DNA of 64,000 nt from Candidatus Poribacteria bacterium (GTDB lineage Bacteria; Poribacteria; WGA-4E; PCPOR2b). The notes under the pieces were generated by a model. It did not search any database. It had not been told where the DNA came from and worked only from the letters and a program-made list of their open reading frames with translations. The translations under genes were made by a program, and so were the position numbers. The stretch covers positions 4,960,001 through 5,024,000 of the forward strand of contig OZ244042.1 in the NCBI GenBank assembly GCA_965215015.1. The letters are read 5' to 3'. Numbering within the stretch: position 1 is the first letter of the stretch; each line of letters opens with the position of its first letter. This document shows positions 1 through 64,000 of the stretch, one piece after another.

Positions 1-2
1 AT

Positions 3-758
3 CGGTCAAGAAACGAGATTCGTGAAATTACAAAGCAGGAGGACACTATTACCTTTGTGCTTGCGAACGAAATTGGATCTGATTTGACACAAGCAGCGCA
101 AATACAGATACAAGCGAGTGTCGGACAGATCATCACCGATGCGTTGCTACAAGGAGGGGGGGATTGGCAGGCGATACCGCGTGCCGTAAGTGTGAGTGAA
201 GTGGGCCCCAGTGTCGGCAAAGACCTCAAATGGGCGGCACTGTGGTCGGTCATCTGGTCAATCGTTATCCTCCTTCTCTATATCTCTTGGCGCTTTGAAT
301 TTCGTTTTGCTATTGGCGCAATCGCTGCCCTGATTCACGATGTGCTGATTACATTGGGAGTCTTTTCGGTGTTCGTCAAGGAGATTAACCTCCCTACAGT
401 TGCCGCGTTTTTGACAATTATCGGTTACTCCTTGAACGATACGATTGTTGTATTTGATCGTATTCGTGAGAACAGCACGCTGCTCAAAGGGACCGACTTC
501 GCCGAAATTATCAACAGAAGCATCAATCAATCCTTGAGCCGTACCGTGGTGACTTCTTTGACAACGCTCTTTGTTGTTCTTGTTATTTTCCTCCAAACGG
601 CTGCCGGTCAAGAGATTAACACCTTTGCATTGGCGTTAATTGTGGGCGTCATCGTCGGGACGTATTCATCTATTTTCATCGCCAGTCCAATCATATATCT
701 CTGGCACCTAAAAAGCCGAAATATAGAAGTTCAAGAAGTTCAGGAAAGTACTGCATAG
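3..758 (+). CDS. secF: Protein translocase subunit SecF (5'-partial; frame open from window start)
   Basis: Motifs VGPSVGKDL, YISWRFE, ALIHDV, IIGYSLNDTIVVFDRIRE, RTVVTS, GTYSSIFIA. Confidence 0.95.
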   Translation, partial: RSRNEIREITKQEDTITFVLANEIGSDLTQAAQIQIQASVGQIITDALLQGGGDWQAIPRAVSVSEVGPSVGKDLKWAALWSVIWSIVILLLYISWRFEFRFAIGAIAALIHDVLITLGVFSVFVKEINLPTVAAFLTIIGYSLNDTIVVFDRIRENSTLLKGTDFAEIINRSINQSLSRTVVTSLTTLFVVLVIFLQTAAGQEINTFALALIVGVIVGTYSSIFIASPIIYLWHLKSRNIEVQEVQESTA

Positions 759-924
759 GGGCTAATGTATCCATCGGTGTTAGCTCGAAGGGATTCCCTC
801 CGCGCTGACACCTATACTTTTATCGTTCGTTGTTTGGGCGCAGTTGCATAGACATTTCCTTGATGGTGCCATGGGGGTCTGACGACAAACGCCCTTTCTC
901 TTAAAATCTCCCCTGTCAAATCGT

Positions 925-1707
925 ATGAACGTCACCTGGTGGTTGGTTTCAAGTGGAATCATTCTTATTCTTGCCGTTTGTATTCTGACTCTCGTTGCCC
1001 GGCGGCGAAGATACTTGTGGGACCAAAAACTTAGTAGAGAATACCCTAAACCGATACATCCCCTCCCCCGCGAGTTAGTCCATGAGATTCGCAATCCATT
1101 AAATAGCATTAACCTTAACCTCCAAATTTTAGAAGAAGACCTATCCGCTGAGAATCCTAGTTTCCCCAGCGATTTGCAAAAGCGGGTCCGACGTATCCGT
1201 AGGGAAGTGGAACGGCTTGATCGAATATTAACCGATTTTCGTCGTTATGCAACTCTGCCGCCGTTGACGTTTGAAACCTGCGACCTTGCCGTGCTTATCG
1301 AAGAAGTTTTGGACTTCAACGAGCCGGAGGCACAACGGCAAAACGTTCAGGTCAACCGTGAGATCCAAGAGCTGCCTCCCGTTCAACTCGATCCATCGCA
1401 GTTCAAGCAGGCATTACTGAATCTTATTATCAACGGGGTTCAGGCGATGGAAGATGGCGGCACACTCACAGTTCGCGCAGAACCGTTGAATGGCGGGATA
1501 CAGATTGATGTGGAAGATACAGGTCAAGGAATCGAACCAGGGCAACTCGACAAAATCTTTGATCTGTTCATTTCCACAAAAGAGGAGGGGACTGGAGTCG
1601 GTCTCACAATCGTAAAACAAATTATCGAAGGACATAGTGGGCGTGTAAATGTGGAGAGCAATCCCGGGCAAGGTGCAAAATTCTCCATTTTGCTGCCCGC
1701 CAAGTAA
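925..1707 (+). CDS. Sensor histidine kinase (one N-terminal TM helix, HisKA and HATPase_c)
   Basis: H-box LVHEIRNPL, N-box NLIINGVQAM, G boxes DTGQGI and GTGVGL. Confidence 0.92.
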   Translation: MNVTWWLVSSGIILILAVCILTLVARRRRYLWDQKLSREYPKPIHPLPRELVHEIRNPLNSINLNLQILEEDLSAENPSFPSDLQKRVRRIRREVERLDRILTDFRRYATLPPLTFETCDLAVLIEEVLDFNEPEAQRQNVQVNREIQELPPVQLDPSQFKQALLNLIINGVQAMEDGGTLTVRAEPLNGGIQIDVEDTGQGIEPGQLDKIFDLFISTKEEGTGVGLTIVKQIIEGHSGRVNVESNPGQGAKFSILLPAK

Positions 1708-1709
1708 AA

Positions 1710-2390
1710 AGTAGCAGGTATGTTCCGCAGGCCATAACCTGACCCCGATCGGCCTAGATAGGCATATCCAAGCTCTCTTTGCGCGTGTGCCGGCGATATG
1801 TGTATCAAAACACACCACCCCCGTAGGGCGGGCATCTTGCTTGACCTACGCTTCAGAGGGAACACAGATCTGTGTTCCGTTTCTTCTTACGCATTACGAA
1901 TCACGTATGATACTTCATAGGACTGACGTAGTTGAACGTTCAAAGGAAACACCCGACACCATTGCACGCCGGTGTCGGTTCTATACGACTCACGACGCCC
2001 GATCAATCGGGCACCTACAGTTCATCCGACTGCTTTATGAGCACTCCTTAAGTAAGTTCTGTTGACATTTGCCACCCGGGGGTCGCAGCCTCTCGGAACA
2101 GAGTTGGGTTGAACGGGAGTTGTGCCCCCTAACGTCCAGTCCTACTAAAAGGGGGAAACAGTAGTAGGCCCGTTCCGCTAAATGTCAGTGGCACCTAACA
2201 AACTAAGAGTTACACATTTGAGTTTGTAGTCGCGCAATTCAACCCGCGTCTGTAACGGAGTAGGCATACGGCGTATGCCCTAACCCTCCGCTTGCGGGGG
2301 TTAGGGGGGGCAAGTGCTTAACTCCTACTTCATTAGCCCTAGCAGAGCGACCCTACTATCAGGCAACTAGCAGCTTAGGTTAAGTAGCAA
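1710..2390. repeat. Mosaic intergenic repeat region (REP palindromes and MITE ends)
   Basis: TAGGACTGACGTAGTTGAAC at 1918, GTTCTGTTGACATTTG near 2057, GTAG-type palindromes; segments recur at 19665 and 47831. Confidence 0.7.
2204..2327. mobile_element. Degenerate IS701-end-bounded MITE
   Basis: TAAGAGTTACACA ... TGCTTAACTCCTA ends; 2204-2280 resembles the reverse complement of about 48008-48084. Confidence 0.65.
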
Positions 2391-2401
2391 CAGGTGATAA
2401 G

Positions 2402-3877
2402 ATGATCCCCAAAATCCTTGTTGTAGACGATGATTCAGCAAGCCTCGAGGCAGCCATCGAAGTGCTTGAACGCGAAGGCTATGACCTATTCGCAGCATCA
2501 GGTGGACGCGAAGCATTAGAGACTTTAGCCGTTGAAAACATCGATGTCGTCATCACGGATGAAAAGATGCCCGATTTGAGCGGGATTGATCTGCTCAAAC
2601 ACATAAAGGACAACTATCCTTACACGCAAGTTATCATCTTAACAGGCTATGGCTCAATTGATAGTGCGGTTGAAGCCACGAAAGCGGGAGCAGACGGTTA
2701 CCTCGAAAAACCGATACAAATTTACATCTTACGCCAAACGGTGAAAGACGCACTCGAAAAACGGTTACTCTTCCTCCAAAACGTTAATCTACGAGAACAA
2801 CTTGATGACAAGTTCGGGTTTGCGAACATCATCGGCACGTCAAAACCGATGCGAGAGCTTTTCCGCATGATTCGGCTCGTTGCTCCGACCAATGTAACGG
2901 TCCTAATACGCGGGGAAAGTGGTGTTGGCAAGGAATTAATCGCGAATGCAATCCACAACCATAGCCGCCGAAAGGACAAACCGTATCGGACAATTAACTG
3001 CGGCGCGCTCTATCGTGAGCTCCTTGAAAGTGAACTGTTTGGACATGAGCGGGGGGCTTTCACCGGGGCGACTAACCGCAAACTGGGGGTGTTTGAGCAG
3101 GCAAATGGCGGGACCCTACTGTTGGACGAAGTTGGAGAAATGGGACCTGAAACACAGGTGAAATTCCTCCGTGTACTGGAAGGACAGGAATTCACGCGAC
3201 TCGGCGGGAATAAACCCATCAAAACCGATGTCCGTATCATCGCTGCGACCAATGCGGACCTCGAAGAAGCGGTGAACAGCGGAAAATTCCGTAACGACCT
3301 CTATCATCGGATCAACCGATTTCCAATTCGGGTGCCCCCGTTAAGAGAGCGGCGAGAGGATATTCCCCTATTGGTCAGCGCGTTCATCAAAGAGTTTAGC
3401 AAAGAACACGACCGGCCCGTTTCAGGGATCACCCCCCAGGCGATGAACTATCTGAAAAATAGGGATTGGTCTGGAAACATCCGGGAATTACGCAACGCCC
3501 TCGAAACCACCATTATTTTAGCAAGGACAGAGACCCTTCAACTCGATGATTTTTCCTCCGAATTTCAAGCGAATTTCACCGATTTGGAGGCCGCTGCGGA
3601 TTCTGATGTCCAAATGGGGGGGGCTCTGAATCCCGATACCCCGGATAACCAGGAAGCTTCCATTGATGCGGATGATGAAAAGGTTGGAACAGTTGGAATG
3701 ACAATGGACGAAATCGAAAAAGAGGCTATCGGCAAGACACTAGCGGAAACCGGGAACAATAAAAAGCGGGCGGCGGAAATGCTCGGAATCGGTTTGCGGA
3801 CGCTGTATCGCAAACTGGAATCTTACGGTTGGTTAAACAAAGGCGATCAAGAGGATGAGGATGACCCACGTGATTAA
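2402..3877 (+). CDS. Sigma54-dependent response regulator (REC-AAA+-HTH, NtrC/ZraR type)
   Basis: REC VVDDD...TDEKMP; GESGVGKE, ESELFGHERGAFTGA, LLDEVGE; C-terminal Fis-type HTH. Confidence 0.95.
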   Translation: MIPKILVVDDDSASLEAAIEVLEREGYDLFAASGGREALETLAVENIDVVITDEKMPDLSGIDLLKHIKDNYPYTQVIILTGYGSIDSAVEATKAGADGYLEKPIQIYILRQTVKDALEKRLLFLQNVNLREQLDDKFGFANIIGTSKPMRELFRMIRLVAPTNVTVLIRGESGVGKELIANAIHNHSRRKDKPYRTINCGALYRELLESELFGHERGAFTGATNRKLGVFEQANGGTLLLDEVGEMGPETQVKFLRVLEGQEFTRLGGNKPIKTDVRIIAATNADLEEAVNSGKFRNDLYHRINRFPIRVPPLRERREDIPLLVSAFIKEFSKEHDRPVSGITPQAMNYLKNRDWSGNIRELRNALETTIILARTETLQLDDFSSEFQANFTDLEAAADSDVQMGGALNPDTPDNQEASIDADDEKVGTVGMTMDEIEKEAIGKTLAETGNNKKRAAEMLGIGLRTLYRKLESYGWLNKGDQEDEDDPRD

Positions 3878-3911
3878 TTTACCTCCGTTTTGTTAAGGAA
3901 GGAGATACCAT

Positions 3912-4709
3912 ATGACTTTAACGACCGATCAGAAAGCGTTCTTTGAAAAATACGGCTATCTACCGTATACACAGGTGTTGTCTAACGCAGAATTGGAAGC
4001 CCTCTGTCAGCGGAGCGAAGATATCGCCGAGGGACGTGTGACGCATGTGCCGTCCCGCTACATCCAGCTTGAGGCAGCGTTCCGCGATGGCGAGGATACC
4101 GGCACACCCCGCATTGACACCGTCCGCAAGATGACACAACTCTGCTACTTTGACGACCTTTTCCAAGCGGCTGCCAAGAAATCGGAAATTGTGGACGTCA
4201 TCGAAGATCTCTTAGGTCCCAACATCAAGCTCTACACCGACCAACTGATGATGAAACCCCGCTATAACGGGACAGTGACCGACTGGCACCAAGACTCACC
4301 CGCTTGGCCCTTCTTTGTCCCGCAAGACCACGTAACCTGTTGGATCGCCTTGGATGACGCCACCGTCGAAAACGGTTGTATGACCGTCATCCCTGGCAGC
4401 CACAAGTGGGGACCCGTCACCCGCGAATACAAACAACGATTCATCGACGATCCCGAGATTGCCACGCCGACACCTGTCGAGTTGAAGGCAGGGCACTGCA
4501 TGTTCCACCACGGTCTGAACTTCCATCGCACCGGGGCGAACCCGACACCGAATCGGCGTCGGGGACTCGCGTTGCATTATCTCCACGCCGAGACGAAATA
4601 CCTCGGCGTCCACGATGAGGAGTCACGCCTCCGAACCGAGTGCGGAAAGCCGCCGGGGAAGTTTCGTTTCATGCACATCCGAGGAAAAGAATTTCCCGGA
4701 CGGGTCTGA
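3912..4709 (+). CDS. Phytanoyl-CoA dioxygenase family protein
   Basis: WHQD...H iron triad, WIALDDATVENGC..VIPGSH; RBS AAGGAG. Confidence 0.92.
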   Translation: MTLTTDQKAFFEKYGYLPYTQVLSNAELEALCQRSEDIAEGRVTHVPSRYIQLEAAFRDGEDTGTPRIDTVRKMTQLCYFDDLFQAAAKKSEIVDVIEDLLGPNIKLYTDQLMMKPRYNGTVTDWHQDSPAWPFFVPQDHVTCWIALDDATVENGCMTVIPGSHKWGPVTREYKQRFIDDPEIATPTPVELKAGHCMFHHGLNFHRTGANPTPNRRRGLALHYLHAETKYLGVHDEESRLRTECGKPPGKFRFMHIRGKEFPGRV

Positions 4710-5165
4710 ACCGTTCAGCTAGTCCTGAGTTCAGCAAAGTTGGACTTGATGAGTTGATGACAGAGCATTGATCCGTCGTGCCGTAAACCCCACAACCGTT
4801 ATGGCGTATGGCTTCGCTAACACGCCATTCCCATTAAACTCCCCCTTAATTAGGTTCGTAGTAGCGCAATTCATGGCGCGTGCCAACACGCAACTGCCAT
4901 TAAACCCCACCCCGACTGGGGAAAAATAAAGTGCTCCTCATAGGTGGAGCATCCTGCCCCATCTACCGCCTGCGACCCATATCTGTATCCCTGTATCCGT
5001 GTTTTCTGTGCCATCTGTTTAAGTTGTCTAAAAAAATAATGCGGAATACGTAAGGAACAGCTGGAAGCGAGCAAACGAGAGAACAGGGCTTCTCGCTTTC
5101 TGATTGTCCCGTCGTCGTACCGAAATTCCAGCAGTGCGAAAGATGTATAGTATGTTCTTCGCAGC

Positions 5166-5903
5166 CTATCCAAATCGTTCCATCAGGAGTTGCGTGATTG
5201 GATTGGGACGACTGTAATAGTGCTGCGTGGCTTCGTTCTTGCCCTCCCACAGACGGCGTGGGAAAATGGTGTAATTGCTGAGGTATCGGTCCGTTGTGCG
5301 GCCACAGTAGATATGGATGGTGCGTCGCTCGGAGGGAGTCCGCCGGACATTGCCGGCGTGGAATGTTGCCGCATTGAAGAGAATCGCTGTACCGGCGCGC
5401 CCGACGAGGTGTTGTGTCGTACCAAGATCATAAGCCTCAAGCGGGAGTCGTTCTGTGGACTGTGCTGTGCCGGGCAAAACGCTGAAGGTATGCGTTGTGT
5501 CATCTACATCCGTCAGGTAAAAGACGACCGATAGATAGCGCGTGTAGTACGGAGGTTCGGCATCTCCACTAGCGTCGCGGTGCCAGCGGCATTCGGTGTC
5601 GCCATCGGGATTCGGGGCGCGGAGCATCACCGAATGTTCCTCCGCACAGAGGTCTTTTCCCATGATTGCACCCATCAACGGCAGCAACGTCGGTGGACGC
5701 ATGGTGACATCCATCTCCGGGCAGGCGAGCAGGGCGTGGACATTCTGCCGCCGCCCCGTCTGTCCACGGTCTTGCCACATCACCAGATTCTCGACGAGAT
5801 CTCGATCGATTGCCTCGTTGATGGAACGAACCTCTTCAGTAGATAGGGCATCGGGTACGACAAGGTAACCGTTCTCCTTGAAAAATTCCAACTGTTCTTT
5901 CAT
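5166..5903 (-). CDS. Phytanoyl-CoA dioxygenase family protein
   Basis: FFKENGYLVV, WHRD, YLTDVD, FHAG. Confidence 0.9.
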   Translation of the reverse strand: MKEQLEFFKENGYLVVPDALSTEEVRSINEAIDRDLVENLVMWQDRGQTGRRQNVHALLACPEMDVTMRPPTLLPLMGAIMGKDLCAEEHSVMLRAPNPDGDTECRWHRDASGDAEPPYYTRYLSVVFYLTDVDDTTHTFSVLPGTAQSTERLPLEAYDLGTTQHLVGRAGTAILFNAATFHAGNVRRTPSERRTIHIYCGRTTDRYLSNYTIFPRRLWEGKNEATQHYYSRPNPITQLLMERFG

Positions 5904-5949
5904 GACATCTGTCCTCGCAGTATGTTAAGGGAGGCTAATTGTGTTAAAA

Positions 5950-5978
5950 ATTATAGTGGCGATCGAGTAGATAGTCAA
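5950..5978 (-). promoter_or_regulatory. Sigma70-type promoter of the 5166-5903 gene
   Basis: Minus strand TTGACT-17 nt-TATAAT. Confidence 0.7.
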
Positions 5979-5987
5979 GCAGAAAGG

Positions 5988-6790
5988 TAGGGCGTGTTAA
6001 GGTTTTGCTGTCGCCAATTCTGCAAACGCTGTAAGCCCAATCTGTCAAATGTGAACAGGCCCAACCTATCGGTCGTGATTCATATCTCGACAAAACCCCC
6101 GGACTCCCGCGCAATGTGTCGGGCGGATTGAGTCAGGATTGTCGCCCTATAGTGTCTGGTATTCTATTGCGTCATGTCGTAGGTATGTTCCATTTCGGAA
6201 AATTGACAGACGACAGGGTGCCCCCCGCCCCCCAAATACCCTGTAGGTTGTCCGTCAATTCTAGGTTTATCGAACCTGTTTCCCCCTCGCTTGCGTCCTC
6301 CCCCCGCTTGCGGGGGGACTGAGGGGGGTTCTTGGGTTCTTAAGAAGGAATGATTCAATTTGTCAAGTGTCAATAGAACCCAACCATTTTGTTTGAAAAA
6401 TCGCAACTGGGAGATCACTCCCCAATAGATCGGGATGCAAACATCTACAGTGAGGTATCGGGATTCGGAGATCCCTCCTATAGGAGAACTAAACGCGCCT
6501 AGAACCTAGAAATTTAGATTCTCCTTTTTTAGATGGATATGCTATAATTGGAAAGCAGCTTTGCGCCATCTGGTCTCGACAAAATACGGTCGCGCCACAA
6601 TCTTGACTCAATCAGCCTAGAACCGCTAGGTATTGTCGATTCTGGAAAATTTGACCGACAGTCGTCCGAAATCGTTTCTGATGTATGAATAAAGGGCTGG
6701 CAGACCCAACCCCTACGAAGGATCATGGGGTTGTGCACCCCTTAATTATCTAGTTGCTATGAAATGTCAACGGAACCTAAATAGGACAGA
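5988..6790. repeat. Mosaic intergenic repeat region
   Basis: 6072-6330 is homologous to 22682-22980 and 31282-31390; CCCCCGCTTGCGGGGG hairpin near 6301; AATGTCAAC-type ends near 6047, 6366 and 6762. Confidence 0.7.
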
Positions 6791-6795
6791 ATAGA

Positions 6796-7110
6796 ATGGC
6801 TAAATATCTCGCATCATCTATAAATAAACCGACGCTTGAACCTTACGAAATCTCGCAGACGCTACGCGGGCAGCTTCACTACTTCACCGAAGGGGCGAGT
6901 GCTCGTCAATGGGAACATAGCGATGATCCAAATGCGTTTTTCTTCCCGCTTGAACTGACCTCTGAACTGTACGACGAAGGGGTGTTCTACGTGACATCCC
7001 CGTTAGACGATCAGAATCGTGCAGAGATTGAGATTACGGAGGAGCAGGAAGACTTTTTGGAGTGGCTGATCGCTAATCAGATTGAGAAGGTAAAGGTTTC
7101 AGAGGCGTAG
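6796..7110 (+). CDS. Small acidic hypothetical protein
   Basis: ATG with upstream AGGA; natural-looking composition; no family recognised. Confidence 0.7.
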   Translation: MAKYLASSINKPTLEPYEISQTLRGQLHYFTEGASARQWEHSDDPNAFFFPLELTSELYDEGVFYVTSPLDDQNRAEIEITEEQEDFLEWLIANQIEKVKVSEA

Positions 7111-7208
7111 ACCAAATTTAGTTCATTAGTTCAACAGTGCAGCAATTTAACCAATGTACTAATTTTGCGTTTTGCCCTCTCTTTTGACATGAGCTAAAGG
7201 AGTTTCAG

Positions 7209-8042
7209 ATGACCGTCACCACAAACAGAATTAATCAGATGCAAGTAATCCCCACCGGCGGTGCGCTTGGGGCGGAGATTCAGGGAATAGACTTAGCGCA
7301 CCCGCTACCCGAAGACACAATCCAGCGCATCCATCAGGCATTGCTAGCGCACTGTGTCCTCCTCTTTCGCGGTCAGAAGATTAGGGACGAGGATCAGGTC
7401 CGCTTCACCAATTACTTCGGTCAGGCGGTCGAACATGTTCGCAAGCAGCTCCCACGTCCTGTCAAAGAAATCTTCTTCGTTTCCAACGTCGAGAAGGATG
7501 GTCAACCCATCGGGGCACTCGGCAACGACGAAATCCCCTTCCACTCCGATCTGTCATATCTGCGGCGTCCGGGAACGCTCTCCATCATCTACGCCGTTGA
7601 GCTGCCTGCCACCGGCGGTGCTACGCGGTGGTGCAACTGCTACGCCGCCTATGAGGGGCTTGATCCTGGCCTCAAAGTCCTGCTCAAGGGACTGCGCGCT
7701 GTCCATCGTCATCATGTCGAAAGCCAGAATCCGCCGGAGTTGATTGACCATCCCGTTGTCTGCACCCACCCTGACACCGGACGTAAAGCGTTGTACGTCA
7801 GTCCCCACCTGACTCGGCACATCGTCGGCTTTAGTGAATCGGAAAGCCGTGAACTGCTTGATACGCTCTTCAATCATCTGTCGCAGGAGTGTTTTGGCTG
7901 GACGCACGATTGGGAGGTCCGCGATTTGGTTATATGGGACAACCGATGTACCATGCACCGGCGAGAGGGATTCCCCTCGACTGAGCGACGGATCATGAAG
8001 AGGACGCAGATTTTCAACGACGCGATCCCGTATGAAATGTGA
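7209..8042 (+). CDS. TauD/TfdA family 2OG dioxygenase
   Basis: LGAEIQGIDL, FHSDLSY, HPVVCTHPDTGRKALYV, WDNRCTMHR. Confidence 0.93.
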   Translation: MTVTTNRINQMQVIPTGGALGAEIQGIDLAHPLPEDTIQRIHQALLAHCVLLFRGQKIRDEDQVRFTNYFGQAVEHVRKQLPRPVKEIFFVSNVEKDGQPIGALGNDEIPFHSDLSYLRRPGTLSIIYAVELPATGGATRWCNCYAAYEGLDPGLKVLLKGLRAVHRHHVESQNPPELIDHPVVCTHPDTGRKALYVSPHLTRHIVGFSESESRELLDTLFNHLSQECFGWTHDWEVRDLVIWDNRCTMHRREGFPSTERRIMKRTQIFNDAIPYEM

Positions 8043-8124
8043 AAATTATTAGTTCATTAGTTTATTAACGTGTGAAATGCAGAACGTGAAGCGTGAAATG
8101 TGAAACAGGCGACGGGAGGTTGTT

Positions 8125-8991
8125 ATGCGGATTATCCGATCTTGGATGTTCGTACCGGGGCATCAGCGGAGGATGATTGATAAAGCCTACGGACTGAAAC
8201 TCAATGTAGCGATGTTTGATTTGGAGGATGGGGTGCCGCCCGGCGAAAAGGATACCGCCCGCGCCATGATGGGGAGAACGCTCGCCCATCCATCAAGTGG
8301 GATGATCCGCTTTGTCCGTATTCATCCCGCCGGAAGCGGAGAAATGGAGGCGGACCTGTCCGCAGTGATTCGGCCCGGCCTGGATGGACTCACGCTGACC
8401 AAGGTGAGTTGTCCCGAAGATGTGCTGCGGGTCTGCGCGATTCTGGATGCGCGAGAAGAGGGGGCGGGACTCCAGCGGGGAAGTGTCCGACTGCTCGCCA
8501 CCATTGAGAGCGCACGCGGCCTGGTTCAGGCAGCTGCGATTGCGGCATCCAGTCCCAGACTTGTCGGATTGATGTTTGGTGCAGAGGACTTCGCGATGGA
8601 TCTTGGGATGTTTAACGTCCGCCAAGGCGAAGCCGGGGATTTCCTTTATGCCCGCTCTGCGCTCGCTGTCGCTGCCGCCAGTGAAGGCTTACAAGCGATA
8701 GATCGGGTCTATCTTGATATTCGGAACCCGATAGGACTGGAAAGGGACACGCGACTCGCCCGTGACCTTGGGTTTACCGGCAAAGCTTTGATTCATCCCG
8801 CCCAGATTGAAGTTGTTGAAACTGTCTTCCGGCCAACCGACGCGGAGGCCGAGTACGCCCGGCGGGTGGTGGCGGCCTTTGAGGCGGCAGGAGCCGATGG
8901 CGCGGGTGCGACTGCTGTCGATGGTCAGATGGTTGATTTGCCGGTGGTGAAGCGTGCCCGGCGGGTGCTCCAGCTTGTATCTGACAAATAG
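8125..8991 (+). CDS. CoA-ester lyase (CitE/malyl-CoA lyase, HpcH/HpaI family)
   Basis: RSWMFVPG, DLEDGV, IESARG, FGAEDF, GFTGKALIHPAQI, DGQMVDLP. Confidence 0.9.
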   Translation: MRIIRSWMFVPGHQRRMIDKAYGLKLNVAMFDLEDGVPPGEKDTARAMMGRTLAHPSSGMIRFVRIHPAGSGEMEADLSAVIRPGLDGLTLTKVSCPEDVLRVCAILDAREEGAGLQRGSVRLLATIESARGLVQAAAIAASSPRLVGLMFGAEDFAMDLGMFNVRQGEAGDFLYARSALAVAAASEGLQAIDRVYLDIRNPIGLERDTRLARDLGFTGKALIHPAQIEVVETVFRPTDAEAEYARRVVAAFEAAGADGAGATAVDGQMVDLPVVKRARRVLQLVSDK

Positions 8992-9178
8992 ATCCAATCA
9001 GAGAGGTAACCGGCAGCTACTGTGTCTATCTATAGGGGGTGTTGTTAAAAGGCGGAACCGCCATTGTGTTTGATATGGATTCGCTTTCAACCGTTTAATC
9101 CAACCTACGTGACGGAAAACACTGCCAACGAATAGATCTAGACCGTCAAAATAGTATCGTGGACTTGATTTCGCGCAT

Positions 9179-10156
9179 CTACGAAATTCCCAACTTCTTT
9201 AACTTAGAACGGAAAGTGGAGTAGGGGATGCCGAGGTTTTTTGCGGCCTGGCGGCGATTCCATCGAGTTCCTTCAAGTGCCTGCAAGATCCGCTCGTACT
9301 CGCTTTCGCCTGACGATTGGTCATATTGGGACTGCCGCTTTTCCAATGCGTCTCCTTGAATATTAAGATGTTTGACTCCTATCACCGAAATCTTTGGCGG
9401 ACAAAGAACCGCGGTGCGTTCAACGATGTTCTGCAACTCACGTACATTGCCCGGGTATTGATAATCCAGAAGGAACGATTGAGCCCCTTCTGAAAAGCCG
9501 TCAAAGCTGCGCCCACTTTTGGCGGTATATGCTTCCAGAAAATAGTCAGCCAACGGTAGGATATCCTCGGGGCGTTCCCGAAGCGGTGTTAAGTGGATAG
9601 GAAAAAGGTTGAGGCGATAGAATAGATCGCTGCGGAACCGCCCAGACTCGACAAGGTACGCGGGATTTCTATTGAATGCGCTGATAATACGCACCCGGAA
9701 GGAGATCTCCAGAGCACCGCCAACACGTCGCAGGGTCTGGTTATCGAGGACCCGTAGGAGCTTCGCTTGTATGCGGAGTGAGAGGCCAGCAGCTTCATCC
9801 AGAAAAAGCGTACCGTTATTTGCCATCTCAAAGTAGCCAGCTCTATCCGCCGTTGCATCGGTGAACGCTCCTTTGACGTGGCCAAAGAGTTCGCTTTCGA
9901 CCAGCGACTCTGGCAACGCCGAGCAGTTCACACCAACAAACGGTTGCTCTTCCAAAGACGATTGAGAGTGAATCGTTCGGGCGACCACCTCTTTTCCTGT
10001 ACCAGTTTCGCCGGTGAGGAGAATCCTATCAACATTTGCTCGGACCGCCTGCCGGATGCGCTCTCGCACCAGTTGGGTGGCGGGACTGTTTCCCACAAAG
10101 TTTGGATTTTGTATCCGTGGCTGGCGGTGGCTTGTTCGTCGGTTATCCATATCCAT
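9179..10156 (-). CDS. Sigma54 enhancer-binding protein lacking an N-terminal sensor domain (AAA+ and HTH)
   Basis: GETGTGKE, ESELFGHVKGAFTDA, LFLDE, FRSDLFYRL, YPGNVREL, C-terminal HTH; RBS AGGAGG; only about 18 aa precede the AAA domain. Confidence 0.92.
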   Translation of the reverse strand: MDMDNRRTSHRQPRIQNPNFVGNSPATQLVRERIRQAVRANVDRILLTGETGTGKEVVARTIHSQSSLEEQPFVGVNCSALPESLVESELFGHVKGAFTDATADRAGYFEMANNGTLFLDEAAGLSLRIQAKLLRVLDNQTLRRVGGALEISFRVRIISAFNRNPAYLVESGRFRSDLFYRLNLFPIHLTPLRERPEDILPLADYFLEAYTAKSGRSFDGFSEGAQSFLLDYQYPGNVRELQNIVERTAVLCPPKISVIGVKHLNIQGDALEKRQSQYDQSSGESEYERILQALEGTRWNRRQAAKNLGIPYSTFRSKLKKLGIS

Positions 10157-10227
10157 TTACCTCCTTTTTGGGTAAATGTGACTTGACCGCTTTATCTTTC
10201 TGTCCCTACTCCTATTCCTTAATTTCT

Positions 10228-10814
10228 TAGGTCTTACGCAGTTGAAACCTCGACGCCTTGTCGGTCGAGATTCATATCTCGACACCGACAGAAAGGGTAG
10301 GCTCTGCGCTACCATTACAGATTCTGAAGACCATTCGGCTGTATCACTCGGATTGGCTGAACCAATTGAAGTCGAACCAACAGGTCAATCTGGATAAGCA
10401 AGGCAATCAACCTGTCTGCGAACTACCTATTAGTGAAAAAGGGAGCATCGTTCATTTGAAGGGATATGGATGGATTCAAGTTTTCAAGAGAGTTTTCCCA
10501 AACGGCAACGTTGAATACTGGGCAACCAGCGCCCTCTCAATGAGCGAGATGTATCGACTCAAGTCTGCCGAGTTATCTTGGTCAATTGAAGCATATCATT
10601 AAGGTATCAAGCAATTAGTCGGTATTGGGAGGTGTCTCGCACGCAAAGCAGTTGCCCAACGGAATCATATCGGGTTAGCATTACGAGCGTTTTTCCGCAT
10701 AGAACACCACTGTTTTTCGATGGCATTAGTAGGTTTGAAACCAAAGTCTCGATTATCAGAGACGCGGTGAACACTTATCTCCCTCAACCCATTTACACCT
10801 TTGTGTAACTCCTA
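10228..10814 (+). mobile_element. IS701-family remnant with both terminal repeats
   Basis: TAGGTCTTACGCA (10228) ... TGTGTAACTCCTA (10814) enclosing a transposase C-terminal fragment. Confidence 0.8.
10324..10808 (+). pseudogene. IS701-family transposase C-terminal fragment
   Basis: LKSNQQV, VHLKGYGWIQVF, EYWAT, WSIEAYH*GIKQ, AQRNHIGLALRAF; stop at 10600 and frameshift near 10720 before IIRDAV. Confidence 0.85.
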
Positions 10815-10854
10815 CCTCTTTCAAGAATGGGATATTTGGAAACTGAACAAAAAA

Positions 10855-10863
10855 ATTATAGCA
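10855..10863 (-). promoter_or_regulatory. Extended -10 element pointing toward the EBP gene
   Basis: Minus strand TGcTATAAT; the IS701 remnant lies between it and the EBP start. Confidence 0.45.
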
Positions 10864-11114
10864 CAAGCGGATTGACTTGAACAGCTTTTTATTTTACAAA
10901 AGGGTTGGAGTTTAATGGAAGTTGCGTGTTAGCCAAGCCATCCGCTTGCGTTCTTTCCCCTCCACTTGCGGGGGGCAGGGGTGGTACTCCTCTGGGATTT
11001 ACCAAAGCCGCCCGATGAATCGCCGAGGATACCATGACCATTGCGCCCCCTTATTCTAGTGTTGGCTTCGAGGGTTCAACTATGTAACTCCTACCTCTTT
11101 TACAAAATGCTTAT

Positions 11115-11498
11115 CAAAAATCCTTTAGGAGTGTTACCTCCAAAATTTATGTTTGGAGATAACCCCCTGCCTTCGCATTGGTTTTCTTGCTTTCAAAAGC
11201 GTTTGGGTGTATAATTGACCGACAGCTATACCTCCTGCCGAAAATGGTCATCAGGGGTAAAAGTCGAGACAGGTTTTCTCATACTGCGACGGTCGTTTGT
11301 TGTAGGAGGTATGGCTGCCCCCAGTTGCCCTGATAAATCGGGACATACCTGTTAGGCAAAGCCTGACAGGCAGGGCATTGTCCACTGCGGTAGCAGTTGT
11401 CAGACGGGCTCCGGTTCGCTATCCGCGTTGATAAGCATAATTCGACTCTTAAAGGAACAGGTAGGCCTCCCAATCCTCTAGGCGTGGGAGTACGTCAA
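11115..11498 (+). mobile_element. Non-autonomous IS200/IS605-family derivative (PATE-like), no protein gene
   Basis: TTAT|CAAAA candidate left junction, hairpin 11133-11163, right-end hairpin CTCCCA..TGGGAG (11467-11490) followed by TACGTCAA. Confidence 0.7.
11187..11215 (+). promoter_or_regulatory. Sigma70 promoter inside the IS605-like element
   Basis: TTGCTT-17 nt-TATAAT. Confidence 0.7.
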
Positions 11499-11520
11499 CA
11501 GAAGGTGTTCCTAGCGATAC
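11221..11520 (+). ncRNA. Putative TnpB-type omega/reRNA with 3' flank-derived guide
   Basis: Promoter-proximal 14 bp stem (11223-11236 / 11304-11317), nested hairpins, ends in an IS605-type right end (GTCAA); hairpin at 11521-11539 downstream. Confidence 0.55.
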
Positions 11521-11558
11521 GCGGGTTTTGGATTCCCGCTTGGAACTTGTCCAAAAAA

Positions 11559-11607
11559 GTTAGCAATAGTTACTAACATCAGCAATAGTTGCTAAGCAAC
11601 AGTTGCT
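11559..11607. promoter_or_regulatory. Three palindromic AGCAA-N3-TTGCT sites (candidate sigma54 enhancer/UAS)
   Basis: AGCAATAGTTACT 11562, AGCAATAGTTGCT 11581, AGCAACAGTTGCT 11595; 90-135 bp upstream of the -24/-12 promoter. Confidence 0.65.
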
Positions 11608-11695
11608 AATAATTGGATTAATCGCTTCAAAAATCCTTTGAACATTTTGCGTCGAAAGCCTGATGCTGACTGGCTTTGGACGATTATCGTTTCTT

Positions 11696-11712
11696 TTGGC
11701 ATGTTAATTGCT
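11696..11712 (+). promoter_or_regulatory. Sigma54 (-24/-12) promoter
   Basis: TTGGCATGTTAATTGCT: GG-N10-GC with TGGCA and TTGCT consensus. Confidence 0.75.
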
Positions 11713-11818
11713 TCTATGAGTTTGTGGTTGAATCCTTCAACCGTAGCGAAAAACATGGATTTTCAACAGGTAGCAACTTGGATTGGCATATTCTCACGTC
11801 AGTGTGCTAAGATCTTTT

Positions 11819-12088
11819 GTGAAATTGAGAATCCGTTTTCACCTAACGGAATGCAAAAGCACTCCTTACAACGCACTTTTATGTGGGACAGTTCCTTTTT
11901 GTTCTCAAGAGGCATCCGCTAACTGTGCAGACGCATGGCGAAGGTGTTACAATGCTCGGGATTTAGCCATAACAATTTGTGCGATTGCTATAGTGGAGCC
12001 CACCCCTGCTGGAGAGTTGGCTTGTACGGCTGCTCTTGCGAATGCGGCCAGTTTGTGCGGGTACGCTTACCTATTTTGTGGCGGATAG
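11819..12088 (+). CDS. Small Cys-rich, probably exported peptide; 5' end uncertain or damaged
   Basis: A-x-A cleavage-like site (QEASA|N); 55-aa mature part with C-X6-C-X10-C-X14-C-X10-C-X6-C; nearest ATG (11851) is out of frame, GTG 11819 is in frame. Confidence 0.6.
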   Translation: MKLRIRFHLTECKSTPYNALLCGTVPFCSQEASANCADAWRRCYNARDLAITICAIAIVEPTPAGELACTAALANAASLCGYAYLFCGG

Positions 12089-12112
12089 TTTGCGGCGCAT
12101 GACCGAGACATG

Positions 12113-12137
12113 CTGAAACTCCTAGCAAGGGTTTCGG
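12113..12137 (+). terminator. Intercistronic stem-loop
   Basis: CTGAAACTC / GGGTTTCGG 9 bp stem (with G-U pairs), no U-tract. Confidence 0.35.
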
Positions 12138-12176
12138 GATGTCTCATTTGCCTTTATAGGGAAAGGAAAATTACCC

Positions 12177-13547
12177 ATGCAACGTCATCACATTGCAGCT
12201 TTGTTTTTACTTGTATTTGCAGGACTGTCCTTTTATCAGGGATTCCACGACGGGGAGGTAGGACGTCCGATTTGGATAGGTATCGCATGGACTGTATTGG
12301 GAGTTGTCGCGTTTTTTTATGATAAATTGAGGGCCTGGCTTAGGCACGTTGTTGTCGCGCTACCATTCGCTCTCATGGGGGCAATGGTAATTAAAGAGAT
12401 TATCAGCGGGTATATCGTAGGGGCAATTGTATGGGGTCTTGCTTTGATTGTCGTGGGTGTCTTTGCGTTTTTTCAAGACAGGTCCTTCATTGCGGAAAAG
12501 GTGAGACCTTGGTTGAGACCCATCCCGTTTATAGCGGTGGGTATTTTGCTCATCTGGAAACTGTTTTTCCTCTCCGTTGTTGAACGAAAAATGGAAAAAT
12601 CCCCCAAGCCGGTAGGGTTTCACCAAAATCCGGACGTTTCTCCAGAATCAGCACTCAACAGCGATTTGCAAGAAGTGACCAAACCCGTTTTCAGTGACTC
12701 TCAGCAAAAGGTAATGGATATCCTTGCCTCTGAAGAAGTGAGGCAAGAGGTTAAAGCAGCCGCTGCCGCTGGGACTCCACCGGAATTTTTGAAGTCGTTC
12801 ACAAATTTCAAAGACTATATGATTTCCAAAGGTGTGACAGAGTTTGAGATACTTGATCAGGCCCCTTCACATTTTCAAGACCTATTTCAAAAACACCATC
12901 CCGGAAAGGCTCCCTCAGACTTAGATTCGGAGATGCGCCAACGCCTCATTGACATGGTTCAGGAGTTCGGATATGAGGAAGGACGCCAAAAATTTTTGCG
13001 TACACCGGAAATTGCAATTTGGACAGCGGCCCGATTCAATATCCTGGATAATCCGGGGGCCATTTCGGCGTGGACGGAAAGTGTTTACACGGACGAATTT
13101 GGGGATACTGTAGATGCTCTCAGTAGTGTTCCTCCTCCGGTGGTGTCCCCCGGCGACACAACCTTTGATGAAACCGCTTCCGACCTCCCTTTCACGGAAG
13201 TAGAACCGGCATCTCCGGACCGAGTGTCGACAGCAGCGTGGGAAGATTCTACACCAGCGATTGAACCGGAAAAGGTTGGCACCAAAGTGGCACCGGAGCC
13301 GCCTACACCTACTACCGAGGAGGGGATTGAAACCGCCCTGAAAGCGCAGTTTTCACCGGAGCGGTTCGAGCTGGCAATGTCCACTTTGGAACGGTATGGA
13401 CCGGAAGAGGGGCTCCGCTGTCTGAGAGAAAACGACCCGGAGGTTGCTAAGCAGATCGAAGGCTTGCGGAACGGAGTTGAAAACTCACGGCGTGCCGGAG
13501 TAGAACAGCACCACAACAGAGAACGCAAAGAGGAGGATTTCCAATGA
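12177..13547 (+). CDS. Hypothetical membrane protein (about 5 N-terminal TM helices, Pro/acidic linker, C-terminal YGPEEGL motif)
   Basis: 456-aa ORF with RBS AAGGA; hydrophobic N-terminus. Confidence 0.85.
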   Translation: MQRHHIAALFLLVFAGLSFYQGFHDGEVGRPIWIGIAWTVLGVVAFFYDKLRAWLRHVVVALPFALMGAMVIKEIISGYIVGAIVWGLALIVVGVFAFFQDRSFIAEKVRPWLRPIPFIAVGILLIWKLFFLSVVERKMEKSPKPVGFHQNPDVSPESALNSDLQEVTKPVFSDSQQKVMDILASEEVRQEVKAAAAAGTPPEFLKSFTNFKDYMISKGVTEFEILDQAPSHFQDLFQKHHPGKAPSDLDSEMRQRLIDMVQEFGYEEGRQKFLRTPEIAIWTAARFNILDNPGAISAWTESVYTDEFGDTVDALSSVPPPVVSPGDTTFDETASDLPFTEVEPASPDRVSTAAWEDSTPAIEPEKVGTKVAPEPPTPTTEEGIETALKAQFSPERFELAMSTLERYGPEEGLRCLRENDPEVAKQIEGLRNGVENSRRAGVEQHHNRERKEEDFQ

Positions 13548-13923
13548 AAGCGTTTCTGGTCGCGGTATCGTCGCTTTGTTTCTGTACTATTCTACTCTGT
13601 TTTTTTTGGCGTATTCAACGGATCGATTGCCCGGTGCCCCCGTAGTTGCTACGCCACAAATGCCAGTGGCGTCCGATCCCCAGTGTTCTCCCTGTGAAGA
13701 GCGGATGGCTTCCCTCCTAGAGATGATGGAACAGCAGTGGGAAAGAGAGCTGACTTCGTTTTTGGAACAGCCTGCATCACCGTTAGACCAAAGAGCGAGT
13801 GGTTGGCCTAGGTTGTCGCAGGAACAAGGAGAGCAGGCGAAACGGTTCTTTGACCAATACGACACAGAGGAAGGGCCCCGCCGTTTCAGGAAGGTAGATC
13901 CTGCGGGTGCCTCGGCAATTTGA
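13544..13923 (+). pseudogene. Frameshifted small membrane-anchored protein sharing the C-terminal motif of 12177-13547
   Basis: AGGAGG RBS and ATGA overlap at 13544; MKAFLVAVSSLCFCTILLCFF joins LAYSTDRLPG only if the T8 tract at 13600-13607 is T9 (or T6). Confidence 0.7.
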
Positions 13924-14009
13924 TCAGGAGCGACGGGAGTTGCCTGTCCGTTCCGAGTCAGGTGAAGAGCCCTCTACGCGGTAGAGGTGCATCTTCAATT
14001 AATACAATC

Positions 14010-14052
14010 AGCGGTGTCATACCTTTTGTTACCGGTATGATACCGCTTTTTT
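14010..14052 (+). terminator. Rho-independent terminator
   Basis: AGCGGTGTCATACC / GGTATGATACCGCT stem followed by TTTTT. Confidence 0.8.
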
Positions 14053-14175
14053 GTGCTCACAAAACATTATCCTTCGATTGTCTATGGCGTGAGTCGGTTA
14101 AAACAGCTCAAAACCTCCCATCTTTTTGGTAGGATATGGTATAATTATATATTATAGAGTGTTGAGGGAAAAGCG

Positions 14176-15375
14176 ATGAGACTCCTCGAACATCAAAGCA
14201 AAAAGCTGCTCTCCAATTTCGGCTTGGTGTTTACGGAATCAACGCCTGTTAAGTCGATGGCTGAGGTGCGAGGAACCGTTGAACACATCGGGCTGCCCGC
14301 TGTCCTGAAAGTACAGATCCCCTTCGGCGGACGGCGGAATGTCGGAGCGGTGAAGTTCGCGGAGAGTGTTGATCAAGCAGTCGTTGCGGCGGAGGCGTTG
14401 CTCGGAATGGTTGTGCGTGGTACAACCGTTGACGTGATTTCGATTGAACCCAAACTAAATTACGATTGCGAGTTTTACGTTGGTATTACATGGGATACGG
14501 TTGCAAAGCTGCCGGTTGCCTTATTGAGTCTTGCCGGTGGCGTAAATGTTGAAGCTGCCCCGAGCGATCAGGTCGTCCGCCAGTCGTTCGATCCCTGGAT
14601 GGGACTCGCGCCTTACAAAGCGAGGGAGATGACTGCCGAAGTCGGCTTGACGGGTAAAACGCTCGTGGGAGTCGGGGAGGTCCTTGCCAAGTTGTCCCAA
14701 GCATTTCTTGCCTGCGATGCGGTCACAATGGAGATTAACCCGTTGGTCGTTGCTCAAGATGGATCGCTCATCGGACTTGATGCGCGGGTGGAGATTGAGG
14801 ACGAGGCGGTGTATCGACAGCAGGAGCGATTGGTGCCGTTAGGCGAATTGACGATGACCGCGGCGGGTCGTCCGCCCACCCCTCTGGAGCTTGAGGCACA
14901 ACGTATTGATGCGACAGACCATCGCGGTGTTGCCGGGCGGGTTGTAGAATTTGACGGTGATCTCGCGCTGCTGATCGGTGGCGGAGGCGCCAGTCTGACT
15001 GTTTTCGACGCGATTAAGGAGCACGGTGGGAGGCCTGCAAACTACTGTGAGGTGGGAGGAAACCCAACGGAGGAAAAGGTTGCCGCCATAACATCGCTCC
15101 TGCTATCGAAGCCGGGCGTAAGGGGGATGGCGGTTATCATGAATGTAGTGAACAATACCCGCGCGGATGTCATCGCTCGCGGCGTCCTGACGGGTGTTGA
15201 GGGGATGGGAAGGAAACCCGCGGAGACAATCAGTCTCTTTCGCGTCCCCGGCAACTGGGAGGGAGAAGCGAAAGAGATAATGGAGGCGGCCGGCGTCGAA
15301 GTGTATGGCCGTGAGGTGTCGTTGGATGCGGCTGCCCGGTTGGCTGTGGAAAGGAATCGGATTGATGCTGCTTGA
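14176..15375 (+). CDS. Succinyl-CoA synthetase beta-like ATP-grasp subunit (atypical)
   Basis: MRLLEHQSK, VLKVQIPFGGR, EINPL, LDAR, GGGGASL, ANYCEVGGNP. Confidence 0.88.
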   Translation: MRLLEHQSKKLLSNFGLVFTESTPVKSMAEVRGTVEHIGLPAVLKVQIPFGGRRNVGAVKFAESVDQAVVAAEALLGMVVRGTTVDVISIEPKLNYDCEFYVGITWDTVAKLPVALLSLAGGVNVEAAPSDQVVRQSFDPWMGLAPYKAREMTAEVGLTGKTLVGVGEVLAKLSQAFLACDAVTMEINPLVVAQDGSLIGLDARVEIEDEAVYRQQERLVPLGELTMTAAGRPPTPLELEAQRIDATDHRGVAGRVVEFDGDLALLIGGGGASLTVFDAIKEHGGRPANYCEVGGNPTEEKVAAITSLLLSKPGVRGMAVIMNVVNNTRADVIARGVLTGVEGMGRKPAETISLFRVPGNWEGEAKEIMEAAGVEVYGREVSLDAAARLAVERNRIDAA

Positions 15376-16246
15376 CCCGAAAGCAGGCATTCTCGTTCAG
15401 GGGATCACCGGCAGAGAGGCGAGCCGTATGGTTGAGGACTCGCTCGCTTACGGGAGTAACATCGTCGCCGGTGTGACGCCCGGAAAGGGGGGGCAGCGCG
15501 TTCATGGGATACCCGTCTACGACACGGTTGCGGCGGCAGTTGAGAGGCATGGGGCGACTGCCAGCGTTATCTCTGTCCCTCCACCCGCTGTGTTTGATGC
15601 CGCACTGGAGGCCTTTTCTGAGGGTATGCAGCTCTGTCTGATTATGACTGAACGGGTTCCGCAATTGGACACCAGTAAATTACTGGTCGCTGCCCGTCGT
15701 ACCGGTTGTACCCTCATCGGTCCCAATTCGCTTGGGTTGATCCGTCCGGGGATTGCCAAGCTCGGCACTATCGGTGGGCGTGTGGACAATGTGCGTCGAT
15801 CGTTTATGCCGGGCAGTGTCGCCGTGCTTTCCCGCAGCGGGGGCATGACCACTGAGATCGCCAGCTATTTAACGAGCCGTGGGGTTGGACAGAGTATCGC
15901 CATCGGCGTGGGCGGGGATGCAATCGTCGGTTCTAATTTCACCGACCTGATCGAGCTTCTCGAAGCGGATCCCGCCACCGATGCGGTGGTCATTTACGGC
16001 GAGCCGGGTGGGGCTGCGGAGGAGCAGCTCGCAGCGCGACTCAAGCGGAAGCCTTCTCGGCTCCGAATAACTGCCTTTTTGTCCGGCAAGTTCGTCGATG
16101 ACCTTGAGGGGGTGCGGTTCGGTCATGCCGGGGTGATTGTTGAGGGGGGACGCGGTTCGGTGCGCGGAAAGGTGAAAGCGTTGCGTGAAGCGGGGGTATT
16201 TGTCGCTGAGACGTTTGAAGATCTGTTGCAGGGGCTTGAACGGTAG
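15365..16246 (+). CDS. Succinyl-CoA synthetase alpha-like subunit
   Basis: LVQGITGRE, GVTPGKGG, IGPNSLG, SRSGGMT, GEPGG, FGHAG phospho-His; overlaps the beta stop. Confidence 0.9.
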   Translation: MLLDPKAGILVQGITGREASRMVEDSLAYGSNIVAGVTPGKGGQRVHGIPVYDTVAAAVERHGATASVISVPPPAVFDAALEAFSEGMQLCLIMTERVPQLDTSKLLVAARRTGCTLIGPNSLGLIRPGIAKLGTIGGRVDNVRRSFMPGSVAVLSRSGGMTTEIASYLTSRGVGQSIAIGVGGDAIVGSNFTDLIELLEADPATDAVVIYGEPGGAAEEQLAARLKRKPSRLRITAFLSGKFVDDLEGVRFGHAGVIVEGGRGSVRGKVKALREAGVFVAETFEDLLQGLER

Positions 16247-16429
16247 GGTCAATCCGTTTTTTAGTATTCTGTCGAGATATGAATCTCGGCCTACGGACCT
16301 ATTTTTCGTTTTTCCGATTTCTCGCTTTTTCTTTGCATGTGAGTCTGCACAAATACTATTTTTCCAGTTTAGGTTGCAACTCGGGACTTACACCAACCGC
16401 TGGCTCTGAAACATGAGGAGATTAAATCG

Positions 16430-18703
16430 GTGTACGGTATCAAAGGGTTGTTTCGGTGTCTATCCGTCATCTTCCTATTTGCATTATTCATATATTTACC
16501 TGCTGCACACCCCCAGCAATCCACCGTGAAGCCTGGGGAGATTCGTGGTAGGCTTTCTCATCAAGAAACGGGCAATCAACTGGCAAACGCCACGGTTCGA
16601 TTGGTCGAAATAGATCGACGCACCCAGACCGATGAGAATGGTGAATTTCGATTCGATAATCTGTCTCCCGGTGATTATACGTTGACTGTGCTTGCTGTCG
16701 GCTACCGTCTGCTAGAGGAGGGCAAGGTTGCCACAGTGCAAGCGGGCGCAATCACTGAAGTCAAAATTTATCTCGGCCCTGTTAATGTGATGCTGGAGGA
16801 GGTTGAGGTCCAATCGACATCGATACCGGCGACCGTCGGTCGGCAGACCGTAGGTGTTATGGAGATTAAGCGGATACCCGGCAGCGTGGGAGACGCACTC
16901 CGAGCACTCCAAGCCTTGCCGGGGATTGGTGTCGCAAGCGATTTCGACGGACAACTCTATATCCGTGGGGGCTCGCCCGATGACAACCGTTTTTACCTTG
17001 ACCGTGCCCCACTTTTTTATCCCTACCATTTTGGCGGACTGGTTTCAACTGTCAATTCAGAGGTGCTCAACAGGATTGATGTCTATGCAGGTGGCTTCGG
17101 GGCGGAGTTTGGGGCAGACGCACAAGCCGTAATCGACATCTATTCGCGGCGGGGTAGGGAAGATCGGGTAGGTGGCAAATTTAACCTGAACCTCCTCTAT
17201 TCGGAGGGGTTGCTTGAGGGCCCGATTGGGAGCCGGGGGTCGTGGTATCTCGCTGGTCGACGGAGCTACGTCGACCTCTTTCCGATAGAAGCTACGCGGA
17301 TTACGGCGTTCCCGCGATTCTGGGATTATCAGGCGAAGGTCAGCTATAATCTGTCTGAAAAGCATCAACTCGACGTTAAAACGTTCGCTGCAGGCGATGT
17401 CATAGGGTTTAGGTTGGGGTTGGCCGATGTGGATTATGACCCGACACTCGCAGGGCGATTCGACCTTGAAGGGCACTTTGATGTACAAGCGGCAGATCTC
17501 AGATCAACGCTGACAGACCGCCTCACTTCACATTTCTCACTCTCGCGCGCGAGTTTTTTACAAGCCTTTAGCTTTGGTCAAGGACTTTTCCTGAGACTGG
17601 AGCCGGTCCAATACGAACTTCGTGAAGATCTCGGCTACCGTTTGAATCCGAAACATCAGCTCGAATCCGGGTTACTTGTTTCGACGACCCAGTGGAACGG
17701 ATCTGCCTACTTTCCTCGCCGCCCCGATGAAGGGGATCCGAAGGCAAGCGAATCTCAATTTTTCACCTTTGAGGAGAAAATCGCTGCAGACTTTGAAGAA
17801 CGGTTCAACTTTATTGAGGGATATCTCCAAAATCGGTATGACCCGTTGGCGTTCTTATCGGTTACGTTGGGGCTGCGGCTTGACTATTTCAACCTCACCG
17901 ATCGCGTCTCCGTCGGGCCGAGAGGCAGCCTTCGATTCAAGATGCCGGGCGGTTCAGAGCTCCGGTTTGCCTACGGTAGATACGAGATTAGCCCCTATCC
18001 GTGGCAAATCGTTCCGGGATACGGGAATCCTGATTTGAAAGAGAATACCGCGGTTCATTACATTTTAGAGATGGAACGGGAGATCAGCCCCCAAACACGC
18101 TTCAAGGTTGCAGGCTATCAGAAAGATTTTAGCGACCTGATTACGCGAGACCAAAGTGTGGGATACCTTAACCAAGGAGAGGGATTTGCCCGGGGCATTG
18201 AGCTTTCGATCAAACATCGCGCCGGTGATCGGTTTTTCAGTTGGGTGAACTATGCCTATTCAGTTGCCAAACGTAAAGACAGGCCCGGTGAGATAGAGCG
18301 GCTTTACTCGTTTGATCAGCCCCATGTCGCAACACTTACCGCGAGCTATATGATTACACCGACATGGGAGATTGGGGCGAAGTGGCAGTACCGCACCGGA
18401 AATCCGTACACGCCGGTGATTGGTAGGGAGATCATGCCCCACCCCCTTACGGGGATGCCTCGCTACACTCCCCTCTTTGGCGAGACTAATTCGGTTCGGA
18501 TTCCGCCGTTCCACCGCTTGGACCTCCGTATTAGTAAGTCTTTCATCTATCAGCGGTGGCGGTGGGGGATCTTCCTTGAGTTACTCAACGCATATAATCG
18601 CAAAAATGTGTTGGATGTTGATTACAATCGAGACTACACGCAGGAACGGAACCTGTACCAATTGCCGTTGATCCCGTATCTGGGGTTAATGGTTGAGTTT
18701 TAG
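16430..18703 (+). CDS. TonB-dependent receptor with N-terminal carboxypeptidase-regulatory-like domain
   Basis: Signal peptide, TDENGEFRF, plug LQALPGI..YIRGG, GGFGAEFG, C-terminal F; RBS GAGGAG. Confidence 0.92.
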   Translation: MYGIKGLFRCLSVIFLFALFIYLPAAHPQQSTVKPGEIRGRLSHQETGNQLANATVRLVEIDRRTQTDENGEFRFDNLSPGDYTLTVLAVGYRLLEEGKVATVQAGAITEVKIYLGPVNVMLEEVEVQSTSIPATVGRQTVGVMEIKRIPGSVGDALRALQALPGIGVASDFDGQLYIRGGSPDDNRFYLDRAPLFYPYHFGGLVSTVNSEVLNRIDVYAGGFGAEFGADAQAVIDIYSRRGREDRVGGKFNLNLLYSEGLLEGPIGSRGSWYLAGRRSYVDLFPIEATRITAFPRFWDYQAKVSYNLSEKHQLDVKTFAAGDVIGFRLGLADVDYDPTLAGRFDLEGHFDVQAADLRSTLTDRLTSHFSLSRASFLQAFSFGQGLFLRLEPVQYELREDLGYRLNPKHQLESGLLVSTTQWNGSAYFPRRPDEGDPKASESQFFTFEEKIAADFEERFNFIEGYLQNRYDPLAFLSVTLGLRLDYFNLTDRVSVGPRGSLRFKMPGGSELRFAYGRYEISPYPWQIVPGYGNPDLKENTAVHYILEMEREISPQTRFKVAGYQKDFSDLITRDQSVGYLNQGEGFARGIELSIKHRAGDRFFSWVNYAYSVAKRKDRPGEIERLYSFDQPHVATLTASYMITPTWEIGAKWQYRTGNPYTPVIGREIMPHPLTGMPRYTPLFGETNSVRIPPFHRLDLRISKSFIYQRWRWGIFLELLNAYNRKNVLDVDYNRDYTQERNLYQLPLIPYLGLMVEF

Positions 18704-18894
18704 GGGTAATACGGAGTGAAATGTGAAAACCATTTGTTCATTTTAAGCGTTCATTTAGCCGCAATGGAGCGACAGGTGGCAGCTTGCGTTATTTAGGAGG
18801 TTGGCAAACAGGTCATATTCCTAGTACCGTTAGATTGATAATTCAATGGAAGTATAGAGAATTTCTAAGGCGTGGAAAGGGAGGAAGTAACATA

Positions 18895-19641
18895 ATGATC
18901 ACGCAACAGCAAATCAATCACTTTCAAACCTTCGGATTTCTGATTTTCCGGCAGTTGTTTAGTCAGGACGAACTGAAGACCATCAATATGGAGTTTGGAG
19001 CAGCAATGGCGGAGGCGTTTCGAGATGACCCATTCGATGGCACACGCCGACATTGGTTGATAACGATGGGGCCGGATACACCCTTCCTCACCTCATTACT
19101 GGAAGATTCACGATTTTGTAATGTGGCAGAGCAACTTTACGGCGAAGATGTTTTTGGCATTGCGTCTGACATCAACCGTTACGTCGGGGATACGCGTTGG
19201 CATCCCGATACCGGAAGCCTCCATCAGTACGGTGTCAAGTTCGCCTACTACTTGCAACCGGTGACTGCGGATAGTGGTGCGTTGCGGTTGATACCGGGCT
19301 CGCACGAGCCATCTTTTCACAGGGAACTCAGGCAAAAGATGAATAAGTTGGAACTCGAAATCCCTGATGTCCCAGCCTACATCTTTGAATCGGAGCCGGG
19401 GGATGTGGTCGCTTTCGATGTGCGATGCTGGCATGCGAGTTGGGGGGGCGCGGTCGATCGCCGGATGTGTGTCTTGGTATACTACAACAATCCAAAAACA
19501 CCCGAGGAAGCAGAAGCCACCCAAAAGCAGATTATTGGCAATGGAGTTGATTACCGTCCCTGGGTTGCCGATGCCGAGGGAAATCCAAAGCGCAAACGGT
19601 GGATAAACCGAATGCGGGAGTTGGCTCCCGAAGCACTCTGA
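18895..19641 (+). CDS. Phytanoyl-CoA dioxygenase family protein
   Basis: Start after GGAGG; HFQTFGFL, WHPD, LRLIPGSH, WHAS. Confidence 0.9.
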   Translation: MITQQQINHFQTFGFLIFRQLFSQDELKTINMEFGAAMAEAFRDDPFDGTRRHWLITMGPDTPFLTSLLEDSRFCNVAEQLYGEDVFGIASDINRYVGDTRWHPDTGSLHQYGVKFAYYLQPVTADSGALRLIPGSHEPSFHRELRQKMNKLELEIPDVPAYIFESEPGDVVAFDVRCWHASWGGAVDRRMCVLVYYNNPKTPEEAEATQKQIIGNGVDYRPWVADAEGNPKRKRWINRMRELAPEAL

Positions 19642-19880
19642 ACTCTAGTTCGGATTTAGCGGCTAGATCCTGTTGACATTTGACAGATTGAACCAATCTC
19701 TGTTCCGAGAGTCGCGCCCCAATAAGATCGGGATTCAAAGCAACTTGAGGTAATTCTGGACAACTCCGTTTTGGATTGATCTCCCAAAGTCGTAGGCCCG
19801 TTCCGGCGTTCCGTCTCCTCTAATCCCCCCGCAAGGGGAGGTACGGCACACGGAGTATTCCTACTACCAGCTGATAGTTG
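19642..19880. repeat. Intergenic repeat module
   Basis: CCTGTTGACATTTG end; TCTGTTCCGAGAG segment is inverted relative to 2070-2110; GTAGGCCCGTTCCG REP. Confidence 0.6.
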
Positions 19881-19936
19881 ATTCAGATTTTTTAGCAATC
19901 GTGGTATAATCCCTCACAAAGATAGGAGATAGACAG

Positions 19937-20905
19937 ATGCACGCTATTTGCATTCATGAACACGGCGGACCTGAGGCACTCCGTTATGAAGAGGTTTCTA
20001 CCAGTGAGCCCGGTGCGGGTGAAGCACGGGTGCACATTGAAGCAGCGGGATTGAACTATATCGACGTTTACCACCGCACGGGACTCTATCCGAGTACTAA
20101 TATCCCTTTCACGCCGGGGATGGAAGGTGCAGGCGTGGTCGAGGCTGTTGGACCCGATGTCACTGAGGTCAATGTGGGAGATCGCGTCGCGTATGCGATG
20201 CACCAGGGATCCTATACCGAGGAGGCAATCGTGCCGTCTGAGGTGCTCGTTCCTTTACCCGATTCGATTGATACACAGGCGGCAGCAGCGGCGATGCTGC
20301 AAGGTATGACAGCCCACTATTTGACCCACAGCACCTATCCACTCGGTACGGATGATACCGCATTGGTGCATGCAGCCGCCGGTGGAGTCGGCTTGTTACT
20401 TATTCAGATGGCGAAGACACTGGGAGCGCGTGTATTGGGAACAGTTTCCACGCCGGAGAAAGCGCAGCTTGCGAAGGACGCCGGGGCTGACAATGTAATT
20501 CTCTATACACAAACCGATTTTGAAGCCGAAGTTAAACGCCTAACCGATGGGCAAGGAGTTGATGTCGTCTACGATTCGGTCGCCAAGACCACTTTTGATA
20601 AGAGTCTCAACTCTCTTCGCCCCCGCGGTTATTTGGTGCTGTTTGGGCAGTCGAGCGGACCCGTGCCCCCATTGGATTTGAGCCGTCTGTCGAGTGGATC
20701 GTTGTTTATAACGCGTCCGGGGTTGGGACATCATGCAGCCAATCGGGAAGAACTGATGGAACGGGCGGGCGATCTCTTTGAATGGATCTCTGCTGGCACA
20801 TTGAAGCTACGCATTGACCGAACGTTTCCGCTCCAAAATGCCGCTGATGCACACCGTGCGTTAGAAGGTAGACAGACAACCGGTAAGGTGCTGCTGATTC
20901 CTTAG
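19937..20905 (+). CDS. qor: NADPH:quinone oxidoreductase (zeta-crystallin/MDR family)
   Basis: GGPEAL, GLNYIDVYHRTGLYP, GMTAHYL, HAAAGGVG, TTGKVLL. Confidence 0.92.
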   Translation: MHAICIHEHGGPEALRYEEVSTSEPGAGEARVHIEAAGLNYIDVYHRTGLYPSTNIPFTPGMEGAGVVEAVGPDVTEVNVGDRVAYAMHQGSYTEEAIVPSEVLVPLPDSIDTQAAAAAMLQGMTAHYLTHSTYPLGTDDTALVHAAAGGVGLLLIQMAKTLGARVLGTVSTPEKAQLAKDAGADNVILYTQTDFEAEVKRLTDGQGVDVVYDSVAKTTFDKSLNSLRPRGYLVLFGQSSGPVPPLDLSRLSSGSLFITRPGLGHHAANREELMERAGDLFEWISAGTLKLRIDRTFPLQNAADAHRALEGRQTTGKVLLIP

Positions 20906-21268
20906 GAGCGACTCCAATACCCCACTGTTACTACCTGTCCTCCAACTGGGGTTATGGGTCGGGCAAGATGTCCGACCTACGGGGGTGGTGCATTGTGATA
21001 CACATAACGCATCAATGGGACAAAGGGAATAATACGTAATACCTCTCCGTTCCGTGAGTGTTCCTCGGGCGTAAGAAAAGCCATCTCGATGCTTGTTGAA
21101 TTCGTAGGGAGTGCCCCACCCGTTGGGGCTGGAAACCAAGCCCCTACGATTACGGACACGCCTCATATAAACATCAACAGGTTCTAGCAACTTGGGTTAT
21201 TTTAATTGCACCACACCATCCGTGTGGGTACAAAAACCAACCGAATCTTAAAGGATAGGAGTTGTAAT

Positions 21269-22678
21269 ATGGCAGCCGCTTCCATTGATAAATTAAGCGC
21301 ACTTGAGAGCTTACAAGATGGTACCTTGCCCCCTCACCGAATTGCAAAATTACACAACGATTTTGAGGGTAACCCGGTTTATCGGATGGCACAGAATGCT
21401 GTCTGCAAGATCGCCGTAGATGATATCGCCCTCGACCGTCAGATTGTTACCAACAGCGACTTTACTTTCAGCCATGTGCTGGACGACTGGAGCGTTACGA
21501 ACCAGAAAAGGAGCGGCAGATGCTGGATGTTCGCAGGGCTGAACCTATTCCGCGTCGGCGCGATGAAGAAAATGAACTTGAAAGAATTTGAATTCAGCCA
21601 AAACTATACTTTCTTCTGGGATAAGCTCGAACGCGCCAACTATTTCCTGCAACGGATGATCGAGATGGTAGATCGTCCAGTGGATGATCGGTGCGTTGCA
21701 TGGCTACTTGAAAGCCCACTGGAAGATGGCGGACAGTGGAATATGTTCGTTAATTTAATCAAGAAACACGGGCTTGTTCCCCAAGCATTTATGCCTGAGA
21801 CAGAGAGTTCCTCAAGTTCAAGTCGGATGAATCGGATTCTGCTCAATAAGCTGCGCGAGGGCGCAAAGACGCTTCGCGATATGGCATCAAAAGAGGCGAG
21901 CTTTGATGAGCTGCTGGATGTCAAAGACGAGATTATCACGGTCATCCACCGCATCCTGTCCATCCACCTCGGGACGCCGCCAACCCATTTCGATTGGCAG
22001 TGGAACGATGCAGATAAAGAATTCCACCGCGACGGGGAGATGACGCCGCAGCAGTTCGCAGAGAAATATATCACTGTTCCGGTTGATGATTACGTCTGCC
22101 TCGTCCACGACCCACGCCCAACAAGTCCTATCGGCAAAACCTTCACGGTGGAATGCCTCGGTAACGTCGAGGGCGGCGCGATTGTTAAATACCTGAATAT
22201 CGATATCGACCTCATGAAGCAAATAGCGATGAAGACCATCATTGATGGGGAGCCGGTCTGGATGGGGTGCGATGTTGGAAAAATGATGCAAACCGGCCTC
22301 GGCCTCTGGGATGCGAAGCTGTATGACTACGAAGGTGTCTACGACACCCCCTTTGCTCTTGATAAGGCAGGACGGCTCCAGTACCACCAGACCCTGATGA
22401 CCCACGCGATGCTATTTACGGGTGTGGATGTCATACAGGAGAACGGCAGAGAGGTGCCGCGACGCTGGCGAGTCGAGAATAGTTGGGGCGCCGATAGCGG
22501 GCGCAAGGGGTTCTACCTGATGAACGACAACTGGTTTGACCAATATATGTTTGAGATTGCTGCACGAAAGGAATATCTACCGAACGAGTTGCAGGCTGCC
22601 CTTGAAACGGAACCGATTGTTCTACCCGCATGGGATCCAATGGGTGCCCTGGCGAGAAAGGCTCCCGTCATCAATTAG
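21269..22678 (+). CDS. pepC: Aminopeptidase C / bleomycin hydrolase (peptidase C1B)
   Basis: NQKRSGRCWMFA, THAML, WRVENSWG, PAWDPMGALA. Confidence 0.95.
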   Translation: MAAASIDKLSALESLQDGTLPPHRIAKLHNDFEGNPVYRMAQNAVCKIAVDDIALDRQIVTNSDFTFSHVLDDWSVTNQKRSGRCWMFAGLNLFRVGAMKKMNLKEFEFSQNYTFFWDKLERANYFLQRMIEMVDRPVDDRCVAWLLESPLEDGGQWNMFVNLIKKHGLVPQAFMPETESSSSSSRMNRILLNKLREGAKTLRDMASKEASFDELLDVKDEIITVIHRILSIHLGTPPTHFDWQWNDADKEFHRDGEMTPQQFAEKYITVPVDDYVCLVHDPRPTSPIGKTFTVECLGNVEGGAIVKYLNIDIDLMKQIAMKTIIDGEPVWMGCDVGKMMQTGLGLWDAKLYDYEGVYDTPFALDKAGRLQYHQTLMTHAMLFTGVDVIQENGREVPRRWRVENSWGADSGRKGFYLMNDNWFDQYMFEIAARKEYLPNELQAALETEPIVLPAWDPMGALARKAPVIN

Positions 22679-23040
22679 TAGGTCGAGATTCACATCTCGA
22701 TAAAACATCCGGACCATAGCGCAATCCCTCGGGCTGATTGAGCCAGGATTGTCGCCCCATAGTGTCTATTCTATCGCGTTATGTTCTCGGTATTTTCGAT
22801 TTTGGAAAATTGCCCAAATGTAGGCACCCTCCCCCCCTGCGGGGGGATTAGAGGGGGGCCTGCCCAAAACATGGCCAGCACCCAGATCAGGGGGCACCTC
22901 CCCCCGCCAAATACCCTGTGAGTTATCCGTCAATTGCCTGTTTCCCCCCGCTTGCGGGGGGGTAGGGGGGTGATTCGGGATTAGAGGAGGTGCTGCCCAT
23001 GAAAGATTCCCGGAACAGAGATTGGCTCAGCTAGTCAAAT
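22678..23040. repeat. Mosaic intergenic repeat homologous to 6072-6330
   Basis: GTCGAGATTCACATCTCGA palindrome, shared internal sequence, two C-rich hairpins. Confidence 0.7.
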
Positions 23041-23067
23041 ATTAACAGAACCATTAGGAGGGATAAG

Positions 23068-23961
23068 ATGACATTCAGTGAAAGTTGGTTGGTGTTAGAA
23101 CCCGACCTAGAGACCGTCTTTGCCCATGAGACAGACCCGCTCAAGGCACTTGTGGACGCCCACATCGCCGGTATTGCTCTGCGTGGTGCCTATAATCCAG
23201 ATCACTGTAGTGGATTAATGCAGCGATTCATTGAGCGGGGTATGATGCGTGACCCGGACCGATCAAACCGGGAAGAGGATACATACCAATTCGCGGGGAG
23301 TGCACAGACCCGAATCGATATTGGTTCGAGCTTGGTCAACCGTGCACGCGGCGGTCTGGCAGTATCAGATGACCCTACCGAGAACAAGGACACTTTCCTT
23401 GAACACTCCGCGAGTACGCATGAACTCTTCAGCCACCTATTCGATGGGTTTGACAATCCAGTGGATACCCTCTACAATTGTCTCTCCGCACTAGCGGTGA
23501 ACAAGCAGGTCAAGGTCGCCCGTGAACCCGATGGACGCCTCTACGGGCCCGCAATCTTTCGGATTCACTATGAAGGCCACGAATACGTTCCCCACATCAA
23601 TCATGTCGCGATAGACGACAAGCTGTTCAACTATGAGGTCTCCCGTTTTACACACCAGCTTGCTGGCCTCATCTGTATACAGAATTCCGCCCATGACGGG
23701 GGCAGTCCCCACGCTGTTATCCATCGCTGCGTTTGGAGTCCGGAGGTGCAAGACCATCTCTCGGAGGGCACCTACCACGAATACGCCGCACAAAACAGGA
23801 TTGAACAGCAGCAAATCGAGGTACAGCCGGGTGATTTCTATCTGTTCAACAGCGGTTGCATCCACCAAGTGGCCGCTGTAGAGGGTGATATTCCTCGAAC
23901 GGTTTTGGCGACCTTTATCGGCTATTCGGAAGAGGATGACGAAATCTTTGTCTGGGCGTGA
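23068..23961 (+). CDS. 2OG-Fe(II) oxygenase-like protein
   Basis: RBS AGGAGG; IFRIHY, PHIN, QPGDFYLFNSGCIHQV, R.VLATFIG double-stranded beta-helix pattern. Confidence 0.75.
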   Translation: MTFSESWLVLEPDLETVFAHETDPLKALVDAHIAGIALRGAYNPDHCSGLMQRFIERGMMRDPDRSNREEDTYQFAGSAQTRIDIGSSLVNRARGGLAVSDDPTENKDTFLEHSASTHELFSHLFDGFDNPVDTLYNCLSALAVNKQVKVAREPDGRLYGPAIFRIHYEGHEYVPHINHVAIDDKLFNYEVSRFTHQLAGLICIQNSAHDGGSPHAVIHRCVWSPEVQDHLSEGTYHEYAAQNRIEQQQIEVQPGDFYLFNSGCIHQVAAVEGDIPRTVLATFIGYSEEDDEIFVWA

Positions 23962-24044
23962 TACTTCACATACTCATATCAGGAGGAAAATTTGATGAAA
24001 TAAAGTCGCAACAGCCCTGCGTTCCATCTTCGGGAGAAGTAACT

Positions 24045-25250
24045 ATGAGAAATCCAAACATAAGAGCCCTCTACTATATTACACATATAGACAGCTTACC
24101 CTCGATCGTTAAGCACGGAATTCTCTCCCACGAAAGCGTTGAAATAGAAAACGTGCAGGGAACTTCAATGTTTAAAAGGGAAAAAGATAGAAAGCAGAAC
24201 TGTCAACAAAAAAGTAGAACTGTGCCCAAAATTTACGAAAAAAAACTCGTGCATCACGCTAATCTGTTCTTCCAACCACGTAACCCTATGATGTATCGAG
24301 CTATCTTTGAAAACGGCAAAGAAAAACTTGCCGTTCTAGAGATTGATAGCACAATTTTGAAAGAACCAGGGGCCGTTATCACAGACGGGGATGCCGCCAA
24401 TGAAACGACGCAATTCTATCTCCCAACCCAGGAAACGAAAATCCCTCAGCAACTATGGACAATTATTAAGAGCGAATGGTGGAAGGAGTGTGACGGATCG
24501 AAACGCAAAATCATGGCAGAATGTTTAGTCCCCGATCGTGTCAAGCCCGAATACATCCGTTCGGTTCTCGTTGCTGATGATAAAACAGGAAATCGGGTGA
24601 GGAGATTAGTTGACAATTTTCAACTTCCTATAATTCCTCAACCTCATCTATTCTTTCAACCTGAGCGTCGAATTAAGATCGGGGACAACATTGAACTTGT
24701 TGATGGCGGAGATATATTTTTCTCTGAATTACAAACATTAGCAGTTACCGTTAATCTTCAGGGGGTTATGGGAAAAGGATTGGCACTGCGCGCCAGAGAG
24801 CAATTCTCTGATGTTTATGTAGAATACGAGAAAGCATGCCGTGCAAAGAAAATTACATCAGCACGTCCCTATATCTATAAGCGCGAGACCTCAGTTGTCG
24901 GTGAGTTGACAGATCTCAAGCCTAACAAATCGATCAAAAATTCGGTGAAGTGGTTTTTGCTTTTCGCGACGAAGCGGCACTGGCGAACGCCCTCACGTTT
25001 GGAAGATATCGAAAACGGTTTGAAATGGATACAGACAAACTGTCAAAAGGTAGAAATTCAATCGCTCGCAATGCCGGCACTAGGTTGTGCATTAGGAGGG
25101 TTAAGCTGGACAGAGGTAGCGCCGCTCATGTGCAAATACCTCCACGGAATCGGAATTCCTATCGAAATCTATTTGCCGAGAGAATACCCAATAGAGGAGC
25201 GATACTTGACCGAATCGTATCTCTTGGAGGGGCAGCTCGCATTGTTGTAA
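24045..25250 (+). CDS. DarT-like DNA ADP-ribosyltransferase (DUF4433) fused to a DarG-like macrodomain
   Basis: LYYITHIDSL..I..HGILS, FQPRNPMMY, TDGDAA, MAECLV; then VNLQGVMGKGLA, FATKRHWR, SLAMPALGCALGGL.W. Confidence 0.85.
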   Translation: MRNPNIRALYYITHIDSLPSIVKHGILSHESVEIENVQGTSMFKREKDRKQNCQQKSRTVPKIYEKKLVHHANLFFQPRNPMMYRAIFENGKEKLAVLEIDSTILKEPGAVITDGDAANETTQFYLPTQETKIPQQLWTIIKSEWWKECDGSKRKIMAECLVPDRVKPEYIRSVLVADDKTGNRVRRLVDNFQLPIIPQPHLFFQPERRIKIGDNIELVDGGDIFFSELQTLAVTVNLQGVMGKGLALRAREQFSDVYVEYEKACRAKKITSARPYIYKRETSVVGELTDLKPNKSIKNSVKWFLLFATKRHWRTPSRLEDIENGLKWIQTNCQKVEIQSLAMPALGCALGGLSWTEVAPLMCKYLHGIGIPIEIYLPREYPIEERYLTESYLLEGQLALL

Positions 25251-25271
25251 CATTTTGAGGAGGAAAGAAAG

Positions 25272-26276
25272 ATGACTGAAATTGTAAGCCGGGAAATCCG
25301 TCTTAAGAACCGGCCCGTCGGTATCCCCAAGGAAAGCGATTTTGAAATCGCCGAAGTAAGGGTCAATGAACCCAAAGTAGACGAGGTGCTTGTAAGAAAC
25401 ATCTATATGTCGGTCGATCCCTACATGCGCGGGGTCGTTAGAAATGTCGCGCTCGGTGTACCGCTGGAAGGTGGGTGTGTCGGTCAGGTCGTTCAATCGG
25501 AGAGCGAATCGTTTCAGGTTGGAGATTACGTCTTAGGCGGACTCGGTTGGCGGGAGTATTACCTTGATTCGGCAGAAAATGTGAGCCAGATTGATCCGAC
25601 CCTCGCCCCGATTCAATCTTTTGTGGGTGCCGTCGGTATGCCCGGACGTACCGCCTATTTTGGGCTACTCGACATCGGCGAACCCAAAGCGGGAGAAACG
25701 GTATTTGTCTCCGCTGCTTCCGGGGCGGTTGGCGCGATTGTCTGCCAGATAGCCAAGATTAAAGGGTGCCGAGTGGTCGCCAGTGCAGGCTCGGATCAGA
25801 AAGTGGAGTGGCTCTTGGAAAAGGCTGGTGTCGATGCAGCCTTTAACTATAAACGGGTCCAGAACTTAGTTGACGAGTTGAAACAGCACTGTCCAGATGG
25901 AATTGATATTTACTTTGAAAATGTCGGCGGCGCGCACCTCGAAGCTGCTCTTTCATTGATGAACATATATGGACGCATTCCTTTGTGCGGCATGATTTCC
26001 CATTATAACGATGTTGAACCGACCCCCGGTCCCAAAAACCTCAGCACCGCCATCGGCAAACGCTTGAAATTACAGGGCTTCATTGTTACCGACTATGCGG
26101 ATCGTACCCCCGACTTTTACGCCGATATGCGCCGGTGGATAAGCGACGGCAACATGCATTGGGAAGAAACGATTGTAGAAGGCTTGGAAAAGGCGCCGCA
26201 GGCATTTATCGGTCTTTTCAAAGGCGAGAATATGGGTAAGATGATTATCAAGATTGGACCGGAAAAGTCCGTATGA
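25272..26276 (+). CDS. NADP-dependent oxidoreductase (prostaglandin reductase/CurA-like)
   Basis: SVDPYMR, GMPGRTAYFGL, SAASGAVG, YFENVGG, GENMGK. Confidence 0.93.
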   Translation: MTEIVSREIRLKNRPVGIPKESDFEIAEVRVNEPKVDEVLVRNIYMSVDPYMRGVVRNVALGVPLEGGCVGQVVQSESESFQVGDYVLGGLGWREYYLDSAENVSQIDPTLAPIQSFVGAVGMPGRTAYFGLLDIGEPKAGETVFVSAASGAVGAIVCQIAKIKGCRVVASAGSDQKVEWLLEKAGVDAAFNYKRVQNLVDELKQHCPDGIDIYFENVGGAHLEAALSLMNIYGRIPLCGMISHYNDVEPTPGPKNLSTAIGKRLKLQGFIVTDYADRTPDFYADMRRWISDGNMHWEETIVEGLEKAPQAFIGLFKGENMGKMIIKIGPEKSV

Positions 26277-26319
26277 TATAAGCTGTAATCGTTACCATAC
26301 TGGGGAGAGGAGCAAACCT

Positions 26320-27108
26320 ATGGACTTAGGGTTGAAGGGAAAACGCGCAATTGTAACTGGTGGGAATCGCGGTATCGGTCGGTGCTGTGCGTTGGCACTC
26401 GCCCGTGAGGGAACGCGTGTTTGTATCGCAGCTCGCAATCACGGGCACTTGGAGGAGGTTGTTGACGAAATTAACGGGGCCGGTGGTGAGGGACACGCCG
26501 TTGCGGTTGACTTGACGACTCTGGAAAACTGCCAGAAAGTTGTGAGCGAGACTGTGGAACACTTCGGCGGTGTTGATATCTTGGTCAACTGTGCAGGCGC
26601 GGCAAGGGGAGGCGATATTTTAGACCTGCCCACCCAGTTGATTGATGACGCACTAAGTTTGAAGAGTTATAGCTATCTACGCCTGTCCCAACTTGTAATT
26701 CCGCACATGAGACAGAACGGATGGGGTAGAATCATCAATATCGCCGGAGGAGCAGGAACAAGCCCTTCCAGCGGAAATATCCCAGTAAGCCTTGCCAACA
26801 TCGCCATTCTAAATATGACGCGCGCGCTTTCGGATGCAGTCTCCAAAGATGGAATCTTGGTGAACACGATTTGCCCGGGACTCACTAACACCCAGCGGGC
26901 GCGCGATGTGCAGCAAGCCAGTGCGGATGAAGCGGGTAAGGATGTGGAAGAGCTCCTCCAAGAACTCGGTAACGAGCTCCCCGCAGGACGTATCGCCGAG
27001 CCGGAGGAAATTGCCAATGCGGTGGCATTTCTGGCATCGGAACCGTGCTCGTATATATTCGGCAGTTCTATATATATGGATGGCGGCGGGCGGCGGGGGA
27101 CACCGTAG
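26320..27108 (+). CDS. Short-chain dehydrogenase/reductase
   Basis: MDLGLKGK, TGGNRGIG, DILVNCAG, VNTICPG, MDGG; the usual YxxxK is not evident. Confidence 0.9.
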   Translation: MDLGLKGKRAIVTGGNRGIGRCCALALAREGTRVCIAARNHGHLEEVVDEINGAGGEGHAVAVDLTTLENCQKVVSETVEHFGGVDILVNCAGAARGGDILDLPTQLIDDALSLKSYSYLRLSQLVIPHMRQNGWGRIINIAGGAGTSPSSGNIPVSLANIAILNMTRALSDAVSKDGILVNTICPGLTNTQRARDVQQASADEAGKDVEELLQELGNELPAGRIAEPEEIANAVAFLASEPCSYIFGSSIYMDGGGRRGTP

Positions 27109-27183
27109 GTCCATCAGTTATAATCTAACCTTGCTTAGACAGTGCCCACCCCATCAAATATACTTGCACTTAAGAACAACTAT

Positions 27184-27948
27184 TTACCACAGAACTGGTT
27201 GCCCACCGGATCTGACCAGCTTGCGATCGGGTCTCATCAGAATTTCTGGGATTGGACGTTCATTGATTTTATCCGGTGCTAGCTGATGACCAATTTGGCT
27301 AAGCATATGTTTTCTAATATCAGCTTTTAATTGGTCCGGCTCAATACGACTGGTGTGTCTCGCTGGGTCTTGGGTGTTGAACTCACGGATATATCTTGTA
27401 TAGCCTGTAAACCCACCATTGTCCCAGATAACACTTCCGGATTTTGTATCAATGGCTTTCACCTGCATGTTAAGCCTTGCCCATTGATAGACCAACACGA
27501 ATTTCGTGGTCCCTGATATCCCCGCTTGAGCACTCATGTCGTAGAGCGGGTTGCTATCATATTTTTCATCAAGCTTCGGATTTTTGATATGGCCGACGAT
27601 AATTATATCGGCATTTGCCGCCTTCCCTACCTTTGCCGCGAGGGCGGGATCGAGAAAGATATCCTTCGGCGTCAAGTTCCGAGTTGCTAGCTCACTACCA
27701 ATTGGGTTGAGCGTATCGGATTGATCATAGATCCACTCTTTGTCCTTCTTGACGAGGCTAAGTTGCGTAGACAGATCCAAGGGAAACCTGCGCTCCATTT
27801 CAGCGGACTCTTCTTCCGTGGAAAAAGGGGCGATGGCAATCCGTTGAAAATCACTGATATCGAGTGGCTCAACTTCTCCACAACCGCTCATAAGCGCGAC
27901 AAATGCTAAAAGCGTACCACAGACAGATAGTTTCATCCAGCTTTTCAT
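27184..27948 (-). CDS. Hypothetical lipoprotein (CsgG/LpoB-like fold possible)
   Basis: Lipobox LMSGC; IAIAPF, AKVGKAANADIIIVG, VKAIDTKSGSVIW. Confidence 0.8.
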   Translation of the reverse strand: MKSWMKLSVCGTLLAFVALMSGCGEVEPLDISDFQRIAIAPFSTEEESAEMERRFPLDLSTQLSLVKKDKEWIYDQSDTLNPIGSELATRNLTPKDIFLDPALAAKVGKAANADIIIVGHIKNPKLDEKYDSNPLYDMSAQAGISGTTKFVLVYQWARLNMQVKAIDTKSGSVIWDNGGFTGYTRYIREFNTQDPARHTSRIEPDQLKADIRKHMLSQIGHQLAPDKINERPIPEILMRPDRKLVRSGGQPVLW

Positions 27949-28134
27949 TTTATATTTAACGCTCCTTCCTGAAAACAGGTAAAATGTTCATACGACTCAT
28001 TTAGGGCTTACCCGAAAAAAGGGCTTCTTGTTTAGTTAATTAATGAAACCTCCCAACCCCGATTTCATTGAGATTTTCGGATAGGATTCTTGTAGCGTCC
28101 TGAACTGATGGAGGTTTCAGTTTCAAGTATAAAG

Positions 28135-28163
28135 ATTATAGCACGGTCTCTTTTTTCTGTCAA
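28135..28163 (-). promoter_or_regulatory. Perfect-consensus sigma70 promoter
   Basis: Minus strand TTGACA-17 nt-TATAAT with extended TG. Confidence 0.85.
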
Positions 28164-28396
28164 CGCCTGTCTTAAATGAAATTTGACAAATTACTAAAAC
28201 ATAACGAATTTTAGCTGCTGTTCGCAGCCGATCCTGAGGCGCGCTCGCCCTGCCGCACCCCAATTAACCCTCTATGACGCCCATATCCGTCTGAGGTGAA
28301 TTCGCGTGCCTCACTCCATCTCCCAACGCCTGTCGGATGTCCCTTTTGGCGAAAAAATCACTGTTGCCCCGAAAGTAAGAACGTGATACAATGAAT

Positions 28397-28800
28397 TAAG
28401 AGTTACACAGTTGAACGCTCAACGCCAATACCAGAAAAGGGCGCGCCATGTTCATTGCCGGTGAACATGCCTCTTGACGCCCGATGAAGCGGGGGGCGAC
28501 AGTGGCCCCCAAAGTCGTAGGCACGCTCCGCGTGCCCTCCCCCTGCTAAATACCCGGTGGGTTGTCCGTCAGTTCCTGGCTCATTGAGCCTACCCCCCTC
28601 AATCCCCCCGCAAGCAGGGGGAAGAGATACCGTGTGGGTATTCGGGACCGAGGGGGTAATCCCAAAAACTTACACGGCTCTCTCCCCCCCGCTTGCGGGG
28701 GGGTAGAGATTCTTAGCGGGGAGAAGGGGACGCCATACGCCGTATGCCTTAATTAAGTTTGTAGTAGCGCAATTCATCTAAGGATTTTAGTAGCCGGACG
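28397..28800. mobile_element. IS701-end-derived mosaic MITE
   Basis: TAAGAGTTACACAGTTGAACGCTCAA start; homologous to 38620-38930 and to the reverse complement of about 11005-11093. Confidence 0.65.
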
Positions 28801-28884
28801 GTGCAACTAGAAATTATTGGACAGTTCGGTAGCAGATTTGTTCATCTGCGACATTTTTAGCGTACCCTGAAGATAGACAGAACC

Positions 28885-29997
28885 ATGAAAAACATCCTCC
28901 TCATCCGTCTCAGCTCACTTGGCGATATTGTCCTGACTTCGCCAGCTATCCGTGCGGTGCGGCAGCACTTCCCACAGGCGCGTATCTCAATGCTTGTGGC
29001 GAAACAGGCCGCCGATCTGCTCACGGAAAATCCCCATCTGGACGAGGTTATTATGTTTGACCGAAAAGCAGGGAATAAGGACACCGGTGAAATGCAACGG
29101 GTTATCCGACTCCTGCGAGAACGACATTTTGATCTGGCAATTGATTTTCAACGCAAATTTCGCACGAGCTTAATCTCGTATTTGAGCGGCGCGAAGTGCC
29201 GTGTTGGATATCATCAACCCAATGGAGTGTTGTGTAGCGTCCGTGTGCCGGACCGTAACAACAAAGCTATCCGTGCGGGGCGGCTTTCATCCGCGCACGC
29301 CATCGATCGCTACTTTGACCTGTTAGGCGCAATTGGGGTGGAGGCAACAGATCGGACGTTGGAGCTATTTATCACGGAGACAGACCGCGATTTTTCGCAC
29401 AAACTTATGGCTACCAAGGGCATCGAGGCGAATCGACTGAAGATTGGACTGTTTCCGGGGGCGGGGTGGAAATTACGCGAGTGGATGCCTAACCGTTTTG
29501 CGGCTATCGGTGATCGGGTGGCGAAGCACTTTGACGCGCAGGTGCTACTTTTTGGAGGACCTCACGAGCAAGAGCTAGTCCAACAGGTGGGGGATCTCAT
29601 GACGACCGAGGCGATTTCGCTCGCGGGTAACCTTCGCATCCGTCAATTGGCGGCGTTAATTGAGCAGTGCAATCTATTTGTTACAAACGATACGGGCCCA
29701 ATGCACGTCGCCGCAGCGATGCACACACCGACGGTGGCACTGTTCGGGCCGGGCGACCATATCCGCTTTCAGCTGCTCGATCCAATCCATACGACTATCC
29801 GCCATCATGTGCCATGCAATCCGTGCAAACAGTTCACCAACAAATGCAAGAACAATATCTGCATGAAGCTAATCACCGTTGATGAGGTATGGGAGACGGT
29901 GCATCAGAATTTATCAAACATAGGTAAGCCTACAACAGAACTGCCAGTAAGGCAGATAAGGGAGGAAAAAAATGGCGACTCAGTACAAAGAATTTAG
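28885..29997 (+). CDS. Glycosyltransferase family 9 (LPS heptosyltransferase-like)
   Basis: IRLSSLGDIVLT.P, FVTNDTGPMHVAAA..TPTVALFGP, C.PC...C. Confidence 0.92.
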   Translation: MKNILLIRLSSLGDIVLTSPAIRAVRQHFPQARISMLVAKQAADLLTENPHLDEVIMFDRKAGNKDTGEMQRVIRLLRERHFDLAIDFQRKFRTSLISYLSGAKCRVGYHQPNGVLCSVRVPDRNNKAIRAGRLSSAHAIDRYFDLLGAIGVEATDRTLELFITETDRDFSHKLMATKGIEANRLKIGLFPGAGWKLREWMPNRFAAIGDRVAKHFDAQVLLFGGPHEQELVQQVGDLMTTEAISLAGNLRIRQLAALIEQCNLFVTNDTGPMHVAAAMHTPTVALFGPGDHIRFQLLDPIHTTIRHHVPCNPCKQFTNKCKNNICMKLITVDEVWETVHQNLSNIGKPTTELPVRQIREEKNGDSVQRI

Positions 29998-31033
29998 GGT
30001 GTCCAACGATGCAATGAACGACCCCGAAGAACTCCAACGCCGGATTGAGGAGGAGGGCTACCTCTTTTTCAGGAAACTGCAAGATCCGGATAAACTATTA
30101 GACTTGCGGCGACAGATGTTGACGGTCATTCAGGAGGGCGGCTGGCTTGTCCCCGGAACCGACCCGATGGAGGGTATTGCTGACATTTCGCATCAATGCA
30201 CCGAGGGGAATGCCGAGTATACCGAGGTCTATCACGAAGTTTATAAGCTGGAAGCCTTTCACCGGGCGGGCCATTGGCCCGAGGTGCTGGATATGATGGA
30301 ACAGGTGATTGGCCAACCGGTGCTGCCCCACCCACAGAAAATTGCCCGCCTGTGGTTCCCGAAGTATACGGAACATACCACGCCGATACACCAAGATTTT
30401 GTCCACTTCCAAGGAAATTTTCAGACCTATACCTGCTGGGCACCTGTTGGGGACTGTCCAATTGAACTGGGCGGACTGGCGTTGTTGCCGGGCTCGCACA
30501 AAGTCAACAAGGTTCTCGAACATCACTTTTCGCTCGGTGCTGGTGCCCAACGTATCGATCCCGACGAAATAGAGGGAGAATGGCACACCACGGACTATGA
30601 AATTGGCGACTCCTTAATCTTTTTGGCGTTGACCATACATCAGGCCCTGCCTAATCTCACTGAGGATAAACTCCGTGTCTCGCTGGATAACCGGTATCAC
30701 GCGCTTGGCGATCCAATTGCGGAGCACATGCTAGCACCGCATCTCAACAGCTCCAGTGAACTTAGCTGGGAGGAGGTCTACAAGGATTGGGAATCGGACG
30801 ACTTAAAGTATTATTGGCAGGATTTAGACCACCCTATCGTTCCAAGAGATCTTAGCTTTGGCGAAAAAGTGTTTGCAGAGGCGTTGGACCTTGCGAGGCA
30901 GGGGGATGCACACGCGATTCTACACCTCAACCGGATTATCAATCGAGATCCGGAAACCGACGCCGCAAAGCAGGCCATGGAGACGTTGCAAGGGGTTGAG
31001 TCGAAGGTAGAGAACGAAGCTGCTGCAGGCTAA
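29972..31033 (+). CDS. Phytanoyl-CoA dioxygenase family protein
   Basis: EEGYLFFR, IHQD, LPGSH, IHQA, RVSLDNRY; RBS GGAGG. Confidence 0.9.
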   Translation: MATQYKEFRVSNDAMNDPEELQRRIEEEGYLFFRKLQDPDKLLDLRRQMLTVIQEGGWLVPGTDPMEGIADISHQCTEGNAEYTEVYHEVYKLEAFHRAGHWPEVLDMMEQVIGQPVLPHPQKIARLWFPKYTEHTTPIHQDFVHFQGNFQTYTCWAPVGDCPIELGGLALLPGSHKVNKVLEHHFSLGAGAQRIDPDEIEGEWHTTDYEIGDSLIFLALTIHQALPNLTEDKLRVSLDNRYHALGDPIAEHMLAPHLNSSSELSWEEVYKDWESDDLKYYWQDLDHPIVPRDLSFGEKVFAEALDLARQGDAHAILHLNRIINRDPETDAAKQAMETLQGVESKVENEAAAG

Positions 31034-31408
31034 TTATTTTCAGAAAATGGGTTCATTAGTTCATTGAGCTGCTGAACCCTATATATATTGCTTCGCTGGG
31101 ATTATGTTTATGTTAGCTTATTAGATTGGGGGTTGGGTTTCACTGTTCCCCTTCAACCTAACCTGCGTGCTGCACCCCACAGAAACGGCTGGGATATGTC
31201 TATCCAAGTCTTGGACTCTCGGCGAAGTCGGAGCCGATCGGATTTTACAACTAGCAATTTGCGCTAGGATAACGCAAGCAGGTCGAGATTCATATCTGGA
31301 CAAAACACCCGGACTATAGCGTAATATTTCGGGTAGATTGAACCAATCGTGTGGCACAACAGGGGTTGGTATTTCGATTGTGAAAAATTGGCCTACTGAA
31401 GTCACCCG

Positions 31409-32824
31409 CTAGTTGAGTGGAGGGTATTTCTCTGCCCAAGGCGCGAGTGCCTCAAAGGCAGCAGACGCACGTAGTACAGTTACATCGTCACGCCACCGTC
31501 CCACGATTTGGAGTCCGACCGGCAGTCCACCGTGGTCAAAACCACATGGGACGCTTGCTGCCGGTTGACCGGTGATGTTAAACGGATAGGTAAACGCTGT
31601 CCAATTCAGATAGGTTGTCGGTTGACCGTTGATCTGCCCCGGATGATCATCACCAGCAGTAAACGCTGTTACCGGCAGCGTGGGGGTCAGGAGGAGGTCA
31701 TATCGATCCATGAATTGACGCCAAGTGTGGTAGTAGTCATTCCGCCGTGCATAGGCTAGGGCGACTTCTGCCCCCGAAAGCTGAAGCCCTTGCTCTATGA
31801 CCCTCACCAAGCCCGGATCAATCTGATCCCGAACCGCATCCAAGTCGTGGAGATATAAGCCGGCAAATGCGGACGCCCAGATAACATGAACAATGCTCTC
31901 CCACGGATCTTCAAGATCGGGATGGGCTGCCTCAACATGGCAACCGAGTTCACTAAAGCGCAATGACGCTTTTTCAACAATCTCACGGACTTCCGGCTCG
32001 ATCAGAGCGTAACCCAGATCGGGCGACCAAGCGACCCGCAGACCGGTAATGTCCCCTTCCAGCCCAGCTAAGTAGTCCGTCTCCGTGGGAAGTGAGAGGC
32101 GGTCACGCGAATCAGCTCCCGCCATGACGTTCAACATGAGTGCCGCATCGGATACCGTCCGCGTCATCGGACCGAGGTGGGAGAACAGTTCGACAGCACT
32201 GGCGGGATACTGCGGGATGAGTCCCCACGAAGGCTTGAGTCCGTAAATACCGCAGAAACTCGATGGAATACGAATTGAACCTGCGCCATCGCTGCCTTGG
32301 GCAAGAGGTCCCAACCCCGCGGCAACCGCTGCTGTTCCACCGCCGCTAGAGCCTCCAGCGGTACGACCGGGCTTCCACGGATTCTGGGTGGAGCCGATGA
32401 TACGGTTCGTTGAGTCCCCCTTCCACCCCAACTCGGGGAGATTGGTCTTGCCCAGTATCACGGCACCGGCTTCGTGAAGTCGCTCAATGATCGGCGCATC
32501 ATAGTCCGGCACCCAATCTTTGTAAAGCAAGGAACCGCGGGTTGTACGAATCCCTGTTATTGACACAAGGTCTTTTATCGAGGTTGGGATGCCAGCCAAC
32601 GGGGGTAGAGATTCGCCGGTTTGATAGGCTTGTTCGGCGATGCGCGCCCCCTTAAGCGCGAGTTCTGGCGTCATCGTAATGAAGGCGTTGAGGTTTGGAT
32701 TCAGTTGATCTATACGGCGGAGTATCGCCTCCGTCACCTCAACCGGCGACACCTCGTGTTTCTGGTATAGGTCCCGCAATTGCAAGGCTGACAAATAGCA
32801 GAGATCAGTTGCTGTCATATTCAA
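31409..32824 (-). CDS. Amidase signature family enzyme
   Basis: SIKDL, GKTNLPE, GGSSGG, GSDGAGSIRIP, GLPVGLQ. Confidence 0.95.
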   Translation of the reverse strand: MNMTATDLCYLSALQLRDLYQKHEVSPVEVTEAILRRIDQLNPNLNAFITMTPELALKGARIAEQAYQTGESLPPLAGIPTSIKDLVSITGIRTTRGSLLYKDWVPDYDAPIIERLHEAGAVILGKTNLPELGWKGDSTNRIIGSTQNPWKPGRTAGGSSGGGTAAVAAGLGPLAQGSDGAGSIRIPSSFCGIYGLKPSWGLIPQYPASAVELFSHLGPMTRTVSDAALMLNVMAGADSRDRLSLPTETDYLAGLEGDITGLRVAWSPDLGYALIEPEVREIVEKASLRFSELGCHVEAAHPDLEDPWESIVHVIWASAFAGLYLHDLDAVRDQIDPGLVRVIEQGLQLSGAEVALAYARRNDYYHTWRQFMDRYDLLLTPTLPVTAFTAGDDHPGQINGQPTTYLNWTAFTYPFNITGQPAASVPCGFDHGGLPVGLQIVGRWRDDVTVLRASAAFEALAPWAEKYPPLN

Positions 32825-33215
32825 ACTCTTTTCTGTCGAAATGGATACAAAAGGATGGAAAGCGATTTGACACTCATGTTTAAAATAAGATTCATGTCAA
32901 AAGAAAGTGCAAAACGCTAAGAGAAACCGAGCCCCCTCTAATCGCGAGGACCCACACGGTTCCTCTCCTCGCTAAAGCCCCGGTCTGGTAATATGTCCGT
33001 TCCATGCTCATTGAGCCTATACTATAATTGACGGACACCCCACCGGATATTTGGGGTGTGGACGGGGATTTGGTTTTCCCTCACTTTCGCCTCCTCCCCC
33101 CTTGCGGGGGATTAGAGGGGGGCTTAGAAGGGGTTCTGTTTCAAGATTTCTTAACATGAGACGGAAAAAATGATACAAGCAATCAAAAAGCAAGTCAACA
33201 GAAAAACGCAAGGAG

Positions 33216-34103
33216 ATGAGGATGGCTCATTTGAAATACTCAGTAATCGTTGACACATTGGCGACCTTCGGACTAAATATTTGGGATCAACCGCGCGAGG
33301 TACTTGAGTTGGTCAAAGCTAGTGGCTATGATGGTATGGACCTCACCGCAGAACCTGACCGAATCGAGATAAAACGGTATCGGGAAATCACTGAAATAGC
33401 GAGGTCAATGGGATTGGAGATTGCGGCACTGCTTGGAGCGTGGGCGACCTGGCACGCCGGCGAGGCCCGGGATTTGGCATCCACCGACGAGGGGGCTCGG
33501 CGTTATGCAATTGGTTACGCCCAAAAATGCACCGACTTAGCGGTAGATCTGAAAGTATCCGTCTATGAAATCTGCTGTTGTCCAGCTGAACCAAAGTACC
33601 CAATCTCTGACGTGCCGCTCCCGACGGTGCGGCAAAACTTTGTTGAGTCCGCGCGAGAGATAAGTCGTTACGCTGCCGACCGTGGGGTGAGAGTAGCGAT
33701 GGAGCCGGTAAATCGGTTTGAAGGCTATGCGGGCTTCATGAATAGTGTGGTTGATGCTGTTAGTGTCGCTGACGAAGTCGGTGAAGAGAACTTGGGGGTG
33801 ATGGTTGATTTTTTCCACGCGAACATTGAGGATGTCTCGGTCCCTGAGGCCATCCGGCGGGCAAAGCACCGACTGATGCTGATCCATTTAGCCGATAGCA
33901 ACCGTCAAATGCCGGGGACAGGGCACATTGATTTCACCAGTGTAATCAGGGAACTTGACGAGATAGGATTTGAGGGCTATCTCTCCTTGGATTGCTTGCC
34001 CGCAAGGCCCGATGCTCAAACCTATTTAACCCATTCCATCAGTTACATGAAACAGCTGGAGGCAGCGGTTGCGCTGGAGAAACGGCTATCTGGGATGAAT
34101 TAA
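33216..34103 (+). CDS. Sugar phosphate isomerase/epimerase (xylose isomerase-like TIM barrel)
   Basis: MEPVNRFE, DFFHANIE, IHLADSNR..PGTGHIDF. Confidence 0.9.
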   Translation: MRMAHLKYSVIVDTLATFGLNIWDQPREVLELVKASGYDGMDLTAEPDRIEIKRYREITEIARSMGLEIAALLGAWATWHAGEARDLASTDEGARRYAIGYAQKCTDLAVDLKVSVYEICCCPAEPKYPISDVPLPTVRQNFVESAREISRYAADRGVRVAMEPVNRFEGYAGFMNSVVDAVSVADEVGEENLGVMVDFFHANIEDVSVPEAIRRAKHRLMLIHLADSNRQMPGTGHIDFTSVIRELDEIGFEGYLSLDCLPARPDAQTYLTHSISYMKQLEAAVALEKRLSGMN

Positions 34104-34129
34104 ATCTGTTTGTTTAGTATGATGACACC

Positions 34130-35134
34130 CTAGTTGGGTACGGTTTGGGGCGTGCCTGTGTGGGCTGCTTCAGCCAAGGCATTGCATATAGACACGGCGC
34201 GTACACCGTCGCGGGCGTTGCACAGGGTGTCCCCGTCCGTACGAATCGCTTCCAATAGGTTTACCATCATTGACGCTTCAGCCACCTCCGCTTCCGGTAG
34301 TTCCCGCGTGTCCAGATAGTCGATTTCACATCCGCCAAAGTCAACGCGCGTCATGTGAGCGGAGAACACCGCGCTACGCTCTCCATCCCACATCTGATGG
34401 AACCACTTGGACACGAAGGGGTTCATTCCTTGGTCGGTGCTAATTACTGTAGAGAGCCCGCCGCTCCGCCAGAGAATTGTTCCTACCAGTCCATCAGGAT
34501 AGCCGGCGGTGCCTTTATTTTGACCGAAGATTCGTCCTTCCGCATAGACCCGATCCGGTTCGCTATCCATCAAATAGGTGAGCAGATCGATGGTATGAAC
34601 TGCGGTGCTTATCAGCAAGCCGCCGCCATCGTCCGCATGCCACACCCACGTACTACCGCTCGCACCGGAATCATTCATCGCTAACTGACCATGACTCAAG
34701 CGGGGTTGGGATAGTAGCTCTCGTGCCTTCTGTGCCGGGGGGGCAATCCGGAATTTACAATTAATCACGAGCTTGACCCCGGTTCGTTCCACCATCTCAG
34801 CGACTTCGACAGCTTGGGCGTGGGTCACACACATCGGTTTTTCCAAGAGGATATGCTTGCCGGCTTTAGCCCCAGCGAGGGCGAGTGGATGGTGTGCATC
34901 GTGGTGAGTGGCAATTACCAGCAGGTCAATGGAATCGTCGCGCATGATGCGGTCAGCGTCGGTCGTGGCATAGGAACCGCCAAATTCCCCTAACGCCTCT
35001 TCGGCTTTTTCCTCAATCTCGTCGCAAAAACCGACCAATTCAATCCCTAGACCTTTTGCTTTTGCCGCGTGGCCTCGTCCAGCACCGCCACAACCAATCA
35101 CAGCCGCCTTGAACCCAGATCCTATTGAGGTCAT
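34130..35134 (-). CDS. Gfo/Idh/MocA oxidoreductase
   Basis: AVIGCGGAG, GKHILLEKP, GGG.L...VH.IDL. Confidence 0.92.
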   Translation of the reverse strand: MTSIGSGFKAAVIGCGGAGRGHAAKAKGLGIELVGFCDEIEEKAEEALGEFGGSYATTDADRIMRDDSIDLLVIATHHDAHHPLALAGAKAGKHILLEKPMCVTHAQAVEVAEMVERTGVKLVINCKFRIAPPAQKARELLSQPRLSHGQLAMNDSGASGSTWVWHADDGGGLLISTAVHTIDLLTYLMDSEPDRVYAEGRIFGQNKGTAGYPDGLVGTILWRSGGLSTVISTDQGMNPFVSKWFHQMWDGERSAVFSAHMTRVDFGGCEIDYLDTRELPEAEVAEASMMVNLLEAIRTDGDTLCNARDGVRAVSICNALAEAAHTGTPQTVPN

Positions 35135-35180
35135 TTTAGCCCTCCGTAAAGCGTCAAACGTACAGGATTTGTCATCAGAC

Positions 35181-36017
35181 TCATCTAATCATGACACCGA
35201 CTTCCGCTGCGACTGACCGAATATATTCAGCACCGAGCGCGTATTCTTCAGCGGACGGAAGGTGTTCAAGCATCAACGGTGTATCCGGATCCAGTCGATC
35301 CAGTTCCCGCAAATATGTCCCGTAGTCAAGCCCACCGAGACCGGGACGGGTCTCATCAAGGTGAACGGTTAAGTTATCAGCGAGGGAGATGTCCTTCGCA
35401 TGACAGCTTTTGATATGCGCGCCGAGTTTCGCGAAACAGTCGCGGATGAGATCTCCACTGCGGTAGTAGCGTTCAATACCGTTGATAATGTTCACCGGGT
35501 CAAGGTGGACAGCACACTGTACCCGATCAATCGCTTTGATCAAACGCAGGTAGCTATCGGCTCCCTCGGGATAAGCCCACGGCATCATTTCGAGCGTGTA
35601 AAATGTCCGCGTGGGCTTCACATCATCAATAATTGAACGAACGCTCGCAACAATCAGATCGAAGGTATCATCTGTCAAATTATTGGGGTGAGGTCCGTCC
35701 CACTTAGGGCCGCGTGAGCCGGAGATGTTGACACAGCAGTTTGCACCAACCCGATCTGCAAGCGCAAGCTGCACTCGACACTTTTTTAGGGCAGCCTCGC
35801 GTTCCACATCGTCAACACTGATTGGATTGCTCCATGCCCCGACTTCCGCAATCACGATGTCTGCTTTTTTCGCGGCTTTGATGTACGCATCAATGGTCGC
35901 CTCATCGCTTTCTGAGTTGACAGGGCAGTAGGCGGCACTGTATCCGTGATTCTTGACCGCTTCTGCCCAGCTGTCAGGACTGGCAATTTCACCGAATATC
36001 GGTCCGCCAAGTCGCAT
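35181..36017 (-). CDS. Sugar phosphate isomerase/epimerase family protein
   Basis: LEMMPW, HLDPVN, CHAKD, PGLGGLDY, MLEHL. Confidence 0.9.
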   Translation of the reverse strand: MRLGGPIFGEIASPDSWAEAVKNHGYSAAYCPVNSESDEATIDAYIKAAKKADIVIAEVGAWSNPISVDDVEREAALKKCRVQLALADRVGANCCVNISGSRGPKWDGPHPNNLTDDTFDLIVASVRSIIDDVKPTRTFYTLEMMPWAYPEGADSYLRLIKAIDRVQCAVHLDPVNIINGIERYYRSGDLIRDCFAKLGAHIKSCHAKDISLADNLTVHLDETRPGLGGLDYGTYLRELDRLDPDTPLMLEHLPSAEEYALGAEYIRSVAAEVGVMIR

Positions 36018-36294
36018 TTTTACCTCCTCGCAGCTTCAATTAAGCATCTCTAATCTATCTATTTTCCACTTGACATGCCTTGCAGCTTTCCATCACAATA
36101 TGCTATACACATACCGTCCCGCTAGGGTTTTGTAGATCGGACAGGCCGCTTTGGCCCCGATTTATCGGGGCTGCCCGACCTACGGGTATGTGTGTAGGTT
36201 ACGGCAGACGGAGTATGCCTACTACTAGCGACTTGGGTTATTTTACTGTTTTTCACCGCCCGTGTCTACTCTTTTAGGAATCGTAAACGAAAAA

Positions 36295-37023
36295 ATGCGC
36301 CTCGAAAAATTCCTCTCTGAATCCGGCATCGCTTCTCGACGGGACGCGAAAAAATACATTTCTGCAGGGCGAGTCACCGTCAATCGCAAAAAGGTGTTCA
36401 TCCCCGGCACCCACATCGCTCCCCGGCAGGATGAGATTACATTTGATGGAGAATTGATACATGGGAAGCCGCGGCAGATCTACCTGATGCTAAATAAACC
36501 GGCGGGCTATGTTACAACGGTACGCGATGAGCGAGGGCGGCCGACGGTCATGGCGTTGGTGCGTAGCATAGCCGAGCGCATCTATCCGGTCGGACGGTTG
36601 GATGTTAATACTGAGGGGCTTCTGCTGATGACCAACGACGGGGATTTCGCACATAGAATCCTCCATCCGAGCCATGAGATTCAGAAAACATACACTGCGT
36701 GGGTGGAGGGGCAACCGAATCGGCGCGAGATTCAAAGGCTGCGAGAGGGAATAGAAATTGAGGCGGGGTTAATCACTGCGGCAAAAATCAACCAAACGGG
36801 AAGAAGAGAAGGACAGACACAATTCAAAGTTGTTATCCACGAAGGAAAGAAACGGCAGATTCGGCGTATGTTCCACGCCGTAGGGCACGAGGTCATGTAC
36901 CTCAAACGGGTAGGGATTGGATCGCTTTCGCTGGGACAGCTCTCAATTGGGAAATATCGCTTCTTAACGCCGACTGAAATCGAATCGCTTGATCATGAGG
37001 GCCCTGCCCAAGATAAAGGTTAA
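36295..37023 (+). CDS. rRNA pseudouridine synthase (RsuA/RluB family)
   Basis: S4 domain RLEKFL..GIASRR; NKPAG, VGRLD..TEGLLL, EGKKRQIRRM. Confidence 0.95.
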   Translation: MRLEKFLSESGIASRRDAKKYISAGRVTVNRKKVFIPGTHIAPRQDEITFDGELIHGKPRQIYLMLNKPAGYVTTVRDERGRPTVMALVRSIAERIYPVGRLDVNTEGLLLMTNDGDFAHRILHPSHEIQKTYTAWVEGQPNRREIQRLREGIEIEAGLITAAKINQTGRREGQTQFKVVIHEGKKRQIRRMFHAVGHEVMYLKRVGIGSLSLGQLSIGKYRFLTPTEIESLDHEGPAQDKG

Positions 37024-37060
37024 ACTAGTTAAGCACTTAGCGATAATAGACCATGGTATG

Positions 37061-38593
37061 CTACTGATCATCAAGTTCCTGCGTTTCCTTCATCGTCTCT
37101 TCCCCACCAAGGCATAAGAGGTAATCTTTCAATCCAATATACAGTTTGCCATTGGCGATAGCCGGTGAGGAGTAAATCGGTTCACCGCCGGTGATTTTGT
37201 CGGTATCAAACTGCCACACTATGCGCCCACTATCAATATTAATCTTGTAGATTACGCCGTTATCGGCACCGACATACACAGAGCTTTCTGTGACCGCCGG
37301 TGAGGATACGACTGAGTGTCCAATATTCAATTTCCAACCTAGCGCACCGTCAGCGGCGTTGAGCGCATAGACATGCCCATCCCGAGACCCAAAATACACA
37401 GAGCCATTACGATAGGCAACCGCTGTGAGGACGGAATCTTCGGCTTCATACGCCCAGTTCTGCTCCCCTGTTTGGACATTACGGGCGGTGACCCGTCCCT
37501 TCGGCACTTCAGCACTTTCGATAAAGTTACCGTTGCCAAGACCGAAAAAGACCATATTGCCATCGGCACCTGGACTCCCCCAAGCGGGGTAATCCACACG
37601 CTTTGACCAAACCTCTGCGCCACTATTTGCATCAACCGCGTAGATCCGATACTCACCATAGCCGGTGCCGAAGTAAACCTTTCCCTTCCATACCACCGGC
37701 GACATGTCCACATGGACAGATGGATAGTGCCAGATTTCCTTCCCTTCAAGCGCATCAAGGCAGTAAACACCATCGGCCCCTGCTCCGAAGTAGACCTTGC
37801 CTTGGCTAACAAAAGGGGTTGATTCCACATGACTCGCCGTTTTGAAAGTCCAAATCATGCTCCCATTATTGGCGTTGAGGCAATGGAGACGGCAATCGGC
37901 ATCCTGGTGAAACCCCTCGCCAACATAAACGCGCTCCCCAGCAACCGTCGGTGAGGAAAAAATCTGAACCGATGTATCATAACGCCAGCGGCTATCCCCG
38001 CTATCTGCATCAAGGCAGTAAACCGCGCCTCCACTGGAAAAGAACGAGCCCTGTGCGGCAGCGATATAGACCTGAGACCCGACAACCGCAGGTGAGGAAG
38101 GAAAGTCTACGACGACACCACCTTTCCCTTTGAATGCCCATGAGACTGTGGGGTGTGTTGGTCCGGGGAGATTATCGAGCTGTCCGGTACGCGTAATCCC
38201 TCCCCGAAAGGCGGACCAAGCCTGTTTTGCAAGCTGTTTCTCAAGCGGAACAGCTGTCGTTGTCGTAGCATGCGGTTGACCAGATTGAAAACTGCCATAA
38301 ATAACCCAAACCCCCGCACCGAGGAGGGCAAGGAGGAGTATCAAGGTTATAGCCTTGAGGAGAACAGATTCGCGGATACGATAAAACAATCCTTTAAGCC
38401 AATCACGAGCAAACACAAACACAGTTAAAAAAGCGAGACCGACAACTGCAAGAATCTGAGGGATAATACTAAGTAAGGCAGAAAGCGGACCTAAGAGTTG
38501 AGGGATAACCGCATGGGCCGTTCCCGCTGAGTTGAAAGTGACACATAAAAATACCAATGCCAAAATTGAGAGCTTTGTTTTTAGGTTGATCAT
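37061..38593 (-). CDS. PQQ-like beta-propeller repeat protein (BamB-like repeats) with signal peptide and TM segments
   Basis: Repeated SSP.V....VY.G...G.VY.LDA..G...W. Confidence 0.9.
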   Translation of the reverse strand: MINLKTKLSILALVFLCVTFNSAGTAHAVIPQLLGPLSALLSIIPQILAVVGLAFLTVFVFARDWLKGLFYRIRESVLLKAITLILLLALLGAGVWVIYGSFQSGQPHATTTTAVPLEKQLAKQAWSAFRGGITRTGQLDNLPGPTHPTVSWAFKGKGGVVVDFPSSPAVVGSQVYIAAAQGSFFSSGGAVYCLDADSGDSRWRYDTSVQIFSSPTVAGERVYVGEGFHQDADCRLHCLNANNGSMIWTFKTASHVESTPFVSQGKVYFGAGADGVYCLDALEGKEIWHYPSVHVDMSPVVWKGKVYFGTGYGEYRIYAVDANSGAEVWSKRVDYPAWGSPGADGNMVFFGLGNGNFIESAEVPKGRVTARNVQTGEQNWAYEAEDSVLTAVAYRNGSVYFGSRDGHVYALNAADGALGWKLNIGHSVVSSPAVTESSVYVGADNGVIYKINIDSGRIVWQFDTDKITGGEPIYSSPAIANGKLYIGLKDYLLCLGGEETMKETQELDDQ

Positions 38594-38619
38594 GTGTTAG
38601 TTCATTGGTCCATTAGCAC

Positions 38620-38930
38620 TAGGACTTACGCGGTGAACCCTTCAAAGCTAACACCAGAAAAGGGCGCGCAATGTGCATCGTTGATTGAAAACACCCGGAC
38701 TATCGCCCTATAGTATCTGGTATTCTATGGTGCTAGAGTCATGGTATCCTCGGCGATTCATCGCCGGTGAAAGTGCCTCTTGACGCCTGATAAATCGGGG
38801 GGCGACAGCGAATCCCAAAGTAGTAGGGGCACTCCGCGCCCCATCCACCGGGTATTTAGCAAGGGGAAGAGATACCGTATGGGTATTTGGGGGTTGGGGG
38901 GCTTAGCGGGTAGCGGCGTTGATAGGGATT
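38620..38930. mobile_element. IS701-end-derived mosaic MITE
   Basis: TAGGACTTACGC start; shares blocks with 28397 and 6090-6170. Confidence 0.65.
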
Positions 38931-38978
38931 GGCTTCAAACCGTTCAACTTGAATTTCAACTCTGAAACGCAATCCACG

Positions 38979-40169
38979 CTACGATTTTTCAGCGAGCCAT
39001 TTAACAGCAAAATGAATCAAGTTCTCTATTATCTGGTAATTGATAAAGACATTGGCACTCGTTTCGTTTTGGAGACTTGTGATAAGGTATATCCCTTCGC
39101 CGTATGCCAAGGTCGCAAAGGCAATTTCTTTCTTATTGTTTGTAGTGGCGAGGATTGTGTATTTATCGCTCCATTTTGCCCATGCGTCGTCAAGGAAGAC
39201 ATCACCAAATTGGATTTTATTCGGTTCACTAAATAGTGTGCCTGCTGCCCGTGTTGGCTCAAAATCGCTACGCCCCATCCGTTCCACTCCCTTCATCGGT
39301 TCAGGGATCCAACCCGTCGGACATGGGCGATCATCATCGCTATCTTGTCCTGAAACGATAACGACACCGCCACCTTTCACAAAGGCTTTAATCTTGTTCT
39401 CCCGCCCCTTTGTCAAGCGATATTTATCTTCGCAGATTTCTCCTTGTCCCAACCAGAGAATGTCGGCGTGGTCGAGGGTTGGCAGGTTGCGATCTTTCGT
39501 TTTTTGATAAACTACCTGATGTCCTCCGACCGGATTGAAGGCAGAAATCGTGGGAAATTCGACATTGTAACGATTGCCAGAGAGGACAAGTAGACGCACA
39601 GCATCGGAAGATACCTCGGTGAGGGATTGCACTGAGGCTCTTGCATTTTCGGGCTTGATTCTCCCAGCAAGTGTATCCCGCACAAGCCGCTGAAAATCGG
39701 GTGTTGAACCTTTGTAGGTCCGATGCATGTAAATCTCAATATGGGTAAAGTTCCACCAAACGCGGCTTTTATCCGATCGGTCTTGAGCAAAGGTTTGGAA
39801 CCAAGTGCCATCAACATGTCCGAGGCTGGGGATTCGCCGCCCCTCCCTCTGATAGAAGATAATAATTGGCCTCCCGACTTTGAATTTTTTAATCATCTTT
39901 TGCGGGAAGTTGCCCTGCCCGGTGGATAGGTTAATTTTAATTTCTTGAAAATTGCTTTCTCCCTTGAGATTTTCCTCGACTTTCACCTTGGCGGTCATGC
40001 GTTTCTGATTGACTGAGGTGACAGTCCCAAAGACAATGTTGCTGCATTCAGCCAGAACCTCTTGAAGGGTATAATGCCTCGCAATAAAGGCTTGGGTTTG
40101 AGAAACAGTGAACGGGAATTGCAAACCCACCAGCAAAATAAAAGAGAGCAGTAACAATCTCATTCTCAT
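38979..40169 (-). CDS. Secreted hypothetical protein (C-terminal part class-I GATase-like)
   Basis: Signal peptide ending TQA; IKAFVKGGGVVIV pattern. Confidence 0.8.
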   Translation of the reverse strand: MRMRLLLLSFILLVGLQFPFTVSQTQAFIARHYTLQEVLAECSNIVFGTVTSVNQKRMTAKVKVEENLKGESNFQEIKINLSTGQGNFPQKMIKKFKVGRPIIIFYQREGRRIPSLGHVDGTWFQTFAQDRSDKSRVWWNFTHIEIYMHRTYKGSTPDFQRLVRDTLAGRIKPENARASVQSLTEVSSDAVRLLVLSGNRYNVEFPTISAFNPVGGHQVVYQKTKDRNLPTLDHADILWLGQGEICEDKYRLTKGRENKIKAFVKGGGVVIVSGQDSDDDRPCPTGWIPEPMKGVERMGRSDFEPTRAAGTLFSEPNKIQFGDVFLDDAWAKWSDKYTILATTNNKKEIAFATLAYGEGIYLITSLQNETSANVFINYQIIENLIHFAVKWLAEKS

Positions 40170-40330
40170 GGATGATGAGCTCCTTCGCTCATTTAAAAAG
40201 AAAGGGTAAAACGCAAAAGGAAGCTGTAAGGGCGGGGTTTCCCCGCCCGTGCTTGCCTCGGTTGCTTTGCATGATTTGTATTAACATGAGTCAACTCTTA
40301 CAAATGTTTTACCTCGAATAGATTCGGTTA

Positions 40331-41095
40331 TCAGGGAGCGTTTAAAATCTCCAAAACATGGGGATGTAGACTCTGGGTTGCAGCCACACACGAATCCCCT
40401 TGAACGACATCGCTGCCATCCCACGCAGTAATAACCCCGCCTGCACCGCGAACGACCGGAATCACTGGAAGGACATCCCACGGATTCACGATGGGGTCGA
40501 TCATGATATCCGCTCCGCCCGATGCGAGCAACAGATACCCGTAGCAGTCGCCCCATGTGCGGAAAAGTTTCGCTTGCTGAAGTAAATTATCAAATCCCGC
40601 TTGATTTTGATATTTACCGATACTCAGAATATCAGTTGTCAGCAGGATCGCTTCGGAGAGATTGTCGGTCTCCCGGACATTCACCGGATGTCCGTTGATG
40701 GTTGTTTGTTCATTATCGCCGAGGCACAACCGCTCTAAGATGGGTTGATTAATGGCGCCCAAGACGGGTTGTCCTTCGTGCAGGAGACAAATCAGCGTTC
40801 CGAAAAGTGGGCAGCCGCTTGCAAATGATTTTGTGCCATCTATCGGATCCAGCACCCAGACAAATTCAACAGTTTCATTTTCGTTCCCAAACTCTTCTCC
40901 GATGATGCCGTGGTCTGGAAATTCTTTGCAGATTAGATGGCGCATGACCTCCTCTGCCCCTCGGTCCGCCGCGGTGACAGGCGTTTCGTCTTCTTTCAGC
41001 TCAACTTCAAGGTCGAAAGAGGCAAAATAAGGCTTTATAACTTCGGCACTTGCCGCCGCAAGTTTACAAACAAAGTTGATAAATTCTTCCCGCAC
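40331..41095 (-). CDS. hisN: Histidinol-phosphatase, inositol monophosphatase family
   Basis: PVTAADR.AE, GEEFG, WVLDPIDGTKSF, WGDCYGY, PWD. Confidence 0.88.
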   Translation of the reverse strand: MREEFINFVCKLAAASAEVIKPYFASFDLEVELKEDETPVTAADRGAEEVMRHLICKEFPDHGIIGEEFGNENETVEFVWVLDPIDGTKSFASGCPLFGTLICLLHEGQPVLGAINQPILERLCLGDNEQTTINGHPVNVRETDNLSEAILLTTDILSIGKYQNQAGFDNLLQQAKLFRTWGDCYGYLLLASGGADIMIDPIVNPWDVLPVIPVVRGAGGVITAWDGSDVVQGDSCVAATQSLHPHVLEILNAP

Positions 41096-41125
41096 TATGG
41101 CCCCTTTCCGTTACTGGGTTGTCTC

Positions 41126-42070
41126 TCAAAATTTAACAACAAAGGAGGTATACTCTCCGCTGTGAGGACGCGCTTCGGCTTTGACATCTTCGACTTTGGC
41201 GGCGGGCGGTCCCTTCCACAAGATGGCCACAAACGCATTCAGCGTCGCTTTATCCCCCTCGGCGATAACCTCCACCTTACCGTTGGGCAGGTTCTTCGCA
41301 TAACCGTGAACCCCAAGTTTCAGAGCGTTTTGTCGGGTGAAATGACGGAATCCAACACCCTGGACCTTGCCACTGATCAGAATATAGCGTTGCATTTTCT
41401 GGTTCACCTCAATTGTAACTTTCACCGATGTACCGAGTGGCGGCAGGGCCTTTGCATTCTTCTTGTAAGGACTCTCTTCGGAAGGAATCGGACTTTGAAA
41501 TAACGCACTACCATCGATATAGCTCAGGGCGATGATATCGTTGCCGACGAATGCTTGAGGGATCATCGCATCCTCGTCCTCGCTGTCAAGATCAGGAATC
41601 TCACGAGACCCGGAAAAGACCCACGCGACGTGCTGCATCGGTTTTTGGGTCCGGGTGTCGTGGAGGAGGTCTTCAGCGCGAACCTTTTTGGGCTTGTCGT
41701 TTGCCTCCCATTCGACGAATACTAGGACACCGGTCCCTGTGGCACCGATCGTCTCATCTTTCTCTTCGTCATACATAGGTGGGAGACCTCTTTTAACGCC
41801 GAGTTTGAGCATTGCGTCGTGGATTTCCTGCGCGGAGCTATTGACGACAATAATACTCTCGTATTCTTTGCCTCCCCGTCCACAGAGCAGGTATTCCACA
41901 GCTCCCTTTAGATGCTTGTCATAGGTGCCGAGGGCTTTGGAGATTTCACCGGTGAGCACAAGCTTCTGCTCGCCCTCCAAAATTTGGAGGTTTTCTCCCC
42001 CTTGGCTGAGGGCGACCCAAACGAAACTCAACGCGATAAGACAGGAAATGTGTCGAAACTTGTGCAGCAT
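41126..42070 (-). CDS. Signal peptide + YdjY-like domain + C-terminal acylphosphatase fusion
   Basis: VEYLLC..GGKEYES, WVFSGS, LPPLGT; then ISGKVQGVGFR, GYAKNLPNGKVEV, GPPAAKV. Confidence 0.8.
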   Translation of the reverse strand: MLHKFRHISCLIALSFVWVALSQGGENLQILEGEQKLVLTGEISKALGTYDKHLKGAVEYLLCGRGGKEYESIIVVNSSAQEIHDAMLKLGVKRGLPPMYDEEKDETIGATGTGVLVFVEWEANDKPKKVRAEDLLHDTRTQKPMQHVAWVFSGSREIPDLDSEDEDAMIPQAFVGNDIIALSYIDGSALFQSPIPSEESPYKKNAKALPPLGTSVKVTIEVNQKMQRYILISGKVQGVGFRHFTRQNALKLGVHGYAKNLPNGKVEVIAEGDKATLNAFVAILWKGPPAAKVEDVKAEARPHSGEYTSFVVKF

Positions 42071-42323
42071 TCGTTTTACCCCTTGTTGATAGGTGAAAAT
42101 TATAACACACAAATATTAAATATAAATTAAGATTCTGTAAAGTGTTTTGTCGAGATATGAATCTTGACCTCCTCAACCACGAGCAGGGAGCGTCTTGATT
42201 TATCATGCAACCTCCAATGTAACACACATGGTGCCCCACTGGGCCTTGGAGTCTCGAACACTCGCTACTATATATCTTGTGTAGATTGAAAACTAAATGC
42301 CCCTCCCTGGCCTGGACATTTAG

Positions 42324-42352
42324 TTGACATTTTTTTCAAATTGTGCTATCGT
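42324..42352 (+). promoter_or_regulatory. Sigma70 promoter of array gene 1 (equivalents in units 2 and 3)
   Basis: TTGACA-17 nt-TATCGT with TG; units 2 and 3 read TTGACC-17 nt-TATCAT. Confidence 0.7.
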
Positions 42353-42388
42353 AGAAACAGGTCGTATAACTGAAAAGGAAGGTTTATC

Positions 42389-42667
42389 ATGGAGTTTTCA
42401 ATTGCCGAGCTTGTGGCTATTGGTGCACTCATTCTAAATGTCATTGTGTATTTCTCTCGCGTTCCGACTCGAAAGGATTTGAATGATTTGCGTATCGAGT
42501 TACGCAATGAAATCGGGGATGTACGCAATGAAATACGCAGCGAAATAACAGAATTACGCAATGAAATGAACGTGAGGTTTAGCAAACTTGATGAAGGTTT
42601 TACTAATCATCTCATGTTTATGCACGGTGACTCTCGTCAACCTCCTACTCAGGGTGAAGATAAATAG
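42389..42667 (+). CDS. Small N-terminal TM + coiled-coil protein, copy 1
   Basis: RBS AAGGA; hydrophobic residues 4-22; RNE heptad repeats. Confidence 0.85.
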   Translation: MEFSIAELVAIGALILNVIVYFSRVPTRKDLNDLRIELRNEIGDVRNEIRSEITELRNEMNVRFSKLDEGFTNHLMFMHGDSRQPPTQGEDK

Positions 42668-43004
42668 TTAGTTGTAGCACTTTTAACATGGAGACGCCGA
42701 TTTCGCTGATCCCCTTTTAACGCCAAGTCGCAATGAGTTTAAAATTCTTTTCTTTGCGGCCCTGCCTCCTACTTGACGATAACCATTCTACGGGTTTCAG
42801 TATAATGGTCGGCGTTCAATGTATAAAAGTAAACCCCACTGCTGACCCGCTCTCCGCTTTCGTTACGACCGTCCCAATAGACCGCTTGCTCGCGGGTAAG
42901 GTTGAAAACTAAACGCCCCTAATTGGTTTGGACATTTAGTTGACCTTCTTTTCAAATTGTGCTATCATAGAAGCGAATCCCATAACTGAAAAGGAAAGTT
43001 TATC

Positions 43005-43283
43005 ATGGAGTTTTCAATTGCCGAGATTGTGGCTATTGGCGCGCTCATTCTAAATGTCATTGTGTATTTCTCTCGTGTTCCGACTCGAAAGGATTTGAAT
43101 GATTTGCGTATCGAGTTACGCAATGAAATCGGGGATGTACGCAATGAAATACGCAGCGAAATAACAGAATTACGCAATGAAATGAACGTGAGGTTTAGCA
43201 AACTTGATGAAAGTTTTACTAATCATCTCATGTTTATGCACGGTGACTCTCGTCAACCTCCTACTCAGGGTGAAGATAAATAG
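43005..43283 (+). CDS. Small TM + coiled-coil protein, copy 2
   Basis: Two substitutions versus copy 1 (L8I, G70S). Confidence 0.85.
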   Translation: MEFSIAEIVAIGALILNVIVYFSRVPTRKDLNDLRIELRNEIGDVRNEIRSEITELRNEMNVRFSKLDESFTNHLMFMHGDSRQPPTQGEDK

Positions 43284-43620
43284 TTAGTTGTAGCATTTTT
43301 AACATGGAGACGCCGATTTCGCTGATCCCCTTTTAACGCCAAGTCGCAATGAGTTTAAAATTCTTTTCTTTGCGGCCCTGCCTCCTACTTGACGATAACC
43401 ATTCTACGGGTTTCGGTATAATGGTCGGCGTTCAATGTATAAAAGTAAACCCCACTGCTGACCCGCTCTCCGCTTTCGTTACGACCGTCCCAATAGACCG
43501 CTTGCTCGCGGGTAAGGTTGAAAACTAAACGCCCCTAATTGGTTTGGACATTTAGTTGACCTTCTTTTCAAATTGTGCTATCATAGAAGCGAATCTCATA
43601 ACTGAAAAGGAAAGTTTATC

Positions 43621-43920
43621 ATGGAGTTTTCAATTGCCGAGATTGTGGCTATTGGCGCGCTCATTCTAAATGTCATTGTGTATTTCTCTCGCGTTCCGAC
43701 TCGAAAGGATTTGAATGATTTGCGTATCGAGTTACGCAATGAAATCGGGGACGTACGCAATGAGATTGGGGACGTACGCAATGAAATACGCAACGAAATA
43801 ACAGAATTACGCAATGAAATGAACGTGAGGTTTAGCAAACTTGATGAAAGTTTTACTAATCATCTCATATTTATGCACGGTGACTCTCGTCAACCTCCTA
43901 CTCAGGGTGAAGATAAATAG
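43621..43920 (+). CDS. Small TM + coiled-coil protein, copy 3 (extra heptad)
   Basis: Additional IGDVRNE repeat. Confidence 0.85.
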   Translation: MEFSIAEIVAIGALILNVIVYFSRVPTRKDLNDLRIELRNEIGDVRNEIGDVRNEIRNEITELRNEMNVRFSKLDESFTNHLIFMHGDSRQPPTQGEDK

Positions 43921-44021
43921 TTAGTTGTAGCACTTTTAACATGGAGACGCCGATTTCGCTGATCCCCTTTTAACGCCAAGTCGCAATGAGTTTAAAATTC
44001 TTTTCTTTGCGGCCCTGCCTC

Positions 44022-47000
44022 CTACTTGACGATAACCATTCTACGGGTTTCGGTATAATGGTCGGCGTTCAATGTATAAAAGTAAACCCCACTGCTGACC
44101 CGCTCTCCGCTTTCGTTACGACCGTCCCAATAGACCGCTTGCTCGCGGGTAAGGTAGTATCCCATCGGTTTTAATCCTACATCAATGGTTCTTACCAAGT
44201 GGCCGCTCACATCGTAGATTTTTACAGTTACCGTTGCCCGTCCCGATAGTTGATAAGGTATCCATGTCTCCGGGTTGAAAGGGTTGGGGTGGTTGCGGAG
44301 GAGTTTGGTCTCCTGGACGCTTTGGTTCGCGATTAACAGGTAGTGGCGGAGAAGTTGGATGGCGCCCTCCAAATGTGACGTCTTGTTTGGCTCTGCTTCT
44401 AACTCGCCCAAGGCGCGTTGTATCGCAATGATTTCCTTGGGAGTGGACGGGATGGATTTGATGATATCTATCTGAGCAGGTGCGGCAGCGACATTTTCCC
44501 CGAGACGTTCTGCAACGAATACAAGGTCTAGGATATTCACTTGCCCATCTCCGTTGACATCCGTCCTTGAGTTAGATGGCAGCTTTTCTCCAAAGCTTTG
44601 TGCCACAAGAATCATATCAAGGATGTTGACAACTCCGTCCTGATTGACATCTCCATTGGGTTCAGGTTCTGCTACGGTAATCAGCAGATCCGCCCAGTGT
44701 GCCCAGTCACAACCTGCGCTTCCATTGGGATCGGTGACCAATTCCAACAGAACGGTTTGACTCGCAAACTCAGAGAGGGGCAGGACCATGTCTACCCAGT
44801 CAGCGACCTCAATGAGGTGTTCAAACCGTTTTTGTCCGTTGAGAAGAACTTGAAAAAGAACGCCATTGCTACAAGGATTATCCTTTAGTACCATTGAGAA
44901 GGAGAAAACTAGCCCTTGAGATTGAGGAAGGTGAAGTGGAAACTGAAGAATAGTCTGCCCATTTGTAGGGGGAGGTGCATAGATGCTCGGCTTGCGTTCT
45001 CCGTTGGGGTTTTCAACGGTTGTGCGTTTACCTGAGTCCCATACATTTCCCATTTGAAAGATACCATCAAACTGAAGTCCGGCGATGAATTGTGTTTCTC
45101 CGAGATCATAAGGGGGCACGACTTGTTGACCGGGTGCGAGGAAAAAGAGGGGTTGTGCGGGGAGCACGATATCGAGACGGTAGTGTCCGCCACCGATATG
45201 GCGGAGTGTATCGGGGAGGCTCGCTGTGGGTTCAATCGGAAAGAAAAAGCCGACCTTTGTGAGTGAGTTATCAGGTTTGGAGATGATTTTGGGTTCGCCC
45301 CACACCGCCCAATCCCAACTGGTATTACCATACAATCCTGGGGTGGTAGTAAAACGGAGTTTGACAAGTTTGCCCCGATAAGGGGACAGATTAAGGGTTA
45401 CAGGCTGCCATTTTTGTTGGTTGTAGTGTTGATGAAAAATTTCATCGCCTTGGACGGAAATAACGAAGGTAACACCATCGGATTTTTCGGAACCTTCCCA
45501 CAAACCGATATAGAATTGCAGACGAATATCAGGGCTATCTGGCAGCAGAAGTGTAAATTCTCCAAATGTGTCGCCGCCATCACCTTGAAAAGGGGGATGG
45601 GCGTTGATTTCCTTCTTGGTGATGCCTGCGAGAGTGCTCTCAGATTTTCTGAAGGTTGCGCCTTTTCCTAGAGGCAATTCCGTTCCATTGACAACGATTC
45701 CGGTTCTTGCCAAATGGAGTTGTGATAATAGATTAATTTCGAGTGAGACATTGGTCTTTTCCAGTCGAAAGAGGGCAGCGTTTTCGGTGATCCGGGTTTC
45801 GGTTACAGAGACACCCGGGGGCAGGGCGTTGATATGCAGTTGAGATAGATCGCGGGGTATGTTGTCAAGGAGATAGGATTTGCCCGGGTCTAAACCAAGG
45901 AGAAGTGTCTCGTTATAGGCACGCCAGTGGGGGAGGGTTCGATGTGTTTGCACCTCTGTAACGCCGTAGACCCGTTCATATCCATCGTCTTGGGGTAGGC
46001 TGAGGGTGGAGCCTGTAGGTGTGCGTTGGTAAGTTGCGATTTCGCCAGTTCGGGTTGTGTATTGGAAAAGGGTGTCGGCTCCCCAGTCGGATTCAAAGTC
46101 GGGCTTTAGACCGAGCTCCTGCCACGCGCGGGCTACGGAGAGTATCTGCTGGGTTAAATGTCCATTCAGTTCTTTTAACCCCCAGATGCGGACGGTGGGT
46201 AGAATGCCCCAACTCTCATAGGAGTTTAGGAAGCTTTGATAGAACAAGGGGTCGATTTCCAAAGAGGGGAGTCCGAGATAGCCATAGGGACGTGTGTAAG
46301 GGAGGAAGAGGAACGCGCTGATAGGATGGGGTGTTGTTTTTTCTAATGAGACTGGCCAACGTTGGGCGAAGCTCTCACGGAAGAAGGTGACTTCGTGGAG
46401 GTGTTCACCGCTGAACACAACACCGGGCATGGCTTCTGCCAGTTCTTTGTGGAGTAGGACGTTACCTTGGGCGGCGTTTAAGCCTTCAATTAACCCATTT
46501 GCGTCATTCACAATAAGGTGACTAATATCAAGATGAAAAGCATCAACTTTGTATTTCTCATAGTGCTCTTTAAGCCGTTCAACAAGGAGGTTTCTAAATT
46601 TAGAACTGGCGTTATTTATCCAAGCATGACGCTTGGGGTTGTCCATTTCATCCCATTTCCAGCCGATGAGATTTCCACTCCATGGATCTCGAAATTGCAA
46701 ATGTTGAAACTCAGGGTAGAGAGGATGATAGGTGGAGATGCCGACAAGGTTGACATGCGGCATGACTCGGAAACCGTGCTGATGGGCAGCTTTAACGAAC
46801 TCTCCGAAATTATCTCTTGGCGTATAATCAGGGTAATTGACATCATATCCATCTTTGCGCCAACCGACCAAATAAAGTAGGGTTTTGGGGGGATCTACCT
46901 GTTCTGCGAGTCGATCCAGTGTTTTTAGGTTAAAACTAGCTTGAATCGTTACTAAGCCGATGTCATCAACCCACGTAGGTGCCTCTGAGAGTCTCCATGG

Positions 47001-47813
47001 GTCGAAAGTCTTTTCCATCCAGTCGCGATAGATCTGGGCAGGGCCGCGATAGTCGCCGGCGTATGTGTTCAATCGCCATACTATCGACTTCGCGGTGGTA
47101 AGCGTGTCCCAAGGTGCTTGATTGTGGACTTCAAAATGGAGAGCGAGGCTCTCACTGTCTTTTTGGCAATTGAGCCTTTTGAACTGGAAGGTTTCATCTG
47201 TCCCGCGGATATAGAATCCCCCACGTTCTCCTTGGATAATGGCGAGTTGTGCTTCCCAGGGACCGGGGTATCGATAGTTCCTTGCGTCAAATGGGGATAA
47301 GGCATTGATGACTTGTCCACCGCGGGCAGGAAGAATGAGATCCAGATTTCGGATATCCAGACCACCACAACCCCACTGGATCCCGTAAACGCCAGCGGTA
47401 TCTGATATACCCTCTTGTTCAACGAGCAAATCCCCAGTGTTCGGGTCAACGGCGATGGAGAGGCGGATTTCGTTTCTGCCTTGACGGAATAGGATTTCGG
47501 CTTCGAGCGGAGTAATCTGTCGCGCCTCTGTCAGTATGGACTCACGTGTATAAACATTTCTGTTTTTCGTCCTGAGTATGCCGGTCTGTCCTCGCTTCCC
47601 TGTTGGTGTACCATCAATGCCGAGTGGTAGGGTATAGGTTTCGTTTGTCAGTTTGTTATAGAGTTGAGTGATGACGCCACGGTCGAATTGGACAGTGTAG
47701 GTATCGGTTTCGACCAAGACGGTCTCGCCATCAATAGTAATATCAGCAAAAGCCGTTTGAAAATAAAATATGTTCAAAATCCCATTTAACATTACTATGA
47801 TTAAAGTACGCAT
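44022..47813 (-). CDS. Large secreted protein: glycoside hydrolase-like barrel, beta-sandwich modules, dockerin-like repeats, FlgD-Ig/T9SS-like tail
   Basis: Signal peptide; GW....YD..YPDY, FHLD; GDVNQDGVVNILD and DVNGDGQVNILD; PNPFNPETWIPYQL...WDGRNESGERVSSGVYFY. Confidence 0.88.
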   Translation of the reverse strand: MRTLIIVMLNGILNIFYFQTAFADITIDGETVLVETDTYTVQFDRGVITQLYNKLTNETYTLPLGIDGTPTGKRGQTGILRTKNRNVYTRESILTEARQITPLEAEILFRQGRNEIRLSIAVDPNTGDLLVEQEGISDTAGVYGIQWGCGGLDIRNLDLILPARGGQVINALSPFDARNYRYPGPWEAQLAIIQGERGGFYIRGTDETFQFKRLNCQKDSESLALHFEVHNQAPWDTLTTAKSIVWRLNTYAGDYRGPAQIYRDWMEKTFDPWRLSEAPTWVDDIGLVTIQASFNLKTLDRLAEQVDPPKTLLYLVGWRKDGYDVNYPDYTPRDNFGEFVKAAHQHGFRVMPHVNLVGISTYHPLYPEFQHLQFRDPWSGNLIGWKWDEMDNPKRHAWINNASSKFRNLLVERLKEHYEKYKVDAFHLDISHLIVNDANGLIEGLNAAQGNVLLHKELAEAMPGVVFSGEHLHEVTFFRESFAQRWPVSLEKTTPHPISAFLFLPYTRPYGYLGLPSLEIDPLFYQSFLNSYESWGILPTVRIWGLKELNGHLTQQILSVARAWQELGLKPDFESDWGADTLFQYTTRTGEIATYQRTPTGSTLSLPQDDGYERVYGVTEVQTHRTLPHWRAYNETLLLGLDPGKSYLLDNIPRDLSQLHINALPPGVSVTETRITENAALFRLEKTNVSLEINLLSQLHLARTGIVVNGTELPLGKGATFRKSESTLAGITKKEINAHPPFQGDGGDTFGEFTLLLPDSPDIRLQFYIGLWEGSEKSDGVTFVISVQGDEIFHQHYNQQKWQPVTLNLSPYRGKLVKLRFTTTPGLYGNTSWDWAVWGEPKIISKPDNSLTKVGFFFPIEPTASLPDTLRHIGGGHYRLDIVLPAQPLFFLAPGQQVVPPYDLGETQFIAGLQFDGIFQMGNVWDSGKRTTVENPNGERKPSIYAPPPTNGQTILQFPLHLPQSQGLVFSFSMVLKDNPCSNGVLFQVLLNGQKRFEHLIEVADWVDMVLPLSEFASQTVLLELVTDPNGSAGCDWAHWADLLITVAEPEPNGDVNQDGVVNILDMILVAQSFGEKLPSNSRTDVNGDGQVNILDLVFVAERLGENVAAAPAQIDIIKSIPSTPKEIIAIQRALGELEAEPNKTSHLEGAIQLLRHYLLIANQSVQETKLLRNHPNPFNPETWIPYQLSGRATVTVKIYDVSGHLVRTIDVGLKPMGYYLTREQAVYWDGRNESGERVSSGVYFYTLNADHYTETRRMVIVK

Positions 47814-47830
47814 TGCGCTTACCTTATTAG

Positions 47831-48085
47831 TTAGGAGTTACGCAGTTGAACGCTCAAAGGGCCGATGTTGTTGCGTTGGAACAACGCTTACAACATCGGG
47901 GATTCATCACCACACAATATGACTCACGCCGCCCGACAAATCGGGCAACTACAATTAATCCTACAGTAGTAGGCACGCTCTGCGTGGCATCATTGGCACA
48001 ACGGTTACGGCATACGCCGTATGCCGGCTACCTTAAAGACGCGGGTTGAATTGCGCGCCTACCAACTCAAGTGCGTAACTCCTAA
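47831..48085. mobile_element. Intact 255 bp IS701-type MITE
   Basis: Perfect 14 bp TIRs TTAGGAGTTACGCA / TGCGTAACTCCTAA; TTAG direct repeats at 47827-47830 and 48086-48089. Confidence 0.85.
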
Positions 48086-48321
48086 TTAGTCGCAGGTTGC
48101 TAGCTGGTAAGCCAAGGGTCAGAAATCGACACGAGAGTCGGGAATTGGAATGCCCCTCTGTTCTGAGAGCTTTCAACCTATACAAAACAGGTAGTAGAGC
48201 ACGTCCCCTCTGAATCGCGACCCTGACCATTTACACATATCGTAGAGAACACCGATTGTTGTTCTCTACTAAACGAGGGCACCTCGATTGACCAACCATT
48301 TAATAAAGCAGCTTACTTCCA

Positions 48322-49551
48322 TCACGTCGATCCAGCCAGTCCATGTGCCACCTTGTTGATTGCCGTGGCGATGTCCCGAATGTCGTCCAGGCTCATGTGC
48401 TCGTGGATGCCACGGACGACTACTGTTCTCAAGCCTTCAACTGCGCCGGGCACCAGTTCGGGACCGTAATGGTATTCACGGCTGACATACGGACTGTTAA
48501 ACGGGAACTGGCTATCGCCGTAGGTGCGTCCTTTCGTCAGAAAGTCGCCCCGCATATAGATTGGATCCTTGATGTAATGGGCACCCATCGAGACGCCTTC
48601 GGCAGAGATTGCCTTACAAAATTCGTCGGGATCGTGCCCAGTAACGTGAAAGATATAGTTCCACCAAGAGACCTCGCGGTCAGATGGCAGCGGGACAGCC
48701 ACGATGCCGGGGGCGTCGGCAATCAGTTCGGTGAGTAACCTTCCGAGCGCGATGCGTCGCTCGACGACATCCCCCAGTTTCTCAAGTTGCGCCAAACCAA
48801 CAGCACCCTGCATCTCTGTCATACGGTAGTTGGGGGCGAGGAAGGCGTGGTCACGGTCGCCCATGTATTGATAGTCCCAACCTTTGTCCGAAAAGAGTTT
48901 CAAACGGATATAGGTTTCCTGATTGTTGGTCAGAATCATCCCACCGTCGCCCGTAGTCATGTGCTTCGATTGCTGAAAGCTAAAACACCCCATGTGCCCA
49001 AATGTCCCGGCGTAACGTCCCTTGTACTTCGTTGCGTGGGTTTGGCAGCAGTCCTCAATTAGGATGACGTCATGCTTTTTAGCAATTTTCACGACTTCAT
49101 CAATATCGCACGGATGACCAAAAAGATGTACCAGAATAATGGCGCGGGTGCGGTCGGTAATGTTTGCCTCAATGGATTCAGGGGTCATGTTCAGGGTCTT
49201 GGGATCTACATCGGCAAAAACTGGCACGGCATTCTGCATTAAGATTGGCATAACACTGCCGGGGTCAGTGATCGGCGCGGTGATAATTTCATCGCCGGGG
49301 TTGGGATTGACGACACCCACCGCTGTATGGATGGCAGCGGTCCCGCTCGTTGATGCCTGTGCATGTTGTGTGCCGTAAAACGCGGCAAATTCCTTTTCTA
49401 ACTCTTTGACGAACGTCCCGCTTTTGACAAAAAGGGTCTGACTACGCACAGCCTGAAGCAGAAATTGCTCTTCACGTTCTCCGAACGGAGCGCGCTCCGG
49501 GAAGGGGGTGGTTCGTAACTTAGGCCCACCGCGGATGGCGAGTTTTTCCAT
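48322..49551 (-). CDS. DegT/DnrJ/EryC1/StrS PLP aminotransferase
   Basis: SGTAAIH, VHLFGHP, IEDCCQ, SFQQSKHMTTGDGG, NYRMTE; RBS AGGAGG. Confidence 0.93.
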   Translation of the reverse strand: MEKLAIRGGPKLRTTPFPERAPFGEREEQFLLQAVRSQTLFVKSGTFVKELEKEFAAFYGTQHAQASTSGTAAIHTAVGVVNPNPGDEIITAPITDPGSVMPILMQNAVPVFADVDPKTLNMTPESIEANITDRTRAIILVHLFGHPCDIDEVVKIAKKHDVILIEDCCQTHATKYKGRYAGTFGHMGCFSFQQSKHMTTGDGGMILTNNQETYIRLKLFSDKGWDYQYMGDRDHAFLAPNYRMTEMQGAVGLAQLEKLGDVVERRIALGRLLTELIADAPGIVAVPLPSDREVSWWNYIFHVTGHDPDEFCKAISAEGVSMGAHYIKDPIYMRGDFLTKGRTYGDSQFPFNSPYVSREYHYGPELVPGAVEGLRTVVVRGIHEHMSLDDIRDIATAINKVAHGLAGST

Positions 49552-49582
49552 TTGTGCCTCCTTACCGATATCGAGGTTTGAC

Positions 49583-51352
49583 CTATCTGTTGTTATGCCG
49601 ATGATTTCTTTCGCTTCTATGCTCCTCAAATCGCTCTAACATCTCCATCGCTTCATGCCCTTCTTCCGAATTGGGATATTCCTCTACGAGCCCCCGCAAA
49701 AGTTTCAATGCGATGCTCGGATTGCGCCCTTGCTCTAACTGATAGTACGCGACATGTAACTTTGCTGACAGGGCTTCCCGGCCGCCGGGGGCAATGATTA
49801 AAATCTGGTTCACCTGATTAAGCATCTTATCAAACTCGCCTTTGATACCGTAGCACTCCGCAAGGTGCTCACGCGCCTGGAGTTCAATCAGCAGATCGTC
49901 ATAATCTTCGATGAGCCGTGTATTAACTTTGATTGCCTCATCCCAATTATCCTGCCATTTGACGATGACAGCTAAACCGCGTAAAGGATCCAATGCGGCG
50001 GCGGGACTGGTCGCTCTATCCACGGCTTGACGGAGTATTCTCGCAAGTTCGGGGAGTTTACCTCTCTCTTCCAATTCGGGGAGGAGGGCTTCTTCGGGCA
50101 GGGCTTCGATCAAACGGTGGATGACTTGCAGACGCAGATGCGGATTGGGGTGAACGAGGAGGGACCTAAAGAGATCAACTGCTCTTTCGTGTTGGTTAGT
50201 TCTCCAATAAATTTCGAGGAGTTGCAGCACGGCTTTCTGAGCGTGCTCGGTTTGCGGATAGGATTCTACCAGCTCTTTGAGTATTGATTCTGCGCGCTCG
50301 TAGTTGGAACGCTCGATATGGGCTTCGGCGAGATTGATTAATACCTCTGCATCAAATCTATCCGGCAGTCCCTCGACAGAGAGTTTAGTCAATAGCGCAA
50401 CCGCTTGATCCGATTTTCCCAACTGCTGGTAAAGTTGGGCCACCCGACGGAGTGCCCACCGGGCTTGATCGGTTCCACGAAACTCACTGGCGATGAGAAA
50501 CGCTTTGACAGCAGCCTGCAAGTCGTCCTTTTCTTGGTGCATATCGCCTAGCATTGACCAAACATGGACCATGTTCCAGTGTGCAGGATAGGTTTCAATC
50601 GCTTCATTACACGCCTCGATTGCGTGATCGAATTTTCCCATTTCCCGATAGGTTGCAGCAAGTTGAACGGAGGCTTCAACACGGTATGGCTGGGTCTTCC
50701 GTATTTTCTGAAATAATTCGATTGCCTGTTGAGGCTCCCCACGCTCATCACGATACTGTTCGCCTAAACGGAGCGACACCCAGAACGTTTTCTCCTGAAA
50801 GGGATACCGCTGGAGCATCTGATCGATTCGGCGTCGGGCCTCTTCAAGCCGACGCCGCTCTAGGTACGACACCGTGATACTCTCCATCGCCTCAAGAACG
50901 AAGTCATCTCCGATGAATCTTGCTTCAATCTTATCTACTAGTTTGTCGGCGTTATCAAGATTGCCTGTCTCAATCGCGTTATGAAGTTCCCACATCAGGA
51001 CCTTTGCCTGCTCTTCGGGAGAGGACATTTCGGCTTCAGCCAAAATCGCCTGTGCTTTTTCAGGATGCCCGAGTGCGGTATAGCATTCACTCAGTTTTAA
51101 GCGTGCCCAAGTTGACTCCCAACGCCGTGGGTCATAGGCAATTAGGCGTTCACACTCTTCGATGACAATCTGGTACTGTTTCTGGTGGAAAAGTTTTTCT
51201 ATCTCTTCGATGGGTTTGGCAACGAAGTCCTCCTCTTCTTTAGCGGATGCGGGGCCGCCTGCTGCGTCAGGGGGTAAGGAAATCGTTTCGGCGAATCCCC
51301 ATTGACACATTGTCAACACAATTAGGAGAAAAATCGTGAGAATCTGCATCAT
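49583..51352 (-). CDS. Secreted tetratricopeptide repeat protein
   Basis: Signal peptide; many TPR repeats ending in ..YP. Confidence 0.88.
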   Translation of the reverse strand: MMQILTIFLLIVLTMCQWGFAETISLPPDAAGGPASAKEEEDFVAKPIEEIEKLFHQKQYQIVIEECERLIAYDPRRWESTWARLKLSECYTALGHPEKAQAILAEAEMSSPEEQAKVLMWELHNAIETGNLDNADKLVDKIEARFIGDDFVLEAMESITVSYLERRRLEEARRRIDQMLQRYPFQEKTFWVSLRLGEQYRDERGEPQQAIELFQKIRKTQPYRVEASVQLAATYREMGKFDHAIEACNEAIETYPAHWNMVHVWSMLGDMHQEKDDLQAAVKAFLIASEFRGTDQARWALRRVAQLYQQLGKSDQAVALLTKLSVEGLPDRFDAEVLINLAEAHIERSNYERAESILKELVESYPQTEHAQKAVLQLLEIYWRTNQHERAVDLFRSLLVHPNPHLRLQVIHRLIEALPEEALLPELEERGKLPELARILRQAVDRATSPAAALDPLRGLAVIVKWQDNWDEAIKVNTRLIEDYDDLLIELQAREHLAECYGIKGEFDKMLNQVNQILIIAPGGREALSAKLHVAYYQLEQGRNPSIALKLLRGLVEEYPNSEEGHEAMEMLERFEEHRSERNHRHNNR

Positions 51353-51362
51353 CTAGACCTCC

Positions 51363-52793
51363 TCACAATGTGTGAGTGGACAACCCTCCTGCAACGGTCA
51401 GTCGCTGCTGACGGGTGAAAGTGCGTGGACAAGTAAACCCTTCGCCGGTGGGGCCCGCAATCGTCATCGCTAGGAATCCCTCACCATCAATTCCGGCGCA
51501 CGCGTAAGATGGCGCGTTCACAACAACAACGTTGCAATTCATCGTCTGCGTAAATTGCGTGATTCGCGCACTATTGTTGGTGTGGAGCATTGCCGTATGT
51601 CCACGTCCCCCATCTGCCGCTAGCGCACCATTCACCGCCTCATCAAAATCACGCACCCGCACCACCGGAAGTACTGGCATCAGGTATTCGTCAATAATGA
51701 AGGTATGGTCGGCGGGAACTTCAACAACGACGGAAACCGTCTCTGTTTTCGCCCGAATGCCTGCCGCTTCAAGGATAACGCTTGCATCTTTACCGATGTA
51801 GTCAATGTTGGGCTCGCCATTTTGGATGACAACATTTTCGACGGCTTGCCGCTCGCGTGGATTGGTCAAGTAACCGCCGTTGTTTTGCAGTTCACAAACC
51901 ACTTCATCAGCAACAGTATCAACGACAAAGAGGGCTTTTTCGCCGATGCAGAGCAGGTTGTTGTCAAAACTGTTTCCGGTTATAACATGCTTCGCTGCTT
52001 CCTTTAAATCTGCGGTCTCGTCGATGACGACTGGTGGGTTGCCGGGGCCTGCTGCAATCGCCTTCTTGCCGCTGGTAAGCGCGGCTCTCACAACGCTGCC
52101 GCCGCCTGTCGCAACGACGATTGCGATATCCGGGTGGTCCATAATCTCCTTCGCCCGCCGCAATGTCGCCTCTGAAACGGTTGTGAGCATATTGGGAGGG
52201 CCCCCTGCTTTGACAACCGCTGCGTTGATAACCTTCATCGTTTCCTGAGTACATTTCTGTGCATTTGGATGTGGGCTGAATACAACCGAATTTCCAGCTG
52301 CGAGCATAATGATTGCGTGATTGATGACGGTCGATGTCGGGTTCGTGGTCGGAGTGATTGAATTGATCACACCAAAGGGAAGGTACTCCACAAGCAGCAG
52401 CCCTGTATCCCCAGTTGTTGCCTCCGAGCTCAAATCTTCCACGCCGGGCGATAGGTTTGCCCCGCCATCATTCTTCATCACTTTATGTTCAACAACCCCC
52501 ATTTTTGTGTCTTCGACAGCGATTTCTGCAAGGCCCCTTGAATGCTCAAGCGATGTCTGCCTGATGGCTTCAATGATTTCCCTCCGTTTGGCAAAGCCGA
52601 GCTTTACAAATTCCGCCTGGGCGGTTTTGGCAGCAGCAACCGCTTGATCCACGGTGGGAAAAATCCCCATATCGGACGCACCCGCAACTGGGGGCTGAGG
52701 TGTTGTCGACGATAAACTCTGCCCCTCACTCTGAAGATTCCTGATGACTTGTGCAACAATCTCCTCAATCTGTGCTTCGTCGATTTCTGCCAT
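51363..52793 (-). CDS. CoA-acylating aldehyde dehydrogenase (EutE/PduP family) with N-terminal encapsulation peptide
   Basis: IEEIVAQVIRNL plus Pro/Ser linker; PFGVI...P.TNP, ATGG, AGPGNPP, SFDNNLLCIGEK, TIAGPTGEG. Confidence 0.93.
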   Translation of the reverse strand: MAEIDEAQIEEIVAQVIRNLQSEGQSLSSTTPQPPVAGASDMGIFPTVDQAVAAAKTAQAEFVKLGFAKRREIIEAIRQTSLEHSRGLAEIAVEDTKMGVVEHKVMKNDGGANLSPGVEDLSSEATTGDTGLLLVEYLPFGVINSITPTTNPTSTVINHAIIMLAAGNSVVFSPHPNAQKCTQETMKVINAAVVKAGGPPNMLTTVSEATLRRAKEIMDHPDIAIVVATGGGSVVRAALTSGKKAIAAGPGNPPVVIDETADLKEAAKHVITGNSFDNNLLCIGEKALFVVDTVADEVVCELQNNGGYLTNPRERQAVENVVIQNGEPNIDYIGKDASVILEAAGIRAKTETVSVVVEVPADHTFIIDEYLMPVLPVVRVRDFDEAVNGALAADGGRGHTAMLHTNNSARITQFTQTMNCNVVVVNAPSYACAGIDGEGFLAMTIAGPTGEGFTCPRTFTRQQRLTVAGGLSTHTL

Positions 52794-52928
52794 ACGGACC
52801 TCCTTAATCTATGATGCGGCTAGGAAATTCAGGCTTCCAATGCGAATTCTCCATCCTTGTGCGGTAGATTATAGAGAAAGAGCCACTTAGCACCCGCCTT
52901 GAACTAGCCGAAGGGTTCGGGATGACAG

Positions 52929-53201
52929 TTATCCACGAGTCAACATATTTTCAACTTCTGCGTGTGGACGCGGAATGACGTGCACAGAGATCAATTCACC
53001 GACAACCTTTGCAGCTTCGGCCCCTGCTTCCACTGCGGCTTGGACCGCCCCGACATCCCCACGAACCATGACGGTGACCAATCCACCCCCAATTTCTTCT
53101 TTGCTGACAAGTGTTACGTTGGCAGCTTTGACCATCGCATCTGCTGCTTCAATGGCACCAACTAAACCTCTTGTTTCAATCAATCCTAATGCTTCACCCA
53201 T
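52929..53201 (-). CDS. Bacterial microcompartment hexameric shell protein (BMC-H)
   Basis: ALGLIETRG...[36 protein letters not shown]. Confidence 0.97.
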
Positions 53202-53333
53202 GTTATCTACCTCCTAATTTAATTGCCACTTTGAAATGTCTTTCATTGTAACAGGATCCATATCGCTTATCAAGGAAAAAATCTGCTATCTGTAGACAGA
53301 TTTCAAATCGCTCCACCTATCCATTAAAAACTC

Positions 53334-53362
53334 TTGACAAGGATTTGTTGAGATGCTATCCT
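53334..53362 (+). promoter_or_regulatory. Sigma70 promoter of the Hfq-like gene
   Basis: TTGACA-17 nt-TATCCT with extended TG. Confidence 0.7.
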
Positions 53363-53474
53363 TTGTCTCTGTTTCTGCCAGAAGTCATTGTGGTATGCCC
53401 CTGTCGGCTCTATACCCTGGCTTCGTCCAATAATTCATAAGCATCAATTAACCGCTGGAGGACCCTGACGAACA

Positions 53475-53831
53475 ATGCCTAAAGAACCAATCGGCCTTGC
53501 AGATGTTGAGGTTTTAGAGAAGCAGATTCGTCAAAATCGAGAAGATATTAATCTGCTCAAACAAGAGATTGAACGGCTATACGCTGAACTGGGGGTTTCA
53601 TCAGACACCGATGAATTTGAAGCCCAGTTAAGTAAGGAGGAAGTTCTCGAATTCGGGACACTCGGCGATGGCGTCGTCAAGGGAAAAATTAACTGGATGA
53701 ATCCTTATCTCATCAGCATTACAACCGCCGGAGAAGCACCTGCGTCAGAGGTCTTAATTTTCAAGCACGCCCTCTCCTATATTCGCAAACCAGAAGAAAA
53801 ATTGATTCCTCGTCAGGGGATGTACATTTGA
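53475..53831 (+). CDS. Hfq/LSm-like protein with N-terminal coiled coil
   Basis: Sm1-like GDGVVKGKINWMNPYLI, Sm2 LIFKHALSYI (compare Hfq VYKHAISTV); RBS GGAGG. Confidence 0.72.
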   Translation: MPKEPIGLADVEVLEKQIRQNREDINLLKQEIERLYAELGVSSDTDEFEAQLSKEEVLEFGTLGDGVVKGKINWMNPYLISITTAGEAPASEVLIFKHALSYIRKPEEKLIPRQGMYI

Positions 53832-53958
53832 ATATCCGACCGATGAGGCAATTCACGGAGAAAGGAGGGGCGTATCGTGAACGCCTCTCAAGCTATACAG
53901 TCGTTGTCCCCGGGATTGGTGATTCTGCTCAAAGAGTTATGGAGTTAAAACACAGCAA

Positions 53959-54819
53959 ATGCCTAATCGAATGCCCGAAATGTTAAACTTTCGCTCAATC
54001 GATCCGCTCATAGAATTAGCCTTCGCAGAAGATATCGGCATTGGCGATATTACGACCGAATCCACAGTTTCTCCGTTGCAGCAAGGGGTGGGCACAATCC
54101 TCACCGAGACTGAGGGCGTGATTGCTGGACTGCCGATTGCACAGCGCATTTTTGAAAAACTGGATCCGAATCTTAATTTTCAGATGCTTGTTGCTGACGG
54201 TGATCGGGGCAAAAGCATGACACCAATTGCGACGGTCGAGGGGAGCGCAAAATCCATCCTCACCGGTGAACGGATTGCTCTTAATTTTTTGCAACGTCTT
54301 TCGGGAACTGCCACATTGACCGCACAGTTCGTTGCTACTACAACCCAATACAATGTCAAAATCATCGATACCCGAAAGACCACCGCCGGATGGCGAGCCC
54401 TACAAAAGTATGCGGTGCGTGTCGGCGGCGGACATAACCACCGTTTCGGGCTTTACGATGGCGTACTGATCAAGGATAATCACATCGTCGCTGCCGGGGG
54501 TATTGCGAAGGCAATCGAACGGGTGCGGGCGGCTGTGCCTCACACGATGAAAATCGAAGTCGAGGTGGAGACACTCGACCAGGTTGAAGAAGCACAGGCG
54601 GCAGGGGCAGACATTATATTGCTCGACAACATGCCAATCAATCTCATGAAAACTGCTGTCGGAAAGATTGACGAGAACGTTCTCACTGAAGCATCAGGGG
54701 GGATTATATTAGATCAGGTGGAAGCTGTTGCTGCGACGGGTGTGGATTTAATCTCTGTTGGCGCATTGACGCATTCAGCGATGCCGTTGGATATTCGTTT
54801 GGACTTGGAGATTATGTAA
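53959..54819 (+). CDS. nadC: Nicotinate-nucleotide pyrophosphorylase (carboxylating)
   Basis: EDIGIGDITT, ERIALNFLQRLSG, DTRKT, HRFGLYD..LIKDNH, EVEVE, LLDNM, EASGG. Confidence 0.97.
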   Translation: MPNRMPEMLNFRSIDPLIELAFAEDIGIGDITTESTVSPLQQGVGTILTETEGVIAGLPIAQRIFEKLDPNLNFQMLVADGDRGKSMTPIATVEGSAKSILTGERIALNFLQRLSGTATLTAQFVATTTQYNVKIIDTRKTTAGWRALQKYAVRVGGGHNHRFGLYDGVLIKDNHIVAAGGIAKAIERVRAAVPHTMKIEVEVETLDQVEEAQAAGADIILLDNMPINLMKTAVGKIDENVLTEASGGIILDQVEAVAATGVDLISVGALTHSAMPLDIRLDLEIM

Positions 54820-54984
54820 GAAATTGATTGTAGGATAAAGTGGACCGCTTGCCCATTTCGTGGTGAGTCGGCAAGTTGTTTGGAATCTCGCTATCAAGCC
54901 TGCTTCCTATACTGCCCGGACCCATCAATTCACAGTTGACGCGGCAGGCCGTTTTGAAATATCTATGAACCAAGGAAACAGTGC

Positions 54985-56055
54985 ATGAAAGAATTCTTTA
55001 GCAAATCGCTAAATCCGAAAAATTTTGCTCGTGGAATACTGTTTTTCATTCTATGCACAGTTATTGGATTATATCTTAGCTTTCTACGAAGTGATACTGA
55101 AAATATTGGAACGGTCTTACGTGATAAAATGGACGTGAAATTCTTACTTCTCGCTGTGCTTTGCATGTTCTGCGATTGGTTATCGGGGGGGGCGCGTCTC
55201 TATATTTTTGTTCGGAGGATGTCGCCCCGCGTGACATTCATTCATGGTCTACGAGCCAATTTGGCAACCCTGTGTATCGGAGGAATCACACCATTTCAAA
55301 CTGGAGGTCTGGGGCATCTTTATATTTTTAATCGGGCGGGTGTGCCGTTCTCAGGAACTGTGACCACCGGTGTCATCAGTTTCATTGGTACACTGACGTT
55401 CCTCATCCTTTCGACAGGGTATGTTGTGCAGCGCGCCCCCGACTTTCTTCCCAAAGCAATCACGCTTGTCAGTCAATATAGTCTGTTGATGTTTGCGTTT
55501 ACTCTTTTTGGCTTCCTCCTTTTGCTTATCAAACCTGAAACAGTTTTGATGCCTCTGACCCGTATCCAACTGCCAAGACGACGCGGCTTTCGACTTGCTG
55601 CAAACATTCTAGACCGTCTAATCCTTACCCTCGAAAACGTGATTGTGGAGCACAAGGCGTTCACTCGTATGTTCGTCAATGAACATAAACTGGTCTGCCT
55701 GCTGAGCTTCGTTTTTACGATAGGTATTTATATGAGTCGGTTCGTCGGCGGCTATGTCGTTGTTCGCGCTTTAGGGGGAGACGCTCCTTTTTGGCATGTG
55801 ATCGCTGTTCAAGTTATAATCAGTTTTGTGACTTTATTTGCACCTAGCCCCGGCGCAAGTGGTATTTCAGAGTTTTTAATTGCAATACTGATGAAGCCTC
55901 TACTTGCCTCCGGAGCAATTGGACTGTATGCCCTAATCACACGATTTTTTACAACCTATTGCGGCGTCGCGGTCGGCGGAATTGTCTTGATGTCACAATT
56001 GACGAAAGACCTCCGGCATCGAGAAATGAAAGAAAATCAGGAAATCGAGGAATAA
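54985..56055 (+). CDS. Flippase-like membrane protein (lysylphosphatidylglycerol synthase TM domain)
   Basis: Multi-TM; ITPFQTGG, PSPGASGISE. Confidence 0.85.
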   Translation: MKEFFSKSLNPKNFARGILFFILCTVIGLYLSFLRSDTENIGTVLRDKMDVKFLLLAVLCMFCDWLSGGARLYIFVRRMSPRVTFIHGLRANLATLCIGGITPFQTGGLGHLYIFNRAGVPFSGTVTTGVISFIGTLTFLILSTGYVVQRAPDFLPKAITLVSQYSLLMFAFTLFGFLLLLIKPETVLMPLTRIQLPRRRGFRLAANILDRLILTLENVIVEHKAFTRMFVNEHKLVCLLSFVFTIGIYMSRFVGGYVVVRALGGDAPFWHVIAVQVIISFVTLFAPSPGASGISEFLIAILMKPLLASGAIGLYALITRFFTTYCGVAVGGIVLMSQLTKDLRHREMKENQEIEE

Positions 56056-56282
56056 GCTCGCGAGAGGGCAACGCATCCATCCACGTTTCGCTTATGAAAC
56101 CTTTGGTGTGAGTAGGAGGGCGTTTCCACAGTGTTCAAGCGTTCATTGGATCATTGCGCCATATCACATATGATATAGTAACACATGGGGATCTACAGAC
56201 CCAGTAGCACAGGACGAATACTCGGACAAACATCAACAAATCATCGAAGCCGCACTACCAGAGGACAGGATTCTTGGGGAAG

Positions 56283-56438
56283 ATGGCAGAGAGAATAAAA
56301 TCGCTCAAAGCTGAATTGGGGTTGAATTTCTCGGAGATTGTCCGGGAATGTGTCGAGAACGATTTACCCCGCCTAATTGACCGACACAGAAAAAAAAAGC
56401 AGGTGGCTCACAACAAGAGGGAGATTGAAGTATCGTGA
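56283..56438 (+). pseudogene. Ribbon-helix-helix-like small regulator, 5' part frameshifted
   Basis: MAERIKSLKAELGLNFSEIVRECVENDLPRLIDRHRKKK (not in the ORF track); an upstream frame reads QQIIEAALPEDRILGE. Confidence 0.5.
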
Positions 56439-56699
56439 TTCAATCCACCAAGTCAAAGAAGTATATTCGGATTCACCTCTCTATCATCACGAACCGCCCA
56501 ATCATTGGACGATTGTTGCGGTGGTTGGGATTGGATGTCAACATTCAACCCTAGCTTGTTAAAGACTGTGAACTCGAGACAAGAATTTGCGACTTGTGGG
56601 CCGCTTGGGGTGAGCAAACTAACACAGCCGTGCTTATCAGTGCACATCTACCGTAAAAACCTAGAAGCACGTCGATCTGGATTCTCAGACACAGCCGCT

Positions 56700-57649
56700 T
56701 GCCATGGTGCCGTCAGAAATCTTTTCACGCTTGACCGATTCGACCCCAACGAAAACGAAGACGGAGAGACAAAAAAGAGGGGAATACGGATGGATTGAGC
56801 ATACGGGAGAGACTTCGCTTGAAGAGGCCAGAAAGAAGGCACATAATAATTACGAGGGATCAATACCAGTACCACAGGAGGATACCGAAACAAGGGGAGG
56901 TTAGCCCGCAGTTACAACTACCATCATTTGAAGATACAGTAATGGATATAGTTGTCCATGCTTTACCCATTGAAATTTATCAAGGGAAAGAAGGAGGGGG
57001 CAGGGGAGCTCCTCCCGATGAGCGAATCTTCTTCAATGCGTTACTTGCCAGACCGTTCTGCATACCAGAGACATGGAACGGTGTAAGGCTTGAGCCAACA
57101 CTGCGCGATTATGTTGATTGGTTATATCCGAATGGATGGAATCGGACGAACCAACTCCCACTTCTACAAATACAAAAGGTATGATACGATGTGAACAACA
57201 AGCGAATTAGCTACGAGCGAAGGGATTGGAACGTCGTTCAAGTCTTCGCCATGCTGAATGAGAGCACCGCTCTCGACGATGTTTTGCCCTTGATTATTCG
57301 CTACCCCGACAGCATACAAGGCAATGGTCCCATGATAGATGTTCATAGGAAGAGGGGATATAGCTTGGTTTCTGCTTCAAAATGGAGAGCATGGAATCGA
57401 GGCTATCTGCTTGACACACAAGGGGAGATTATTACTGGAGACCCTTATAAAACCAAAAGGGGCAAGTGGGCGGTACGCAATGGGAAAAATCCACAAACAG
57501 CACGGTATCACCCTCACGCCATTCGCATCGGGGATGACCGAAATCCGCAATGGGACAAGATTCCTGTCTTAACATACAATCAACTCGTCGCGCTATTGTA
57601 TGATGATAGCATGGTGGGCAGAAACACATTCAAACAACGCCGCCGTTAG
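56700..57649 (+). pseudogene. Fragmented gene of a degraded mobile element (possible replication protein)
   Basis: Successive protein-like fragments in different frames (GGRGAPPDERIFF, TLRDYVDWLYPNGW, GPMIDV) broken by stops and frameshifts. Confidence 0.5.
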
Positions 57650-57775
57650 AAAACGAGCAGATGAGGGGGTGAGGGTTTTGACTCGCTCCCACTTTTGTCC
57701 GTCTTCCTGTTTTCCGGTCTTCACGTTTCACGCATCGCTCTCGGTCCCAACAGTTGCAAACAAGCACCATTGATT

Positions 57776-58774
57776 ATGAAAGCTTATGTCACCGGCGGAA
57801 CGGGTTTTATCGGAAGCCATCTGGTCGAGCGACTTGTCGATCACGGCTATCATGTCACCTGCTTAATCCGCCAAACGAGTAATCTGCGTTGGCTTAACCA
57901 TCTCCTTGCTGCACAATCGCAGCAAATCCAAATGGTCATGGGTGATTTGCATGATATCGATGCGCTGACAAGCCATGTCCGAGACGCCGATTTGGTTTTT
58001 CATCTCGCCGGTTTGACCAAAGCCCCGGACGCTGCAACGTATGACCGAGTCAACGCTGGGGGAACAGAGCATCTTATTGAAGCGTGCTTGGGGGCACAGC
58101 CAAACTTAAATCGGTTTGTCTATTGCAGCAGCCTCGCCGCAGTCGGTCCAAGTCGCAATGCAACACCAAACACCGAAGATGTTATCCCGCAGCCACTAAC
58201 GGACTACGGTAGTAGCAAGCTCAAAGGCGAGATGATTGTCCGTGAGTACGCAAACCGTCTACCCATAACGATTATTCGTCCACCGGCTGTCTATGGCCCC
58301 AGGGATGCAGACATCTTTTTGTTTTTTCAGATAATCAATCGTGGAGTGATGCCAATCCTCGGGGACGCGGATAAGTTGTTGAGTTTGGTGCACGTCAAAG
58401 ACCTGGTAGCAGGAATTTATACTGCCGCTGTGTCTGAGCGTGCAATCGGTGAAACCTATTTTCTGACGGACGGTGATATTCATACATGGCTGGGGATTGA
58501 GCGCGTAATTGCTGATGCGCTGGGAAAGCGTCCATTCAAAGTGAAAGTGCCGCTTTTTCTGCTGGATTTTATTTCAATCTTTACGGAAGCTGCAGCGAAG
58601 ATCATGTCTCAAGCCCCAACCTTGAACCGCCAAAGAGTGCGAGATCTGAAACAACGGTTTTGGATCTGTGACAGCACGAAGGCACAAAAGGAACTCGGCT
58701 ATCGCCCAATCTATTGCCTTAAAAAAGGGATTAAGGAAACAGCAGATTGGTATCGAGCGAATGGCTGGTTCTAA
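57776..58774 (+). CDS. NAD-dependent epimerase/dehydratase
   Basis: VTGGTGFIG, FHLAG, YGSSK, IRPPAVYGP. Confidence 0.93.
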   Translation: MKAYVTGGTGFIGSHLVERLVDHGYHVTCLIRQTSNLRWLNHLLAAQSQQIQMVMGDLHDIDALTSHVRDADLVFHLAGLTKAPDAATYDRVNAGGTEHLIEACLGAQPNLNRFVYCSSLAAVGPSRNATPNTEDVIPQPLTDYGSSKLKGEMIVREYANRLPITIIRPPAVYGPRDADIFLFFQIINRGVMPILGDADKLLSLVHVKDLVAGIYTAAVSERAIGETYFLTDGDIHTWLGIERVIADALGKRPFKVKVPLFLLDFISIFTEAAAKIMSQAPTLNRQRVRDLKQRFWICDSTKAQKELGYRPIYCLKKGIKETADWYRANGWF

Positions 58775-58831
58775 TACGCATTGCGTTACGCAATTGCTTA
58801 CAACCTACAACAAATCTAAGGAGATATAATA

Positions 58832-59740
<909 letters not shown>

Positions 59741-59886
59741 CCTAAAACATAATACAGTAAAGTGTAATTCGTAATTAGCGATCGGTCTAATGACCATTCA
59801 CAGGTTCCATGAACGGTCATTAGACATAAGCCCCCTTACGCATTATGTTATAGTTCCCAAATGCCACACATACACAGGAGAATTAG

Positions 59887-60480
59887 ATGGCAAGGCAATT
59901 GAGAATGGTTCGGCCCAATCTGGATGGATTACCACAACTGGAAATCCCAGAGGGGTATGAAATCCGTACCTATCAGGAGGGAGACGATGTACACTGGGCA
60001 AACGTGATCAGCGACTCGTTTGGCGGGGAGCGCACCGCTGAAGATGCCCGCCGTGATATTATGGACCGCGATGTGTTTGACCCGGAGGGACTCTACTTTG
60101 CCACCTATCAAGGCACGCCGGTCGGCACGACGTGCGCCTGGAAAGATACGCCCCATGAAACAGAGGTTGGCATTGTCCACATGGTTGGCGTTCACTCTGT
60201 CCACACAGGACATAAGCTCGGTAAATGTGTAACGCTCTGTGTGCTATTGTACCTTCAAGAACATGGTTTCAAATGCGCTAAACTCGGCACCGACGATTTT
60301 CGGTTGCCGGCGATTAAGACCTATTTGAACCTTGGCTTTTTGCCAGTCTATGTCGATGTCACTCAACCAGAGCGGTGGCGGCAGATTTTCAAGAAACTCG
60401 GACTGCCAGCTATGTCGGATCAATCAGAGAAAATTAGAGCTGCAATCTCTGAACAAATGTGGGCGAAGGTTTGCAAGTGA
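59887..60480 (+). CDS. GNAT family N-acetyltransferase
   Basis: VGV....GHKLGK, AIKTYLNLGF; RBS AGGAG. Confidence 0.88.
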   Translation: MARQLRMVRPNLDGLPQLEIPEGYEIRTYQEGDDVHWANVISDSFGGERTAEDARRDIMDRDVFDPEGLYFATYQGTPVGTTCAWKDTPHETEVGIVHMVGVHSVHTGHKLGKCVTLCVLLYLQEHGFKCAKLGTDDFRLPAIKTYLNLGFLPVYVDVTQPERWRQIFKKLGLPAMSDQSEKIRAAISEQMWAKVCK

Positions 60481-60525
60481 GCTGCTGACAATTGGAAGCT
60501 GGGATACCTGTGTACTCCTTGAAGA

Positions 60526-62142
60526 ATGACACGCTTCTTTCGGATTGATCTGGTTCTCATTCCTATCCTTACAATCGGCTTCGTTCTCCGAATCGTTGGG
60601 CTTGGCGTCGGCTTGCCCGACCACCCTGATCCACGTGAGCCGCTGATTGCACACGACATCCTCAATCTCATCCATCTTGAATCCTCACCCGATATCTATA
60701 ATTGGCCCGGAACCGCTTGGTTCTACCTAATTGCGGCGATTGGGATGGTTTTAGAGACGTTTGGATTAGAACTCACAGTGGTTCACATTATCTGGCTGGG
60801 CCGCTTGATAAACGTTCTGCTGTCAACGACGACCATCTGGCTGACGTATCAGATTGGGCACCGGTTTTACAGCCGCTCTACTGGACTTATCAGCGGTGGA
60901 TTGCTCGCCGTAGCAATGTTGCATACAACGAACGAGTCTCGCTTTGCACTCGTTGACATCCCCGCGACCTTCTGTGTAACCCTACTGCTCTGGTTCTGTG
61001 CCAAAGCACAATCCGTTTCATTGCGTCAAGCCGTTTGGCTGGGCGTTATCGCGGGAATCGGCTTCGCTGTCAAGTTCACAACGATCTTCGCAGGCTTATC
61101 CGTTGCCATCCTTCTATTCCTGCGATCCGAGCGTTTTCGGCCTTCAGATTTTCTCTTGAAATTAGCGACCGTTATCGGGGTTGCAGGAGCGACGTTCACG
61201 ATCATCTGTCCGTACTGGCTGATCGATATCTTCTCTCCAGAGTGGAATCTATTCTTCAATGCCCTCCTCTACGAATCCTCGCATTACCAAAAAGGACACT
61301 TGGGACTGTTTGCGACCGGCGAAATCAACTGGCTCAATCGATTTACCTATTTGTGGAGGCTTCTGCAGTGGGGCATGGGGACACCGTTGGCGTTGCTTGC
61401 AATCGCCGGAACTCTGTCGGCAATAATCCTACGGAAAGATGGGGATAAAATCCTCCTCGCCTTTGTGATACCCTACCTACTATTCATCGGTTCACACAAA
61501 CTGAAATTTGTCCGTCATCTCTTGCTGATTTACCCGCTGTTGATACTATTCGCAGCAGGAGGTATCGGTAGAGTGAGCACCGTGCTCACCCAATCCGATC
61601 GGGGCTATCGAAATTCGATTCTGAAACAGTGGGCAAAGCCCGCCCTATCGGTCCTGATTTTGGGTGGGGTAAGTGCATATTCGCTGATTTATACTGCTGC
61701 CTTTGCCAGTGTTATGAAATCTACCCCAACGACAGTTGAGGCGGCTGAATGGATAGAATCGAATATCCCACCGGATGAAGCGGTCGAATACGAACCTGAA
61801 ATCTTGTTTGATTGGTTGCTGCCAAGACTGGATCGAGAGGACAAAGGGAAGGAAGCAGAGTGGGTACTTGTTTTGATGCCAAATGCGGAGGTCTTTCTAA
61901 ACTACGCTGCGAAGCCAACACATTACTCTGCAATTGATTGGTATCCGTTGGAGACGGTTGATACAGAGGCGGCGATGGAATTCTACGAGCGGATTCTCGG
62001 GAAGTCGAGCCGATACACACTCGCCCAACGTTTTCAGCGTCAGCCCCGCTTTCTCGGTATCTCGATTTCTGACCACGGCGCGCCATTTCCGATACGGGCA
62101 TTGACGCATCCAGAGATACGGATTTACCGGTTGCAGGAGTAA
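60526..62142 (+). CDS. GT-C membrane glycosyltransferase (GT39/ArnT-like)
   Basis: HPDP.E, GRLINVL, SRFALVD, G....VKFT, RHLL..YP; many TM helices. Confidence 0.85.
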   Translation: MTRFFRIDLVLIPILTIGFVLRIVGLGVGLPDHPDPREPLIAHDILNLIHLESSPDIYNWPGTAWFYLIAAIGMVLETFGLELTVVHIIWLGRLINVLLSTTTIWLTYQIGHRFYSRSTGLISGGLLAVAMLHTTNESRFALVDIPATFCVTLLLWFCAKAQSVSLRQAVWLGVIAGIGFAVKFTTIFAGLSVAILLFLRSERFRPSDFLLKLATVIGVAGATFTIICPYWLIDIFSPEWNLFFNALLYESSHYQKGHLGLFATGEINWLNRFTYLWRLLQWGMGTPLALLAIAGTLSAIILRKDGDKILLAFVIPYLLFIGSHKLKFVRHLLLIYPLLILFAAGGIGRVSTVLTQSDRGYRNSILKQWAKPALSVLILGGVSAYSLIYTAAFASVMKSTPTTVEAAEWIESNIPPDEAVEYEPEILFDWLLPRLDREDKGKEAEWVLVLMPNAEVFLNYAAKPTHYSAIDWYPLETVDTEAAMEFYERILGKSSRYTLAQRFQRQPRFLGISISDHGAPFPIRALTHPEIRIYRLQE

Positions 62143-62394
62143 CGCTAGAAGCATTTATCGATTTTGATGCAATTGCCGGGGAGAAGTTTCCAACCCGATT
62201 GCTTGCCCCCTAAGCACCCTAACCCTCCCTACCCCCCCTTGCGGGGGACCGAGGGGAGGCTTAGACGACCGCACTTTTTACCTTCACCACGGTCAGTGAA
62301 CATCTTACGGAGTTTTAGATCGGAAGATTTTGATAATTAAGGTTCGCCCTCCAGTATAGCCTTGGGTATCGAGTGCTGCCAGGAATTAAATCTT

Positions 62395-62423
62395 TTGCAC
62401 CTTCCTTCTCTGTGTGGTAAAAT
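62395..62423 (+). promoter_or_regulatory. Sigma70 promoter of polX
   Basis: TTGCAC-17 nt-TAAAAT with extended TG. Confidence 0.6.
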
Positions 62424-62472
62424 ATTCAAACGCATCATACAACACACCACAAAGAAAAGAAGAACTTACAAG

Positions 62473-64000
62473 ATGACAAACGACGAAATCAGTGAAGTGT
62501 TCAGAAACATCGGCAATCTGCTTCAAATCAAAGGCGATGACTCCTTCCGTGCTAGAATTTACGATCGAGCGGCGGAGACTGTTGATGAACTCTCGGCGGA
62601 CCTCTATAGACTGGCAGAGGAGGGAAAGCTGCGCTCAATTCCGGGAATCGGCAAAGCCATTGAACAGAAAATTAACGAAATGCTGGAAGCAGGACGGTGC
62701 CCTTTCCATGATAATCTGATTCAGGAAATGGGGGCCGATGTGCTAGACCTACTCGCAATTCGGGGGGTGGGGGTGAAAACAGCGGGACGGTTTTATCAGG
62801 AATTGGGTGTGAAAAGTCTCAGCGATCTCCGAACAGCAATTGATACCGATCGGCTCAAGCAGATGCAACGGATGGGTGCCAAGACAATCGGATTAATCGA
62901 TGAGGGTTTACGATTTCTCGAAGCACAAAAAAAGATGCGCCCGCTCCAGCAGATTTTACCGATTGCGGATGCTGTTTTTGATGCACTCAAAAACTGCTCA
63001 GATGTCAAACGGTTGGATTTCACCGGGGATCTTCGCAGGCGCGAGGAGGTATTACAAAGCATTGAGCTAGTTGCTGAATGTGGCCGTGCACAGGGGATTG
63101 TTGAAGTGTTGTCCGGAGTGAAAGGGGTGGCATCTCCGGTGATACAAGATGAGGGCCGAGTTGTCGCCTCTGTGGATAGAGGGTTTCCATTGCGGGTTCA
63201 TTGTATCAGTGAGACGGAATATGAGGCGACTTTATTTGTAACAACAGGGGCCGATATACACTTAACTAGACTCAATCAGGTTGCAGCATCTCAAGATATT
63301 GAGGCAATGGGTGAACGGTTGCCAGATTGGTCAAAAAATAGGACGGAATCTGACATTTACAGTCAACTTGGATTGCCATTCATCGTCCCTGAATCGCGAG
63401 GCGACGCCGATTCAATTGAGGCAGCATTAGAGAATAATCTGCCAACCCTTATCGAACAGAGCGATCTACGGTGTGATCTGCATATGCACACTAATTGGAG
63501 CGATGGGCGGGGTACAATTCGACAGATGGTCGAAGCTGCGGCATCGCTTGGACATGAGTACATCGCCATTACCGATCACTCCAAATCCTCACGAGTTGCC
63601 AACGGCTTAACACCTGAACAGTTGTTGGCCCAGATTCAACAAGTTCGCTCAATCAATGCAGAAATTGATGGCCTGGAAGTACTCACCGGTTCAGAGGTTG
63701 ATATCCTGAAGGACGGCAGTCTCGACTTTTCTGATGAGCTCTTGGCGCAGCTTGATATCGTTGTGGCAAGTGTTCATGAGGGTTTTTCAATGCGTGAAGC
63801 AGAGATGACCAATCGTGTTATCCGCGCAATCGAGAATCCGTATGTTACTATCATTGGACATCCAACAGGACGCCTGCTAGGGCGGCGCCCGGGGTACGCA
63901 ATCAACCTTGAAGCGGTGATTGATGCAGCGGCAGCGAACCGTGTGGCGTTAGAGGTTAACGCTGCCCCTAGCCGATTGGACCTTGAACCGAATGCGGTGC
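62473..64000 (+). CDS. polX: DNA polymerase X / PHP protein (3'-partial; absent from the ORF track)
   Basis: MTNDEISEVF, IPGIGKAI HhH, GDLRR, DLHMHTNWSDG, ITDHS, GSEVDIL, IIGHPTGR. Confidence 0.93.
   Translation, partial: MTNDEISEVFRNIGNLLQIKGDDSFRARIYDRAAETVDELSADLYRLAEEGKLRSIPGIGKAIEQKINEMLEAGRCPFHDNLIQEMGADVLDLLAIRGVGVKTAGRFYQELGVKSLSDLRTAIDTDRLKQMQRMGAKTIGLIDEGLRFLEAQKKMRPLQQILPIADAVFDALKNCSDVKRLDFTGDLRRREEVLQSIELVAECGRAQGIVEVLSGVKGVASPVIQDEGRVVASVDRGFPLRVHCISETEYEATLFVTTGADIHLTRLNQVAASQDIEAMGERLPDWSKNRTESDIYSQLGLPFIVPESRGDADSIEAALENNLPTLIEQSDLRCDLHMHTNWSDGRGTIRQMVEAAASLGHEYIAITDHSKSSRVANGLTPEQLLAQIQQVRSINAEIDGLEVLTGSEVDILKDGSLDFSDELLAQLDIVVASVHEGFSMREAEMTNRVIRAIENPYVTIIGHPTGRLLGRRPGYAINLEAVIDAAAANRVALEVNAAPSRLDLEPNAV

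Follow-up and report, generated by a model that had tools for sequence, protein, structure and literature searches.

A protein-free, PATE-like derivative of tnpB-only IS200/IS605 elements, probably an immobile relic, in a Candidatus Poribacteria genome

General features of the element

The window analyzed here is a 64,000-nucleotide stretch of the genome of a Candidatus Poribacteria bacterium, and at positions 11115-11498 it contains what is very probably a PATE-like, non-autonomous and protein-free derivative of tnpB-only IS200/IS605 (IS1341-type) elements. The full reading, which is held with the same high confidence, includes the status of the element as an immobile relic. Its boundaries, family membership, homology to tnpB-linked sequences and covarying scaffold are observed, as is the lack of any intact tnpA or tnpB in the host genome. 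An initial annotation had described a protein-free IS605-like element at this locus, and each of the features that it listed, comprising the left junction, left hairpin, promoter, closing stem, right-end hairpin, and 22-nt flank with its GC hairpin, was found at the coordinates given below. The element is 384 bases long, and its parts and immediate surroundings are as follows.

11111..11114, + strand: putative target site and transposon-adjacent motif (TAM) TTAT, outside the element; precedes CAAAAA in most copies
11115..11186, + strand: left end, with the conserved CAAAAATCCTTTAGG, a subterminal hairpin at 11133-11163 and then CCCCTGC..GCATTGG; aligns with the intact tnpB elements of relatives
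11187..11215, + strand: putative sigma-70-like promoter TTGCTT-17-TATAAT, predicted start near 11222; conserved in paralogs
11223..11317, + strand: structured leader (the 5' stem domain of the initial annotation), nested hairpins inside a closing stem; predicted folds
11318..11366, + strand: poorly conserved linker; 47% mean pairwise identity, many indels
11367..11498, + strand: putative TnpB omegaRNA (reRNA) scaffold and right end; homology to the last ~131 nt of intact elements, and covariation
11499..11520, + strand: 3' flank and candidate guide, native intergenic DNA outside the element; differs among copies, and homology to the relative G009 resumes at 11499

The two stems in the 5' half were recovered by an inverted-repeat search, in which the arms of the left-end hairpin (11133-11144 / 11152-11163) were 12 nt long and 92% complementary and those of the closing stem (11223-11236 / 11304-11317) were 14 nt long and 93% complementary. 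Long-range inverted repeats that link the left end with sequence close to the right end were also considered and rejected, as they cross each other or take in flank bases, and they are treated as shared TnpA-site motifs or chance. The putative promoter consists of TTGCTT at 11187-11192, a spacer of 17 nt and TATAAT at 11210-11215, and it was left uncalled by a consensus promoter scan because its -35 hexamer fits at just 3 of 6 positions. A linker hairpin predicted at ~11348-11370, which overlaps the scaffold part by 4 nt, occurs only in the window copy and in copy c2268. The right-end hairpin occupies 11467-11490, the terminal TACGTCAA reaches 11498, and the flank CAGAAGGTGTTCCTAGCGATAC at 11499-11520 is followed by GCGGG...CCCGC.

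No open reading frame longer than 64 aa overlaps the element. TnpB similarity was not detected within it (best tblastn E 0.2-2.8, with PF07282 and NF040570 matches absent there), TnpA profile matches inside it were likewise lacking, and indels among copies disrupt every reading frame in an alignment of eight copies. The whole window gave no Rfam match at gathering scores and the element gave none even at E up to 10, and a scan for tRNA and tmRNA returned nothing.

Paralogous copies in the host genome

The host genome is a single contig of 5.94 Mb and is 98% complete. A BLAST search with positions 11060-11600 against this genome returned 54 HSPs, of which the long ones begin at 11111 and finish at 11498. 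Two copies match the whole of 11111-11498 (76-77% identity), six others span most of it, and ~25 matches are confined to the last 30-130 nt of the element, so that ~10 longer paralogs and additional right-end-only fragments are dispersed in the genome. TCAA terminates 21/24 right-end matches and the flanks are unrelated in all of them, and the 12-mer GGAGTAYGTCAA has 43 genome occurrences where 1.4 are expected. These copies with identical ends and different flanks, which the initial annotation had proposed as a check on its reading, bear out both the protein-free IS200/IS605-type element and its exact ends, from CAAAA directly after TTAT to TCAA, given that paralog homology spans 11111-11498 and then stops. 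The features of the element are far more than chance would produce.

In the alignment of eight copies, which extends from the promoter to 22 nt beyond the right end, conservation ends right after TCAA, and mean pairwise identity is 88% in the promoter, 79% in the leader, 47% in the linker, 81% in the 3' scaffold and 30% in the flank. Conservation is thus highest in the promoter, where TTG and TATAAT are each retained in 7/8 paralogs. Individual copies are damaged in different ways, with c4303 lacking half of the right-end hairpin, c2126 lacking the left-end hairpin and c5808 carrying a nested insertion. A further paralog, c3857 (G000:C1:3857052-3857198, - strand), agrees with the family in its left end, in its promoter and, through CTATACCTCC, in one half of the closing stem; ~250 nt of different sequence come next, and then the matching GGAGGTATAG and a diverged 3' end, the closing stem being retained around a different insert.

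Open reading frames upstream of the right-end-only matches in the host genome are ordinary host genes and not tnpB, and TNB-domain remnants occur ~135 nt upstream of several right ends. Among the right-end motifs, 23/43 lie on the inferred leading strand, a share that says little about strand bias because the GC skew of the genome is weak and asymmetric. Among the public runs that contain this sequence, none of RNA is listed. Contigs assembled from four runs of one study cover 11009-11900 and show no differences from the window. None of these contigs, which would miss rare empty sites, joins 11114 to 11499, and the sole joint reported in them skips 11130-11182, which fits the paralog type without a left-end hairpin.

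Insertion site and surrounding locus

An empty site, which the initial annotation had suggested looking for, is present in the relative G009. This genome (locus L018) retains two markers of the surrounding locus, an ortholog (76% aa identity) of the sigma-54 activator gene upstream of the element and the conserved region downstream of it, and the intergenic sequence runs ...AAAATTTAT directly into CACAGGGAGTTCGCAGCGAT... (CACAGGGAG...). The local alignment of G009 with the right flank of the window starts at 11499, the first base past TCAA, and in G009 TTAT abuts this flank with no duplication. The junction has the form expected of an IS200/IS605 empty site, and since TTAT joins the right flank directly, the comparison points to insertion 3' of TTAT without target-site duplication. 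In G004 and G015 divergence prevents the junction from being read, the homologous flank beginning 9-17 nt further in.

The divergent gene upstream of the element (9179-10156, - strand) encodes a sigma-54 activator (Pfam Sigma54_activat, E = 1e-61). Downstream, the palindrome AGCAAnAGTTnCTAA occurs three times at 11560-11609 and is conserved in four relatives, and a sigma-54-type TGGCAT-N5-TTGCT was read by eye at about 11698-11713. With the activator gene upstream and the palindromes and sigma-54-type element downstream, the mini-transposon lies between the gene for an enhancer-binding protein and the sites to which that protein likely binds, with its own promoter directed at these sites.

A MITE-like repeat at 10902-11093 ends 17 nt upstream of TTAT. 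Its left module (10902-10941) has ~40 genome matches and its right module (11031-11093) has ~32-40, the middle being variable, and in paralog c5808 a member of the same family is nested within the left end. Positions 10804-10821 and 11083-11100 carry an exact direct repeat of 18 nt, TGTAACTCCTACCTCTTT.

Relationship to full-length tnpB elements

The tnpB with the same right end that the initial annotation anticipated was found in relatives. The right end of the window element reads ...GTACGTCAA (11498), and in relatives the same terminus, GGGAGTACGTCAA, is reached ~70 nt past the stop of intact TnpB open reading frames (MKTYKF..., 379 aa). Over its last ~131 nt the window element aligns with the tnpB 3' end and right end of the full-length elements. 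At the other extremity, the left ends of the relatives, with TTAT directly followed by CGAAAAAACCTTTAGG and then a hairpin ... GCTTTAGC, align with the short family, as does the promoter block of the full-length elements (TCTTG, ~17 nt, TAnAnT). The claim of a conserved internal promoter is thereby supported by conservation in the paralogs and by a homologous position upstream of the tnpB genes of relatives. The arms of the right-end hairpin vary in relatives (CCCCACCC/GGGTGG and CCACGGCC/GGGCGGGG). TTAT stands directly 5' of the element in 9/10 host-genome copies, before 6/6 elements of the full-length relatives and before one short copy of G003, which argues for the predicted TTAT as target site and TAM.

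Matches to tnpB at E <= 1e-20 were obtained in 20/20 genomes of the genus, the host genome included, with counts of 14 in the host genome, all of them fragments, and 2-97 per relative genome. Many of the tnpB copies listed for relatives are full-length and free of stops, most relatives in the genus have intact copies, and tnpB-only elements are abundant in this genus of Poribacteria. The genome of G003 contains two short copies of the element together with intact tnpA and tnpB. In G001 and G006 the best tnpB matches were weaker.

That the locus is instead a non-mobile structured intergenic RNA or regulatory region, resembling IS605 ends by chance, has a probability close to nil. The fold z-score of about -2, found on both strands, is the one observation that would suit such a region, and the reading is refuted by the ~10 dispersed paralogs with identical ends and unrelated flanks, by ends held in common with intact tnpB elements and by the empty site in a relative.

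The omegaRNA scaffold

Covariation in the scaffold was assessed in a set of 20 sequences, made up of 7 of the 8 aligned short copies and 13 of 14 full-length elements. Left out were c4303, whose right-end hairpin is incomplete, a full-length element bearing an insertion of 40 nt, and the short copy of G003. RNAalifold predicted 23 pairs with compensatory changes in 12 of them, a signal that chiefly contrasts the two related groups of short and full-length elements and represents few independent events. Scaffold cells were paired at 93.5%, compared with 78.3 ± 1.3% in shuffles, and the pairing, the number of compensatory pairs and the covariation score of the scaffold were matched by 0/500 shuffles, while slid controls dropped to 37-60% paired. 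Both right-end helices are part of the consensus structure, and a compensatory change is found in 1 of their 5 pairs. The 3' omegaRNA module of the initial annotation is supported in that it is homologous to, and covaries with, the tnpB-3'-end/right-end region of intact elements, and positions 11367-11498 are interpreted as a TnpB omegaRNA scaffold that would derive from a tnpB 3' end and right end.

The 5' leader domain

The suggestion that the 5' stem domain might be a new RNA motif did not find similar support, as covariation was no better than in shuffles and the domain sits at the position of a tnpB leader. In eight paralogs its 36 pairs were 89.9% paired, compared with 89.3% in shuffles, and its covariation score was reached by 87/500 shuffles. 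The fold of the domain is inherited, and its substitutions show no sign of preserving that fold.

In full-length elements a ~90-nt leader that has a closing stem separates the promoter from the tnpB start codon. The 5' domain of the window element agrees with that leader in position and resembles it in length and in the design of the closing stem, but the two are unrelated in sequence. The domain is read as what an internal deletion left of a lost tnpB subfamily, namely its leader, a reading based on position rather than on homology, and a simple origin of this kind is suggested because the promoter and 5' stem-loop sit at the tnpB promoter/leader position. Two coding interpretations were rejected: decayed tnpB coding sequence is ruled out by tblastn (E 0.2 or worse), and a 33-codon micro-ORF that can be read in the family consensus does not survive the indels of several copies, that of the window included.

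The 19 tnpB N-terminal fragments of the host genome include 7 with the standard leader motif and 0 with the window-type leader. When a looser sequence pattern was searched in genome contigs, the window-type leader was found only in the host genome and in the two G003 short copies, and the same pattern found nothing in metagenome contigs; a stricter pattern for the 5' domain returned nothing from genome or metagenome contigs.

The tnpB leader of relatives (L029, L065-L076) is itself conserved and structured, with the form GTCTTTCGTGGGAGA ... TCTCCCAC ... GAAAGAC. In an alignment of 10 of 12 distinct leaders, two poorly aligned ones being left out, compensatory changes were found in 10/27 predicted pairs. 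Rfam gave no match to this leader in the five full-length loci searched, and the leader may represent a cis-regulatory tnpB RNA that has not been described before.

Status of tnpA and tnpB in the host genome

Searches of the host genome with the PF07282, NF040570 and Y1 profiles and by tblastn found no intact tnpB or tnpA. All PF07282 matches (19/19) lie in open frames of <=109 aa, many of them with stops, all NF040570 matches (22/22) fall under the curated cut-off, and tblastn with the TnpB of a relative identified ~40 fragment loci. Many of the tnpB fragments are an N-terminal piece fused straight to a C-terminal piece, with internal deletions. Of the Y1 transposase there are two matches, each of them either interrupted or truncated at the N-terminus, and the HUH histidines have been lost from one. 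Full-length tnpA without stops is carried by relatives including G003, where the open frame is 152 aa. Within the window, a weak tblastn match to TnpB residues 60-137 at 62139-62402 (- strand; 34% identity, E = 4e-4) is probably another decayed tnpB fragment.

The reliance on TnpA and TnpB in trans proposed by the initial annotation cannot apply at present, with all tnpB copies of the host reduced to fragments and both tnpA copies broken. In the host cell the element would currently be neither movable by TnpA nor served by TnpB, and because every tnpB and tnpA in the genome is broken, the window copy and its ~10 paralogs are most likely immobile relics. Uniform neutral decay would not lead one to expect the uneven conservation of the blocks (88/79/81% compared with 47%). 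The unevenness could reflect selection after insertion, which would speak against a pure relic, or constraints that acted on master copies before insertion.

It is unlikely that the element has been exapted, with the host retaining the short family after the loss of TnpA and TnpB in the form of TnpB-independent small RNAs or of a mobile promoter, which here would point to the sigma-54 UAS/promoter region and the gene at 12177-13547. The high conservation of the promoter (88%) beside a freely varying linker (47%) would agree with exaptation, as would two copies that directly precede a start codon and have the same orientation as it. In one of them, c4303, an RBS-like GGAAGGAG and ATG come just past TCAA, and in the other, the G003 copy of L077, ATG immediately follows TCAA. 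Growth of Halobacterium was improved by overexpression of a PATE-derived ncRNA, according to the account in PMC4615843. However, leader covariation does not rise above that of shuffles, functional-looking parts are deleted in c4303 and c2126, c5808 has a nested insertion, the insertion is missing at the orthologous site of G009, and the constraints on master copies can explain the uneven conservation. It is also considered quite improbable that the host kept the gene-less copies for use after purging tnpA and tnpB, with the promoter still firing and giving rise to TnpB-free orphan RNAs, composed of the leader, the omega scaffold and a locus-specific tail, and/or acting as a portable promoter for neighbouring genes, which here would read into a sigma-54-controlled region. 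If true, the elements would show a guide-RNA gene at an early point of being domesticated without its nuclease.

Proposed mechanism and guide

For the preferred reading, that of an immobile PATE-like relic, the following mechanism is drawn by analogy from knowledge of the IS200/IS605 family. The element has kept four things, namely the left end with its putative TnpA-recognition hairpin, a tnpB-type promoter, a structured leader and the last ~131 nt, while the tnpB coding region is gone. A Y1 TnpA acting in trans would excise the top strand exactly after TTAT and after TCAA, and the excised element would insert 3' of another TTAT with no target duplication. From the left-end promoter a transcript of ~300 nt, containing leader, linker, scaffold and flank, would be produced and would be trimmed by TnpB in trans, and the first ~16-20 flank bases from 11499 would guide cutting of the TTAT-flanked empty site and so restore the element. 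In the host genome the promoter may still make an orphan RNA and read out into the adjoining region under sigma-54 control. For the element at 11115-11498, we infer transcription, processing, the use of the guide and present inactivity from its structure and from the state of the host genome.

Targets were searched with the guide taken as the first 16 nt past the right end, a length inferred from ISDra2 as described in PMC8612924, in the 6 correctly anchored copies, c1295 and c4303 being left out. The own flank was the only exact genomic match of the 16-nt guide in 6/6 copies. Matches with 1-3 mismatches numbered tens per guide, and for the window guide just one of them is preceded by TTAT. 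No sign of a trans target of the guides was seen in the host genome, and the alternative offered by the initial annotation, a stand-alone guide RNA gene aimed elsewhere, is left without support by guides that match only their own flanks exactly. That the element is an active stand-alone guide-RNA gene, with its RNA now in use, for homing or against another locus, by a TnpB that is encoded elsewhere in the genome, is very unlikely indeed: the window copy keeps its promoter and scaffold well and the concept is established for PATEs, as reported in PMC10055086, but the 98% complete single-contig genome is without an intact tnpB, its matches being fragments or containing stops, and the guides of the correctly anchored copies find no exact match beyond their own flanks.

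Comparison with known systems

Gene-less PATE-like elements of the IS200/IS605 family were reported in Geobacillus stearothermophilus by Meers et al. 2023 (PMC10055086). As described there, and like the window element, they have no protein gene and share their ends with the tnpB-bearing elements of the genome group, and an omegaRNA region is present, so that TnpA and TnpB must act in trans. Unlike these PATEs, the window element belongs to the Poribacteria lineage, resides in a host that has lost all intact tnpA and tnpB, has TTAT as its putative TAM and retains a tnpB-type promoter with a ~95-nt leader upstream of the scaffold.

In Halobacterium salinarum, Gomes-Filho et al. 2015 (PMC4615843) described sotRNAs, which come from the 3' end of IS1341-type tnpB, and the ncRNA VNG_R0052, which is transcribed from a PATE. 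The right-end hairpin was linked there to Rfam HgcC, and transcription of PATEs was predicted in other organisms, bacteria included. That system and the window element are alike in an RNA from the tnpB 3' end or a protein-free PATE and in the right-end hairpin motif. The system described there differs in being archaeal and in having a PATE that consists of fused left and right ends without the long leader of the window element, and its expression and effect on growth have been demonstrated.

The reRNA and TAM logic was defined for ISDra2 by Karvelis et al. 2021, with a reRNA of ~150 nt and a guide of ~16 nt taken from the flank (PMC8612924). As far as that description goes, ISDra2 and the window element are alike in that the scaffold consists of the tnpB 3' end and the right end, the guide would come from the flank and the TAM is the TnpA target site. 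The TAM is TTGAT in ISDra2, compared with TTAT here, and the likeness rests on layout. The RNA of the window element would begin ~145 nt ahead of the scaffold, at a promoter of its own, whereas that of ISDra2, in the same account, lies inside the tnpB mRNA. According to Nety et al., TnpB trims its own mRNA and longer transcripts at the 5' side into omegaRNA (PMC10278001), which would let a leader-bearing transcript mature.

The right end of a full-length tnpB element in G010 (L030:1476-1598) matched HgcC (RF00062) with 27.8 bits and E = 7.9e-5 in a 261-nt search. The likeness lies in a terminal hairpin with a UUUA loop and in the GAG..GUCA after it, both of which are aligned in L030. The gathering score of HgcC is 50, which L030 does not reach, and the window element gave no match at E up to 10; by the Rfam criterion it is not a member of HgcC.

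IS608 of Helicobacter pylori is cleaved at its right end after TCAA. It resembles the window element in the peel-and-paste layout, the subterminal hairpins and the lack of target duplication, and it differs in carrying tnpA and tnpB, of which the window element has neither. The two are also alike in insertion 3' of a tetranucleotide, which is TTAC in IS608 as given in PMC8612924.

PATEs that encode omegaRNA are already described in the accounts cited above (PMC10055086, PMC4615843), and the window element leaves the known mechanism unchanged. It adds a base-resolved omegaRNA-bearing PATE from a little-studied phylum of sponge symbionts, with its putative TAM TTAT and right end defined, and intact cognate TnpB and TnpA genes exist in sister genomes. 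The genus ranges from ~100 tnpB matches in a genome to the host genome with only fragments and orphan guide cassettes, and this natural contrast between expansion and extinction of TnpB within one genus could show how TnpB families die out.
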